A program made the position numbers and the translations under genes. Below the pieces are notes generated by a model. The model was not told the DNA's origin. It did no database searches and saw nothing but the letters and a program-made list of their open reading frames with translations. This document shows, piece after piece, positions 1 through 64,000 of a stretch of 64,000 bases of DNA (the stretch's first letter is position 1; the number at the start of each line of letters is the position of its first letter). Origin of the DNA: Raja brachyura (taxonomy: Eukaryota); contig OY740785.1 in assembly GCA_963514005.1 (NCBI GenBank), positions 40,982,001 to 41,046,000 of the forward strand, given 5' to 3'.

Positions 1-342
1 ACATGCGCACTCAGCGTTATGAATGCGATAAAGACGTCTCCACTCTTCCTTCACATTAAGTGCCGCAGAGGGCCAGTGGATGAATTCCCAGGGAGTTCCT
101 ATAACAGTCCATTTGTATGGATCAGGTGGCATCGTGCTATTGTACACCAGCCACAAGCATATTTTCAAGGGGTTCCCTGTCTCAAAGTAATTACACGGTT
201 GATTCCCAGATAATGTGCTCCTGATGAGAAAAATAATGTCTTGGTCAGGAGATCACAAACCAACAGCCTTTGAATACATAAATAAACTGAATATAAGGTA
301 TCGTAGAACCGTGGTTTCCTGATCACTGCCTCGTGCAAACAT
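1..342 (-). other. Unassigned reading frame running off the window edge (decayed viral-glycoprotein-like ORF, or an exon at 220..1)
   Basis: Manual translation from ATG at 342: MFARGSDQETTVLRYLIFSLFMYSKAVGL*SPDQDIIFLIRSTLSGNQPCNYFETGNPLKICLWLVYNSTMPPDPYKWTVIGTPWEFIHWPSAALNVKEEWRRLYRIHNAECAC. One stop (TGA, 255-253) in 114 codons. An acceptor-like ttatttttctcatcag ends at 221. No family recognised. Confidence 0.25.
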
Positions 343-1034
343 TTCTCCTTCCTAGGAAAAACCTGAACACGGAATCAGGTGTAAAATGAGCCTACAACTT
401 TATATTTGAGCCAAAGAGGTCTCTGAGTACAGAATAATGGTCTGAACCCAATCTCATTTCCTTACGATGAGGATTAGCATCCAAATTAGGACTTCCTTTT
501 GTAAGGTAATGGGTATAAACTCATTTCCTGTAAGAGTCAAAGGTCAAACCCCAATGGAACTATTCTGTGACAGAATTTATTCGGCAGCCATTTAGTTTCT
601 TCCAGCAATGCCCAAAAAACTAGAGAAATGATGAAGCGATAACAAGTTGCTGAAAGCTATCTGTGACTGCAAACTCTGTTCAATGTAAGTAGTGCTATTT
701 GTATGTGAAAGCAGGAACAAGAGAACTGCCTCCTGAATCTGAGTTCCATTTTCCTTGAGAGCCCTGAACATTTTGTTGATATTCCAAATTTATTAGACCC
801 GTGCAAAGCAACCACTTCCATTCATTTTTAAGTGTCAGAGTGTCAAGGAGCCAGAGAACTACACAGCACAGAAATACGGCACTTGCCCCACTTGTCCATG
901 CCGATCTGGAGTTTTTTGAGGATGTAACTACTAGAATGGATAAAGAAGAGCCAGTGGATGTGGTGATCAAGTTGGTATATTGGGCAAACTCAATTTTCCT
1001 GTTTTTGGCCATAATTCCTTCCCAATCCGTTCTC

Positions 1035-1620
1035 ATAGAGCCATAGAGTGTCATAGAGTCATAGGTCATGGAAACAGCCCAACTTGCCCATGCCAACCAA
1101 CATGCCTCTCTTCACTAGTTCCACCTGCTTGTGTTTGGCCCATTTACCTACAAACCTTTTTCTATCCATATACCTGTCCAAATTACCTTAAACGCCATAA
1201 TTGTAACCATTTCTACAGCTTCCATTGGCAACTCATTCCAGATACCGAATAATACAATTGCCCCGGGGTCTTCTTAAATCACTGCTCCCTCACATTAAGC
1301 CTATGTCCTCTAGTTTATGAATCCTCCACCCTGGGCACGATTGTGATATTCACTTTATCCATGCTTCTAGTGATCTTGTTCACCTTGTTAAAGTCACCCC
1401 TCAACCTCCTATGCTCCAAAGCAAAAAGTGCCAGCCTATCCAACCTCTCCCTATAACTTCATACTGGTGAATCTCTTCTGCACCCTTTCCAACTTAATGA
1501 CTTCCTTATTTTGTGACCAGACTGCACAAAGTACTCCAAGCACTGTACTTGTACAGATGTGTCAAACTGTCCTAACTTTTGTACTCAGTATCCTTCTCAA
1601 TTAAGGAAAGCGTGCCATGA
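1035..1620 (-). mobile_element. Degenerate CR1-clade LINE 3' fragment
   Basis: Begins with the (catagagt)n tail complement, followed by a decayed reverse complement of the RT C-terminal region seen intact elsewhere in the window. Confidence 0.7.
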
Positions 1621-1819
1621 GTGGACCAATATATTTTGATTTGAGAATTCAAATTGAAGAGAATGAAAAGGGTTATAGGTGAACACAACTAAACCCACGT
1701 TATTACTCCAGTTCCTAACTGTGAAATATCAATCTGTGATCAAGGTGGTTGTCCTTCAATGTAAACCAAGCACTATTGGCACAGGTTGCATTGTTTCTTT
1801 CTGACTTACTGAATGTTAT

Positions 1820-2365
1820 CAGAGTCATAGAGCCAGCAAGGAAACAGGTCCTTTGGTCCATGCCAGTCAAGATGCTCCATCAAAGCCAATCTTACTTGCC
1901 TGTGTTTGGTCCATAACCATCTAAATCTTTCCATGTACCTGTCCAAATGACTCTGAAATGCTGTTATTGCACCTGCCTCAACTACTTCATCTGGCGTCTC
2001 ATTCCATTTGCCTATTGCCCTTTGTGTGTAAAAAAAGGGCCCTTGGGTTCCTATTAAATCATTTTCTTTTAATCTTAAACCCATACCCTCTGTTTCTTGA
2101 TTCCCCTACCTTGGGAAACAATGTGCATTCACCCATTTCTATTCCTCTCATGATTTTGTAAAGCTTTATAAAATCACCCCTCAACTTTCTGCCCTCAAAG
2201 CCATAAACTTCGAACCAGTCCAACAATTCCCAGTGGCTCATGCCCTCTAGTCCCGGCAATATCCTCGTCAATTTTCTCAGCATCCCTTCCCTCTTAATGG
2301 CATCTTTTCTTTTAGCAGGGTGACCTAAACTAGGAATAAAACCCCACACTCATTATAAGATCACC
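1820..2365 (-). mobile_element. Degenerate CR1-clade LINE 3' fragment
   Basis: ORFs 2059..2349 (LRGDFIKLYKIMRG...GESRNRG) and 1806..2084 (FYTQRAIGKWN...VVEAG) match the CR1 ORF2 C-terminus. Confidence 0.8.
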
Positions 2366-2910
2366 CTCATTTGGTTTCATTTTAAGAAATCAGAAACTAG
2401 TAAAAACTTGAGATTTTTAGAAACCATTCTGGCAGTAAGAATGTGTAGGAACTGCAGATGCTGGTTTACACTGAAGATAGACAGAAGTAATAGGTCAGGC
2501 AGCATTCTGGAGAAAAGGAATAGGATAGTGGAGTCAGGGGATTTGGGGAGAAGGCAGGAATGGGGCACTGATTGTGCATGATATGCCATGATCACATTGA
2601 ATGGCGGTGCTGGCTTGAAGGGCCGAATGGCCTACTCCTGCACCTATTTTCTATAGTATTGTCTATTGTGACATTTAGGATTGAGATCCTTCTTCAGACC
2701 CTTCCTTTTCATCAGCGATGTTTCCTGACCAGCTGAGTTACTCCAGTTTTTTGTGTCTATCTCCGGCAGTAAGAATATCATATTTGTTCAAACAGATGCC
2801 GGTGAATTATGGCTAAGTAGACTGAGCAGGCCATGAATACTTAATCTGAAAATATAATGCACCAATTCTGATATAAATACTTCAGAATTCCATTAATTTA
2901 AAAGAAGATG

Positions 2911-4221
2911 CTAGTATAGTGTGATATGGGTCCCAGCATCACACGGGAGGGCTGGTCCCCCAACCCAATATTCCACCTCTCCACCAATTCCAGTGGGGGG
3001 AGGGCTTTCTGGAGCGCTAGTATGGGTGTTGTGGGCTGAAGGGACTGGTTTCCAGAGGGCTAGTATGGACATTGTGGGCTGAATGGATTCTTGGGCTGGT
3101 GGCTCAGCCACTCAAGCCTATTGTGCTGGCAGCTCACTCACGACTCGTGGGCTGGCAGTTGACACAGCTACTCCTTGAAATTCCATTTTAAGCAGCGTGC
3201 AAGGCCGCCAAATTCAAGTGCAGTTTCTTACCAGTTCAAGCAGGGTGCAAGGCCACTAAAGACAGCGAGTTGTGACCTCTCCCTCCTCCATCTTGCAGAG
3301 ACTGAGCCACGCTAACACTTCTTGGTTTTATAGTCCCTCCCCCTCCTACCAGAAGGGGAGTGGCCTGCATGGCATGATTGACAGGAGAGAGAGTCTCAAC
3401 ATCTTTTAAACACTAATAACTCTTTTATTTTTTATCGATGGGATAAATCCTCGGCACCTGATGAGTGGAGGGGGACTCTGAGTAAGATGGCCAAAAGCCG
3501 TACTTGGTAGTGTATTTAAAAAAAAAATCAATATAAAGTGCAAACTGGAAGTGGTCAAGATTAGACTTTTAATTATATAGAAGGCAAGGCAACTTTAATT
3601 AGGCAAGGCAACTTTAATTAGGCAAGTCAACTTTAATTAGGCAAGACAGCTTTAGCATTCCCATCCCAAAGGCAACACAACTTTAGCATTTCCAAACCAA
3701 AGGCAACACAGCTTTAGCATTTCCAAACCAAAGGCAACACAGCTTTAACATTTCCAAACCCAAGGCAACACAGCTTTAACATTTCCAAACCCAAGGCAAC
3801 ACAGCTTTAGCATTTCCAAACCAAAGGCAACACAGCTTTAGCATTTCCAAACCACATTAAGGGCACTGACAGGTCAGTAAAACCACTCACAGTTTAATAG
3901 ACATGTGTTCAGTGTTATTCACAACTCAGACTGAGTGACATGACCCTCTCGCTCCCCCAACCTGCAGAGACTGACAGAGACACTCAACACTTCAGGGTTT
4001 TATAGTCCCTCTGGAAGGGGCGTGGCCTTCTGGAGAGAAATCTCAACATTTTTTAAACACTAATAACTCTTTTATTTTTCATCGATGGGAAAAATCCTCT
4101 TGTCCTGTGCAGCGGAGGGGGACTGAGTAAGATGGCCAAAAATCTCAGCCAAAAGTGGCGACGTTTTTCTAAAATCAAAATACAGAACAACAGGAAGTGA
4201 TTAGACTTTTAGTAATATAGA
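2911..4221 (-). mobile_element. Non-autonomous Helitron, copy 1
   Basis: Minus-strand 5' end TCTATATTACTAAAAGTC at 4221 and 3' end CTAG at 2911 (hairpin decayed). Homologous to 34014-36129 and 49769-49843. A second, internal 5'-terminus-like TCTATATAATTAAAAGTC lies at 3581. Confidence 0.8.
3582..3853 (+). repeat. Compound minisatellite inside the Helitron: 19-bp unit x3 grading into 31-bp unit x~6
   Basis: aggcaaggcaactttaatt x3, then caaaggcaacacagctttagcatttccaaac x~6. Confidence 0.9.
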
Positions 4222-4710
4222 TGTTGGTGAGGCCACATAATGTATTTCATTTTGGGCACCATGGTGTAGGAAAGATGTCAAGCTGGAAAGGGTGCAGAGA
4301 AAGCCTCGAGGGCCTGAGCTATAGGGAGAGGTTGAGCAGGCTAGGACTTTATTCCTTGGACCACAGGAGGATGTGGGGTGATCTTATAGAGGTCTATAAA
4401 ATCATGAGAGGGATAGATCGAGTAAACGCACATTAGTAAACAGAGGACAGTTTAAGGTGAGGGTGGGAAAGATTTAATAGGAACCTGAGGCGTAACATTT
4501 TTACACAAAGAGTGATGATTGTACGGAAAAAAAACTGGTGAAGGAGGTAGTTGAGGCAGGTAATATTGCAATGTCTAAGAAACATTTAGATGGGTACATG
4601 GATTAGATACGTTTTGAGGGATATGGTCCAAATACAGGTAAGTGGGACTAGTTTGGGTGGGGAATGGTAGTCGGTGTGGACAAGTGGGCTGAGGGCTTGT
4701 TTCCATGCGG
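4222..4710 (+). mobile_element. Older CR1-clade LINE 3' fragment
   Basis: LVRPH...LSYRERLSRLGLYSL...GDLIEVYKIMRG. Confidence 0.8.
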
Positions 4711-4724
4711 TATGATAGGAAAAC

Positions 4725-5515
4725 AGGAAAATAGGAAAACAGACTATTATCTAAATGGAGGCCGAATAGGAAAAGGGGAGATGCAGCGCGACCTGGGTGT
4801 CATGGTACACCAGTCAATGAAAGTAGGCATGCAGGTACAGCAGGCAGTGAAGAAAGCGAATGGTATGTTAGCTTTCATAGCAAAAGGATTTGAGTATAGG
4901 AGCAGGGAGGTTCTACTTCAGTTGTATAGGGTCTTGGTGAGGCCACACCTGGAGTATTGCGTACAGTTCTGGTCTCCAAATCTGAGGAAGGACATTATTG
5001 CCATAGAGGGAGTGCAGAGAAGGTTCACCAGACTGATTCCTGGGATGTCAGGACTGTCTTATGAACAAAGACTGCATAGACTCGGTTTATATTCTCTAGA
5101 ATTTAGGAGATTGAGAGGGGATCTTATAGAAACTTACAAAATTCTTAAGGGGTTGGACAGGCTAGATGCAGGAAGATTGTTCCCGATGTTGGGGAGGTCC
5201 AGGACAAGGGGTCACAGCTTAAGGATAAGGGGGAAATCCTTTAGGACCGTGATGAGAAGGAATTTTTTCACACAGAGAGTGGTGGGTCTCTGGAACTCTC
5301 TGCCGCAGAGGGTAGTTGAGGCTAGTTCATTGGCTATATTTAAGAGGGAGTTAGATGTGGCCCTTGTGGCTAAGGGGATCAGAGGGTATGGAGAAAAGGC
5401 AGGTACAGGATACTGAGTTGGATGATCAGTCATGATCATATTGAATGGCGGTGCAGGCTCGAAGGGCCGAATGGGCTACTCCTACACCTAATTTCTATGT
5501 TTCTATGAATCTATG
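4725..5515 (+). mobile_element. Young CR1 (HER1-like) LINE, 5'-truncated ORF2 C-terminus and 3' UTR
   Basis: Open frame QRDLGV...LVRPHLEYCVQFWSP...FFTQRVV; (tttctatg)n tail; nearly identical to 40580-41364. Confidence 0.95.
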
Positions 5516-7324
5516 AATCGATGACAAGGTGAAATTCACACTGTAGTATCCCTTAACCTTTGTGAACAGTTTTCTTTGAGAAATCAGGAGTGAGCTACAT
5601 CAACTATGAACTAACCACACTAAGAAAATCATTTTCTTCTTTCACCCTTCAGAATGAGTAAATGACATACTTCTTGTTCATTAATATTTTGCTGAAAATG
5701 TTTCTGCTTATTAAATTGGCTTCATAGAGTGCTATGTGTGTGCTGTACAGTCAGAGGTGTTATATTTGGAAATGAAGCAATGAACTTAAGCCATGTCCAT
5801 TATTTCAAATGGAATTTGTAATGTCTTCACAAATGCATTGAGGCACAGCATATTAACTCAATGGACTAGTGGTTTATTTTCCATGGTAGAATGCTATCCT
5901 ATTTACATGATGAGTTCTTAAGTTGTTGGTGCAGAAATGTTTATCTCTGTGACATTGCTAAATTATTGAGGACAAGGTGAACCAATGTTTCTCCTATCTC
6001 CTATCCGACAAGGATCTTAGTATGTACACACATATACATGCACAAACAAATGTCCATGCTTAAATAATGTCAAGAATCCCATGGCACTATTTTGAAGAAA
6101 TCTTTAAACCACCATCAATGTCACAAAATTAAACTGGATATAACATTCTGCAGGTTGTCTCCAGATTGGATGTTGAATTATTTCAACTACAATACTCACT
6201 TACATATCAGAAGCATTTTGTGGGTTTTAATGGCATTGATGTACCTTGCGAATGCAAAAGAAATACTGAAAGCAATCAAAGCCTTTATTTTCAATGGGCC
6301 ATTCAGAGCAAACATGCTTAACCAGCAAGTGATGATCTTGTGGAAACTGTTACCATAGTGATTAGTTGAGGGAAATACTAAAGATCCGTTTAAGGGAAAG
6401 CTTGAAGAACACATGAGAGAGAAAGAAACAGGTTATGCTGATAAGATTGGATGGAGAGGTGTGGGAGAATGAGCACCTGAAGTATAGAACAGCTGAGCAA
6501 GATAGTTTTGTTTCTCTCGTGCGCATTGCATGTAATTTTTTGTAATTTCTAAATTAATTAATAACGGATCCATCTTCATAAGCAAAAGTCAGTTTTCTAT
6601 TATAATAACATTATTTGCAGAGCACTTCAAAATTGATTGTTGAAAAGCTTGACATTAAGCCAGAGTTTGCTTTTCAGAATGAAGAAATGGATTTAATCCT
6701 CCAGTGAGTGGAAGTTTTAAATTAAGTCCAATAAAATGCGAAGCGGTTTGTTTCTCTGCTTACTGAGCTGACACTTTCACTGAGAGACAGATGAATGGAG
6801 TGATCGATCAAAATAGTTTTTTTTCTCTGCTCTGGTGAATACATTGTTCAAATCAATAGAAGCAGGTGAGCCAGGAACTGAAGCAAAAAGGTTTTCTTCC
6901 ACATAATATTTGGATACTGCAGTCAATTGAGGTGGAATCCTAAAATTCACTTCATTCAACATAGTGGACAAGAACAATCACACACAGAATGATCGAAAGG
7001 CCACAATGGATACAAGGTCATGAAATGGTAAATGGTAAATATTTTATTATCAGTTCTAATTACAATTGTGGATTGTGAAGCATTTAATAAACCATTTAAT
7101 ATTTACTGGTTAAAATGTCAAACAGTTTTATGAAAAATTTTAAGGAATTTGTATTCGACATGTCTGGTGACCAAATGAACAGAAGGTGGGTGGAAGGATT
7201 ACAAGAGATCCTGAAACTCACTAATATTCATAACATTCACAGCTTTGTCAGCTCTGTCAAGAACATCTTTAGCACAAATACTTATGAGGCCAACTAGCAG
7301 TAAATTGTGAATAGGCGAGAGGGA

Positions 7325-7634
7325 GGCAGTCTATGCCCAAATGAATGAGCACCTTCCCCATGACTGTCCTCGACAAAAGTGTCCATGGCTTTAATCCACA
7401 GCAGGTTATCTAGACCAATCTCATCACTGTCCTGGACTAACATGAGGTTGACAACGGTAATGTGCCAACTGAAAAAATAACAAAACCTCAGGTTCAGCTG
7501 TATCCCTACAATCGTTCTAAAACATCACTCACAGATTCATAACCACATTTCCCACATCTGGGAAAAAGAGCATATGCAAGGGGACCTCAGAAATGCTGTG
7601 ATTGTAACTGTCTCCAATTGTGGCAACTCTACAG
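7325..7634 (+). mobile_element. Degenerate RTE-like LINE fragment, host of the insertion at 7635
   Basis: IWEKEHMQGDLRNAVIVT followed by CGNYRGIS-like sequence that is split by the insertion. Confidence 0.5.
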
Positions 7635-8428
7635 TTATTCCACTAGGGGCGCCACACTGACGGCAGCCTCTGCCTACAGCCTGTTCGTTTTTTCAATCTT
7701 TTTAAAATTTTTAGTTAGTTTAATGTCTGTTTTAGGGGAAAACTTTAACTTTTCTATGTGGGGGAGGGGGGCAGGGTAAGGGGGAAACTGTTTTCCAGTC
7801 GCTTCCTGGCGGGAACGCGACTATTTCTCCGAGTTGCGTCCTCGCCCCCCCTCCTCGCGGCCTACTACCTGGATCTGAGCGGCCTTTCCTGCTGGGGACT
7901 GGGAACCGGACCAGAGCTGCAACAACGGCAGCGCAGTGCAGAATTCATCGCGGAACTGCGGCTTGGGAGAGCTCTGACCGTTATTGTGGTGTCCTGGGGC
8001 CCTTTGCCGAGGGCCGCCAGCACTGCATCTCCGCCCAGCTCTGTCTGTGGACTTTGGGAGCCGTGGACTCTGGTAGGAGGTGGCCGACTCTGATGTCCAA
8101 GCCGTTGAGGATGTCCCCCAGCCCCGACGTCGGACTTACATCACCCCGGCGAGCGGGCCTGAATACCGGGTCGTTCGTAGCGGCAACTGCGGAGGGCTTG
8201 GGGAGGCCCCAACCACGGGTGAACAGTGGGGAACATTTGAGGAAGATGACTGACTTTGGTGCCTTCCCTCACAGTTGGAAACTTTGATTCTGCTGTGTGG
8301 GGATGTTTTATGTTGAACTCTGTCATGTGTTGTGTTCTTTACTTTTATTGTATGGCTGTATGGTCATCGCATTTCACTGTGCCATCTGGCATATGTGACA
8401 AATAAATGTATCTCGTATCTTGTATCAT
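7635..8428 (+). mobile_element. ~800-bp non-coding retroposon (SINE-like) with a Rex1-like 3' end, copy 1
   Basis: Starts tccactaggggcgcc and ends catatgtgacaaataaa plus a (tgtatc)n tail; probable TSD tacag; homologous to 16919-17785. Confidence 0.75.
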
Positions 8429-8639
8429 GTACAGAAGGGTCTCCAGGCAATTGGGCACAGGGAAAGGCAATATTAGGGACCTTCTCAATTGTCCCCACCC
8501 AGTGACTATAGAGCTGCCCCCTATAATGTTGTGTGGATTCTGTCCATCTGGAGATATATGCCTACGTTCTTCACTGCTATTCAATTTCAAAAGATATGCA
8601 GGAGATAGCATTAACCTTTATTTCCTTCCCCTTTTCCTC

Positions 8640-8990
8640 CTTCCCCCTTCCCTCCGCTGTGTCCCACCTAGATGTTCGCCGATCTTTCCATCCACTCACA
8701 CACACCCCCCCTCCCCCCCCTTCCTCTATCTGGCTGTACAATCCATCCCTTCAAACCTGTTTCACACCTTCCTTTCACATCCCTGGGCTCTGTTCCAATC
8801 ATCTACCTATCAAGAACCCACCTCACCTGTGTCGACTTATGCCATTCTTAACCATCCTTTCCCTTGTTCCAGCTTTCCTCTCTGCCCCTCCTCTTCCCTC
8901 ATCTTCAGTCTGAAGAAGGGTTCCAACCTGAAACGTTACCTATCCCTGTTCTACAGTGAGTCTGTCTGGCCAGCAAGTTACTCCAGCAAT
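8640..8990 (+). mobile_element. Penelope-like element (PLE) pLTR-derived fragment
   Basis: Pyrimidine-rich tract followed by agtctgaagaagggttccaacctgaaacgttacc, as at the PLE end near 22200. Confidence 0.7.
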
Positions 8991-9149
8991 GGTGTTCTTT
9001 TATTTTTTGACAATTTTGATAATCTATTCAGACCTCACAAAACACTTAGTTCTTTCTACTGAAAGTAGAAGAGCCTTCTCAAATTTGCTGCTCTCAAAAT
9101 GTTATCTTTATTTTACATTTGTTATATGATTGTACTTAAATCATCATCT

Positions 9150-9370
9150 GTGGAATTCTCTGCCACGGAAGGCAGTGGAGGCCAATTCATTGGATGTTTT
9201 CAAAAGAGAGTTAGATTTAGCTTTTAAGGCTAACGGAATCAAGGGATATGGGGAAAAAGCAGGAACTGGGTACTGATTTTAGATGATCAGCCATGATCAT
9301 ATTGAATGGTGGTGCTGGCTCAAAGGGCCGAATGGCCTACTCCTGCACCTATCTTTCTATGTTTCGATGT
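9150..9370 (+). mobile_element. CR1 3' end fragment
   Basis: tggaattctctgcc...gatcagccatgatcatattgaatgg...tttctatg tail. Confidence 0.85.
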
Positions 9371-9984
9371 TAACCAAAGTGTTCAAAAGAGACCCAGTCT
9401 CAATGTAAACCCGAGTCAAACAAGGGTGCATTATCATTACAATGCTTTTCTCAGTCTTTCTCACCACAATAGTGCACCTCAACTTCTACAAGATTATCTC
9501 TTCCTGAAGTTGAGATAATCTACAAAACAAATGAGGAACTGTTCAAATCACGTCAACTCGACATTTAAAACAGCAATGTGAGTTGGAAGGAACTGCAAAT
9601 GCTGGTATATACGAAAGACATACACAAAGTGCTGCTATACCCAGTGGGTCAGGCAGCATCTCTGGAGAAAAGGGGATGGGTGACGTTTCGGGTTGGGACC
9701 CTTCTTCAGACTCAGCTATACAGGTAATGCTTTTGCATGCAAATGCTTAGAGGCTGACCTCCAAAGAATTGTCCATTTTTTTACTGAAGTATGTTTGAGA
9801 ATGGGGCTTCCAATAATCCCCCACTAAACAATGGACCTGTATCAACCTGCCACCTTATGTAACACAAGGCCCTTAATAATAAAGGACCATGATCAGAACC
9901 CACAGAGAATATCTCATGAGCAACTTCTTAACACCCAGGTAAATATTGATAATTAGACCATCAAACAGCAGTCGGTAGGTTGGG

Positions 9985-12100
9985 GATAGCATCACGCAGG
10001 AAATTAGGGATGCGAGTAGCAAAGGTACAGCAATTATCATGCGTGACTTTAATCTACATATAGATTGGGCCAACCAAAATGGTAGTAGTGCTGAGGAGGA
10101 GGATTTCCTGGAATGTATACGGAATGGTTTTTTAAACCAATATGAAGAAGAACCGACTAGAGGGCGGGCCATCCTAGACTGGGTATTGTGCAATGAGGAA
10201 GGATTAGTTAGCGAACGTTGTACAATGCCCCCTGGGCAACAGTGACCATAATATGGTGGAATTCTGCATTGGGATGGAGAGTGACATGGTTAATTGAGGG
10301 ACTAGGGTCCTGAACTTAAAGAAAGGAGCCATTGAAAGTATGAGCTGGGAATTGGCTAGGATACACTGGCAAATTATACTTAAAGGGTTGATGGTGGAGA
10401 TACAATGGCAAAGATATAAAGACCGCACTGATGAACTCCAAAAAGTGTTTCATCCCTGTCTGGCGAAAAAATAAAAAGGGGAAGGCGGCTCAACCGTGGC
10501 TAGCGATCGAAATCAAGGATAGTATTAAATCCAAGGAAAAGGCATATAAATTGGCCAGAGGAAGCATCAAACTGGAGGACTGGGACATTTAGAACTCAAC
10601 AAAGGAGGACAAAGGGGTTAATTAAGAAGGGGAAAAAAGAGCATAAAGAAAGCTTGAGGGGAATATGTAAATGGAAATATGTAAAAAGAAAAAGATTAGT
10701 GAAGACAAATGTAGATCCCTTACAATCAGAGACAAGTGAATTTATAGTGGGACCAAGGAAATGGCAGAACAGTTAAGCAAGTGCTTTGGTTCTGTCTTCA
10801 CTAAGGAAGACAAAAAACAATCTATCAGGAATATGAGGGGACCGAGGATCTAGGAAGGAACAGAAGGGAATCCACATTAGTCAGGAAATGGTGTTAAGGG
10901 CCTGTCCCACCAGCATGCAACTCTATGCGATTAGCGCGACCTAACGTGGTCGCTTGAGCCGTCCGGCGTCGCGGGGCCAGTCCCACTTCGATCGCCGGAG
11001 CCGTGCGGAACTGTGCAGAGTTCGTCCCGAGTTCGTCTCGACACCGCGCGGGGCTCCGAAAAACTGACTATGTCCAAAAATCCCGCGCGGCAACGGCTTG
11101 TCGGCTCGCAGTTGCCTCGACATTTACACACCCTCCCGACATCGTGCCTCCGTGAACCTATTTGTAAGTTCCTCCGTGACCCTCTATGTGTGTGGCTCTG
11201 TGGCCCTGTGTGTGTGTGTGCCTCGGTGCACCTCTCTGTGTGCCCCTCTCTGTCCTGGCGAACTTACCTTAGACTTCGCTCCAAGTTCGCCTCACTTTGC
11301 GCCGCGTTGCGCCACTCACCCGGCCTCCGCATGGCCCCTACTGCCGGTTTGGTTGCGCTTGCCGCATGCAGGCGCATGCTGGTGGGAACGGCCCTGTACA
11401 GGGGATCACCCGACCTCCGCGCGGCTCCCGCTTCTAGTTTGATCGCGTTCATCGCATAGAGTTGCATGCTGGTGGGACAGGCCCTTTAGGTAAGCTGTTG
11501 GGACTGAAGGCAGATAAATCCCCAGGGCCAGACGGTCTGCATCCCAGAGTACTCAAGGAGGTGGCCTTAGAAATCGCGGATGCATTGGTGATCATTTTCC
11601 AATGTTCTCTCGACTCTCGATCTGTTCCTGTGGAAGATAGAAGATGGAAGATTGGAAGATAGCCAATGTAACTCTACTTTTTAAGAAAGGAGGGAGAGAG
11701 AAAAACAGAGAATTATAGTCCAGTTAGCCTCACTTCGGTAGTGGAGAAGATGCTTGAGTCAATTGTTAAATATGTTATAGCTGCACATTTGGAAAGCAGT
11801 GACAAGATCGGTCAAAGTCAGCATGGATTTATGAAGGGGAAATCATGCTTGACTAATCTTCTGGAATTGTTTGAGGATGTAACAAGTAGAATGGATAAGG
11901 GAGAAGCAGTGGATGTGGTGTATCTGGACTTTCAAAAAGCCTTTGACAACGTCCCACACAAGAGATTAGTGTGCAAAATTAGAGCACATGGGATTGGGGG
12001 TAAGGTATTGACATGGATAGAGAACTGGTTGACAGACAGGAAGCAAAAACGGGTCCTTTTCAGAATGGCAGGCAGTGACTAGTGGGGTGCTGCAAAGTTC
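9985..12100 (+). mobile_element. Degenerate CR1 ORF2 (APE endonuclease C-terminal half to RT N-terminal half), interrupted by a MITE
   Basis: DFNLHIDW...PTRGRAILDWVL; KSPGPDGLHPRVLKE; QHGFMKGKSCLTNL; YLDFQKAFD. Confidence 0.9.
10897..11485. mobile_element. PIF/Harbinger-type MITE 1
   Basis: Perfect 35-bp TIRs AGGGCCTGTCCCACCAGCATGCAACTCTATGCGAT; TTA TSD (10894-96 and 11486-88); removing it restores the CR1 sequence; CpG-rich, so probably young. Confidence 0.93.
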
Positions 12101-14580
12101 AGTTAGGTTCATATTTCCTGATCCTTTTTATTGATTCATTGGTCAATGCTATCTTGTTGAACATTTCAGAGAGAAACAGATAACAATGATGCTTGTATCA
12201 TATTTAAGGCAACACACTGCTCTGTTTACATTGCTTTCTTATTCATTTCCCAGGCAACAACCCCCATTAAGATGCAAAGAGTAACCCAGCAGAAGAACAA
12301 ACAGCAGAGAGAATGCTGATGACACTGTCAGACAGGGTTGTTTTCAATAATTCTGAAACATGGTTCAGTAAGTTGTTTGTTAGAAATAGTCTATAGTCTG
12401 ATTCATTTCCAAACTTGCCAATGTTGAATGCATGAGCACTTTTATTGATACTTTTTCTCAGGTCTTCAAATATTTCACTAAAATCCAATGTTTTCTTGCT
12501 ACGCTATTGATAGGACTGAAATAGTGTTGGATGGATGATGTGCTTTCACTAACAAGTATGTATACCAAGGGGTAATGACGAAGGTGGTGGTTTTGCAATA
12601 ATACACAACTATCAAGAAAAGATCCAAAGTGCTGGAGTAGGACAGAAAAGTCAGTATGGGAAAAGGAAGTAGAGTTAAAATAGTTAACAACCATCGCCCT
12701 ATCAAATCCTCCCTCACCTGTATCCACCGATTAATTGCTAGGCTTTGTCCTGCTTGTTTTTCTCCAGTGCAATGTGCTTGGCCAATGGGTTAAACCAGAA
12801 TAAATTGTGACTATTTACAGGACAAATTTCACAAATTGATAAATTTGACTGGCCACTTTATGCCATGCATAATCCTTCGTAACCAAAATGACTTATTCAA
12901 CAGTGGTGCATTCAATGATCTCATTGAACACCTTTTCTGGACCATTGCAATGTCGCATGTGCTCTTGGCCCAGATTATTCTGGAGCTCCACAAGATACAA
13001 GCTTCAATAATAGAGCAATAAAACTGAATATAACTGGGAGTCTAGGATTGGAGGAGCAATGCAGAAAGTCGAAAGGTGTCGGTAGAGATTGACTCTTCCT
13101 CCACGCAGTGCTCCATTGAATTTGAAATAACTGAAATAATGGCCAGATTAATCTAGGAGTCAAAAGATGTCCATTTTGCCTTTCCACAACCCCTAGTGTC
13201 GGCACTTCTCTTTTGAGGATCAGAAAGCAGTAACTTCATGGCTCCTGGGCAGGTACAGTACATGGATAGGAAAGGTTTAGAGGGATATGAGGCAAACTCG
13301 AGCAAATGGGACTAGCGTTGATGGAGCATCCCATTCGGCATGGATGAGTTGGACAGAAGGTCCTGGTTCAATGCTGCATGAATCTATATCCTGGTCCACA
13401 AGGCTCTGCAGAGGACCTGGACATCCCGGTGTACAAAAATATCTTTGCAAGAAGTTAAACAGAGTATCCAAGATAAATTTCTTGCCCAAACTGTTATATT
13501 ATGAATCTCTAGGATATGGAAAGAATATTTCTTTAAATTCATGTTTAAATAATTTTAAGGATAAGAAAACACTATTTAAAACACGTGAAGGCGCAAGAGT
13601 TATTGTACAATTAAATATATTGAAATGATTTAAAAAAACCTAACATGTAGGTCTTTAGTTTGTCGAAATTCCTCTCCTTTAAAATGAATCTTTACTGAAC
13701 CAATGACAGGTATAACCTTTTGAAGTCAAATGGCCAAGTTCCAATTTCCTACAGTTTACCAGTAAATTACTTGGCGTACGCTCAGGGGCAGGGGGAAGGG
13801 AGGCGGAATTCTCTGTGTTATTGCTGGAAAACTGCACAAAGTTGTGGCTCTGCCACTTGACTCCATGTGGAGAAGAGCATCAGAGCACACCAGGGAAATG
13901 ACTGGCGGGCAACACCTCTCAGGCAGTGCTGGATCTCTGCATTCATACTCTGCTTTCGTTGGCGGCGGTGGGTGAGACCTGAGTTTCCTGACTGCTGTGG
14001 AGTGAACCTGCCAGGAAAATCCAGCTCATTTTGAACTTGCAGCATTTGCCCATTAATTCAACATTAAAAACAGCGTAAAAGGTCCTATTACTTCGGAAGA
14101 GGCGTGTTTCCATTTGGGCTTAAGTGACAGTCATTGATGTACAGCCGCTATGGCCCTGATTAATTAATTTTACAAATGTGGAATCTCATTTCCTCAAAAG
14201 ATAATTAGCAATTTAAAAAAAAACTTAGAAATTCCTCTTATCTGAATCTCTTGCATTACTCAAACATTATTTCACTATATGCCCATTACTTTAATCCAAT
14301 TTACATTTTGCTTTATATTTCCTGGACTTTACTGGTTTAGACTGTGTGGCTCAGTGGATTTGTTGAGGGCTTTCTCTTCACACATGCCATAGGTGCCCTG
14401 GGCTGGTCGCCTATTGACAGGAAGGTTCTCCTGCAAAGCCAAATATTCAGATTAATGGGGGTGAATGTTGTTCCTTCACCTCTAATTTCCTGGCCAATTA
14501 CATGATTTCAGTGGGGCTATCATTTTCAGAAATCCATCTGCCACTCTTTTTGAAAAATTGTAATGTCCTGAATCATATTA

Positions 14581-15060
14581 AGGGCCTGTCCCACTTGACC
14601 GACCTAACCTGCGAGTTTAGAAGAGTTTGTCCTGGACTCAAACACGCAGCATGGTCGACACGGGGTCGTAGGAGGTCGCATAAGGTGGCTGGAACTCTCC
14701 TTCATGCTTGAGGGTGGTTCCTACCTACTCGCGGCCTCAGCTAAGTCGCGGAAAATCTTTCAGGATGTTGAAAACATTTCCGCGAGTAAAATTTGGTCAG
14801 CATGGTCTTTTTCACTCATTGTGCAATGGAGTGAGGTCGCCATTTACTTACAGGCTCTCGAGGGCAGCCGTAGGCAATCTCCTTCGCTGATTGGACATTT
14901 TGAATGGCTCATTCGAGTTTCATGACCTAGGAAGACCTACCGGTAGGTAAAATGCCCGCTAACTTTATTAAACATTTTTTTAAGTGTCTCCACTACTTCT
15001 CCCCCCGCTTCTCTCCCCGTATCCCCCCTTCTCTCTCCCCTTCCCTCTCCTTCGCTCCCC

Positions 15061-15096
<36 letters not shown>

Positions 15097-15350
15097 TGCT
15101 CCCTAAAGGACTTACCGTGCTCTGTGGCAGCCGTTTACCTTCCTCTTCATCACGCAGACAGCGCTCCTCCGCTTTCTCTGGCCCCTACATTCACGATGTG
15201 TTTGTGTGTGTGTGTCGGTTGATAAAGCTCACGGTTTCAACGTGGATGGTTGATCCAGCTCGAGGCTCTCCAGGAGAGTGCCCTCGAGCTTGAACGTCGA
15301 TGGCACTCTTCTTAACTCACGGATTAGGTCGCCCAAATGGGACAGCCCCT
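14581..15350. mobile_element. PIF/Harbinger-type MITE 2
   Basis: TIRs agggcctgtcccacttgaccgacctaa... and ...ttaggtcgcccaaatgggacagcccct; flanks TTA and TAA; internal poly-C at 15062-15095. Confidence 0.88.
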
Positions 15351-15379
15351 TAAATGTTACAAAAGAGGTGAACGACTGG

Positions 15380-15560
15380 AGGGAGATTGATCATTTGGTA
15401 GAGCGGTGCCAGAACAAAATTCTATTGCTCTAAATCTTAGCAAGACCAAGGAGCTGATTGTTCCCTTCAGGAAGGGAAATCTATGGGACCATGCACCTGT
15501 CTTCATTGGCAGGAGGATCAATGGAGAGAAACATCAACTTCAGGTTTCTGGGTATACATC
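15380..15560 (+). mobile_element. Rex1/Babar-like LINE RT fragment
   Basis: IALNLSKTKELIVPFRKG motif. Confidence 0.65.
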
Positions 15561-15564
15561 TATG

Positions 15565-15990
15565 ATAGACACAAAATGCTGGAGTAACTCAGCGGGACAG
15601 GCAGCATCTCTAGAGAGAAGGAATGGGTGACGTTTCGGGTCGAGACCCTTCTTCAGACTGATGTCAGAGGAGTGTGTGGTACATAGATAAGGAAGTGTGT
15701 AGATAAGGAAGTGTAAGGTGTGAAAACAAGACAAAGGGAATGGAGATCAAGAAAAATGTAGAATAAATCAGTTAGTTGGGAGAAGGTAACAACGAAGCTA
15801 ACAGAGATAAAATGTAGATGGAGACAGTAAGGCTGGTCGGAGAACTGGGAAGGGGGAGGAGATCGAGAGAGAGAGAGAAAGCAAGGGTTACTTAGAGTGA
15901 GGCCCAGCGCAAATTGGAGGATCAGCACCACATATTTTGCTTGGGCAACTTACACCCCAATGGTATGAAGCAGACTGAACATTGACTTCT
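15565..15990 (-). mobile_element. PLE-derived non-autonomous element
   Basis: Reverse complement of the PLE 3' region (compare 21940-22298), including the hammerhead-like motif. Confidence 0.8.
15626..15659 (-). ncRNA. Minimal hammerhead ribozyme-like motif of a PLE
   Basis: Minus strand reads AGT-CTGAAGA-A-GGGT-CTCG-ACCC-GAAA-C-GTC-ACC: CUGANGA core, 4-bp stem II, GAAA, palindromic ACGU stem III, GUC triplet. Confidence 0.6.
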
Positions 15991-16079
15991 ATGAAGAAGT
16001 ATACATCTATGATGATCTCTCCTGTGCCTAGCACATTGCTGCAATCATAAATGATGCTCATCAATGCCTCCACTTTGCC

Positions 16080-16300
16080 TTAGTTTAGCTTAGTTTATTG
16101 TCATGTGTAGCAGGGTACAGTGAAAAGCTTTGGTTGTATGCTAACCAGTCAGTTGAAAAACTATACATTATTACAATCAAGCTGTCCACAGTGTGCAGAT
16201 TCATGATAAATTAATTAATGTTCAGTGCAAGATAAAGTCCAGTAAAGTCCGATTAAAGATAATCCGCAGTCACCAATGAGGTAGATAGTAGCTCAGGAGA
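16080..16300 (-). mobile_element. Rex1/Babar-like LINE 3' UTR fragment
   Basis: Reverse complement of the 3' UTR at 18290-18510 (cactgtacc...acatgacaataaactaa). Confidence 0.7.
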
Positions 16301-16918
16301 TTCTGCATTCCGATGAATATACTCCTTCACATACGAGCAAACTATTGTTGCCTCAAAGATGGACACAAAAAGCTGGAGTAACTCAGTGGGACAGGCAGCA
16401 TCTCTGGAGAGAAGGAATGGGTGAGGTTTCGTGTCACGAACATTCTTCAGATTGGTTAGGTATAAGGGAAACGAGAGGTATAGCCTTGTTAGCGGTTATG
16501 CTATGTTATCCATAACCATAACTCAGTTCAGAACCACTACATTTCTTGTATTATTATGTTTGCTCTATGTACATTGTGTTTGCACTATCAAGGTTGGTTT
16601 TGCTTAAAATAACTAACAATTTTTTTGTGTATTGATTTGTATTTACATTTAATGTACCTGTAAAACTGCAGCAAGTAAGAGTTTAATAAGGAACTGCAGA
16701 TGCTGGAAAATCGAAGGTAGACAAAAATGCTGGAGAAACTGAGCGGGTGAGGCAGCATCTATGGAGCAAAGGAAATAGGCAACGTTTCGGGTCGAAACCC
16801 TTCTTCAGACCCTTTCAGATCTTTGTTTTGGGGTTTCATTGTTCTGCCTTTTCCATTGGAATCCAGAGGATGGGCTTTGGAAAGTGTATGTTGCAGTGAG
16901 TGGAGTGATGTCCACTTG

Positions 16919-17785
16919 TCCACTAGGGGCGCCGCATTGAAGGCAGCCTCTGCCTACAGTTTGTCTGTTTTTCGATCTTTTTTTAATTTTTAGCCTGTTT
17001 TGAAAGTATGTTTTGGAGGTTTCGTTAGTATGTTTTGGAGGTTTTGTTAGTTTTTCTATGTGGGGGAGGAGGGTAGGTTAAGGGGGAAACCGTTTCCCAG
17101 TCACTTACTGGCGAGGATGCGACTATTCTCCGAGTCGCGTCCTCGCCCCCCTACCAACTGGATTGGCACGGTCTTTCCTGCCGGGGACCGGCCAAATCTT
17201 CAGCAGCGGCGCAGCACTGGATTCACCGCGGGGCGGGCGATGCCTTACCTGCATCGCCGTCTGAAGCTGAAGTGTTGAGCCTACTGCTTCAACGTCGCGG
17301 ACCTGTGGTTTGTAGAGCTTCCAGCGCGGGCGGCGCCGACTTCAACATTGTGGAGTCCTGGGACCTTTTGCCGAGGGCCGCCAGCGTGAATCTCCGCCCA
17401 GCACGGCCTGTGGACTTCGGGAGCTGCGGCCTCTGGTAGGAAGCGGCCGATTTCAATGTCCAAGCCGCTGAGGTTGTTCTACTGTTCCGATGTCGGAGTT
17501 CCATCATCCCGGCGAGAGGGCCTGGACATTGGCGGCGACAGCGAGGTGTTTGGGAGCCCCCCGACCACGGGTGAACAACAGAGGACAACAGAGGAGGATG
17601 ACTGAACTTTGGTGCCTTCCCTCATAGTGGGAAACTTTGATTCCGCAGTGTGTGGATGTCTATGTTAAAGACTATTGTGGTCTGTGCTCTTTTCTACTTG
17701 TATGGCTGTATGGTGACCACAAATGTCACTGTACCAATGGGTACATGTGACAAATAAATGTCTCTCTTGTCTTGTTTCTAGTCTC
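16919..17785 (+). mobile_element. ~850-bp non-coding retroposon with a Rex1-like 3' end, copy 2
   Basis: Same start (tccactaggggcgcc...ggcagcctctgcctacag) and end (gtacatgtgacaaataaa plus (tcttg)n) as 7635-8428. Confidence 0.75.
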
Positions 17786-18084
17786 TTGGAGGCCTGAGAC
17801 CAGTGGTGTTCCATGATGATCAGTGCTGGGTCCCATATTGTTTGTTATCTGCATTAATGATTGGAATGACAATGCTGTTAACATGAGGAGTAAGTTTGTG
17901 GCTGACACCAAAGTGGGTGCTTTTAGTTAATTTAGTTTAGAGATACAGTGCGGAAACAGACACTCCAACCCAATGAGTCCGCAATGACCAGTGATCCCTG
18001 CACATGATGTAGTAGATAGTGAAGCAGGTTATTTAAGATTACAACTGTATCGGTAAACTCGGGAAGTGGGCAAAGGAATAGTAG

Positions 18085-18510
18085 AGACCATCACACAAAC
18101 CAACCTCCCTTCCATTGATTCCATCTATACTTCACCTGCCTTGACAAGGCCGCCAGCATAATCAAGGACCAATCTTACCCTGGTAACTCCCTCTTCTCCC
18201 CGCTCCCATCAGGCAAGAGGCACAGATGTTTGAAAATGCATACCTCTTCCCAGCTGTTGTCAGACAATTGAAGAATCATCTCACCAGCTTTAGTGCAGTC
18301 CTGACCTGTCATCTATCTCTTTGGAGTTCTATGACTTTTCTTTAATCGGACTTTATCTTGCACTAATTGTTGCACCCTTTATCCTGTAGCTGTGTACCGT
18401 GGATGGCGTGATCGTAAACATGTATTTTATTTTCTTTTACTGGATAGCATGCAACAAAAGGCTTTTCACTGTACCCCGGTACATGTGACAATAATGAACT
18501 AAACTAAATT
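18085..18510 (+). mobile_element. Rex1/Babar-like LINE 3' fragment
   Basis: Translates, with a frameshift, to ITQTNLPSIDSIY...KAASIIKDQSYPGNSLFSPLPSGKR; 3' UTR ends gtacatgtgacaataa-(ctaaa)n. Confidence 0.75.
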
Positions 18511-18877
18511 GGAAAACTCTGACATGTGCAGTGATAACATTTGGGAAGTTAAATAATGTCAGGACTGATGGCAAATGGTAGGGACATGCCATTTGTAGAA
18601 TAGAGAGACCCAGGTATACAATCTCTCACTGTTCCCTGGAAATGGCAGCACAGGTAGACAAAGCGTTAAGAAGGCATGTGGCATGCGTGCCTTCATCAAA
18701 CAGCGATTGTGGGCAAAAGGTGGGATATCATGTTACAGCTGTATAAGACTTCGGTAAGATCACACCTGGAATAATGTATTCCCCTCGATTCATAAGGATG
18801 TTGCTGGGACAGGCAGCTTGAGTTATGAGGAGACCGTGGATAGGCTGGGGCTGTTTTCACTGGAGTGAAGAAGATTA

Positions 18878-19535
18878 GAAACATAGAAACTTAGAAAATA
18901 GGTGCAGCAGTAGGCCATTCGGCCCTTCGAGCCTGCACCACCATTCAATATGATCATTGCTGATCATCGAACTCAGTATCCTGTACCTGCCTTCTCTCCA
19001 TACCCCCTGATCCCTTTAGCCACAAGGGCCGCATCTAACTCCCTGTTAAATATAGCCAATGAACTGGCCTCAACTACCTTCTGTGGCAGAGAATTCCACA
19101 GATTCACCACTCTGTGTGAAAAATGATTTTCTCATCTCGGTCCCTTATCCTTAAACTGTGACCACTCTTCCTGGACTTCCCCAACATCGGGAACAATCTT
19201 CCTGCATCTAGCCTGTCCAACCCCTTAAGAATTTTGTAAGTTTCTATAAGATCCCCCCTCAATCTTCTAAATTCCAGCGAGTACAAGCCGAGTCTATCCA
19301 GTCTTTCTTCATAAGGAAGTCCTGCCATCCCAGGAATCAGTCTGGTGAACCTTCTCTGTACTTCCTCTATGGCAAGAATGTCTTTCCTCAGATTAGGAGA
19401 CCAAAACTGTACGCAATACTCCAGGTGTGGCCTCACCAAGACCCTGTGCAACTGCAGTAGAACCTCCCGGCTCTTGTACTCAAATCCTTTTGCTATGAAT
19501 GCCAACATACCATTCGCTTTCTTCACTGCCTGCTG
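18878..19535 (-). mobile_element. Young CR1 3' fragment inserted in an older plus-strand CR1
   Basis: ORF 19104..19526 (KKANGMLAFI...LVRPHLEYCVQFW); (tagaaaca)n tail complement. Confidence 0.92.
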
Positions 19536-19777
19536 CTTGAGAAATGATCTTATGTTGGTTTATAAAAACACAGCAAGGGTAAGTTGAATAGCCATAGTCT
19601 TTTGCCAGGGTATGGGAGTGTACAATTAGAAGGCACGGTTTAAGTTGAGACAGGGAAAATTTAAAGGGATCCAGGAGGCAACTTCTTTCACACAGGGGAA
19701 GTGGTTGAGGCAGGTACAATTATAAAATGTTAAAAATATTTAGACGGGTACAGGGATAGAAAAGGTTGGAGGGATAT

Positions 19778-20097
19778 AGTTTAGTTTAGTTTAGTTTAGA
19801 GATACAGCACGGAAACAGGCCCTTCGGCCGACCAAGTCCACACTGACCAGCGATCCCCGCACATTAACACTACCCCACACGCGCTATGGACAATTTTACA
19901 TTTATATCAAGCCAATTAACCTACAAACCCGTATATCTTTGGAATATGGGGAGAAACCGAAGATCTATGGGAAAACCCACGCAGGTCATGGGGAGAACGT
20001 ACAAACTACGTATAGACAATCATCCGTAGTCAGTATCAAACCCAGGTCGCTGCAGCTGTAAGGCAGTAGCTCTACCGATATGCCACCGTGCCGCCCA
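19778..20097 (-). mobile_element. HE1/V-SINE-like tRNA-derived SINE
   Basis: tRNA-like head (ggcacggtggc...gagctactgccttacag), V-domain gtacgttctcccc, LINE-like tail gggcctgtttccgtgctgtatctc(taaac)n. Confidence 0.85.
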
Positions 20098-21718
20098 ATG
20101 GGCCAGACACTAGCATATGGGATTAGCTTTGTTAAACAAGTTTGTCGGCATGGACAAGTTGGGTCAAAGGGCTGTTTCTATGCAATATAAATCCATAACT
20201 TTATGACTATCACTTCCCTTGTTCTTCCCATTTCTTTTTCAATGCAATTTAAAATATTTTCTATCTTTCCCTTGTTTTGATGAAGCATCATTGAAATGCT
20301 ATCTGTTTCTTTCTTTGCACCTGCTGCCTCATCTGCTGATCGCTTCTGGCATTTTCCATTTATATTTCAGATTTGCAGCTTTTGCAGCTTTCAGCTTTTT
20401 GATCATTTTTCGAGTTGCCTCGGCTAACATTGCTAATTCGCTTTGGGTAAATTGGAAAGACACATACTTGAGATACAGCACCTGATCCGTGCGGGAAATG
20501 GAGCTTATGGAAACTAAAAAATGAAATATCTATGTCGACGGATTGATTCCCTGTCGGTAGCAATAAACATTCTATAGTTTAGATGCTGAGATTCACGGCA
20601 GAAACATCAGGCTTCATGGAAGGAGACAGAGGATGGTTGTGGAAACTTATGACTAGTAGTGTGCTTCAGGGTTGGTACGGTGCCCATTGCTGTTTGTCAT
20701 CTATGGCAATGATTTTGGGTGAAAATGTAATAAGCACGATTAGTAAGTCTGCACAGATAAGACTAAAAAAAGCTGGTCTCATAGCAGTGAAGGTGGTTAC
20801 CAAGAATCACAATTGGATCTTGATCAGCTGGGCAAAGAGGCGGATGAATAGCTAATGGAGGTTAATTCAAATACAGTAAGTGTGAGAAGGGACACTTTGC
20901 GAACTCAAACCAGGATAGGATCTTCAGAAAGAACTATAGGGCCCCGGGGAGCCATATAGTTTGGAATTATCCCCATCAGTGCAACTGGATGAAGATCTGT
21001 CCCTTTGTTAATGCATGACCTATAACTCTTGAAACCTTTCCTATCCATGTATCTGTCCAAATGAATTTTATACATTCTTATTGCACCTGAGCAAAGGGAT
21101 GTCGGGAGCATAGAAACATAGAAGAAACATAGAAAAATGGGTGTATAAGTAGGACGTTCGGCCCTTCGAGCCAGCACCACCATTCAATATAATCATGGCT
21201 GATCATCTAAAATCAGTACCCCCTTCCTGCTTTTTCTCCATATGCCTTTGATTCCTTTAGCCTTAAGAGCTAAATCTAACTCTATACATAGTTCCCAAAA
21301 GTGGTGTCGCAGGTAAATAAGTGGTGAAGAAGGGTTTTGACACCCTGGCCTTCATCAGTCAGGGTATTGAGTATAGAAATCGGGATGTCATGTCACAGTA
21401 GTACAAGGCACTGGTGAGGCCATGTGTTAAAGAAGGAACTGCAGATGCTGGAGAATCGAGGGTTCGGGTGCAGCACCATCTAAGGAGCGAAGGAGATAGG
21501 CGACGTTTCGGGTCGAGACCGTTCTTCAGACTGGTCAGGGATCAGGGAGCAGTTAGAGAGGAGGTTGTGAAACTGTCTTCGTAGGGAGGAGGAGAACTTC
21601 TTCAAAGTAGGCATACCTTGAGGAGATATCGCAGTGGAGTAGACAAAGTGTTAAAGAAGGAACTGCAGATGCTGGAGAATCGAGGGTTCCCTACTGCATC
21701 CGTTGCTCCAGATGCCAG

Positions 21719-21979
21719 TTGATCTACATCGGTGAGACCAAGCGTAGGCTGGGCGATCGTTTCGCCGAACACCTCCGCTCGGTCCGCAATAACCAACCCG
21801 ACCTCCCGGTGGCTCAGCACTTCAACTCCCCCTCCCACTCCGTATCCGACCTCTCGGTCCTGGGCCTCCTCCACGGCCAGAGTGATCAACACCGCAAGTT
21901 GGAGGAACAGCACCTCATATTCCGCTTGGGGAGTCTGCATCCTCTGGGCTTAAACATTGAATTTTCTCAATTCTGTTAA
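21719..21979 (+). pseudogene. PLE GIY-YIG endonuclease, C-terminal part
   Basis: YIGETKRRLGDRFAEH...VAQHFN...RKLEEQHLIFRLGSLHPLGLN. Confidence 0.9.
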
Positions 21980-22202
21980 CCCAGACTGCCTCCCCCCCAC
22001 CTCTCCCTCAGCCCTCTGGCCCTGACATTCCTTCTCCATCTCCCCCCCCCCCCCAGTCGCACTAGCTTCTCATTTTCACACCACAAACAGCTTACAATGG
22101 CCTGCTTTCTTTATCACCAATACTTTTTTGCATATCTTTCACTCATTGTTCCTTATCTCTCCACATCACTGTTTATATCTCTTGTTTCCCTGATCCCTGA
22201 CC

Positions 22203-22236
22203 AGTCTGAAGAAGGGTCTCGACCCGAAACGTCGCC
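22203..22236 (+). ncRNA. Minimal hammerhead ribozyme-like motif in the PLE pLTR
   Basis: CTGAAGA (22206-12), A-GGGT/ACCC stem, GAAA (22226-29), GTC (22231-33). PLEs are known to carry minimal hammerheads. Confidence 0.6.
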
Positions 22237-22557
22237 TATCTCCTTCGCTCCTTAGATGCTGCTGCACCCGCTGAGTTTCTCCAGCTTTTTGTGTAACCCA
22301 CTGGTGAGGCCATATTGTATTCAGTTTGTCCACCCTGTTACAGCGAAGATGCCATGAAGCTGGAAAAAGTGAAGGGAAGATTTCCAAGTATTCTGCCAGG
22401 ACTCGAGGGTCTGAGATAAAGGGGGATGTTGGTAGGCTAGGACTTTGTTCCTTGGAGGGCAGGGTGCTATGGGGTGCTCTTATAGAGGTGTAGAGAGTCA
22501 TGAGGGAATTGAATGGGGTGAATGCAGTCTTTTCTCCAGAATAGGGGACTCAAGAAC

Positions 22558-22803
22558 TACAATATGATACGATACAATAGAATTATATTTATCCCAGTTG
22601 GAAATTGATCTGCCAACAGTCATAAAAACACAAAATACATGAAACATTAAATTAAAGTGATAGTGGAAAGGAGTGTGGGTGTGTAAAGATTTGGCAGGGG
22701 GGGAAAGGGAGTCTACCCCCCGACATAATGGGGAGGAGTTGTACAGTTTGATAGCCACAGGCAAGCAGGATCTCCTGTAGCTTTCTGTCCTGCATCTTGG
22801 CAC
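22558..22803 (-). mobile_element. Rex1/Babar-like LINE 3' end inserted in a CR1
   Basis: PRCRTESYRRSCLPVAIKLYN; (gtatc)n tail. Confidence 0.75.
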
Positions 22804-23329
22804 CTAGCGGGCATAGGTTTAAGGTGAACAGGGAAAGATTTAATAGGAATCTAAGGGCAACTTATTTCACACAGATTGAGGATGGTATATGGACTGATTT
22901 GCCAGATTAAGCAGTTGAGGCAGTTGCAATAAGAATAAGAATGCTTAAAAGGTATTTACACAGGTACATGAGTCGGATAGGTTTAGAGAGTGATGGGCCA
23001 TGCGTGGACAAATGGAAATAGCATAGATGGGCATCTTCATCTGCAGGGATGAGTTGCACTCATGGGGATGTTTCCATACTGTATGACTATGACTTTAAAT
23101 GTTCCTGCTGCAAGACATTATTTCAAAAGTTAGTTCCCTGCTGCTGCTCCAGACCAACTGAAAAATCAATAACAACAATGACAACCATAGTGCCTATCTA
23201 TATATTTTCAAAGGAACTTTATGAAATACATATTTAACACTGAACCACATAAGGAGATAATAGTGTAGACTGCAAAAGCATACTCAGCGAGGAAGTTTTT
23301 AAAAGCATTTGCAACAAGAAAGAGATGGA

Positions 23330-23632
23330 GCCAGCACAGCGGCGCAGCGGTACAGTTGTTGCCTTCCGGTGCCAGAGACCCAGGTTCAACCTCGTGCTGT
23401 CTGTACAGAGTTTGCACGTTCTCCCTGTGATCGTGTAGGTTTTCTCCAGGTGCTCTGGTTTCCTCCAACACTCCAAAGACATACAGGTTTGCAGGTTTCT
23501 TGGCTTCGATAAAATAGTAAATTGTCCCCAGTGTGTCGGGTAGTGATAGTGTACAGAGTGATCGCTGGTCAGTGCGTACTCGGTGGGAGGAAGGAACTGT
23601 TTCCATGCTGTATTTCTAAAGTGTAAAGTCTG
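23330..23632 (+). mobile_element. HE1/V-SINE-like SINE
   Basis: ggcgcagcggta A-box-like and ggttcaacc B-box-like motifs; V-domain gagtttgcacgttctccc...ggtttcctcc. Confidence 0.85.
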
Positions 23633-24119
23633 AAAAGATGAAGATTTATCTAGCAAAGTCCAGGGCCCTGGGCACTGACTTCTGATAGCATCAAGCTGAT
23701 CTTACACAGCTCTCCTGTTTCCCTCTCATAGGATGTCTATGGTTGCCAGTACGTTTTGTGGCCAAGTGGTCCCACTACGCTTGAGGGTTCACTGCTGTGG
23801 CTGCTCTGTAAAATGAGGCTATCTACAAACAGTGAGGATGTCTCACAGAGTGCAACTTTTAATGATCAGGAACATTTATATATAGTTGTACATTCAGATA
23901 TTTTTTTAAAAAATGATTAAAACATTTTGAACTGCTTGCAAATTGCTTCTGGATTCAGTATCACTGGGCATAAGGAACAAGCTAGCACTCGCACCAGGTC
24001 AGTTATTTTCCTCATCTGTTCCTGAGATTGTGGCATGGATGGGAGGGAGCAACCTCATTTGTCTCCATATATTCCACTGATGATGTTCAAATTTGCTGCC
24101 TTCCGTGAAAGTGTGTCTG

Positions 24120-24520
24120 AAGAGGGTGTGGGAAAGAACTGCAGATTTTGGTTTAAACCGAAGATAGACACAAAATGCTGGAGTAACTCAGCGAGACATG
24201 CAGCATCTCTGGAGACTGCAGACTGAAGAAGGGTCTCGACCCAAAACGTCACCCACTCCTTCTCTCCAGACAGTCTGAAGAAGTGTCTCAACTCAAAACG
24301 TCACCCTTTCCTTCTCTCCTGAGATGCTGCCTGACCTGCTGAGTTACTCCAGCTTTTTGTGTCTATCGTCTGTCTGAAGATGTTTCCTGATCCGAAATAC
24401 AGCCTAACCATGTCCTCCAGAGATGCTGCCTGATCTGATGAGTTACTCCAGCACTTTATGTATTTGCTGTATACTCCAGCACTGGGGCAAAGCAGCATCT
24501 GCAGTTCCTTCTGTCTCCAA
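24120..24520. mobile_element. Cluster of PLE pLTR-derived short elements in inverted and tandem arrangement
   Basis: aactgcagat...ctggagtaactcagc arms in opposite orientation; three ctgaaga...aaacgtc-like motifs at 24223, 24275 and 24374. Confidence 0.8.
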
Positions 24521-25496
24521 TATCATGAGCGATGGTTGGCTGAAAGATTGCTGAGTGGGCATCAGCACAATCTGGCTGTTCATTTCTAATTGAAGGTGGA
24601 GAGATCTGGTTGGTTGCAGGGCGTAATCTTCCCGACTATTCAATCTGCTAAGAAACAATCCTTCCCCAAACATCTCTTACTCCACGTACTGCTCCTCCTT
24701 TAACGCCTTCCTCAAATGCTTTCCCTTTGATCAGTCTCTTGGACATGTTTTTGCATTTCAGTGACTGCATAACTGCTTTGGGAACTTTTCATTTGTTTTT
24801 CTCCCCCTTGTCTCTTCCCATTATTGTGCATGAATGAGAGTGAACGGCCTTCCATGTCACCATATATTCCGCTGATCATCTTTAAATTTTCTGCCTTTGG
24901 TGAAAGTGTTATTTGTTATTGCTGGTGCCACCTATTCCTCCAGCTTGACCTTTGCTGTCTTCAAGTAAAATATAAAGCTGCCAGAACTCATTAACACTTG
25001 GTGTTTGTGACAGAGGGACTTCATCGGAGAAATATCACAGGCATGCGCAAGATGGAAAATGTAACACATGAACATTTTGTCTCCACTCGTGGCATGAATG
25101 ATAGGTTGACTCGCTCGCCTTTATGATTGAATACGGCACAGATCAACTTTTATGAACCAAAAAATAATAAGAACAGCTACTTGCGGGTGTACTCCTGTCA
25201 TCACTTTGTTTCCAATCTTCTGAACACTGTCCATTTCCTGAATGTGCAAAGACAGATGGAAGATTTAACCCTTTTAAACAAAGTGCAATTCTTGTCCACA
25301 CTGTCCGAAGAAAAGCAGGGCGTCTACTTGCAAAGGCAGGATCTGAGACTAGTTGGCAAGTCAATTATTAACCAAGTTACTGTTGGCTCATTTTCAATGA
25401 CTTGTTACCAAAAACAGCTTTAATATAGTGTATGACTGAGAACCAATCCACTGAATCTCAGATGGTAGATTAAATGTAAAAGGAAGATTCTGTGGA

Positions 25497-25772
25497 ATCA
25501 TAGTCATAGAATGATATAGTGTGGAAAAAGGACCAACTTGCCCACACCGACCAACATGTCCCAGCTACACTAGTCCCACCTGCCCACGTTTAGTCCATAT
25601 CCCTCCAAACCTCTCCTACCCATGTACCTGTCTAATTGCTTCTTAAATGTTGGGATAGTCTCTACCTCAACTACATCCTCTGGCAGCTAGTTCCATACAT
25701 CCACTGCCCCTTGCATGGAATGGTCACCCCTCAGATTACTATTAAATCTTTTCCCCTTCACCTTAAACATAT
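25497..25772 (-). mobile_element. CR1 3' fragment
   Basis: Reverse complement of the CR1 3' end seen at 51810-52077. Confidence 0.75.
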
Positions 25773-26267
25773 GTAAATAACAAAGATCAGAAGGAGCTAT
25801 ATGAATTAAAATATTTCTCCTGAATTATCACCCTAGAAAACTAGATTAGAGGCTAGACATCCTGTGGTGAGTGACTCCAGTCATGGCACCCTGAAGGCAT
25901 TCCATTTAAGTCAACATGTGATGGGTTACTATTAACTTGGTTGGTTTAACACTATTTAAGAAAAGGTAGCCCATTTAGTTGGCACACTTTTGAGATTTCA
26001 TAGGTTGATCTGTGCAGTATTCAATCATAAGGGGGAACTAGTCAACCTATTATTCGTGGTCATGAGTTTTCATTACGATGCACGGAGTGACAATTAAATG
26101 TTTACACAAATGACTAACTACACCCATCAATCTCAAGGATCAAGAAGGACAGGAGAATCAAGTGCTTGGGTGCACCACTATCCACCATTGAGAAGGTGAT
26201 AGTGAGTTTCTTTGACTTGCTGGTGACTCAGTGATGAAGTACTCCCCAAGTGCTCTGATATAAAATG

Positions 26268-26714
26268 AGGAAAGATTGGATAGACTCGGCTTGTACTCGC
26301 TGGAATTTAGAAGATTGAGGGGGGATCTTATAGAAACTTACAAAATTCTTAAGGGGTTGGACAAGCTAGATGCTGGAAGATTGTTCCCGATGTTGGGGGA
26401 GTCCAGAACAAGGGGTCACAGTCTAAGGATAAGGGGGAATTCCTTTAAGACCGAGATGAGAAAAACTTTTTTCACACAGAGAGTGGTGAGTCTCTGGAAT
26501 TCTCTGCCACAGAAGGTAATTGAGGCCAGTTCATTGGCTATATTTAAGAGGGCGTTAGATGAGGCACTTGTGGCTAAAGGGATCAGGGGGTATGGAGAGA
26601 AGGCAGGTACGGGATACTGAGTTGGATGATCAGCCATGATCACATTGAATGGCGGTGCAGGATCGAAGGGCCAAATGGCCTACTCCTGCACCTATTTTTC
26701 TATGTTTCTATGTT
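26268..26714 (+). mobile_element. Young CR1 3' fragment
   Basis: DRLGLYSLEFRRLRGDLIETYK...GEKAGTGY; (tttctatg)n tail. Confidence 0.93.
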
Positions 26715-27842
26715 CTAAAACTTCCAGGATTTGGATTCCCCCACTTTCCCCGGAATCAATCAATGTTGGTCATGAGCTTACCGAATAGAGAAAGGTTTAG
26801 GGTCTGACAGGAAGAAGTTTAAGTGTTGAACAAATTATACAATAGATCCTCAAAGATGTAAACCTCAGTGATTCTGGGTGACTGCCAATGCCACAGGCTG
26901 GTGGGCACAGAAGAGAGATTATAAAAGTTCAACCTGTATTTGTGGAAATAGTGCAAGAGTGAGGTCTCTGAACTCCTTGAACAAAAGGGGCCAGTCCTCA
27001 GCAAGGTTGGGAATAATGTCCTCTCTGGAATTGAAAAAAAGGCAGGAAGCACAGGGAATTCATGTCAGGCAGATGATGGGTGGGGATGTGATGAAAGAGA
27101 GTTGGAGTTGATAGATAATTATACATAGGTGAAAGTACCATCTGCCTGGAGGAGTGTGGACATCTAGGAATCTTTGGTGGCCACAAAGCTAGTCTCAACT
27201 TTGCCACTGTATTCCATGCAATATCACTGCAGAAGCCTACTGACCGCTCTGTTGTTCACATGTCATTTGCACCAAAGTCCTTGCACTAGTTTTAATTTCT
27301 GACCTTAGACTTTGACACTTACTCTTTGTTCATATTCATAATAGGACGTTACATATATATCTGAAAGGACGATGCAGTTCCTGACTCTTCAAACATAGAC
27401 TGACTCTCTTTAATACGTAACAAAATTAGTTCTCTTTATCCTGTCAGTCCTAAAACTAGCTACATTAAATTATCAAATTTGCTTTGTTTAGCTGTCTTAC
27501 AGCTGGTCTGGTTTTCTGCAAGTGGAATAGAATTAAGTACGGTACACTGCAAAGGTCCTATTGTCAATGAACCTTTGATTAAATTGCATCCATTTGTGCT
27601 ATTTTTCTTGTTGTATAATGTTATGACTGGGCAAAATACATTTAATTGTAGAAATGGCCCAATAGATTGGAATTGGGCTATCAATTGTGAAAGCAACATG
27701 ATTTTAAAAAAAAATCAGATCTTTGCCTGCACATGCTCATAAGGATGCACATAGTGAGCATGTCCATATCCAGTATGCCAAAGAATAAATACAAATTAAT
27801 ACCTGTAGTTCCTAATGGAATAAACGGATATAAGGTGTAGAG

Positions 27843-28143
27843 GACGTCACAGTGGCACAGCAGTAGAGTTGCGGCCTTACAGCGCTTGCAGCGTTGGAGT
27901 CCCGGGTTTGATCCTGACTACGGATGCTGTCTTTTCGGAGGTTCTCCCCGTGACTGCGTGGGTTTTCTCCAAGACTTTCAGTTTCTTCCCACTCTCCAAA
28001 GACGTACAGGTTTATAGGTAAATTGGCTTTGTATAAGTATAAATTGTCCCTAGTGTGTGTTCATGTGCAGGGATTGCAGGTCATTGCGGACTTGGTGGGC
28101 TGACAGGCCTGTTTCCGTGCTGTATCTCTAAACTAAAACTAAG
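27843..28143 (+). mobile_element. HE1/V-SINE-like SINE
   Basis: tRNA-like head, V-domain and (taaac)n tail. Confidence 0.85.
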
Positions 28144-28576
28144 GACAACCTCCTTGTGAAGGAATAGGAATAATCAGATGATGACCCATCCTAAAGTGCT
28201 CTTGTGTTGTCTTTCAATGCTGAATCAATGGTGAAACAGGAAAATATCTGAAATTAAGTCATCTAAATAAACTCTCAGGTAAGGAATGTTGCATTTTCTG
28301 GGATCTAAAGGGGAATATTTAAAAAATAAAATTATAATGAAACGATGATTATTCAATTAAAGATGTAAAAACAAGGAACTGCAGATGCTGGTTTAAATAA
28401 AAGGGCATAAAGTGCTGGAATAACTCAGTGGGTCAGGCAGCATCTTTGGAGAACATGAATTGGTGACGTTTTGGGTTGGGACCCCTCTTGATTGGACTTC
28501 AGGCTCAGGCTTCAGAGATACAGTGCAGAACCAGGCCCTTATCCCTACTGAGTCCACATGAGACCCTATAGACTAA

Positions 28577-31500
28577 TGCCCCCGTCCCACTTAGGAAACC
28601 TGAACGGAAACCTCTGGAGACTGTGTGCCCCACCCAAGGTTTCCGTGAGGTTCCCAGTCACTCTCCGGGGAGACGGGGGGGGGGGGGGGGGGGAGACGGG
28701 GGGGGGGGGGGAGGACGGGGGGGGGGGGGAGACGGGGGGGGGGGGAGACGGGGGGGGGGGGGAGACGGGGGGGGGAGACGGGGGGGGGAGACGGGGGGGG
28801 GAGACGGGGGGGGGGAGACGGGGGGGGGGGAGACGGGGGGGGGGGGGAGACGGGGGGGGGGGGGAGACGGGGGGGGGGGGGAGACGGGGGGGGGAGACGG
28901 GGGGGGGAGACGGGGGGGGAGACGGGGGGGAGACGGGGGGGGGGAGACGGGGGGGGAGACGGGGGGGGGGAGACGGGGGGGGGAGACGGGGGGGGGAGAC
29001 GGGGGGGAGACGGGGGGGGGAGACGGGGGGGAGACGGGGGGGGAGACGGGGGGGAGACGGGGGGGGGGAGACGGGGGGGGGAGACGGGGGGGGGGGAGAC
29101 GGGGGGGGGAGACGGGGGGGGGAGACGGGGGGGGGAGACGGGGGGGGGGAGACGGGGGGGGGGAGACGGGGGGGGAGACGGGGGGGGGAGACGGGGGGGG
29201 GGAGACGGGGGGGGGGGAGACGGGGGGGGGGAGACGGGGGGGGGAGACGGGGGGGGGAGACGGGGGGGGGGAGACGGGGGGGGGGGGGAGGGGGGGGGGG
29301 GGAGGGGGGGGGGGGAGGGGGGGGGGTGGGGGGGGGAGACGGGGGGGGGGGGAGACGGGGGGGGGGGAGACGGGGGGGGGGGAGACGGGGGGGGGGGGAG
29401 ACGGGGGGGGGGGAGACGGGGGGGGGGGGAGACGGGGGGGGGGGGGAGACGGGGGGGGGGAGACGGGGGGGGGGAGACGGGGGGGGGGGGGAGACGGGGG
29501 GGGGGGGAGACGGGGGGGGGGGGAGACGGGGGGGGGGGAGACGGGGGGGGGGGAGACGGGGGGGGGGAGACGGGGGGGGGGAGACGGGGGGGGGGGGAGA
29601 CGGGGGGGGGGGAGACGGGGGGGGGGGAGACGGGGGGGGGGAGACGGGGGGGGGGGGAGACGGGGGGGGGGGGAGACGGGGGGGGGGGAGACGGGGGGGG
29701 GGGAGACGGGGGGGGGGGGAGACGGGGGGGGGGGGAGACACGGGGGGGGGAGACACGGGGGGGGGGGAGACACGGGGGGGGGGGGAGACACGGGGGGGGG
29801 GGAGACACGGGGGGGGGGAGACACGGGGGGGGGGAGACACGGGGGGGGGGGAGACACGGGGGGGGGGGAGACACGGGGGGGGGGGGAGACACGGGGGGGG
29901 GGGAGACACGGGGGGGGGGAGACACGGGGGGGGGGGGAGACACGGGGGGGGGAGACACGGGGGGGGGGAGACACGGGGGGGGGGAGACACGGGGGGGGGG
30001 GAGACACGGGGGGGGGGGAGACACGGGGGGGGGAGACACGGGGGGGGGGAGACACGGGGGGGGGGAGACACGGGGGGGGGGAGACACGGGGGGGGAGAGA
30101 CGGGGGGGGGAGAGACGGGGGGGGGGGAGAGACGGGGGGGGGGAGAGACGGGGGGGGGAGAGACGGGGGGGGGGGAGACGGGGGGGGGGAGACGGGGGGG
30201 GGAGACGGGGGGGGGGAGACGGGGGGGGGAGACGGGGGGGGGAGACGGGGGGGGGGAGACGGGGGGGGGAGACGGGGGGGGGAGACGGGGGGGGAGACGG
30301 GGGGGGAGACGGGGGGGGGAGACGGGGGGGGGGAGACGGGGGGGGAGACGGGGGGGGAGACGGGGGGGGAGACGGGGGGGGGAGACGGGGGGGGGAGACG
30401 GGGGGGGAGACGGGGGGGGGAGACGGGGGGGGGAGACGGGGGGGGGAGACGGGGGGGGAGACGGGGGGGGGAGACGGGGGGGGGAGACGGGGGGGGAGAC
30501 GGGGGGGGAGACGGGGGGGGGGAGACGGGGGGGGGAGACGGGGGGGGGGAGACGGGGGGGGGGAGACGGGGGGGGGGAGACGGGGGGGGGGAGACGGGGG
30601 GGGAGACGGGGGGGGGGAGACGGGGGGGGAGACGGGGGGGAGACGGGGGGGGAGACGGGGGGGAGACGGGGGGGGAGACGGGGGGGGAGACGGGGGGGAG
30701 ACGGGGGGGGAGACGGGGGGGGAGACGGGGGGGGAGACGGGGGGGGAGACGGGGGGGAGACGGGGGGGAGACGGGGGGAGACGGGGGGGAGACGGGGGGG
30801 AGACGGGGGGGGAGACGGGGGGGGAGACGGGGGGGGAGACGGGGGGGGAGACGGGGGGGGAGACGGGGGGGAGACGGGGGGGAGACGGGGGGGGGAGACG
30901 GGGGGAGACGGGGGGGGGGGGAGACGGGGGGGGGGGGAGACGGGGGGGGGGGGGAGACGGGGGGGGGGAGACGTGGGGGGGGGGGGGAGACGGGGGGGGG
31001 GGGGGGAGACGGGGGGGGGGGGAGACGGGGGGGGGGGGGAGACGGGGGGGGGGGAGACGGGGGGGGGGGAGACGGGGGGGGGAGACGGGGGGGGGGGAGA
31101 CGGGGGGGGGGAGACGGGGGGGGAGACGGGGGGGGGAGACGGGGGGGGGAGACGGGGGGGGGAGACGGGGGGGGAGACGGGGGCGGAGACGGGGGGGGAG
31201 ACGGGGGGGGGGAGACGGGGGGGGGGGAGACGGGGGGGGGGAGACGGGGGGGGGGAGACGGGGGGGGGGAGACGGGGGGGGGGAGACGGGGGGGGGGGGA
31301 GACGGGGGGGGGAGACGGGGGAAAACTATCTCCATTGTTTCTGCCCCCCATTCTCTCCCCTTCTCCCCCCTTCTGCTCCATACTCTCTCCTTCTCTCCCT
31401 CCCATGCTCTCTAAAGGACTTACCATGCTTTGTGGCAGCCATTAACTTTCCTCTTCAACACGCAGTAAGCGCTCCTCCGCTGTCCCTGGCCCCCACCTTG

Positions 31501-31732
31501 GCGATGTGTGTGTGCCCCCCACCTTGGCGATGTGTGTGTGCGTGGTCGGCAGCAAAGATCCTATAGGATCTTTGGTCATTAGATGCAGCTCACGCTTCAG
31601 TTGAGGCTCTCCAGGCAATTGACCAGAACTCGTGGAGAGTGACCGGAACCCCCGGGAACATCACGGAAACCTTGGGTGGGACACACAGTCTCCAGAGGTT
31701 TCCATTCAGGTTTCCCAAGTGGGACAGGGGCT
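28577..31732. mobile_element. PIF/Harbinger-type MITE 3, carrying a G-rich array
   Basis: ~75-90-bp imperfect TIRs (gcccc[c/t]gtcccactt[a/g]ggaaacctgaa...); TAA TSD (28574-76 and 31733-35); interior 31340-31600 homologous to MITE 2. Confidence 0.9.
28667..31321 (+). repeat. G-run minisatellite (G6-14 AGAC)n, roughly 190 units
   Basis: Read directly; variant blocks AGACAC (~29735-30090) and AGAGAC (~30095-30165). Confidence 0.92.
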
Positions 31733-32501
31733 TAACACTATCCTATACACAAGGGTCAACTTATAATTTTTTACGAAAGCCAATCAACCTACAAACCTGT
31801 ACATCTTTGGAGTGTGGGAGAAAAGCGGAGCTCACGGAGAAAACCCACGCAGATCACAAATGTACACAGATACAAAAGGGAGAATGTACAAACTATGTAC
31901 AGACAGCATCCATAGTCAGGATTGAACTCGGGTCTCCGGCATGGTAAGACATCAGCTCTACCCGTTACACCAGTGTCCTGCCCTTAATCTGAAGAAGTTT
32001 TCCAACCCAAAATGTTACCTATCCATGTTCTCCAAAGGCGCTGCCTGACCCATAGAATTACTCCAGCGCTTTAGGTCATATTATTCAAGGAACAATTGGA
32101 GTCTAATTCAGTATATAATAGAACTCCAATAATCTAGCATACTCAAGACTCCAGTTATGTGAGACTAGCACATGTCTGGACTATCGCCTGCCATTCATAT
32201 TAATACTCCAACACACTTTCAATTCACTTTTTACATGTTACATAGTAAAATAATAGATATTCCAGTGAAACTGGCAATTTTAAAAGGAGTGTAGGAAACA
32301 AGGCCCTCGTGAGTTTCAAGGGAGTACAGGGAAGAGAACCAGATTTCAAAGGAACAAGAGATCTGGGTGTGTTTAAGAGGCTGGGGCCCTGGTGTGGGAA
32401 AAGATGCAGGCGAACAGGGAACCCAGTGCATGAAGGGGAGTGCAGGAATCAGCAGCCGATGAGCCCTTGTCGAATCATTGGGATTTCTGAAGTGATAGTT
32501 A

Positions 32502-33333
32502 AGGGCCTGTCCCACTTAGGCGACTTTTTAGGTGAGTGCAGGAGACTATGCACTCGCCACATGATCTCCACACTGTCGCCACATGTTCGCTGGTGGTCTC
32601 TGGGGAGTCTCCTTCATGGTCGCGAGGAGTTTCCGCATTCTGGGAACTAGTCGTGGCCTCGGTCTGGTCGCTGCAAACTTTCAACATGTTGAAACATTTT
32701 CTGCGACAAAAAGTTGGTCGCCACGGAGAAAATCGATAATCCTGTAGTCATAGGTGCAGTTTAGTGGGGTAGCCATGTAGCTATACGTAGTCAAGGTAGC
32801 CGTAGGTAGTTTTAGTTAATCGCCTTTGCTGACCGGTCATTTTCATTGGCTCATTGGGGGAAAAAAAACGTAAGCACGCGTTTTCAGCACCAAGGATAAC
32901 CGACCGGTAATGTTAAATGCCCGCCGAACTTCACAGCTGTGTGTCTCTGGCTTATTAAAAGTTGTCGGGCTTCTTAAAAGTGTCTCCACCCCTTCTCCAC
33001 CCTCTTTTAAAGGACTTACCATACACTGTGCGAGCCGTCTTAACCTTCCTGTTCATCGCGGTGTGCCTGTATCACCTTGGCTTTGCACCGTGTGAATTTC
33101 AGACAGCGCTCCCCTCGCTTGCCNNNNNNNNNNNNNNNNNNNNNNNNNNNNNNNNNNNNNNNNNNNNNNNNNNNNNNNNNNNNNNNNNNNNNNNNNNNNN
33201 NNNNNNNNNNNNNNNNNNNNNNNNNNNNNNNNNNNNNNNNNNNNNNNNNNNNNNNNNNNNNNNNNNNNNNTTTCCCAGTTTTTCATGCGAGTGCCGGCAA
33301 CCGTTGAAAAATCGCTTAAGTGGGAAAGACCCT
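32502..33333. mobile_element. PIF/Harbinger-type MITE 4 (spans a gap)
   Basis: TIRs agggcctgtcccacttaggcgactttt and aaaaatcgcttaagtgggaaagaccct; TTA TSD (32499-501 and 33334-36). Confidence 0.9.
33124..33270. other. Assembly gap
   Basis: Run of N. Confidence 1.
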
Positions 33334-34219
33334 TTAGCAGATTACTGTACAAATAAATCTTGACAAAGAATTTTAAAGCCAGTCATCTGTCAAAAGCCTG
33401 ATGGAATAGGAATTAAAATCTAAATTTGTGTTCTTCTATTACTCTGGGGCAATCTTAACACCTGTTTTCTTAAGTGATTCAAGTAGTCATCAGACTCGAG
33501 CAGAAACCCTGTAAATAAAAATGAATTGATCTAATTTCTATCTTGTTACAATTTTAATGATGCTGGATATAATGACCACAAACGCTTTGCTCAGCCAAAC
33601 CTGGCAGTCAGCACAGCACAGTTCACAACCTGCTTTCTGCACAGTGTATAAATAGACTTGAGATAGTGTTCCTAAAAGGGATGTGGGGAAACAGTGATAA
33701 AAAGATCAAACATAATATTTTAACTTCTGTTTGACATTGGGATAAGTGTTCTTACAGACCTCTTTGGCAATCTTCCCAAACTTCAAATTGTGTGTATGAA
33801 CAGGGTAATTGGGGAACTACAACATATCATAGGTTTATAGCTTAGGTTTAAGGTGGGGGTGGGGGGGGGAAGATTAAATAGCAACCTATGGGGTAACATT
33901 TTCATGCAAAGGGTATGGAACGATCTGCCTGAGGAAGTGGGTGAGGCAAGTACTATCACAATGTTTAAGAAACATTTAGACAGCTACATTGATAGGACAG
34001 GTTTAGAGGGATACTAGACTAAGTTCACACGGGAGGGCTGGACCCCCGACGCAATATTCCACCTCTCCACCAATTCCAATATTGGTGGCCAGTGGGGGGG
34101 CTTTCTGGAGCGCTGATATGGGTTCTTAGGGTGGCAGCTCAGTCCCTCAGGCCTGATGTGCTGACAGCTCACTCATGGCTGGTGGGCTGGCAGTTGACTT
34201 ATGGCTATTCCTTGGAATT

Positions 34220-34765
34220 CCATTTCAAGCAGGGTGCAAGGTCACCAAATTCAAATCCATTTTCCGACCATTTCAAGCAGGGTGCAAAGCCACCAAATTC
34301 AAGTGCAGTTTCTTACCACTTCGAGCAAGGTGCATGGCCACCAAATTCAAGTGCAGTCTCCTACCACTTCAAGCAGGGTGCAAGGCCATCGAATTCAAGA
34401 GCAGTTTCCTACCACTTCAAGCAGGGTGCAAGGCCACTGAATTCAAGTGCAGTTTCTAACCACTTCAAGCAGGGTGCAAGGCCACCAAATTCAAGTTCAG
34501 TTTCATACCACTTTAAGCAGGGTGCAAGGCCACCAAATTCAAGTGCAGTTTCATACCACTTTCAGCAGGGTACAAGGCCACCACATTCAGTGCAGTTTTG
34601 TACCACTTCAAGCAGGGTGCAAGGCCACCAAATTGAAATGCAGCTTCATACCATTTCATGCAGGGTGCGACGCCATCACATTCAAGGGCAGTTTCATACC
34701 ATTCCATGCAGGGTGCAAGGCCACCACATTCAAATGCAGTTTCATACCATTTCAAGCAGGGTGAA
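34220..34765 (+). repeat. 48-bp minisatellite x~11 inside the Helitron
   Basis: ccacttcaagcagggtgcaaggccaccaaattcaagtgcagtttcata units; only ~1.5 units at the homologous site in copy 1 (3183-3258). Confidence 0.92.
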
Positions 34766-34814
34766 ACCACCATAAAACCACATAAAACACAAAACTCACA
34801 GTTCGTAGACATTC

Positions 34815-34961
34815 GGAGTGGGAGATTGCACCCTTCACGTGGTCCACCCTGTTTCGACGAATGCAATCAACCTGGCGTGCACAAACAGAAGATCAAACAG
34901 AACAAGTTGTCTTACAACTTCAGGCTGTGCACACCATACGCAAGAAGAAGAAGAAGAAGAA
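34815..34961 (+). mobile_element. 147-bp non-LTR retroposon with an (AAG)n tail, nested in the Helitron
   Basis: 10-bp TSD gtagacattc (34805-14 and 34962-71); ends ccatacgc(aag)7; the homologous sites at ~3895 and ~35805 are empty. Confidence 0.88.
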
Positions 34962-35285
34962 GTAGACATTCAGTGTGTTCAGTTGATTCACAGCTAAGAC
35001 CGAGTCGTGACGTCTCCCTCCCCCATCATGCAGAGACTGAGCCACGCCCACACTTCCGGGTTGTATAACCCCTCCCCCCCGAAAAGGTGTGGCCTTCATG
35101 GTGTGATTGACAGGAGAGAGATTCTCAACATTTTTTAAACACAACTAAAACTTTTATTTTTCATTGATGGGAAGAATCCTCTGCACCTGCTGAGCAGAGG
35201 GGGACTGAGTAAGATGGCCAAAAAATCACAGCCGTAAGTGGTAGCATTCTATCTAAAATCAATATGCAGTGCAAACAGGAAGTTA

Positions 35286-35760
35286 CCCAAAGCACCAAAG
35301 CCACCATTGGCAGTAGTGCCTTTTAACTTCAACCAAAAGCACCCAAGCCACCATTAGCAGTAGTGTCTTTTAACTTCAACCCAAAGCACCCAAGCCACCA
35401 TTGGCAGTAGTGCCTTTTCACTTCAACCCAAAGCAACCAAGCCACCATTGGCAGTAGTGCCTTTTCACTTCAACCCAAAGCACCCAAGCCACCATTTGCA
35501 GTAGTGCCTTTTCACTTCAAACCAAAGCACCCAAGCCACCATTTGCAGTAGTGCCTTTTAACTTCAGCCCAAAGCACCCAAGCCACTATTTGCAGTAGTG
35601 CCTTTTAACTTCCACCAAAAACACCCAAGCCACCATTTGCAGTAGTGCCTTTTAACTTCAACCCAAAGCACCCAAGCCACCATTTGTAGTAGTGCCTTTT
35701 AACTTCAACCCAAAGCACCCAAACAAACATTTGCAGGCAGTGCCTTTTTACTTCAAACCA
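35286..35760 (+). repeat. 47-bp minisatellite x~10 inside the Helitron
   Basis: cccaaagcacccaagccaccatttgcagtagtgccttttaacttcaa units. Confidence 0.92.
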
Positions 35761-36540
35761 ACCATATTCTCATTTTCAAACCACATTAAGGGCACTCACA
35801 GTTGAGTAGACGTGTGTTCAGTGCTATTCAGAGAGACGAGAACCTCTGGCTTCCTCCATCTTGCAGAGACTGAGTGAGGCACACCACTTCCTGGTTTTAT
35901 AGTCCCTCCCCCTTCCTCCAGCAGGGGCAGCAGAGAGAATGGCAAATTATTAAAAAACATTAATATCTCTCTGATTTTTCATCAATGGGAAAAATCCTCT
36001 GGTCCAGGAAGGCAGAGGGGGGCAATGAGTGAGCTATCCAAAAGTGAAGGCCATAGGTGGCAGCGTTCTCTTGGAAATCACACCACAGTGAGCCAAAAGC
36101 GGTCAAGATCAGACTTTTAGTAATATAGATGGGCCAAACGCAGGCAAGTGGGACTAGTGTAGCTGGGACCTGTTGGCCAGTGTGGGCAAGTTGGGCCGAA
36201 GTGCCTGCTTCCATGCTGTAAGACTCTTTGACACTATGTTAATTATCAGAGGTTTTACATTTTACAGACTGTGAGTTGATTATTTTGCATTCAGTTTCAC
36301 AATGAATTAATCTGCCAAAAATGCCGGCAGCACAACATATCTTAAAAATCATGGATACAGTGAATATCTTGTAGGACAAATATTCTAGAAACCTGTCTTA
36401 ATGATCCAGACACATGTACACATCTCATAATGACAGCACTGTGTTTTAAGCTCAATTAATTAAATAAATATGGATTTTAACATGCAAGTGGTGACCATAA
36501 AACCACGGGATTGATGTAAAAATGCAATTGATTCACTCAG

Positions 36541-37600
36541 GGGTACACAAAATGCAGCAGCATCTATGGGGCAAAGGAGATAGGCAACGTTTTGGGCCGA
36601 AACTCTTCTTCAGACTGATGGGGGGTGGGGGGAGGCGGGGGGAAGAAAGGGAAAAGGAGCAGGAGGAGCCCGAGGGCTGAGGTAGAGGTAGGAAGGGGAG
36701 GAGACAACCAGGGTTAACAGAATTGAGAGAATTTGATGTTCATGCCAAGAGGATGCAGACTCCCCAAGCGGAATATGAGGTGCTGTTCCTCCAATTTGCG
36801 GTGTTGCTCACTCTGGCCGTGGAGGAGGCCCAAGACAGAGAGGTCGGATACGGAATGGGAGGGGGAGTTGAAGTGCTGAGCCACCGGGAGGTCGGGTTGG
36901 TTAATGCGGACCGAGCGGAGGTGTTCGACGAAACGATCGCCAAGCCTCCGCTTGGTCTCACCGATATAGATCAGCTGACATCTAGAGCAGCGGATGCAAG
37001 AGATGAGGTTGGAGGAGGTGCAGGTGAACCTCTGTCGGACCTGGAATGACTGCTTGGGTGCTTAAATGGAGTGGAGGGGGGAGGTAAAGCGACAAGTGTA
37101 GCGACAAGTGCCCGGGGAAGGGGTAGAGCGGGAGGGAAGGGAAGAATTGACAAGGGAGTTGCAGAGGGAATGGTCTTTGCGGAAGGCAGACAGGGGGGGA
37201 GATGGGAAGATGTGGCGAGTGGTGGGGTCACATTGGAGGTGGCAAAACTGGCGGAGGACTATGTGTTGTATGTGCCGGCTGGTGGGGTGAAAGGTGAGGA
37301 CCAGGGGGATTCTGCCATTGTTGCGAGTGGAGGGATGGGGAGAGAGGGCAGTGTTACAGGGTATGGAGGAGACCCTGGTGCGAGCCTCATCTATGGTGGG
37401 GGAGGGGAATCCCCGTTCCCTGAAGAATGAGGACATTTGTGATGCCCTGGTGTGGAACACCTCATCCTGGGAGCAGATGCGGCGTAGACGGAGGAATTGG
37501 GAATAGGGGATGGAGTCCTTACAGGAAGCAGGGTGGGAGGAAGAGTAGTCTAGATAGCCGTGGGAGTCAGTAGGTTTATAGTGGATGTCGGTCAGGAGTA
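36541..37600 (-). mobile_element. 5'-truncated Penelope-like retroelement (RT C-terminus, GIY-YIG, pLTR)
   Basis: FHTRASQMSSFFRERGFP...RIPLVLTFHP; 36720-37000 is the reverse complement of the GIY-YIG region at 21700-21979. Confidence 0.9.
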
Positions 37601-37716
37601 CTTTGAAGCAACCTAGCCTGTCATTCTTTTATCATTATAGTTCCCTGGGATTGACAATGAATGGTGGCCTTGCCAGCAAATCACACATACAAAGGTCAAT
37701 ATTGGGGAACCTTGGA

Positions 37717-37782
<66 letters not shown>
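37717..37782. repeat. (ATT)22 microsatellite
   Basis: Read directly. Confidence 0.97.
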
Positions 37783-37785
<3 letters not shown>

Positions 37786-38069
37786 CAAAATACAGACCTT
37801 AGCATTCAAAATTATCCAAACCATGATAGAATTATGCTATCATAGAAATTCATATCTTGCGCCGTTTAGCCCAATATCCAAAAAAAGATTTATTCTTATT
37901 AACTTTACTTCCTAGAACTCAGTCTGTAGTTTTGTAGCACATCCAGTTAATTTTTATATGTGATATCTTCCAGACGCTTAACATATTCTGAATTTTAAAA
38001 AGTTCCCAAGGAACTATAATGATAAAAGAATGACAGGCTAGGTTGCTTCAAAGGGCAGTTTAAAGTCAA

Positions 38070-38395
38070 TCACATCCCTACTTTTCCTGCGTATCCATAT
38101 GCCTATCCAAAAGTATTTTAAATGCCACTAATGTATCTGCTTCAATCATCGCTCCCATCGGGTGTTTTAGGCACTCACCATCTTCTATGTAAAAACTTGC
38201 CCTGCACATCTCCTTTAAAAACTTTGCCCTTCTCACCTTAATGCTGTACCCTCTAGTATTTGATTTTTCCATCCTGAGAAAAATGTTCTGTCTACCCTAT
38301 CTATCATAATTTTACATACTTCCATCATGTCACCCCGCAATCTCTGGCATTCCAGAGAAAACAAACCAAGTCTGTCCAGTCTCTCCCTGTAGTTC
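38070..38395 (-). mobile_element. Old CR1 3' fragment
   Basis: SNTRGYSIKVR...IEADTLVAFK.LLDRHMD. Confidence 0.75.
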
Positions 38396-39414
38396 ATTGA
38401 TGCCAGTATCTGCAGTTTGTTGTATCTCTACTTTAAATCTATGTCTCCTAGTTGTTGGTCTTTTGGCTAAGAGAACTAAGTCCTCCCTCCTGAGGTGATG
38501 TTCTCCAGAATTATGTGTTGAGGTCTTAGCTTTTCATCATTCGTATCAATGACTCAGTTGCAACAGCCAGAATGCAGATGACAATGTTAAGAGGCATTGC
38601 AAGCAGTATTGATGGAAGCAGGAAATTGCAAAGGGATGGAACAAGACTCAGTGAATTCGAAAAATTGTGACAGATGTGCGATGGACAATACATGATAATA
38701 TGTTGATGCTTGATCTTGTCAATGTTCGATCCTAGAAATCTGTATATGAGGAACCATGGAAATCCAACATTATATTAAAGATAAATAATAGTTACAAAGG
38801 CTAATGGATAGAATATATAAATTATTTTTCACAAAACAGTTAAAATATGAAGTCAGATTTTATAAGCTTAGCTTGCATTTCTTTTGGGGGTGGAGGGATT
38901 ATCTAATTGAGATGTTGACGTGATAAAGAGATATGATAGGATCATTACATTGGAGTTATTTCCTCTGCTAGGGGAATCCAGAGGACGAGGTTTAATTGTC
39001 CAGATTTTGTGGTAAGAATAACAGTAAAACTATCAGCATTCATCAATCATTACTTTATGGAGCTGTCAACTACTTTGAAATTTCTTCTGTGAATCCCCAA
39101 GTTGCTGTCAGTGATTCAGTGCTCTTCACTGGCTCGATGTTTGCAACATTTTGGCAATGGAAACTCAGGAGTTCACTTCAACTGTCATGAATTTATGCTA
39201 TTTGTAAACTAGTCCCACTGTAAAATACCCAGAAACTCTTACTGTTTGTCACGAGGTCCGACAGTTTTTAATGACACACTAATTTATAATTATTGATACA
39301 ATACATCTGGTGTAACAAAAACTATTTTGTATATTTGCATTATATGTATTTCGAAATGTATGATATTTTTCAGGTTATATTTCAAAATTATTTCTCATGA
39401 AGTAAAGAGCAAGG

Positions 39415-41547
39415 GCATTATGGTGTCACAGCAGTAGAGCTGCTGCTGTACAGTGCCAGAGACCCGAATTCAATCCTTACTACGGGTGCTTTCTGTACGG
39501 AGTTTGTACACATATGTGAAGAGAAAGAAGATATGTGAAGAGAAAGAGATTAGTTAAAACAAATGTAGGTCCTTTGCAGTCAGAAACAGGTGAGTTGATC
39601 ATGGGGAACAAGGATATGGCGGACCAATTGAATAACTACTTTGGTTCCGTCTTCACTAAGGAAGACATAAATAATCTGCCGGAAATAGCAGGGGACCGTA
39701 GGACAAAGGAGGACTTGAGTGAAATCCAGGTTAGTCGGGAAGTGGTGTTGGGTAAATTGAATGGATTAAAGGCCGATAAATCCCCAGGGCCAGATAGGCT
39801 GCATCCCAGAGTACTTAAGGAAGTAGCTTCGGAAATAGTGGATGCATTAGTGATAATCTTTCAAAACTCTTTAGATTCTGGAGTAGTTCCTGAGGATTGG
39901 CGGGTAGCAAACGTAACCCCTCTTTTTAAGAAGGGGGGGAGAGAGAAAACGGGGAATTACAGACCAGTTAGTCTAACATCGGTAGTGGGGAAACTGCTAG
40001 AGTCAGTTATTAAAGATGGGATAGCAGCACATTTGGAAAGTGGTGAAATCATTGGACAAAGTCAGCATGGATTTGCGAAAGGTAAATCATGTCTGACAAA
40101 TCTTGTGGAATTTTTCGAGGATGTAACTAGTAGCGTGGATAGGGGAGAACCAGTGGATGTGGTGTATCTGGACTTCCAGAAGGCTTTTGACAAGGTCCCA
40201 CATAAGAGATTAGTATATAAACTTAAAGCATACAGCATTGGGGGTTCAGTATTGATGTGGATAGAGAACTGGCTGGCAAACAGGAAGCAAAGAGTAGGAG
40301 TAAACGGGTCATTTTCACAATGGCAGGCAGTGACTAGTGGGGTACCGCAAGGCTCAGTGCTGGGACCCCAGCTATTTACAATATACATTAATGATCTGGA
40401 TGAGGGAATTCAAGGCAATATCTCCAAGTTTGCGGATGACACTAAGCTGGGGGGCAGTGTTAGCTGTGAGGAGGATGCCAGGAGACTGCAAGGTGACTTG
40501 GATAGGCTGGGTGAGTGGGCAAATGTTTGGCAGATGCAGTATAATGTGGATAAATGTGAGGTTATCCACTTTGGTGGCAAAAATAGGAAAGCAGACTATT
40601 ATCTAATGGAGGCCGATTAGGAAAAGGGGAGATGCAGCGTGACCTGGGTGTCCTGGTACACCAGTCATTGAAAGTAGGCATGCAGGTGCAGCAGGCAGTG
40701 AAGAAAGCAAATGGTATGTTAGCTTTCATAGCAAAAGGATTTGAGTATAGGAGCAGGGAGGTTCTACTTCAGTTGTATAGGGTCTTGGTGAGACCACACC
40801 TGGAGTATTGCGTGCAGTTCTGGTCTCCAAATCTGAGGAAGGACATTATTGCCATAGTGGGAGTGCAGAGAAGGGTCACCAGACTGATTCCTGGGATGTC
40901 AGGACTGTCTTATGAACAAAGACTGCATAGACTCGGTTTATACTCTCTAGAATTTAGGAGATTGAGAGGGGATCTTATAAAAACTTACAAAATTCTTAAG
41001 GGGTTGGACAGGCTAGATGCAGGAAGATTGTTCCCGATGTTGGGGAGGTCCAGGACAAGGGGTCACAGCTTAAGGATAAGGGGGAAATCCTTTAGGACCG
41101 AGATAAGAAGGACTTTTTTCACACAGAGAGTGGTGGGTCTCAGGAACTCTCTGCCACAGAGGGTAGTTGAGGCCAGTTCATTGGCTATATTTAAGAGGGA
41201 GTTAGATGTGGCCCTTGTGGCTAAGGGGATCAGAGGGTATGGAGAGAAGGCAGGTACAGGATACTGAGTTGGATGATCAGCCATGATCATATTGAATGGC
41301 GGTGCAGGCTCGAAGGGCCGAACGGCCTACTCCTGCACCTAATTTCTATGTTTCTATGTTTCTATTCTCCCTGTCGATGCATGGTTTTTGCGCAGTTGCT
41401 CCGGTTTCCTCCCACACTCCAAAGATTTACAGGTTTGTAGATTAATTGGCTTCGGTAAAGATTGCAAATTGTCCCCAGTGTGTAGGATAGTGTTGAATGT
41501 GCGGAGATAGCTGGTCAACGCTGTATCTCTAAACTAAACTAAACTAT
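39415..41547 (+). mobile_element. HE1-like SINE split by a young CR1
   Basis: Head ends ggagtttgtaca at 39510; sequence resumes ttctccctg at 41365; (taaac)n tail. Confidence 0.8.
39512..41364 (+). mobile_element. Young 5'-truncated CR1 (HER1-like) LINE with a complete RT domain
   Basis: NYRPVSL, QHGF, YLDFQKAFDKV, GVPQGSVLGP, KFADD; single frameshift near 40610; 17-bp duplication at the 5' junction; (tttctatg)n tail. Confidence 0.96.
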
Positions 41548-42414
41548 AATCGAAATGAAATCTCAAAAACTTGTATTTTTCCTGAATCATTCTTTGTTTA
41601 ATACTCCAAATAATGTTTAAATAGTGAATAATGGTTTTCTTTTCTGGTGTGCTATCTGTGGGGTTTATTAAATGCCATTTGCTGTTTGGCTATTGATGAC
41701 ATCACAGGTGCGACACACAAGGGCTCCCGTTGTCAGCAACAGGGGCTGGAAATGGGAATTCTTGTCACAGATTTCAATTCTTTGAAGGGTTGCTTTTTAG
41801 TCATCTGTGAGCACCATTGTTTGTGGTTAACTGCAGAAATTCCAGACAAATGGTAAAACTAGAACTAGGTCATTTAAGAGTGAACATTCACAGTTCTTCA
41901 CACAAATCCTAGTGGAAATTAAGAACTCACTCAAAAGACTGTGCTTGAAGGATCAATTGCCATTTTTAAGACACTTTTATTGAGCAATAATATGAAAGGT
42001 TAGAAGAAACACAAGTAAATGTACATGCTCTAACTGAATTGAGGAACCACTCGAGGGACTGGTTTCCTATTTTCCTCAGATTTAATGTAATTTTAAAAAA
42101 AACAATAAAGCAGAAGAAAAGGTTTCCTGCATCATATAATGCAGAGATTATCTACTTTGCTTTCCTGCTCAAAGAAGTAAAATATCTAACAAATTTCTTC
42201 ATGGAAATAATTTCAGGAACTGTAGGGAAGTCTTTTTCACTCTAAACACTACCATAAATTAGTGACTTGTAGGAAAAGCTGAAAATCATTTGTACAATTA
42301 AAAAATGATAAAATACAAATAAAATATTAAAAAAAGAATAAAACGTTCAACCTTCAACATATAGATTAATTGAAAATATTAACGTTAATTAAAATATATT
42401 ACAAATACTTAGTG

Positions 42415-43015
42415 AAGACACAAAGTACTGATGTTTCTCAACGGGTCAGGCAGCGTCTCTGGAGAAGGTGGATAGATGTTTACTGATCGGGACCCTTCTT
42501 CAGACAATGCAGTAAGAGGGAGAATGCTGAAAGAGAGGTGGTGAGCAGGACAAAGCCTGGCAAGTCATAGATGGCCAATGGATAGAAATGATCGTTATGT
42601 CCATTGGCAGATGGTTCGACAAAGCCCAGAGATGAAAGACAAAGGGTAGTGAGAGAAGGGGTGTGAAATGTGAAGTTAGAAGACTGAAAATAAATGGAAG
42701 GTGACAGGGAGGAAGGGGACTGGGAAAATGGGTTTGCATTCAGGTATGGCATATAGAGGGAGGGAAAAGGGCATATTTGTAGATGAGTTATCTAAAATTG
42801 GAAAATCCAATGTTCATACTGTTGGGCTGTAAACTAAAGCCATTCCTTCAGTTTGTGTATAGCCTAACTGGTCATGTAAGAGATACAGGACAGTAATGTC
42901 AGTATGGGAATGGGAAAGGGAGTGGTATGCACCAGATCTAGCAGTCATTCATGGACTCCAGCACTCAGCATCTTTGTTTGTAAACTGCAGGGGATCTGCA
43001 GTTCCTTAGGTCTAC
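42415..43015 (-). mobile_element. Old PLE-derived element
   Basis: acccttcttcagac motif, purine-rich tract, decayed GIY-YIG C-terminus. Confidence 0.65.
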
Positions 43016-45520
43016 ATTTCACTTAGTAAAGGTTGCTGATCCCACTAAAAATTAATAAGGTCAGTCTAGGTAGCAGGCCTAAAGCTCAGAGGCCAAATAC
43101 AAAATGCATCTCAAACATCTAATAAGTGCATAATACAAACACTTCTGGAGTAATGGCATTATCCAACATCAGAGGAGGCGATTAAATTTGCCACTATCTG
43201 ATCTCCAGAGCATTTAAGTATTTTGTGGAACCAACAACATATGTTACCATGGTTTAGTCTGTTAAATTTGCAAAACAAAATGGCATTTTATGAACCACAA
43301 CATATTTTTTGTATATTCTTTCCTCCAAAGTTCAATATAAATGATAGGTAATGATTTATTTAAAAAAAAAATACCATTGCAAGTTTACTAAGAATTGTAA
43401 TAAACCAGTTGGCAGAAAAGTTTGTTGTGAGCTTAGAAATGTCCTTTTCAATAATCAGTGAAGCTGTCAGGAGTGCCTGAACAGTGGACACACAGATGAG
43501 ACTAACCCCTATAAGCTCTTTCTTTCTGCCAAAAGGGATTTAATAAATATGTGATGAGATTAGTCATGAAAGGCCACCCCAGCTTTTGCTCAAAAGATAA
43601 TTAACCAGGTGACAATACATGATGTACCGACAGCAATGGCATTAATATCATTTTCTGACTTAATGACAATTTTAAGCAGCTTATCAGATTTTCATTTTGA
43701 AATCCATTCTAGCACCAGGCTTACATCCTGCCTTTTTTTATTGAGGTCCACATGGGAATCTGAACTCTCTAATTTCCTACACACTCTCAGATACAGCCTG
43801 TTTTAAATCAATTAAGGCTGCCGGTGGCCTTGTCCTGTGTGCTAAGGAGATTAGTGGTCTACTTGCTCAGCTGAAGCCAGTTTGATTGCACTTCTAATTC
43901 TCCATGGAGAATTAAGTTTTTGCAACTGTGTATTGGAGTTGGGATAGATTTAACATCACAGATGACAGATAATGATGGTAATTTTCTTTGGGTTTATCCA
44001 TGACATATTAATAAGAAGTGGATTGCTTTCACAATAACTGATACATGGCCATTACAATCAAAATCTTTACCTCGTCTTTCTTTATATACTGATAGCGCTG
44101 ATTTACACTTTATATCCTGTTGCATAAGTAATGAGAAGTCATTTAGTCGCATCTGGTAATTGGCATGAACTCATTATTTATTGGAGACTAGGTCATTTAA
44201 AAAATATATCTTTATACTCCATGATAGAAATTGTGTATACCGGGTACTGAATTAAATTTGTTGAATAGATGTCCGACATATCTTGTTTTCTTTTGGAATT
44301 ATGGAGTGGTTGACATTTCAGGAGTTTGTTCAATTGCTGCTTGATGACAAAATGAACATTGAAATGATCAATCAATGATGGTCTGAAAAATCTGCAAAGT
44401 CCAACCAGTGCAGATTTAGCCAACTGCTTTGTGTAGGAAGGAACTGCAGATGCTCGTTTAAGCCAAAGATAGATGGAGTAACTCAGCGGGACAGGCAGCA
44501 TCACTGGAGAGAAGGAATGCGTGACGTTTCAGGTCGAGGCCCTTCTTCAGACTCTTCACACAACTGCTTTATTATTTTATTGTGGCCTCACACCAACAGT
44601 AAAATGATAAAGGCTTTTATTATCCATCAGTGCTTTGTAACATTGCCAAAAGCTTTGTAAACTACCTTGATGGAAATACATTTTATTCATTACGTTAATC
44701 CAGGAAATGGTACATAGAAAATACTATCATTAATATGAAGAAATGACACAAAAAAAAAAATCCAGTCACATAATTTAGAAATGTGCTGTTGAGACATGAT
44801 GAAATATATTACTGGGCCAACGTTTAACAGACTATTTTCTTGATCCCAAGTATTAACATCCATTTTGATGATTTGTACACACTCACACATTTTCCAATAT
44901 ACTCAAAAGAACCATCACCCAGAATTTATGTTTAACAATGTATACCCATTATTTTATATATAATATCTGTTGGATGTCTTTTCCTTATTAGTAATTCTAT
45001 GCATCACTAGAAATCACTGCTCAGTTCAAACCACAGTGTCACACTTCCTTTGGTGTGAGAAGAGTGGTGATGGTACTGATTTTGTTTTGATAATAGTGTT
45101 TGAGGATTTTGAACTGTGCAGCCCTCATTCATCTAATTCTTCAAAAATGACGCTGTTTAAAAATCCTCTTTTCACACACTGTTGGAGACTGTGTCAATAT
45201 AGAAATAACCTTAAGTTAGAACAGATGAATACATAAAACAGAAGCTGGAGGAGGCCATTTAATCCCCCATTCCTCCTCTTGCATTCAATAAGATCATGGT
45301 TGATTTTCCACTTCAGTGTCCCTTTCCTGCACAGTTTTTTGATGCGATTACCTCTCATTCTTCTAAATTCTAGAGAGTGTAAATCCAATCCGATTAATGT
45401 CTCCTCATAAGATATTCCACTCATCCCAGGAGTCAGCCCTCTGTAAAACGCAAACTACTGGAGTAACTCAGCAGGTCAGCCAGCCTCTGTGTAGCAAATG
45501 GATAGGCGGCGTTTTGGGTC

Positions 45521-45624
45521 AGGACTGATGAGGGGCCTTGACCATTCTGAAGGTCCCTCAGAATGGTCAGGACCTTGACCATTCTGAGGGACTTTCAGAA
45601 TGGTCAAGGCCCCTCATCAGTCCT
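45521..45624. repeat. 104-bp near-perfect palindrome with nested hairpins
   Basis: 49-bp arms (one mismatch) around ggacct; each arm contains tgaccattctga-7nt-tcagaatggtca. Confidence 0.92.
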
Positions 45625-46600
45625 CACTCGAGATGGAATCCGTGGGCAATATTCAAGGTGTAGTCCCACAAGGGCCCAACCTTCATTGCAAAATCTTTCC
45701 ATAATCTCCTGAACCATTGTTTTATCAGAAGATAAAGCACTGACCTTTATTTTTAATTGACAATTTGACAAAACTGGAGTATTGAGAAGAGAAAATGTTC
45801 CCCCACTTTCTGATCTTGAAGTTTATTCAATGCAAAAATTACCACGTCAGGAAATAGAAGATATCTCATGAAGACTGGCAATTTCTTTTGCTCCATTATA
45901 AAAAAAATCTTCCTAACACAGGCTCCAATTAAAAAATATCACCAGAACTAAGAATCATTCATTTAGCGTATATATTTGTTGGATGTATGGCTATGCATTG
46001 AAGATAGTCTGCATTTAGTGCAGAACCCATGCATGTTCTAATTTAGCCAGTCTTCATTTCAGCTTTCTTGATTTTCTTGGAAGTAAGGATGCCAGTGCTG
46101 TGGGAAGGAACAAAGGAGGACCCAGCTTGGGGGGGGGGGGTGGGGGGTGCCTACTTGAGGGAGGGGGAAAAACAGTGTACAATGGAGGACTGGTGCTGGG
46201 GGATTACAATGAGGGAGGGGGGCAGAACAAGGGGGGACTGGCATGGGGGTGAATTTGTAACTTTTTAAGTGCCCTTTATGGGCGCCTATTTGCATATCGT
46301 GGCATGGTATGCAAGCAAAGAATTTCACTTTGACTTGTCACATGTGACAATAAAGTAGTCAATTCAATTCAATTTAAGATAAACACTATATTGCAAAAGG
46401 GAAACAAAGCACTCTTCATAAGCCCATAAATCAGAGTAGCAGAATTAGGACATTCAGCACTTGGTGGTCATATAAGATGATAGTCACCACCCATTGTTAC
46501 TAGATTCACATACCCTTCGCACATGTGATAAACATAGATTGAAAATTAAAGGCATTTCAAGTAAACCTGGGGAACAAACAACATTAGGTTTGTTCCCCAG

Positions 46601-46748
46601 GTTTGAGCAAGACTTTTCACTCTTCTCTGTTCACCCTCTATTTACACGTCTGGCGCAATGATGAGCCTCCACTAACAATTCATCAGCACCCTCTCCTCGT
46701 CAATCCTTATCATCTACCTTCTTTTGGACTGCTCTATAACATACATGT
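46601..46748. repeat. 148-bp inverted duplicate of 51364-51511
   Basis: Reverse-complement match with 2 mismatches seen; ORFs 46603+ and 51297- share the peptide SKTFHSSLFTLYLHVW...LLYNI. Confidence 0.95.
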
Positions 46749-48613
46749 GGGGTCAACAGATTGGAAGTACAAGTATGGAGTTAAAGGGAAAGAGAGTACA
46801 GGAAAAGTTACGAAAGACACCCAAATTAATGGGAAGGAAAGTTCAAGAAGGGTTAAGAGAGTCAGGTCAGGAGAAATAGGAATCGGTGTGAAAGGTGAGG
46901 TGAATGCCGAACTAAAAGTGTTATATATGAATGTGTGAAGTATAAGAAATAAAGTGGATGAGCTTGAAGCTCAGTTAGAGATTGGTAGGCACGATGTTGT
47001 GGGAATTACAGCGATATGGCTGCAAGAGGATCAGAGATGGGGCCTGAATATTCAGCGTTATACGTCCTATCGGAAAGACAGACAGCTGGGCAGAGGGGAT
47101 GGGGTGGCTTTGTTGGTAAGGAATGAAATTCTGTCCTTTGCAAAGGATGACATAGAATCAGAACATGTAGAGTCATTGTGGATAGAACTGAAAAATTGTA
47201 AGGGTAAAAATACCCTAATGGGAGTTGTCTACAGGCCCCCAAACAGTAGCCTGGAGATAGGGTGCAAGTTGAATCAGGAGTTCAAATTAGCATGTAACAA
47301 AGGTAATGCTATAGTGGTTACGGGACATTTCAACATGCAGGTAGACTGGGAAAATCAGGTTGCACTGAACCCCAAGAAAGGGAGTTTGTAGAGTGCCTCC
47401 CAGATGGATTCTTAGAGCAGCTTGTACTGTAGCCTACCAGGGAGAAGGCAATTCTGGATTGAGTGATGTGTAATAAACTGGATCTGATAAGGGAACTCAA
47501 GATGAAGGAGCAATTAGGAGGTAGTGACCATAGTATGATAAGTTTTAATCTTCAATTTGAGAGCGAGAAGGTAAAATCAGAAGTGTCAGTATTGCATCAG
47601 AACAAAGGGCACTATGGAGGCATGAGGGAGGACCTGACCAAAGTTGACTGGAAAGGGACCCTAGCACAGATGACGGTGGAACAGCAATGGCAGGAATTTC
47701 TGGGAATAATCCAGAAGATGCAGGATCATTTCATTCCAAAGAGGAAGAAAGATTCTAAGGGGAGTAAGAGGCGACCGTGGCTGACAAGAGAAGTCAAGGG
47801 TAGTACAAAACTAAAAGAGAAGATGTATAACATAGCAAAGATGAGTAGGAAGTCAGAGGATTGGGAAACCTTTAATGGACAACAGAAAGGCAATACGAGG
47901 AGAAAAGATGAAGTACGAAGGTAAACTAGTCAAAAATATAAAGGAGGATAGTAAAAGCTTCTTTAGGTATGTGAAGGGGAAAAAAATAGTTAAGACAAAT
48001 GTGGGCCCCTCGAAGACAGAAACAGGTGAATTTCTAGTAGAGAACAAGGAAATGGTTGAACAGGTACTTTGGTTCTGTCTTCACTAAGGAAGACACAAAT
48101 AATCTCCCAGATATACTAGGGAGCAAAGGATCTAGGGTGACGGAGGATTTGAAGGAAATTCACATTAGTCAGGAAATGGTGTTGGGTAGACTGATGGGTC
48201 TGAATCCCAGGGCCTGATCGTCTGCATCCCAGGGTACTCAAGGAGGTGGCTCTAGAAATCATGGATGCATTGCTAATCATTAGTGGGCAAAATTAGAGCA
48301 CATTGGTATTGGGGGTAGAGTATTAACATGGATAGAAAATTGGTTGGCAGACAGGAAACAGAGTAGGAATTAACGGGTGCCTTTCAGAATGGCAGGAAGT
48401 GACTAGTGGGGTGCCGCAAGGCTCGGTGCTCGGACCGCAGCTACAATATATATTAATGATTTAGATGATGGACATTAGCAAATTTGCAGATGACAAAAAG
48501 CTGGGTGACAGGGTGAACTGTGAAGAAGATGCTATGAGGATGCAGGGTGACTTGGATAGGTTGGGTGAGTGGTCAGATGCATGGCAGATGTAGTATAATG
48601 TGGATAAAGGTGA
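46749..48613 (+). mobile_element. Degenerate CR1 ORF2 (APE endonuclease and partial RT, with an internal deletion near 48281)
   Basis: LKVLYMN, VYRPPNS, GHFN, GGSDH, and GVPQGSVLGP- and KFADD-coding segments; stops and frameshifts. Confidence 0.92.
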
Positions 48614-48628
48614 GATTTGTTGGCCCTT

Positions 48629-49035
48629 AATGACAATGCCATGAGTTGTTTGGTCTGCTGCCCTGCCTGTGCTTGAAAGTGCGATGCTTAATTGGAAATG
48701 AAATGAAATGAAATGACAATGCCATGAGCTGTTTGGCCTGCTGCCCTGCCTGTGCTTGAAACAACAATTCTTTATTAGGTCCGACTATGTTTGGAAGGAA
48801 TAAATGGTTTATAGATCCGACTATGTTTGGAAGGAATAAATGTTTTATTAGGTCCAACTGTGTTTGGAAGGAATACATGCTTTATTAGGTCCGACTATGT
48901 TTAGTCCAAAAGTCCTGCTCATTTCGTGACTTCCGCTTAATGGACAGGTTGTGCTGATTGCGTAATTTCCGGTGAGTGCAGATGTCGCGCTGATTACGTA
49001 ATTTCCGGTAAGTGCAGAGGTCACGCTGATTGCAG
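48629..49035 (+). repeat. Stacked short tandem repeats (50-bp x2, ~37-bp x4, 36-bp x2-3)
   Basis: aatgacaatgccatgag...gcttgaaa x2; tattaggtccgactatgtttggaaggaataaatg x4; cgctgattacgtaatttccggtaagtgcaga repeats. Confidence 0.85.
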
Positions 49036-49118
49036 AAGTGCCGCTGACTGTGGAAGCCCCATAGTGGAGAGGCCACACTCAGCTGTATGAGTAGATTCAA
49101 GAAGGTTTACTGTCATAT

Positions 49119-49768
49119 NNNNNNNNNNNNNNNNNNNNNNNNNNNNNNNNNNNNNNNNNNNNNNNNNNNNNNNNNNNNNNNNNNNNNNNNNNNNNNNNNN
49201 NNNNNNNNNNNNNNNNNNNNNNNNNNNNNNNNNNNNNNNNNNNNNNNNNNNNNNNNNNNNNNNNNNNNNNNNNNNNNNNNNNNNNNNNNNNNNNNNNNNN
49301 NNNNNNNNNNNNNNNNNNNNNNNNNNNNNNNNNNNNNNNNNNNNNNNNNNNNNNNNNNNNNNNNNNNNNNNNNNNNNNNNNNNNNNNNNNNNNNNNNNNN
49401 NNNNNNNNNNNNNNNNNNNNNNNNNNNNNNNNNNNNNNNNNNNNNNNNNNNNNNNNNNNNNNNNNNNNNNNNNNNNNNNNNNNNNNNNNNNNNNNNNNNN
49501 NNNNNNNNNNNNNNNNNNNNNNNNNNNNNNNNNNNNNNNNNNNNNNNNNNNNNNNNNNNNNNNNNNNNNNNNNNNNNNNNNNNNNNNNNNNNNNNNNNNN
49601 NNNNNNNNNNNNNNNNNNNNNNNNNNNNNNNNNNNNNNNNNNNNNNNNNNNNNNNNNNNNNNNNNNNNNNNNNNNNNNNNNNNNNNNNNNNNNNNNNNNN
49701 NNNNNNNNNNNNNNNNNNNNNNNNNNNNNNNNNNNNNNNNNNNNNNNNNNNNNNNNNNNNNNNNNNNN
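49119..49768. other. Assembly gap
   Basis: Run of N. Confidence 1.
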
Positions 49769-49843
49769 GAGAGGTGGAATATTGCGTTGGGGCACCAGCC
49801 CTCCCATGTGAAGCTGGGACCCAACGGGTCCCACTTAGTCTAG
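49769..49843 (+). mobile_element. Helitron 3' terminus, copy 3 (rest in the gap)
   Basis: Hairpin TGGGACCC-AAC-GGGTCCCA (49815-33), then CTTAGTCTAG|T; matches the ends of copies 1 and 2. Confidence 0.92.
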
Positions 49844-50198
49844 TATAGAATTATTGAGGGATTGGACAAGCCAGATGCAGGAAACATGTTTCCAATGTTG
49901 GGGGAGTCCAGCACCTGGGGACACAGTTTAAGAATAAGGGGTAGACCATTTCGAACTGAGGTGAGGAAAAACATTTTCACTCAGAGTTGTAAATTTGTGG
50001 AATTCTCTGCCTCAGAAGGCAATGCATTCAAAATGGAATGAGATAGAGCTCTTAGAGCTAGCAGAATCAAGGGAAATGGGGAGAAGGCAGGAACGGGGTA
50101 TTGATTGTGGATGATCAGCCATGATCACATTGAACGGCGGTGCTGGCTCGAAGGCCTCGGATGGCCTACTCATCCACCTATTTTCGATGTTTCCATGT
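49844..50198 (+). mobile_element. CR1 3' fragment
   Basis: YRIIEGLDKPDAGNMFP...; typical CR1 3' UTR. Confidence 0.85.
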
Positions 50199-50397
50199 AA
50201 TGACACCAATATTCATTCAATCCCACCACAACCCTGAATAATCTTTAACTTCAAAAACTGTGGTTACATTCTCAGTGATCATTTTGCTGTTCTCCTAAGG
50301 TATCTTGCAATCTTTATATTCAGCAGTAAGCTCATGTCTATTCACTAATGCCAGTGGTGAGCACAATATGCAGTACAAATTAATTTTACATTTGGGT

Positions 50398-50937
50398 GCC
50401 ACGATGGCTTAGCAGTAGAGTTGCTGCCTTACAGAGCCAGGTTCGATCCTGACTATGGGTTGCTGTCTGTGCAGAGCTTGTACGTTCTCCCTGTGACATT
50501 CATGGATTTTCGCTGAGACCTTCGGTTTCCCTCCACTCAGATTTGTAGGTTAATTGGCTTGATATAAATGTAAAATTGTCCCTAGTGTGTAGGATAGTGT
50601 TCATAAGTTTAAAGGTCATAAGTGATAGGAGTAGGCCATTCAGCCCATCAAGTCTATGCTGCCTTTCAATCATGGCTGATCAATCATTCTATTCTAACTC
50701 CATTCTCCTCCCTCCTCTCCATAACCTCTGACACCTGTAATAATCTATCTATCGCTCTTAAAAATATTCACTGACTTAGCCTCCACAGCCTTCTGTGGCA
50801 AAGAATTCCACAGATTCACCACCCTTTGACTAACTACATTTCTCCTCGTCTACCGTTAATGTGCAGGAATCACTGGTTGGCGCGGACATGGTGGGCAACA
50901 GGACCTGTTTCCACGGCGTATCTCTAAACTAAACTAA
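50398..50937 (+). mobile_element. HE1-like SINE interrupted by a minus-strand CR1 3' fragment (~50605-50850)
   Basis: tRNA head and V-domain, then the (taaac)n tail after the insert. Confidence 0.75.
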
Positions 50938-51684
50938 AAAAATATTTGATACCTATAATATGATTCTAGATAATCTTCTTATTACATATTTACATATAAC
51001 ATTTTTAGTTATAACAAAGAAATAGCTTTTGCTGCTCTATCCCCTGATATTTCAGTTTTCCCAGGGCACTGTTTAATATGGTTGACATCAATTTGTAACA
51101 ATTCTATATGTATATCTATAATTTAGCACATATTGAGGAATAGAGGTAAAGATAATTATTAAAATCCTTTCACTACCTTTTCACGATTTGAGCTACACAA
51201 CCTCTGATAGTCCATTTCTGTTGTAACAATGAAACATTTTCAAAATACTCAGCAAGTCAAACAGCATCTGTGGAGAGGGAAACCAAATTCACATTGTCAG
51301 AATTGGGGTAATCTCAAAAGCTGACATGTATATGTTTGCAGAATGACAGTATAAGAATAAGAAACATATATGTTATAGAGCAGTCCAAAAGAAGGTAGAT
51401 GATAAGGATTGACGAGGAGAGGGTGCTGATGAATTGTTAGTGGAGGCTCATCATTGTGCCAGACGTGTAAATAGAGGGTGAACAGAGAAGAGTGAAAAGT
51501 CTTGCTCAAACTGTGAGATGCAGAACACAGCAATTCCTTGAATTCCAAAATAAGGAAATCATACGAAGGTCCTGCAGGTCAGACACCATCTGTGGAGAGA
51601 AAAAAAAAAAAACTGGCCAGGGATTGAAAAACAAAAAATTGGAGATGCTAAAAAGCTGAAATAAAAGTAGAAATTGAACACTAA

Positions 51685-52077
51685 TCTTGGGAGCGCAGGA
51701 GGATGAGGGGTGATCTTATTGAGGTGTATAAAATCATGAGAGGAATAGATCGGGTAGATGCACAGAGTCTCTTGCCCAGAGTAGGTGAATCAAGGACCAG
51801 AGGACATAGGTTTAAGTTGAGGGGGGAAAGATTCAATAGGAACCTGAGGGGTACGTTTTTCACACAAAGGGTGGTAGGTGTATGGAACAAGCTGCCAGAG
51901 GAGGTAGTTGTGGCAGGGACTATCCTACCATTTAAGAAACAGACAGGTACATGGATAGGACAGGTTTGGAAGGATATGGACCAAACATGGGCAGGTGGGA
52001 CTAGTGTAGCTGGGACATGTTAGCCAGTGTGGACCAAAGGGCCTGTTTCCACACTGCATCACTCTATGACTTTATGA
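51685..52077 (+). mobile_element. CR1 3' fragment
   Basis: MRGDLIEVYKIMRGIDRVD...FFTQRVVGVWNKLP. Confidence 0.88.
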
Positions 52078-52387
52078 CAACTGCTCCAAGGTCTGCATGC
52101 TCTCAGTTTGACCCTTATCTGTTTCAGCCATAGTCTTTTCATCTCCACCCTCGCACAGACATTTTGTTAGTTCTTCCTATTCCAGCAATTTCACTGCATT
52201 TTAAATATGAATATCTTCTACATATTTCCCAGTTCTGAAGAAAGATAATCATCCTGAAATATTAACTCAATTTCTCTCAACACAGATATTAACTGACTTG
52301 CTGAGTATTTTCAGAATTTGCTGTGTTGATTTTAAATTTCATTCATCTGCAGTTCTGCTTTTACACAGTTGTAACATTTATGCTAAA

Positions 52388-52525
52388 CAGTGTTTTAGTA
52401 AAGGTACAGTGTTTTAGTAAAGGTACAGTGTTTTAGTAAAGGTACAGTGTTTGAGTAAAGGTACAGTGGGTGAGTAAAGGTACAGTGGGTGAGTAAAGGT
52501 ACAGTGGGTGAGTAAAGGTACAGTG
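52388..52525 (+). repeat. 19-bp tandem repeat x7 at the LINE 5' end
   Basis: cagtg[tttt/tttg/ggtg]agtaaaggta. Confidence 0.92.
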
Positions 52526-52657
52526 CTTTTGGTTTGTATAATAAAGGTGTAGGTTAAAGGTCAAGAGGGAGCAGCTGTTTGAGTCAGATACCTGCTGATT
52601 TCTCACAGCAGTTTCTATTATATTATACTGGTATCGGATCCAGGATAAGGCAAGAGA

Positions 52658-53593
52658 ATGTCAGCCAGAGCAGTGTACTGTACTGCATGTCAGATGTGGG
52701 AGGTCATGGCGTCGGATGGCCCTCTTGACGTCCACATCTGCATCAGGTGCAGAGAGATGGGGCTCCTAAGGGACCGTATTAGGATCCTGGAACAGCAGCT
52801 CGATGACCTCTGCCTGGTCAGGGAGAGTGAAAAGGTGATAGAGGAGAGTTATAGGGAGGTGGTCACTCCAAAACCACAGGAGAGAGACATGTGGGTCACG
52901 CTAAGGAAGGGCAAGGGGCAGAGGCATGAACGAGTGAGTACTCCAATGTCAGTACACCTGGCAAATAAGTACTCCTGTTTGAGTACGGATGGGGGTGACA
53001 GCCTACCCGGGGGTAGCGACAGCGGATGGGCCTTCAGCACAGAGACCGGCCCTGTTGCTCCGAAAGGTAGGGGAAAAAAGAGGAGGGCAATAGTAATTGG
53101 GGACTCTATTGTTAGGGGGTTGGATAGGCGATTCTGTGGACGCAGTCGGGAGACCAGGATGATGGTCTGCCTCCCTGGTGCCAAGGTCTTGGACGTGTCT
53201 AAACGTGTCCAAGATATCCTCAAATCAGAGGGAGAGGAGCCTGAGGTCATGGTACATATAGGTACCAATGACATAGGTAAAAAAAGGGAAGAGGTCCTGA
53301 AGGGAGGATTTAAGGACTTGGGAGGAGAGTTGAGGAAAAGGACCAAAAAGGTAACAATCTCAGGATTACTGCCTGTGCCACATGACAGTGAGAGTAGAAA
53401 TGGAGCAAGGTGGAGGTTAAATGCTTGGCTGAAAGACTGGTGCAGAGGGCAGGGATTCAAGTTTCTGGATCATTGGGACTTCTTTTGGGGTAGGTGGGAC
53501 CTGTACAGAAAGGATGGGTTGCACTTGTACCCGAGGGGGACCAATATCCTGGCGGGGAAATTTGCAAAGGCCACTGGGGAGACTTTAAACTAG
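52658..53593 (+). CDS. CR1 ORF1 protein: zinc finger, coiled coil and SGNH esterase, 311 aa, intact
   Basis: CxxC...CxxC, LRDRIRILEQQLDDL heptads, VIGDSIVR, CLPGA, HIGTND, DGLHL. Confidence 0.9.
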   Translation: MSARAVYCTACQMWEVMASDGPLDVHICIRCREMGLLRDRIRILEQQLDDLCLVRESEKVIEESYREVVTPKPQERDMWVTLRKGKGQRHERVSTPMSVHLANKYSCLSTDGGDSLPGGSDSGWAFSTETGPVAPKGRGKKRRAIVIGDSIVRGLDRRFCGRSRETRMMVCLPGAKVLDVSKRVQDILKSEGEEPEVMVHIGTNDIGKKREEVLKGGFKDLGGELRKRTKKVTISGLLPVPHDSESRNGARWRLNAWLKDWCRGQGFKFLDHWDFFWGRWDLYRKDGLHLYPRGTNILAGKFAKATGETLN

Positions 53594-53729
53594 AATGGTT
53601 GGGGCGAGGGATACAAATAGCAAAAGCTAGTAGACAGAATGGGAGGCAGGAAGCAGAAAAGGGAAGCACTCGGACACAAGAGGAGAAAGAAAAAAAAAGG
53701 AAACAAACAGAGAATAAGAGGTGGGGGGT

Positions 53730-55926
53730 TTCTTAAATGTGCATATTTTTATGCTAGGAGCATTGTAAGAAAGGTGGATGAGCTTAGAGTCTGGATAGAC
53801 ACCTGGAAGTATGATGTTGTGGCGATCAGTGAAACATGGTTGCAGGAGGGCTGTGATTGGAAACTAAATATTCCAGGATTTCGTTGCTTCAGGTGTGATA
53901 GAATTGGAGGGGCAAGAGGTGGAGGTGTTGCATTGCTGGTCAGGGAAGATATTACAGCAGTGCTTTGGTAGGATAGATTGGAGGGCTCATCTAGGGAGGT
54001 TTTTGGGTGGAACTGAGAAGTGGGAAAGGTGTAGCAACACTTATAGGGGTATATTATAGACCGCCAAATGGGGAACGAGAATTGGAAGAGCAAATATGTA
54101 AAGAGATAGCAGATATTAGTAGTAAGCACAAGGTAGTGATTGTGGGAGATTTCAACTTTCCACACATAGACTGGGAAACACATTCTGTAAATGGGCTGGA
54201 TGGTTTGGAGTTTGTAAAATGTGTGCAGGATAGTTTTTTGCAGCAATACATAGAGGTGCCTACTAGAGGAGGGGCAGTGCTGGACCTCCTGTTAGGAAAT
54301 GAGACGGGACAGGTGGTGGAGGTATGCGTAGGGGAGCACTTCGGGTCCAGTGATCACAATACCATTAGTTTCAATATAATTATGGAGAAGGACAGAACTG
54401 GGCCTAGGGTTGAGATTTTTGTTTGGAGAAAGGCTAACTTTAACGAGATGCGAGATGATTTAAAAGGAGTGAAAGGGACATTTTGTTTTATGGGAAAGAT
54501 GTAGAGGAGAAATGGAAGACATTTAAAGGGGAAATTTTAAGAGTACAGAATCTTTATGTTCCTGTTTGGTTGAAAGGAACCAGTAAAAATTGGAAAGAGC
54601 CCAGGTTTTCAAGGGAAATTGGACATCTTGTTAGGAAAAAGAGGGAGATCTACAATAATTATAGGCAGCATGAAGTAAATGAGGTGCTTGAGAAGTATAA
54701 GGAATGTAGAAAGAATCTTAAGAAAGAAATTAGAAAAGCTAAAAGAAGATATGAGGTTGCTTTGGCAAGTAAGGTGAAAGTAAATCCAAAGGGTTTCTAC
54801 AGCTATATTAATAGCAAAAGGATAACAAGGGATAAAATTGGTCCATTGGAGAGACCGAGTGGACAGCTATCTGCAGAGCCAAAAGAGATGGGGGAGATAT
54901 TGAACAATTTCTTTTCTTCGATATTCACCAAGGAGAAGGATATTGAATTATGTGAGGTAAGGCAAACTAGTAGAGTAGCTATGGATACTATGAGTTTCAA
55001 AGTAAAAGAAGTACTGACACTTTTGAAAAATATAAAAGTGGATAAGTCTCCAGGTCCTGACAGGATATTCCCTAGGACATTGAGGGAAGATAGTGTAGAA
55101 ATAGCCGGGGCTATGACAGAAATATTTCAAGTGTCATTAGAAACGGGAATAGTCCCCGAGGATTGGCGTACTGCGCATGTTGTTCCATTGTTTAAAAAGG
55201 GTTCTAAAATGTGAGGTGCTACACCTTGGCAGGACAAATCAAAATAGGACGCACATGGTAAACGGTAGGGAATTGAAGAATACAGTTGAACAGAGGGATC
55301 TGGGAATAACCGTGCATAGTTCCTTGAAGGTGGAATCTCATATAGATAGGGTGGTAAAGAAAGCTTTTGGTATGCTAGCCTTTATAAATCAGAGCATTGA
55401 GTATAGAAGCTGGGATGTAATGTTAAAATTGTACAAGGCATTGGTGAGACCAAATCTGGAGTATGGTGTACAATTTTGGTTGCCCAATTATAGGAAGGAT
55501 GTCAACAAAATAGAGAGGGTGCAGAGGAGATTTACTAGAATGTTGCCTGGGTTTCAACAGCTAAGTTACAGAGATAGGTTGAATAAGTTAGGTCTTTATT
55601 CTCTGGAGCGCAGAAGGTTAAGGGGGGACTTGATAGAGGTCTTTAAAATGATGAGAGGGATGGACAGAGTTGATGTGGACAAGCTTTTCCCATTGAGGGT
55701 AGGGAAGATTCAAACAAGAGGACATGACTTTAGAATTAAGGGACAGAGGTTTAGGGGTAACATGAGGGGGAACTTCTTTACTCAGAGAGTGGTAGCGGTG
55801 TGGAATGAGCTTCCAGTGGAAGTGGTGGCGGCAGGTTCGTTGGTATCATTTAAAAATAAATTGGATAGGCATATGGATGAGAAGGGTATGGAGGGTTATG
55901 GTATGAGTGCAGGCAGGTGGGACTAA
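53730..55926 (+). pseudogene. CR1 ORF2 (APE endonuclease; RT core missing)
   Basis: ISETWL, GGGVALLV, YYRPP, VGDFN, SSDH; stop at 53969 and frameshifts; no QG or ADD RT motifs. Confidence 0.9.
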
Positions 55927-56469
55927 GGGAAACAAGTTGTTCGGCACGGGCTTTAATGGCCGAGATGGCCTGTTTCCGTGCTGTAATTGTTATATGGTTA
56001 TATGGTTATATGTTACCTCCTAATTGCTCAATTAGCTTTGCATTACACAATGTAGAGACAAGAAGGAGGCATTAATTATGTTTCGATTTTCACATTGATG
56101 TAAACAATTGAATATTTGTGCAAGAGAGCGTTACTTTCTCCATAAGACAGGTAAATCAATAGGTATCATCTGCAGCACACATTCAAAGTGTTCAGCTATT
56201 TCCTTAATGACCTACAGCTTTTGACTGAACATACTACAGGGGTTTGTTGCTCAACTTAGCAGTCTGTTAACAAGTGATGTAAAAACTTGCCACAGGGAGC
56301 ATACATATTTAAATTTGTCCAGAATTAATATAAGATTAATATTTAATATAACAATACAGCATATTCCATGCACTGGAATCAGGTTCTTGTGACCACTCTG
56401 CCCTGCAGAGATTAAAAATTGCAACTGATTTTATTCTTATAAGAAACCAGTAAAAATGGCAAGGATCAG

Positions 56470-57330
56470 TGTAAACAGCTGTACAGACACAGTCTGGTGT
56501 TTAAATCATCTTTAATCATCAGTCATGGTGGTGCAGTATAATACGTTGTTAGTTCATCTCTACCGCCAGTGTAACTACATAATATGGGAGATGGGTGTTA
56601 ATATAAAGTGTACTGTAAGGTGGAGTTAGTGGTAGTACATTACTCTGATTGGTTCACATGCACTAGCCAATCTACATCCTTCCCTGTAGAGAAAAGAGTT
56701 AAACAGATGTTAAAACACATGCGGTTAAACATACTCACCGTACCTGTCAGGCGGTCTGCTAACCCGACCCGAATGTGTTCGGACAAACCCTTCCCATTCT
56801 GTACCGGAAAGGTTAGTAGGGCTGGGTGGGAAGGAACCCGAGAAAGAGAACGCAGCGGGGAGCCTGGGGAGGAACGGGAGGGCGAGCATGCAGGACTAGG
56901 GGCACTTAGGGATGTGGGAACCAAACAACGCGGAGAGTGCATGCTGGGGTCAGGGGGTCTGGGATGAACAATAGCAGCAGTTGTCTTGAACAACAGAGGT
57001 GGTGCATGGGGACCAGGAGGAGCTGGTCGCAGTTCGTTCACGGGCAGAAGATGTTGACGGCTGCGCCGGTACAGAACACCATCAACGTTGACAAGGTAGG
57101 AATGAAGTTCCTTGGCTGGCCCCTCAACGAAACCCAGTCGGGTGTGTCGAACTGCAGTCTGCACGCGGACCACTTGGCCTTGCAGTAACGGGTTAAGTTG
57201 CTTGCTCGACCTGTCATAGGAGCGCTTCTGGACATCACGTTTCTCCTGAATGTACTTCTGGACGCAGCAGGTTTGAGCACCTGTGGCTTCAGCTTTCTAA
57301 CCTGGTCTGGCCTTTTGTGGTCCTTAGCTA
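56470..57330 (-). mobile_element. Gypsy LTR retrotransposon 3' end (integrase C-terminus, PPT, 3' LTR at 56470-56676)
   Basis: VVRVQT...SYLVNVDGVLYRRSRQHLL; purine tract AGGGAAGGA followed by an LTR TGTAG...TTACA with an ATTAAA signal. Confidence 0.75.
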
Positions 57331-59405
57331 ATTGTAGAAATGGAGAAAGATGCACAAATTTGTATTTATCTTAAATCTAATACAAATTTGGTATTTTGCT
57401 CTTTTAAAATAATATCTTCATCTTTGAGAATATATTTAGTTGCGATTTAATGCACTATAGAACAAATATAAATTGTATACAACATACTGTGAACATACGA
57501 CCCGAAATGTCACCTCCCCATTTTCTCCAAAGATGCTGCCTGACCTGCTGAGGTACTCAGCATTTTGTGTCTTATTGGATAATGGTTCACTTTTAGCCCA
57601 CATTTATTTCTTGTTTGATTTTCAATATGAAACAAAATCATATTGCTATTTCACATTGTTGAAGCAGGTTTTCCCTGGAAACATTGCAACCTGTGTCTCA
57701 ATTGATATTTGATGCAGGTTTCATTTTGCTGATTGTGATGTTTTGAATAAAGATCACTCAATCCTCATGCTCCTAAATATTATCAATATATTTAAAGGAA
57801 ATGAACATATAAAGTGAAAGAAAGCAAAAAGTTGTCTTAGCTTCAATGCTACTGACAGGTATGTGCCATTCTATCTTTGTTAACACAAGATATGGTGTTA
57901 GAATTACTTTTAAATCTGCTTTCCTCCAATGTATATATAGCTGACAGATATGTAATGTAGTAGGAATTAATTAAATGGGTAAAAGTGGTTTCTTTCAAGG
58001 ATGTTTTAAATGTAATGGTACAACAATTTAGTTGACGTTGTTTCTGTGTTTTTTTGGAAATATAAAATCTACAATTCATGTGAAATTGTACATTGAAATT
58101 CTACATTGTGAAATAGGTTACTGAGATACTCAAAATAACAAAATGTTAACTGCAGAGAATAGAAAATAAATAGGTATCTGCTGGTTTGAAGAAAACATCC
58201 TTTCTGGAGTTGACCAGAATAATATTTGGCAGCAGCTATAGTGTGGATTAAACCAGGTTGACTGGAGCTGTGATAACAGCACTAACTGCTATAACCCTGT
58301 AACACTGGTTTTCTGCTTAATATATATTTCTAAATTAAAATTATTCCAATAAAGCCAAATGTATGTTATTTGCTCCTGTAGTCCTGATAGGATTATTTTC
58401 CTTGAATATCATCTTAATGTTTGGCCCCTCTATGATGATATTGAATCAAAATAGCCCCAGATCGGAATCATGTGAAACATCTCTACTCCACTTCAGCCAC
58501 TTAAAACCTATCCTTAACTTTTAGTCTCCGCAGTATTTTTTAATCCAAGTTTTACGTTGAGAGAAATCAATGCAATAATATTCCTTTAATGTAGACACAA
58601 GGTACTGCAGATGCTGTTTATGAAAACACCACAATGTACTTGGGTGATTCAACGGGTCAGGCAGCATCCCTGACAGACTTGGATAGGCAATTTTTTGGGT
58701 TGGATCCCTTCCTCAAACTGATTTATCTTCTTCCAGTGTCTCCTGTGCAATATTTTGATTTAAAACTCTGCAGAATTAATTCAAGTCGCATGTGTCAACC
58801 ATGATAGTCATCCTGACGTTATAGTACTGGTATGGAATACAAATTCCTCTTTGGTCAGTTGCATTAAATAATATAGCACCAGCTACCTTTTCTACTCTCC
58901 TTCCAGTTCAAATCAATTGGAGTTCGTTTTTGGAGAACTAAACAGAGCCTTTATTACAATCTGCACCATGTGTCAGCAATTAAGGCAAAGGATCTGTCAT
59001 GCATAGTTTGTCAATTATGTTTTCCTTTAATAAATTAAATGTATTTAATTACTTTATCATCAATTAGCAATTTACAAATTTCATGTTTAATTATATGTTC
59101 CAATATGTTGAATAGCATTGTTGTTGTCTCTATTTGTCTGGGGTAGTTCTATCTTTTGTAAAAATAGATATTTCATTGACTTTCATTGAATATTACGAGA
59201 AGCATTCATCAGTACCTTATCTTGTTTCTTCACTTTTTTATGAATCTCTTCATTCAAGCCTGAGAGTACCCTTTAAATCTAACTGAAAAGATAAGATTCC
59301 CAATGGACTGGACATTGTGTTTGATCACTACATTGGGAATCTTTAGATGTAGTTAAATTCCTTGCATTTTCTTCTTTACTTAAAACATTACAATAATTGT
59401 TATAT

Positions 59406-62400
59406 TGTAGCGGCACCTAGTGGTGGCTTGGGGCATCACGAACCCTCGCTATTGGCTGGCACGCTCACATGATCATGGGAGTGTTTTTGCGGGTTTTTGT
59501 ATAGTCTTAATTCAAGCTGCACCCTGTTAGAAGGAGCTTCGTATAATTTGGCTGATCGAAATGCGGTTGAGTTAAACACTTTGTTATCCTTTAAAATAAA
59601 GAATTTTACTTAACTCAACTGACTCATCTTGCCAAAGTGGTGACCCCGTCAGTCCGCTCGTTTATTCCAACTTTGATCATGAATGCCGCCGCTAACTCCG
59701 ACACCCAGCCTACCCAGCAAAATGCCGTGGGCCTCAAACTGCCCTTTTTATGGGCGGAGCAGCCTCAAGTGCGTTCACCCACATTGAGGCCCAATTCCAA
59801 CTTAGAAATATCATCGCGGACGCCACACGATATTTCTATGTGCAAGTACGAGGGCCTCAAGGCGCTGCTGGTACGCACTTTTGGGCTCAGCCACCGCGAT
59901 CGCGCCGCCTGCTCCATATGGACGGCCTCGGCGATCAAAACCCGTCCGCGCTGATGAGCCAGATGCTTGCCCTGATGGACGGCCACTGACCCTGCCTGCT
60001 GTTCGAGCAGGCCTTCCTGGAGCAGATGCCCGACAACATCTGCCTGCTCCTCGCTGGGTTTGACTTCGCCGATCCCCTGCAGCTCGCTGAATGGGCTGAC
60101 GAACTTTGGCTCGACATGCAGCAAGACGGCGGGTCCTTCAATCTGGTATCCGTGCCCATGCACCAAACGTCCAACCCTCTGCTGCCATCGCCACGCCGCA
60201 GCTGACCGCCGGAGACCGTGGTAAGCGCCAGTGGTGCTACTACCACCAACGCTGGGGTGCTGATGCCCAGCCGATGCCGCGCCCCCTGCTCGTTTGCGTG
60301 AAATGCCTCAGCCGATCGTCAGTAGAGGCTATCGCGATCGGCCAGAATCACCGTCTCTACGTTCGGGATCGCTGTTCCGGACTTCGTTTCCTTGTGGACT
60401 CCGGGTCCGTCATGAGCATCCTTCCCCTGAATGGACTGGACACCCGTGCCAGTAAGCGAGGCTCCGTCCTGTTCGCCGTCAACTGTAGCCCATCCGCACG
60501 AACGGCATGCGGACTCTTTCCCTCATCTTTGACATCGCCCATATTCCTGGACTTTTACCGTCGCAGACGTGGCCCAACCGTTGCTGGGCGCCGATTTCCT
60601 CTGGGCCTTTTCGTTACTGGTGGATGTGCGGGGCATCATGTCATCTCGCAGGGCACGGCCCCACTGCCCACTAAGGTGGAGGCAAGTCGGCAGTTCCCTC
60701 GGCCGCTCACCATCAAGGGGCTGCAGGAGTTTGTTGGCATGTTGAACTTTTACTACTTCGTGCCGGCCAGGATCATGCACCCTCTGTTTCAGTGCCTCGC
60801 CGGTAAACTACGGGATTTTGTGTGGACTGACGAGGCACTGGCTGCGTTCGATGGCGCGAAGGAGGCGTTGGTCAAGGCCACCATGCTGGTGCACCCGCGG
60901 GTCGCTGCCCCTATCGCCCTCACAGTGGACGGCCGCTGGCAGCCTGGCTTTTTTTAGCCATCATCTACGGCCCCTGGAGCGCAGCTTCAGCGCCTTCGAC
61001 CGGGAGCTCCTCGCCCTTTACCTGCCCGTACGGCATTTTTGGTATTTTCTGGAGGGCAGGCCCTTCACGGACCACAAGCCCCTGATGTTCACCTTGGCTA
61101 AGGTGTCCGACCCCCTGGTCTGCCCGGCAACAGCGGCACCTGGCGTTCATGTACAAATTCATCATGGACGTTCAGCATGTGGCCGGCAGGCTCAACCTGG
61201 TTGCAGATGCTTTGTCTCGCCCTGCTCTCCCGGCTGTGGCGGCCATAGACCCTGGAGTGGATTATGCGGGGTTCGCAGAAGCGCACCACGAGGGTGGTGA
61301 GATGGACAGTTATAGGACAGCTGCCTCCAGGTTGAGGTTGGCTGATGTCCCTTTCGGCTCAGGAGGAGTGTCGGTCCTCTGTGATGTGTCCACCGGGAGA
61401 CCACACCAAATCCCCGTGGGTTGGCGGCGTCGGGTTTTCAACACCATCCATGGCCTGGCCCACTCCTCAATCTGTGCGACATCTGCGCTGGTAGCAAACA
61501 CGTTTGTCTGGCAGGTCCTTCGTAAACAAGTCACGGCTTGGGCCAGAGCCGGCATTCCCTGCCAGACATTGAAGGTCCAGTGACATGTGCGGGCAACATT
61601 GAAAGATTTTGCAGTTCCCTCTGGCCATTTCCGGCACATCAATGTAGATTTGGTGGGTCCACTGCCGCCATCTCGCGTTGCCATGCATCTACTCACAGTC
61701 GTGGATAATTTTACGAGGTGGCCTGAGGCAATTCCGCTGACCGACACCTCTGCCGCATCTTGTTCTCGAGCTCTTGCGGCTCATTGGATTGCTCGTTTTG
61801 GTGTGCCTGCAGACATTTCCACCGACCGCGGGCCCAGTTCACTTCAGCTTTGTGGGCAGCTCTGGCGCAGTTCTACTGGGCGCAGTTGCACCACCCCACT
61901 GCCTATCACCCTCAGGGCAACGGGTTAGTGGAGCATTTCCACCGGCATCTGAAATCGGTGCTGAAGGCACGGCTCATTGGCCCGGACTGAGTCGACCAGT
62001 TGAGTGTTGTTGGGCATCCCTATAGCCCCAAAAGCGAACCTGGACACGTTGTCCTCTGCGGGTACCCGGGGATTTCCTTCCTGCAGCTCGAGGGCAGCCG
62101 GAACCCTCCTCAGCTGTTCTGGGGAGTCTTTGGGAGAAAGTGAGTGGCCTGGCCTTGTTCCAACCTCCGGTATATGTGCCGCCGGAGCTTATGAACTGCC
62201 TGTTTGTATTCCTCCGCAGGGGCTGCAACGGGTTTATGAGGGTCCTTTCAGGGACTTGCGCCCCGGTGTCGCAACTTTCCGGTTGGATGTCGGGGGCAAG
62301 GAGGAGATCGTCTCGGTCACTCGCCTCAAGCCCGCCCACCTGGATGTCGATAGCCCGGTCGTGGTGCTTCAACCCCGGCGTAGAGGTCGTCCGCTGGTCA

Positions 62401-62810
62401 TTCCAGTGGCACCTGTTGTGCCTGTTTCCCCAGCACCGTTACCGTTTCCTGGCTCTGTTCCGCCAGTCCCACTTGTATTGCCCGTCCCGCCCCTTGTTTC
62501 CACTCGGTCCGGTCGCATCATCCGGCCTCCTGCTCGGCCCCATACCTCGGGTTCTGGGGGGGGGGGGGGTGGGAGGGTCCTGTAGCGGCACCTAGTAGTG
62601 GCTTGGGGCATCATAAACCCTCGCTATTGGCTGGCAAAGTCATGTGATCGCGGGGGTATTTCGGCAGGTTTTTGTATAGTCTTCATTCAAGCTCCACCCT
62701 GTTAGAAGGAGCTTTGTATAATTTGGCTGATCTAAAACACGGTTGAGTTAAATGCTTTGTTATCGATTAAAATAAGTAATTATACTTAACTCAGCTGACT
62801 CGTCTCGCCA
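59406..62810 (+). mobile_element. Decayed Gypsy provirus, CsRn1/Kabuki-like clade
   Basis: LTRs 59406-59634 and 62581-62810 (TG...CA); PBS TGGTGACCCCG (tRNA-Trp); G-rich PPT; TSD-like atat/acat; gag KLPFLW...EAQF and WCYYH; protease FLVDSGS; RNase H DRELLA...TDHKPL; integrase VDLVGPLP, TDRG, GNGLVE; EGPF. Confidence 0.93.
59638..59648 (+). promoter_or_regulatory. Primer-binding site (tRNA-Trp)
   Basis: TGGTGACCCCG 3 nt after the 5' LTR, complementary to the 3' end of eukaryotic tRNA-Trp. Confidence 0.8.
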
Positions 62811-63009
62811 ACATATCCTCCATCTCAGTTTATTTTTCAAAACTCTCGTTTAGGCTTCTCTTTTAAAAATCCTGAAACTGACAACGTGCAGCTTGCCAAT
62901 AATTTCTCACTCTTTCTTTACTAAACCACTGTGTGATCTTCAATCTCAAATCTCCACCTCCTATTTAGCAATCTTTACTTGTTGGTATAATTATAGAATA
63001 TGTTGTACA

Positions 63010-63613
63010 GGGCTTCTGCAGTTGTACAGGGCCCTAGTGAGACCACACCTGGAGTATTGTGTGCAGTTTTGGTTTCCCAATTTGAGGAAGGACATTCTTG
63101 CTATTGAGGGGGTGAAGCATAGGTTCACGAGGTTAATTCCCGGGACGGCAGGACTGTCATATGTTGAAAGAATGGAGCAGCTGGGCTTGTATACTGGAAT
63201 TTAGAAGGATGAGAGGGGATCTTATTGAAACATATAAGATTAGTAAGGGATTGGACACGCTAGAGGCAGGAAACATGTTTCTGTTGTTGAGGGAGTCCAG
63301 AACCAGGAGCCACAGTTTAAGAATAAGGGGTAAGCCATTTAGAACGGTGATGAGGAAACACTTTCCCACTCAGAGAGTTGTGTGTCCGTGGAATTCTCTG
63401 CCCCCGAGGGCGGTGGAGGCCGGTTCTCTGGATGCTTTCAAGAGAGAACTAGACAGAGCTCTTAAAGATAGAGGAGCCAAATGATATGGGGAGAAGGCAG
63501 GAACTGGGTCTTGTTTGTAAATGATCAGCCATGATCACATTGAATGACAGTGCTGGCTTGAAGGGCCGAATGGCCAACTCCTGCACCTACTGTCTATTGT
63601 CTATTGTCTATTG
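63010..63613 (+). mobile_element. CR1 3' fragment
   Basis: LLQLYRALVRPHLEYCVQFW...; (tctattg)n tail. Confidence 0.9.
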
Positions 63614-64000
63614 TTGTTTTCTCTTTCAAAAATTGATAACCTCTTTTAAATCTTGCTCTCCTTGGAAGAACCACAATTTAAATAGAATAAATTATGTCAT
63701 ACATTAAAAGGTAAACATTATTGTAATGTTTGATAGTTTGATAATTTCCTGTGTCCCAGTTACCTATGGATTTATAGGCAACAATGTCATATTAATTGAA
63801 TTTGTAATTTGTTTAATTAGCTGATGAGTTTCCAGACCAACTATAATGGCCATTGGAAAAAAGTTATTGACAACTGATTATAAATCAACTACAAATTTGA
63901 CACATTTCCTTTAATATTTAATATTGCAACAATATTTTCTGGAGAGGTTTTTTTTTTATTGTGATCTTAGAACAATAATTCACTGTTTTGTGTGCTGTCA

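Follow-up and report, generated by a model that had tools for sequence, protein, structure and literature searches.

A canonical, minisatellite-bearing Helitron family in the skate Raja brachyura, probably built stepwise from sister elements

Among described rolling-circle transposons, Helraiser and Helibat are close canonical relatives of the elements presented here, which share with them TC and CTAG ends, a hairpin some 10 nt short of the terminus and the amplification of retroposed passengers (PMC4778049, PMC5876387, PMC4224331). Further points in common are insertion between an A and a T (A/T insertion hereafter) without target duplication, a preference for AT-rich sites that is most marked on the 3' side (PMC4778049), RepHel homology (7LCC) and the formation of compound elements, such as HelibatN539, which joins the 5' end of one element to the 3' end of another (PMC4224331). 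Unlike both, the family here carries minisatellites and no host gene, and its partner copies are all broken. Heli2Xen and Helitron-N2_XT of Xenopus and Helitron-N1_DR of zebrafish also resemble it, in that the minisatellites of the autonomous copy fill the non-autonomous copies; they are described as Helitron2-type elements with a 166-bp unit (PMC12001565), whereas the present family is of the canonical Helitron1 type and has at least 10 units of 16-72 bp, one set per subfamily. In maize, the several 5' or 3' termini of multi-terminus Helitrons are likewise put down to nesting, and the elements prefer to insert near other Helitrons (PMC3288121, PMC12477314, the latter citing Yang and Bennetzen on maize Helitrons). 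In the maize cases it is mostly the 3' ends that are repeated; the present family stacks its left ends, and the insertions concerned hit the left terminus of another element or lie a few bases away from it. Finally, Cg_HINE (PMC7492417) and HelitronY1 of C. elegans (bioRxiv 10.64898/2026.08.08.743475) share with the family the non-autonomous rolling-circle dispersal of the tandem arrays they contain, flanks that are related even where the arrays differ, and two arrays in succession; Cg_HINE is a Helentron with subterminal inverted repeats and units of about 170 bp (PMC7492417), and no conserved pair of such repeats was seen at the termini of copy 2 or L060.

Minisatellite-bearing and multi-ended Helitrons have already been published in Xenopus, zebrafish, C. 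elegans, oyster and maize, and the present family adds a further example of established Helitron habits, from another lineage, rather than an element of a new sort. The literature searched on sharks, skates and other cartilaginous fish yielded no account of a family like this one, which may however be catalogued in supplements, Repbase or Dfam, and the dogfish genome paper mentions Helitron solely in its reference list. The group has been described, from the elephant shark, as poor in DNA transposons (PMC4350176). The present data show a cartilaginous-fish genome with thousands of Helitron copies and with coding partners, the copies being a source of dispersed variable number tandem repeats (VNTRs); the family's series of subfamilies offers a rare, traceable record of the birth and replacement of minisatellite units and of the formation of compound Helitrons.

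We will refer to the whole 64,000-nucleotide stretch of DNA analysed as "the window". It contains three copies of the family (Table 1), for which a sequence-only reading had proposed a modular non-autonomous Helitron with TC and hairpin-CTAG termini, inserted at A/T without target duplication. The identification as a Helitron is borne out by the TC and CTAG ends, the A/T target and the RepHel-coding partners that share these ends. The description of the termini stands for the TC and CTAG of copy 2 and for the hairpin and the CTAG followed by T of copy 3, and fails for the hairpin of copy 2, which is missing, and for copy 1, where CTAG is followed by C. The reported module order (a 5' block and its array, then a second 5' block, the 48-bp repeat and finally the 3' end) was recovered in copies 1 and 2, as were the difference between their first arrays and the unequal lengths of their 48-bp repeats.

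Table 1. Helitron copies of the window and their modules (window positions; unit numbers from TRF where indicated)
Feature	Position	Strand	Remark
Copy 1, S31 (31/19-mer) subfamily	2911..4221	-	
Copy 1, A1 block	3855-4221	-	
Copy 1, 31-bp array	3639-3854	-	x7.0 (TRF)
Copy 1, 19-bp array	3582-3654	-	x3.8 (TRF)
Copy 1, inner B block	3259-3581	-	TC terminus intact
Copy 1, 48-bp repeat	3180-3258	-	x1.6, 79 bp
Copy 2, whole non-autonomous Helitron, S47 (47-mer) subfamily	34014..36129	-	2,116 bp
Copy 2, outer 5' block, type A2	35762..36129	-	TC at start
Copy 2, 19-bp anchor at end of outer 5' block	35779..35797	-	
Copy 2, 47-bp minisatellite	35285..35761	-	10.1 units (TRF)
Copy 2, inner 5' block, type B	34764..35284	-	without first ~30 nt of terminus; split by retro-insert
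(GAA)n-tailed short retroposed insert, within inner block of copy 2	34815..34961	+	147 bp
Target duplication flanking the (GAA)n insert	34805-34814, 34962-34971		10 bp
Copy 2, 48-bp minisatellite	34220..34763	-	11.4 units (TRF)
Copy 2, 3' region	34014..34219	-	26-bp x2.3 array and terminal CTAG
LINE-tail target of copy 2, left half	33913..34013	+	right half 36130-36238
Copy 3, 5'-truncated	48614..49033	+	70-bp remnant, 37-bp x3.7 and 36-bp x2.2 arrays
Copy 3, 3' end	49769..49843	+	hairpin 49815-49833, CTAG 49840-49843, then T of LINE

Copy 2 is a single old insertion of a non-autonomous subfamily of canonical (Helraiser-type) Helitrons. Its TC lies at 36129 and its CTAG at 34017-34014, with A before and T after, and the target is an A/T of a LINE tail. 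As the earlier reading held, no target duplication is present: the same LINE site is found empty at 4623, 25598 and 51976 of the window, and 20 of the 20 LINE matches that span the joined flanks are ungapped at the joint. The subterminal hairpin is absent from copy 2, about 21 bp being lost between 34022 and 34023, ahead of the last 9 bases. Helraiser without its hairpin transposes at about 9% of the usual level and reads through more readily (PMC4778049), so that further spread from copy 2 is improbable. The inner block is interrupted by a retroposed passenger which, like the 70/37/36-bp arrays of copy 3, had been overlooked; it occupies the identical site in 6/36 S47 copies and occurs free elsewhere with its own duplications. 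Elements of this (GAA)n kind, 140-150 bp in length, were found at L080, L104, L108, L119 and L155, and their assignment to Rex3 was discarded, since the tail given in PMC6274825 does not fit. A reading of the element as a structured RNA was ruled out by the lack of any Rfam match (E<=0.1) over 33700-36500.

Copy 1 had been taken for a clean complete copy; its 3' end is in fact aberrant, a short fold-back standing in place of the hairpin arm. Its outer 5' block is 70% identical to that of copy 2, the same value as between the outer and inner blocks of copy 2, so that the two copies represent different subfamilies and not one scaffold. Together with copy 3, they are members of three different subfamilies. 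The middle of copy 3 is N in the window; its 19-bp hairpin is intact (-9.3 kcal/mol), and its arrays are colinear with those of the RepHel-coding locus L113 (85% over 354 nt).

Genome-wide, the termini are consistent with those of the window. TC was read at 53/58 left ends, all of which had been collected by similarity to the terminus itself, and 49 of these 53 are preceded by A; 63/70 3' ends read CTAG, and a T follows in 95/95 distinct 3' ends, 29 of which came from a query including that T. Among 25 complete copies, 23 had flanks that overlap by at most 0-3 bp, one by 5 bp and one by 6 bp, lengths like those of random pairs, which agrees with insertion without duplication; spanning empty-site matches were obtained for 8 of the 25, and in seven of these eight they included matches ungapped at the joint. 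The features of canonical Helitrons (Helitron1/HLE1) are thus present, namely 5' TC, 3' CTRR, A/T insertion without duplication and a RepHel partner, together with a hairpin of 16-20 bp, set 10-15 bp ahead of the 3' terminus, which the family has and copy 2 lacks. Among the 95 3' ends, the hairpin is wholly lost in four and partly in four, with breakpoints that differ from that of copy 2 (a length rule had flagged 13 deletions, among them L049, L063, L073 and L102, which keep the hairpin, and L191, which is ambiguous); since these losses are few and have other breakpoints, the loss in copy 2 is a copy-level event.

Regarding abundance, the exact 28-nt motif of hairpin and end occurs 1,855 times in the genome, and its reversed control not once. 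First-look candidates, as lower bounds, numbered at least 539 for the 3' end and at least 1,513 and at least 1,564 for two left ends. The size of S47 is estimated at ~680 copies (1,020 exact 34-mers at 1.5 per copy) and that of S31 at ~2,700 (667 exact junctions, 3 in 12). Copies are 89-92% alike, and the family is therefore old. It is also present in related organisms (20 runs from 9 studies and 7 organisms, share 0.35-0.55), and contigs from four related runs cover every bin of the element.

A search of the genome for coding partners returned 96 matches to Helitron_like_N and 154 to PIF1. Both family ends flank three of 22 RepHel loci (L112, L113, L119), which answers the earlier call for a RepHel-coding partner with matching ends, and the 3' end is found at six more. 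L112 matches the left end of copy 2 at 83% over 241 nt and its 3' end at 93% over 76 nt; the frames of L119 match Helitron_like_N (PF14214) and PIF1 (PF05970) in Pfam, and Helraiser (7LCC) with an E value of 1.9e-48. Every coding copy examined is broken, and for this reason the partnership rests on the shared ends. Arrays are present in the masters too: in L119 the 33-mer follows the 5' block, L113 bears the 70/37/36-mers, and a 30-bp array at the 3' side is found in six masters. Several arrays are thus an inheritance from coding masters, and because masters carry the arrays of the 33-mer subfamily (S33) and of copy 3, these two types derive from them simply by deletion; masters bearing the 47-, 48-, 31- or 19-mer were absent from the 22 RepHel loci. 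The two best-scoring RepHel loci (C9, C775) were rejected as partners, as they belong to a related family with different left ends. A second RepHel family, apparently younger (89-94% alike, frames of up to 672 aa), has a related hairpin and other left ends, and was seen at L084-L085, L082-L083, L106-L111 and L125. Besides, four S47 left ends lie ~60 kb apart at G000 C11:44.03-44.21 Mb and RepHel copies recur at a spacing of ~123 kb at C47:3.8-4.4 Mb, a regularity that points to large segmental repeats.

The subfamilies differ in their repeat units and in the number of their 5' blocks. The left end of copy 2 was compared with 36 loci (40 matches minus the window and minus three of four near-identical duplicates), of which 12 have the S47 layout, 21 the S33 layout (a single 5' block, a 33/31-bp array and a 22-bp array) and three are truncated; the outer block of copy 2 is 91% like that of the single-block S33. 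For copy 1, the first 20 of 39 left-end matches comprise 14 of S31, three of S38 (38/41-bp unit) and three truncated copies. Most relatives have one 5' block and some have three. Other subfamilies are marked by units of 16-18, 36, 37, 40, 41, 49 and 65-72 bp and by (GT)n. Within S47, the 47-mer is repeated 3.1-67.7 times (median 9.3; 36/42 loci, those with all four modules present) and the 48-mer 2.6-11.6 times in the 36 copies; two other copies have 17-20 units of the 48-mer. The repeat unit is fixed per subfamily, and within S47 only the unit number varies. The fixed scaffold with variable slots proposed earlier has therefore to be amended: arrays vary in unit number, the unit itself is constant per subfamily, and the 5' blocks number from one to three.

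The first-slot arrays of the A-type subfamilies all start at the 19-bp anchor. In a comparison of 91 unit pairs against 60 shuffles, numbers for which only high z values count, likeness was found between the 47- and 38-mers (z 6.3), the 47- and 41-mers (z 5.3), the 31- and 36-mers (z 7.7) and the 19- and 36-mers (z 6.0), and none above z 2.5 directly between the 47- and 31-mers. A 41-mer built from 31- and 19-mer parts is seen in L124, L129 and L135-L137. As units are linked via intermediates and have one start anchor, we infer that new units arise inside the element, by recutting of older ones. At 29/29 loci the 47-mer was found in or on the element, and none of them was a free-standing satellite that had escaped; the 29 lie on the largest contig, among the first 100 of the 1,020 matches, and rare escapes may occur. 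The role of carrier is in this way demonstrated, and the "nursery" of the sequence-only reading is confined to the inside of the element, where units are recut at one anchor. The claim of the sequence-only reading that the family disperses VNTRs was sustained: two minisatellites have spread, by estimate, to several hundred places, with lengths varying twenty-fold.

The second 5' block had been read as a repeat of the element's own 5' block. In trees of 107 blocks (FastTree, support 0.998) and of a 47-row subset (IQ-TREE, 98/97), the inner blocks of S31, S38 and S47 cluster with free-standing B-type elements and the master L113, and topologies that force outer and inner blocks together are rejected (p-AU 3e-87 for S47 and 2e-32 for S31, with test groups named after the first tree). 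Self-duplication is accordingly discarded in both subfamilies, and the second block of copy 2 is, on these trees, the left end of a sister (B) lineage. The inner blocks of S38 and S47 form one clade (100/99), and S31 stands in a polytomy with them in the IQ-TREE analysis, so the double block may have one or several origins. The inner terminus is intact in S31, ~10 nt short in S38 and ~30 nt short in S47. Over the 100 nt that precede the anchor S47 resembles S33 (88-96%), and over the 40 nt that follow the anchor it resembles S38 (78-85%), from which it can be inferred that the front of S47 was swapped at the anchor, in a crossover between the 33-mer and the 38/41-mer lineages. A free-standing B block followed by the 48-mer and the 3' end occurs at L126 and L138. 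B-type starts are preceded by A in 30/37 cases, comprising 10 free-standing elements, nine S31-like inner blocks and 11 within TGGTTTGAAAA-type arrays, where the starts lie at A/T and blocks are stacked up to three deep. At the inner junction of S31, TC has a T in front of it in 94 cases out of the first 100 among 667 matches, hence plain nested insertion at A/T is insufficient unless a later deletion or a non-canonical target is invoked. TT is a minor target of Helraiser (PMC4778049), and either a TT target or a deletion junction would fit. The outer and inner blocks of S31 are 83% alike, which is little different from the 84% between S31 and the free B copy L022.

We consider it quite probable that copy 2 is an old Helitron moved in trans by now-broken RepHel elements and built stepwise from sister Helitrons. 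Transposition would have been supplied by RepHel elements sharing the family ends, and copies would land at AT-rich A/T sites, among them the left ends and arrays of family members. As rolling-circle copying would run from the outermost TC to the first working hairpin-CTAG, the resulting compound would move as a whole; at the anchor, deletion and template switching would then shorten the inner terminus and recut the unit of the first slot (33, 31, 36, 38/41, 47 bp), and slippage would change array length copy by copy. The (GAA)n passenger would have joined one master copy, and copy 2 would have lost its hairpin afterwards. A rival in line with the sequence-only reading is a fixed two-slot scaffold produced by internal duplication of the 5' block, its slots being filled with unrelated captured repeats. 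The module order shared by copies 1 and 2, the weak direct likeness of the 47- and 31-mers and the similar outer and inner blocks of S31 would suit it; we regard it as very unlikely, given that self-duplication is rejected in both S47 and S31, that single-block relatives predominate and triple-block ones exist, and that the units are tied through intermediates (47 to 38/41, 31 to 36, the mixed 41-mer of L124 and L129) and begin at one anchor.

Rolling-circle concatemers, joined head-to-tail from one donor and trimmed by later deletion, are reported as junctions and arrays in plants and bats (PMC5876387), and L193 (two S47 copies joined), the genome's four exact junctions of head-to-tail type and the mutual closeness of the stacked B blocks of L140 recall them. 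Adjacent pairs are nevertheless mostly of different subfamilies (L184, L020, L011, L017, L136, L206, L208, L209) and the two blocks of S47 come from separate lineages, which makes this origin unlikely for the element as a whole; concatemers may be the source of the triple-B types. In the coding partner of a Helentron or HINE, an endonuclease follows the helicase. In L113 and L112 no endonuclease ORF was found past the helicase, which stops at GQLYVALS and is followed by short repeat-derived frames. A Helentron/HINE-type (Helitron2) element, comparable with those of oyster and Drosophila, is suggested by the succession of left flank, central repeats and right flank, as in Cg_HINE (PMC7492417); together with the helicase data, the TC and CTAG ends, the A/T target and the lack of a conserved subterminal inverted pair at the termini of copy 2 and L060 rule out this identity, to which we give hardly any credence.

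With stepwise assembly from sister elements as the preferred reading, the choice of target deserves attention. Sequence flanking the 3' end is rich in A and T and has A at positions +10 to +12, and the target consensus of 88 flanks matches the family left end from base 3 (z 5.0 and 6.7 against shuffled flanks), a score to be read knowing that an AT-rich 3'-side preference is known for Helraiser, that TA runs may inflate it and that exact junctions are rare. A Helitron left end adjoins 7/95 3' ends (6/94 minus one selected for it), against 2/5,040 control windows. Copies thus favour the left ends of other Helitrons as insertion sites. The four exact A-type head-to-tail junctions, to be set against the 1,855 exact 3' ends, include at least three that join different subfamilies. 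A tentative and somewhat doubtful extension is self-targeting, in which the transposase would pick targets resembling its own left end and so stack left ends, while the anchor would recut the units, leaving a readable genealogy of at least 10 minisatellite units. If it is true that the target mirrors the left end, the long-noted clustering of Helitrons would be accounted for, and this can be tested with existing Helraiser data.

Several minor observations concern insertion sites. Ten of 88 insertions lie in three recurring sites of an abundant LINE (L049, L056 and copy 2; L021, L066, L080 and L105; L050 and copy 3). Family copies are also inserted into each other in inverted orientation (L094, L199, L124), including an S31-like copy in a coding element. 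Extra TCTA units precede the left end in 9/74 starts, compared with 50/1,965 control A/T sites; they were seen at the left junctions of L050 (three above the LINE empty site), L100 and L017 (~34), and the left end could be a source of (TCTA)n microsatellites. Elsewhere in the window, positions 10899-11489 (590 bp, with 24-bp and 90-bp repeats) are 93% identical to a piece inserted in L112, and this dispersed repeat is present also in L071 and L097. Positions 28667-31321 hold a 2.65-kb G-rich array of a 13-bp unit (~195 copies, GC 0.72) with a strong strand skew, which is likely to be prone to G-quadruplex formation.
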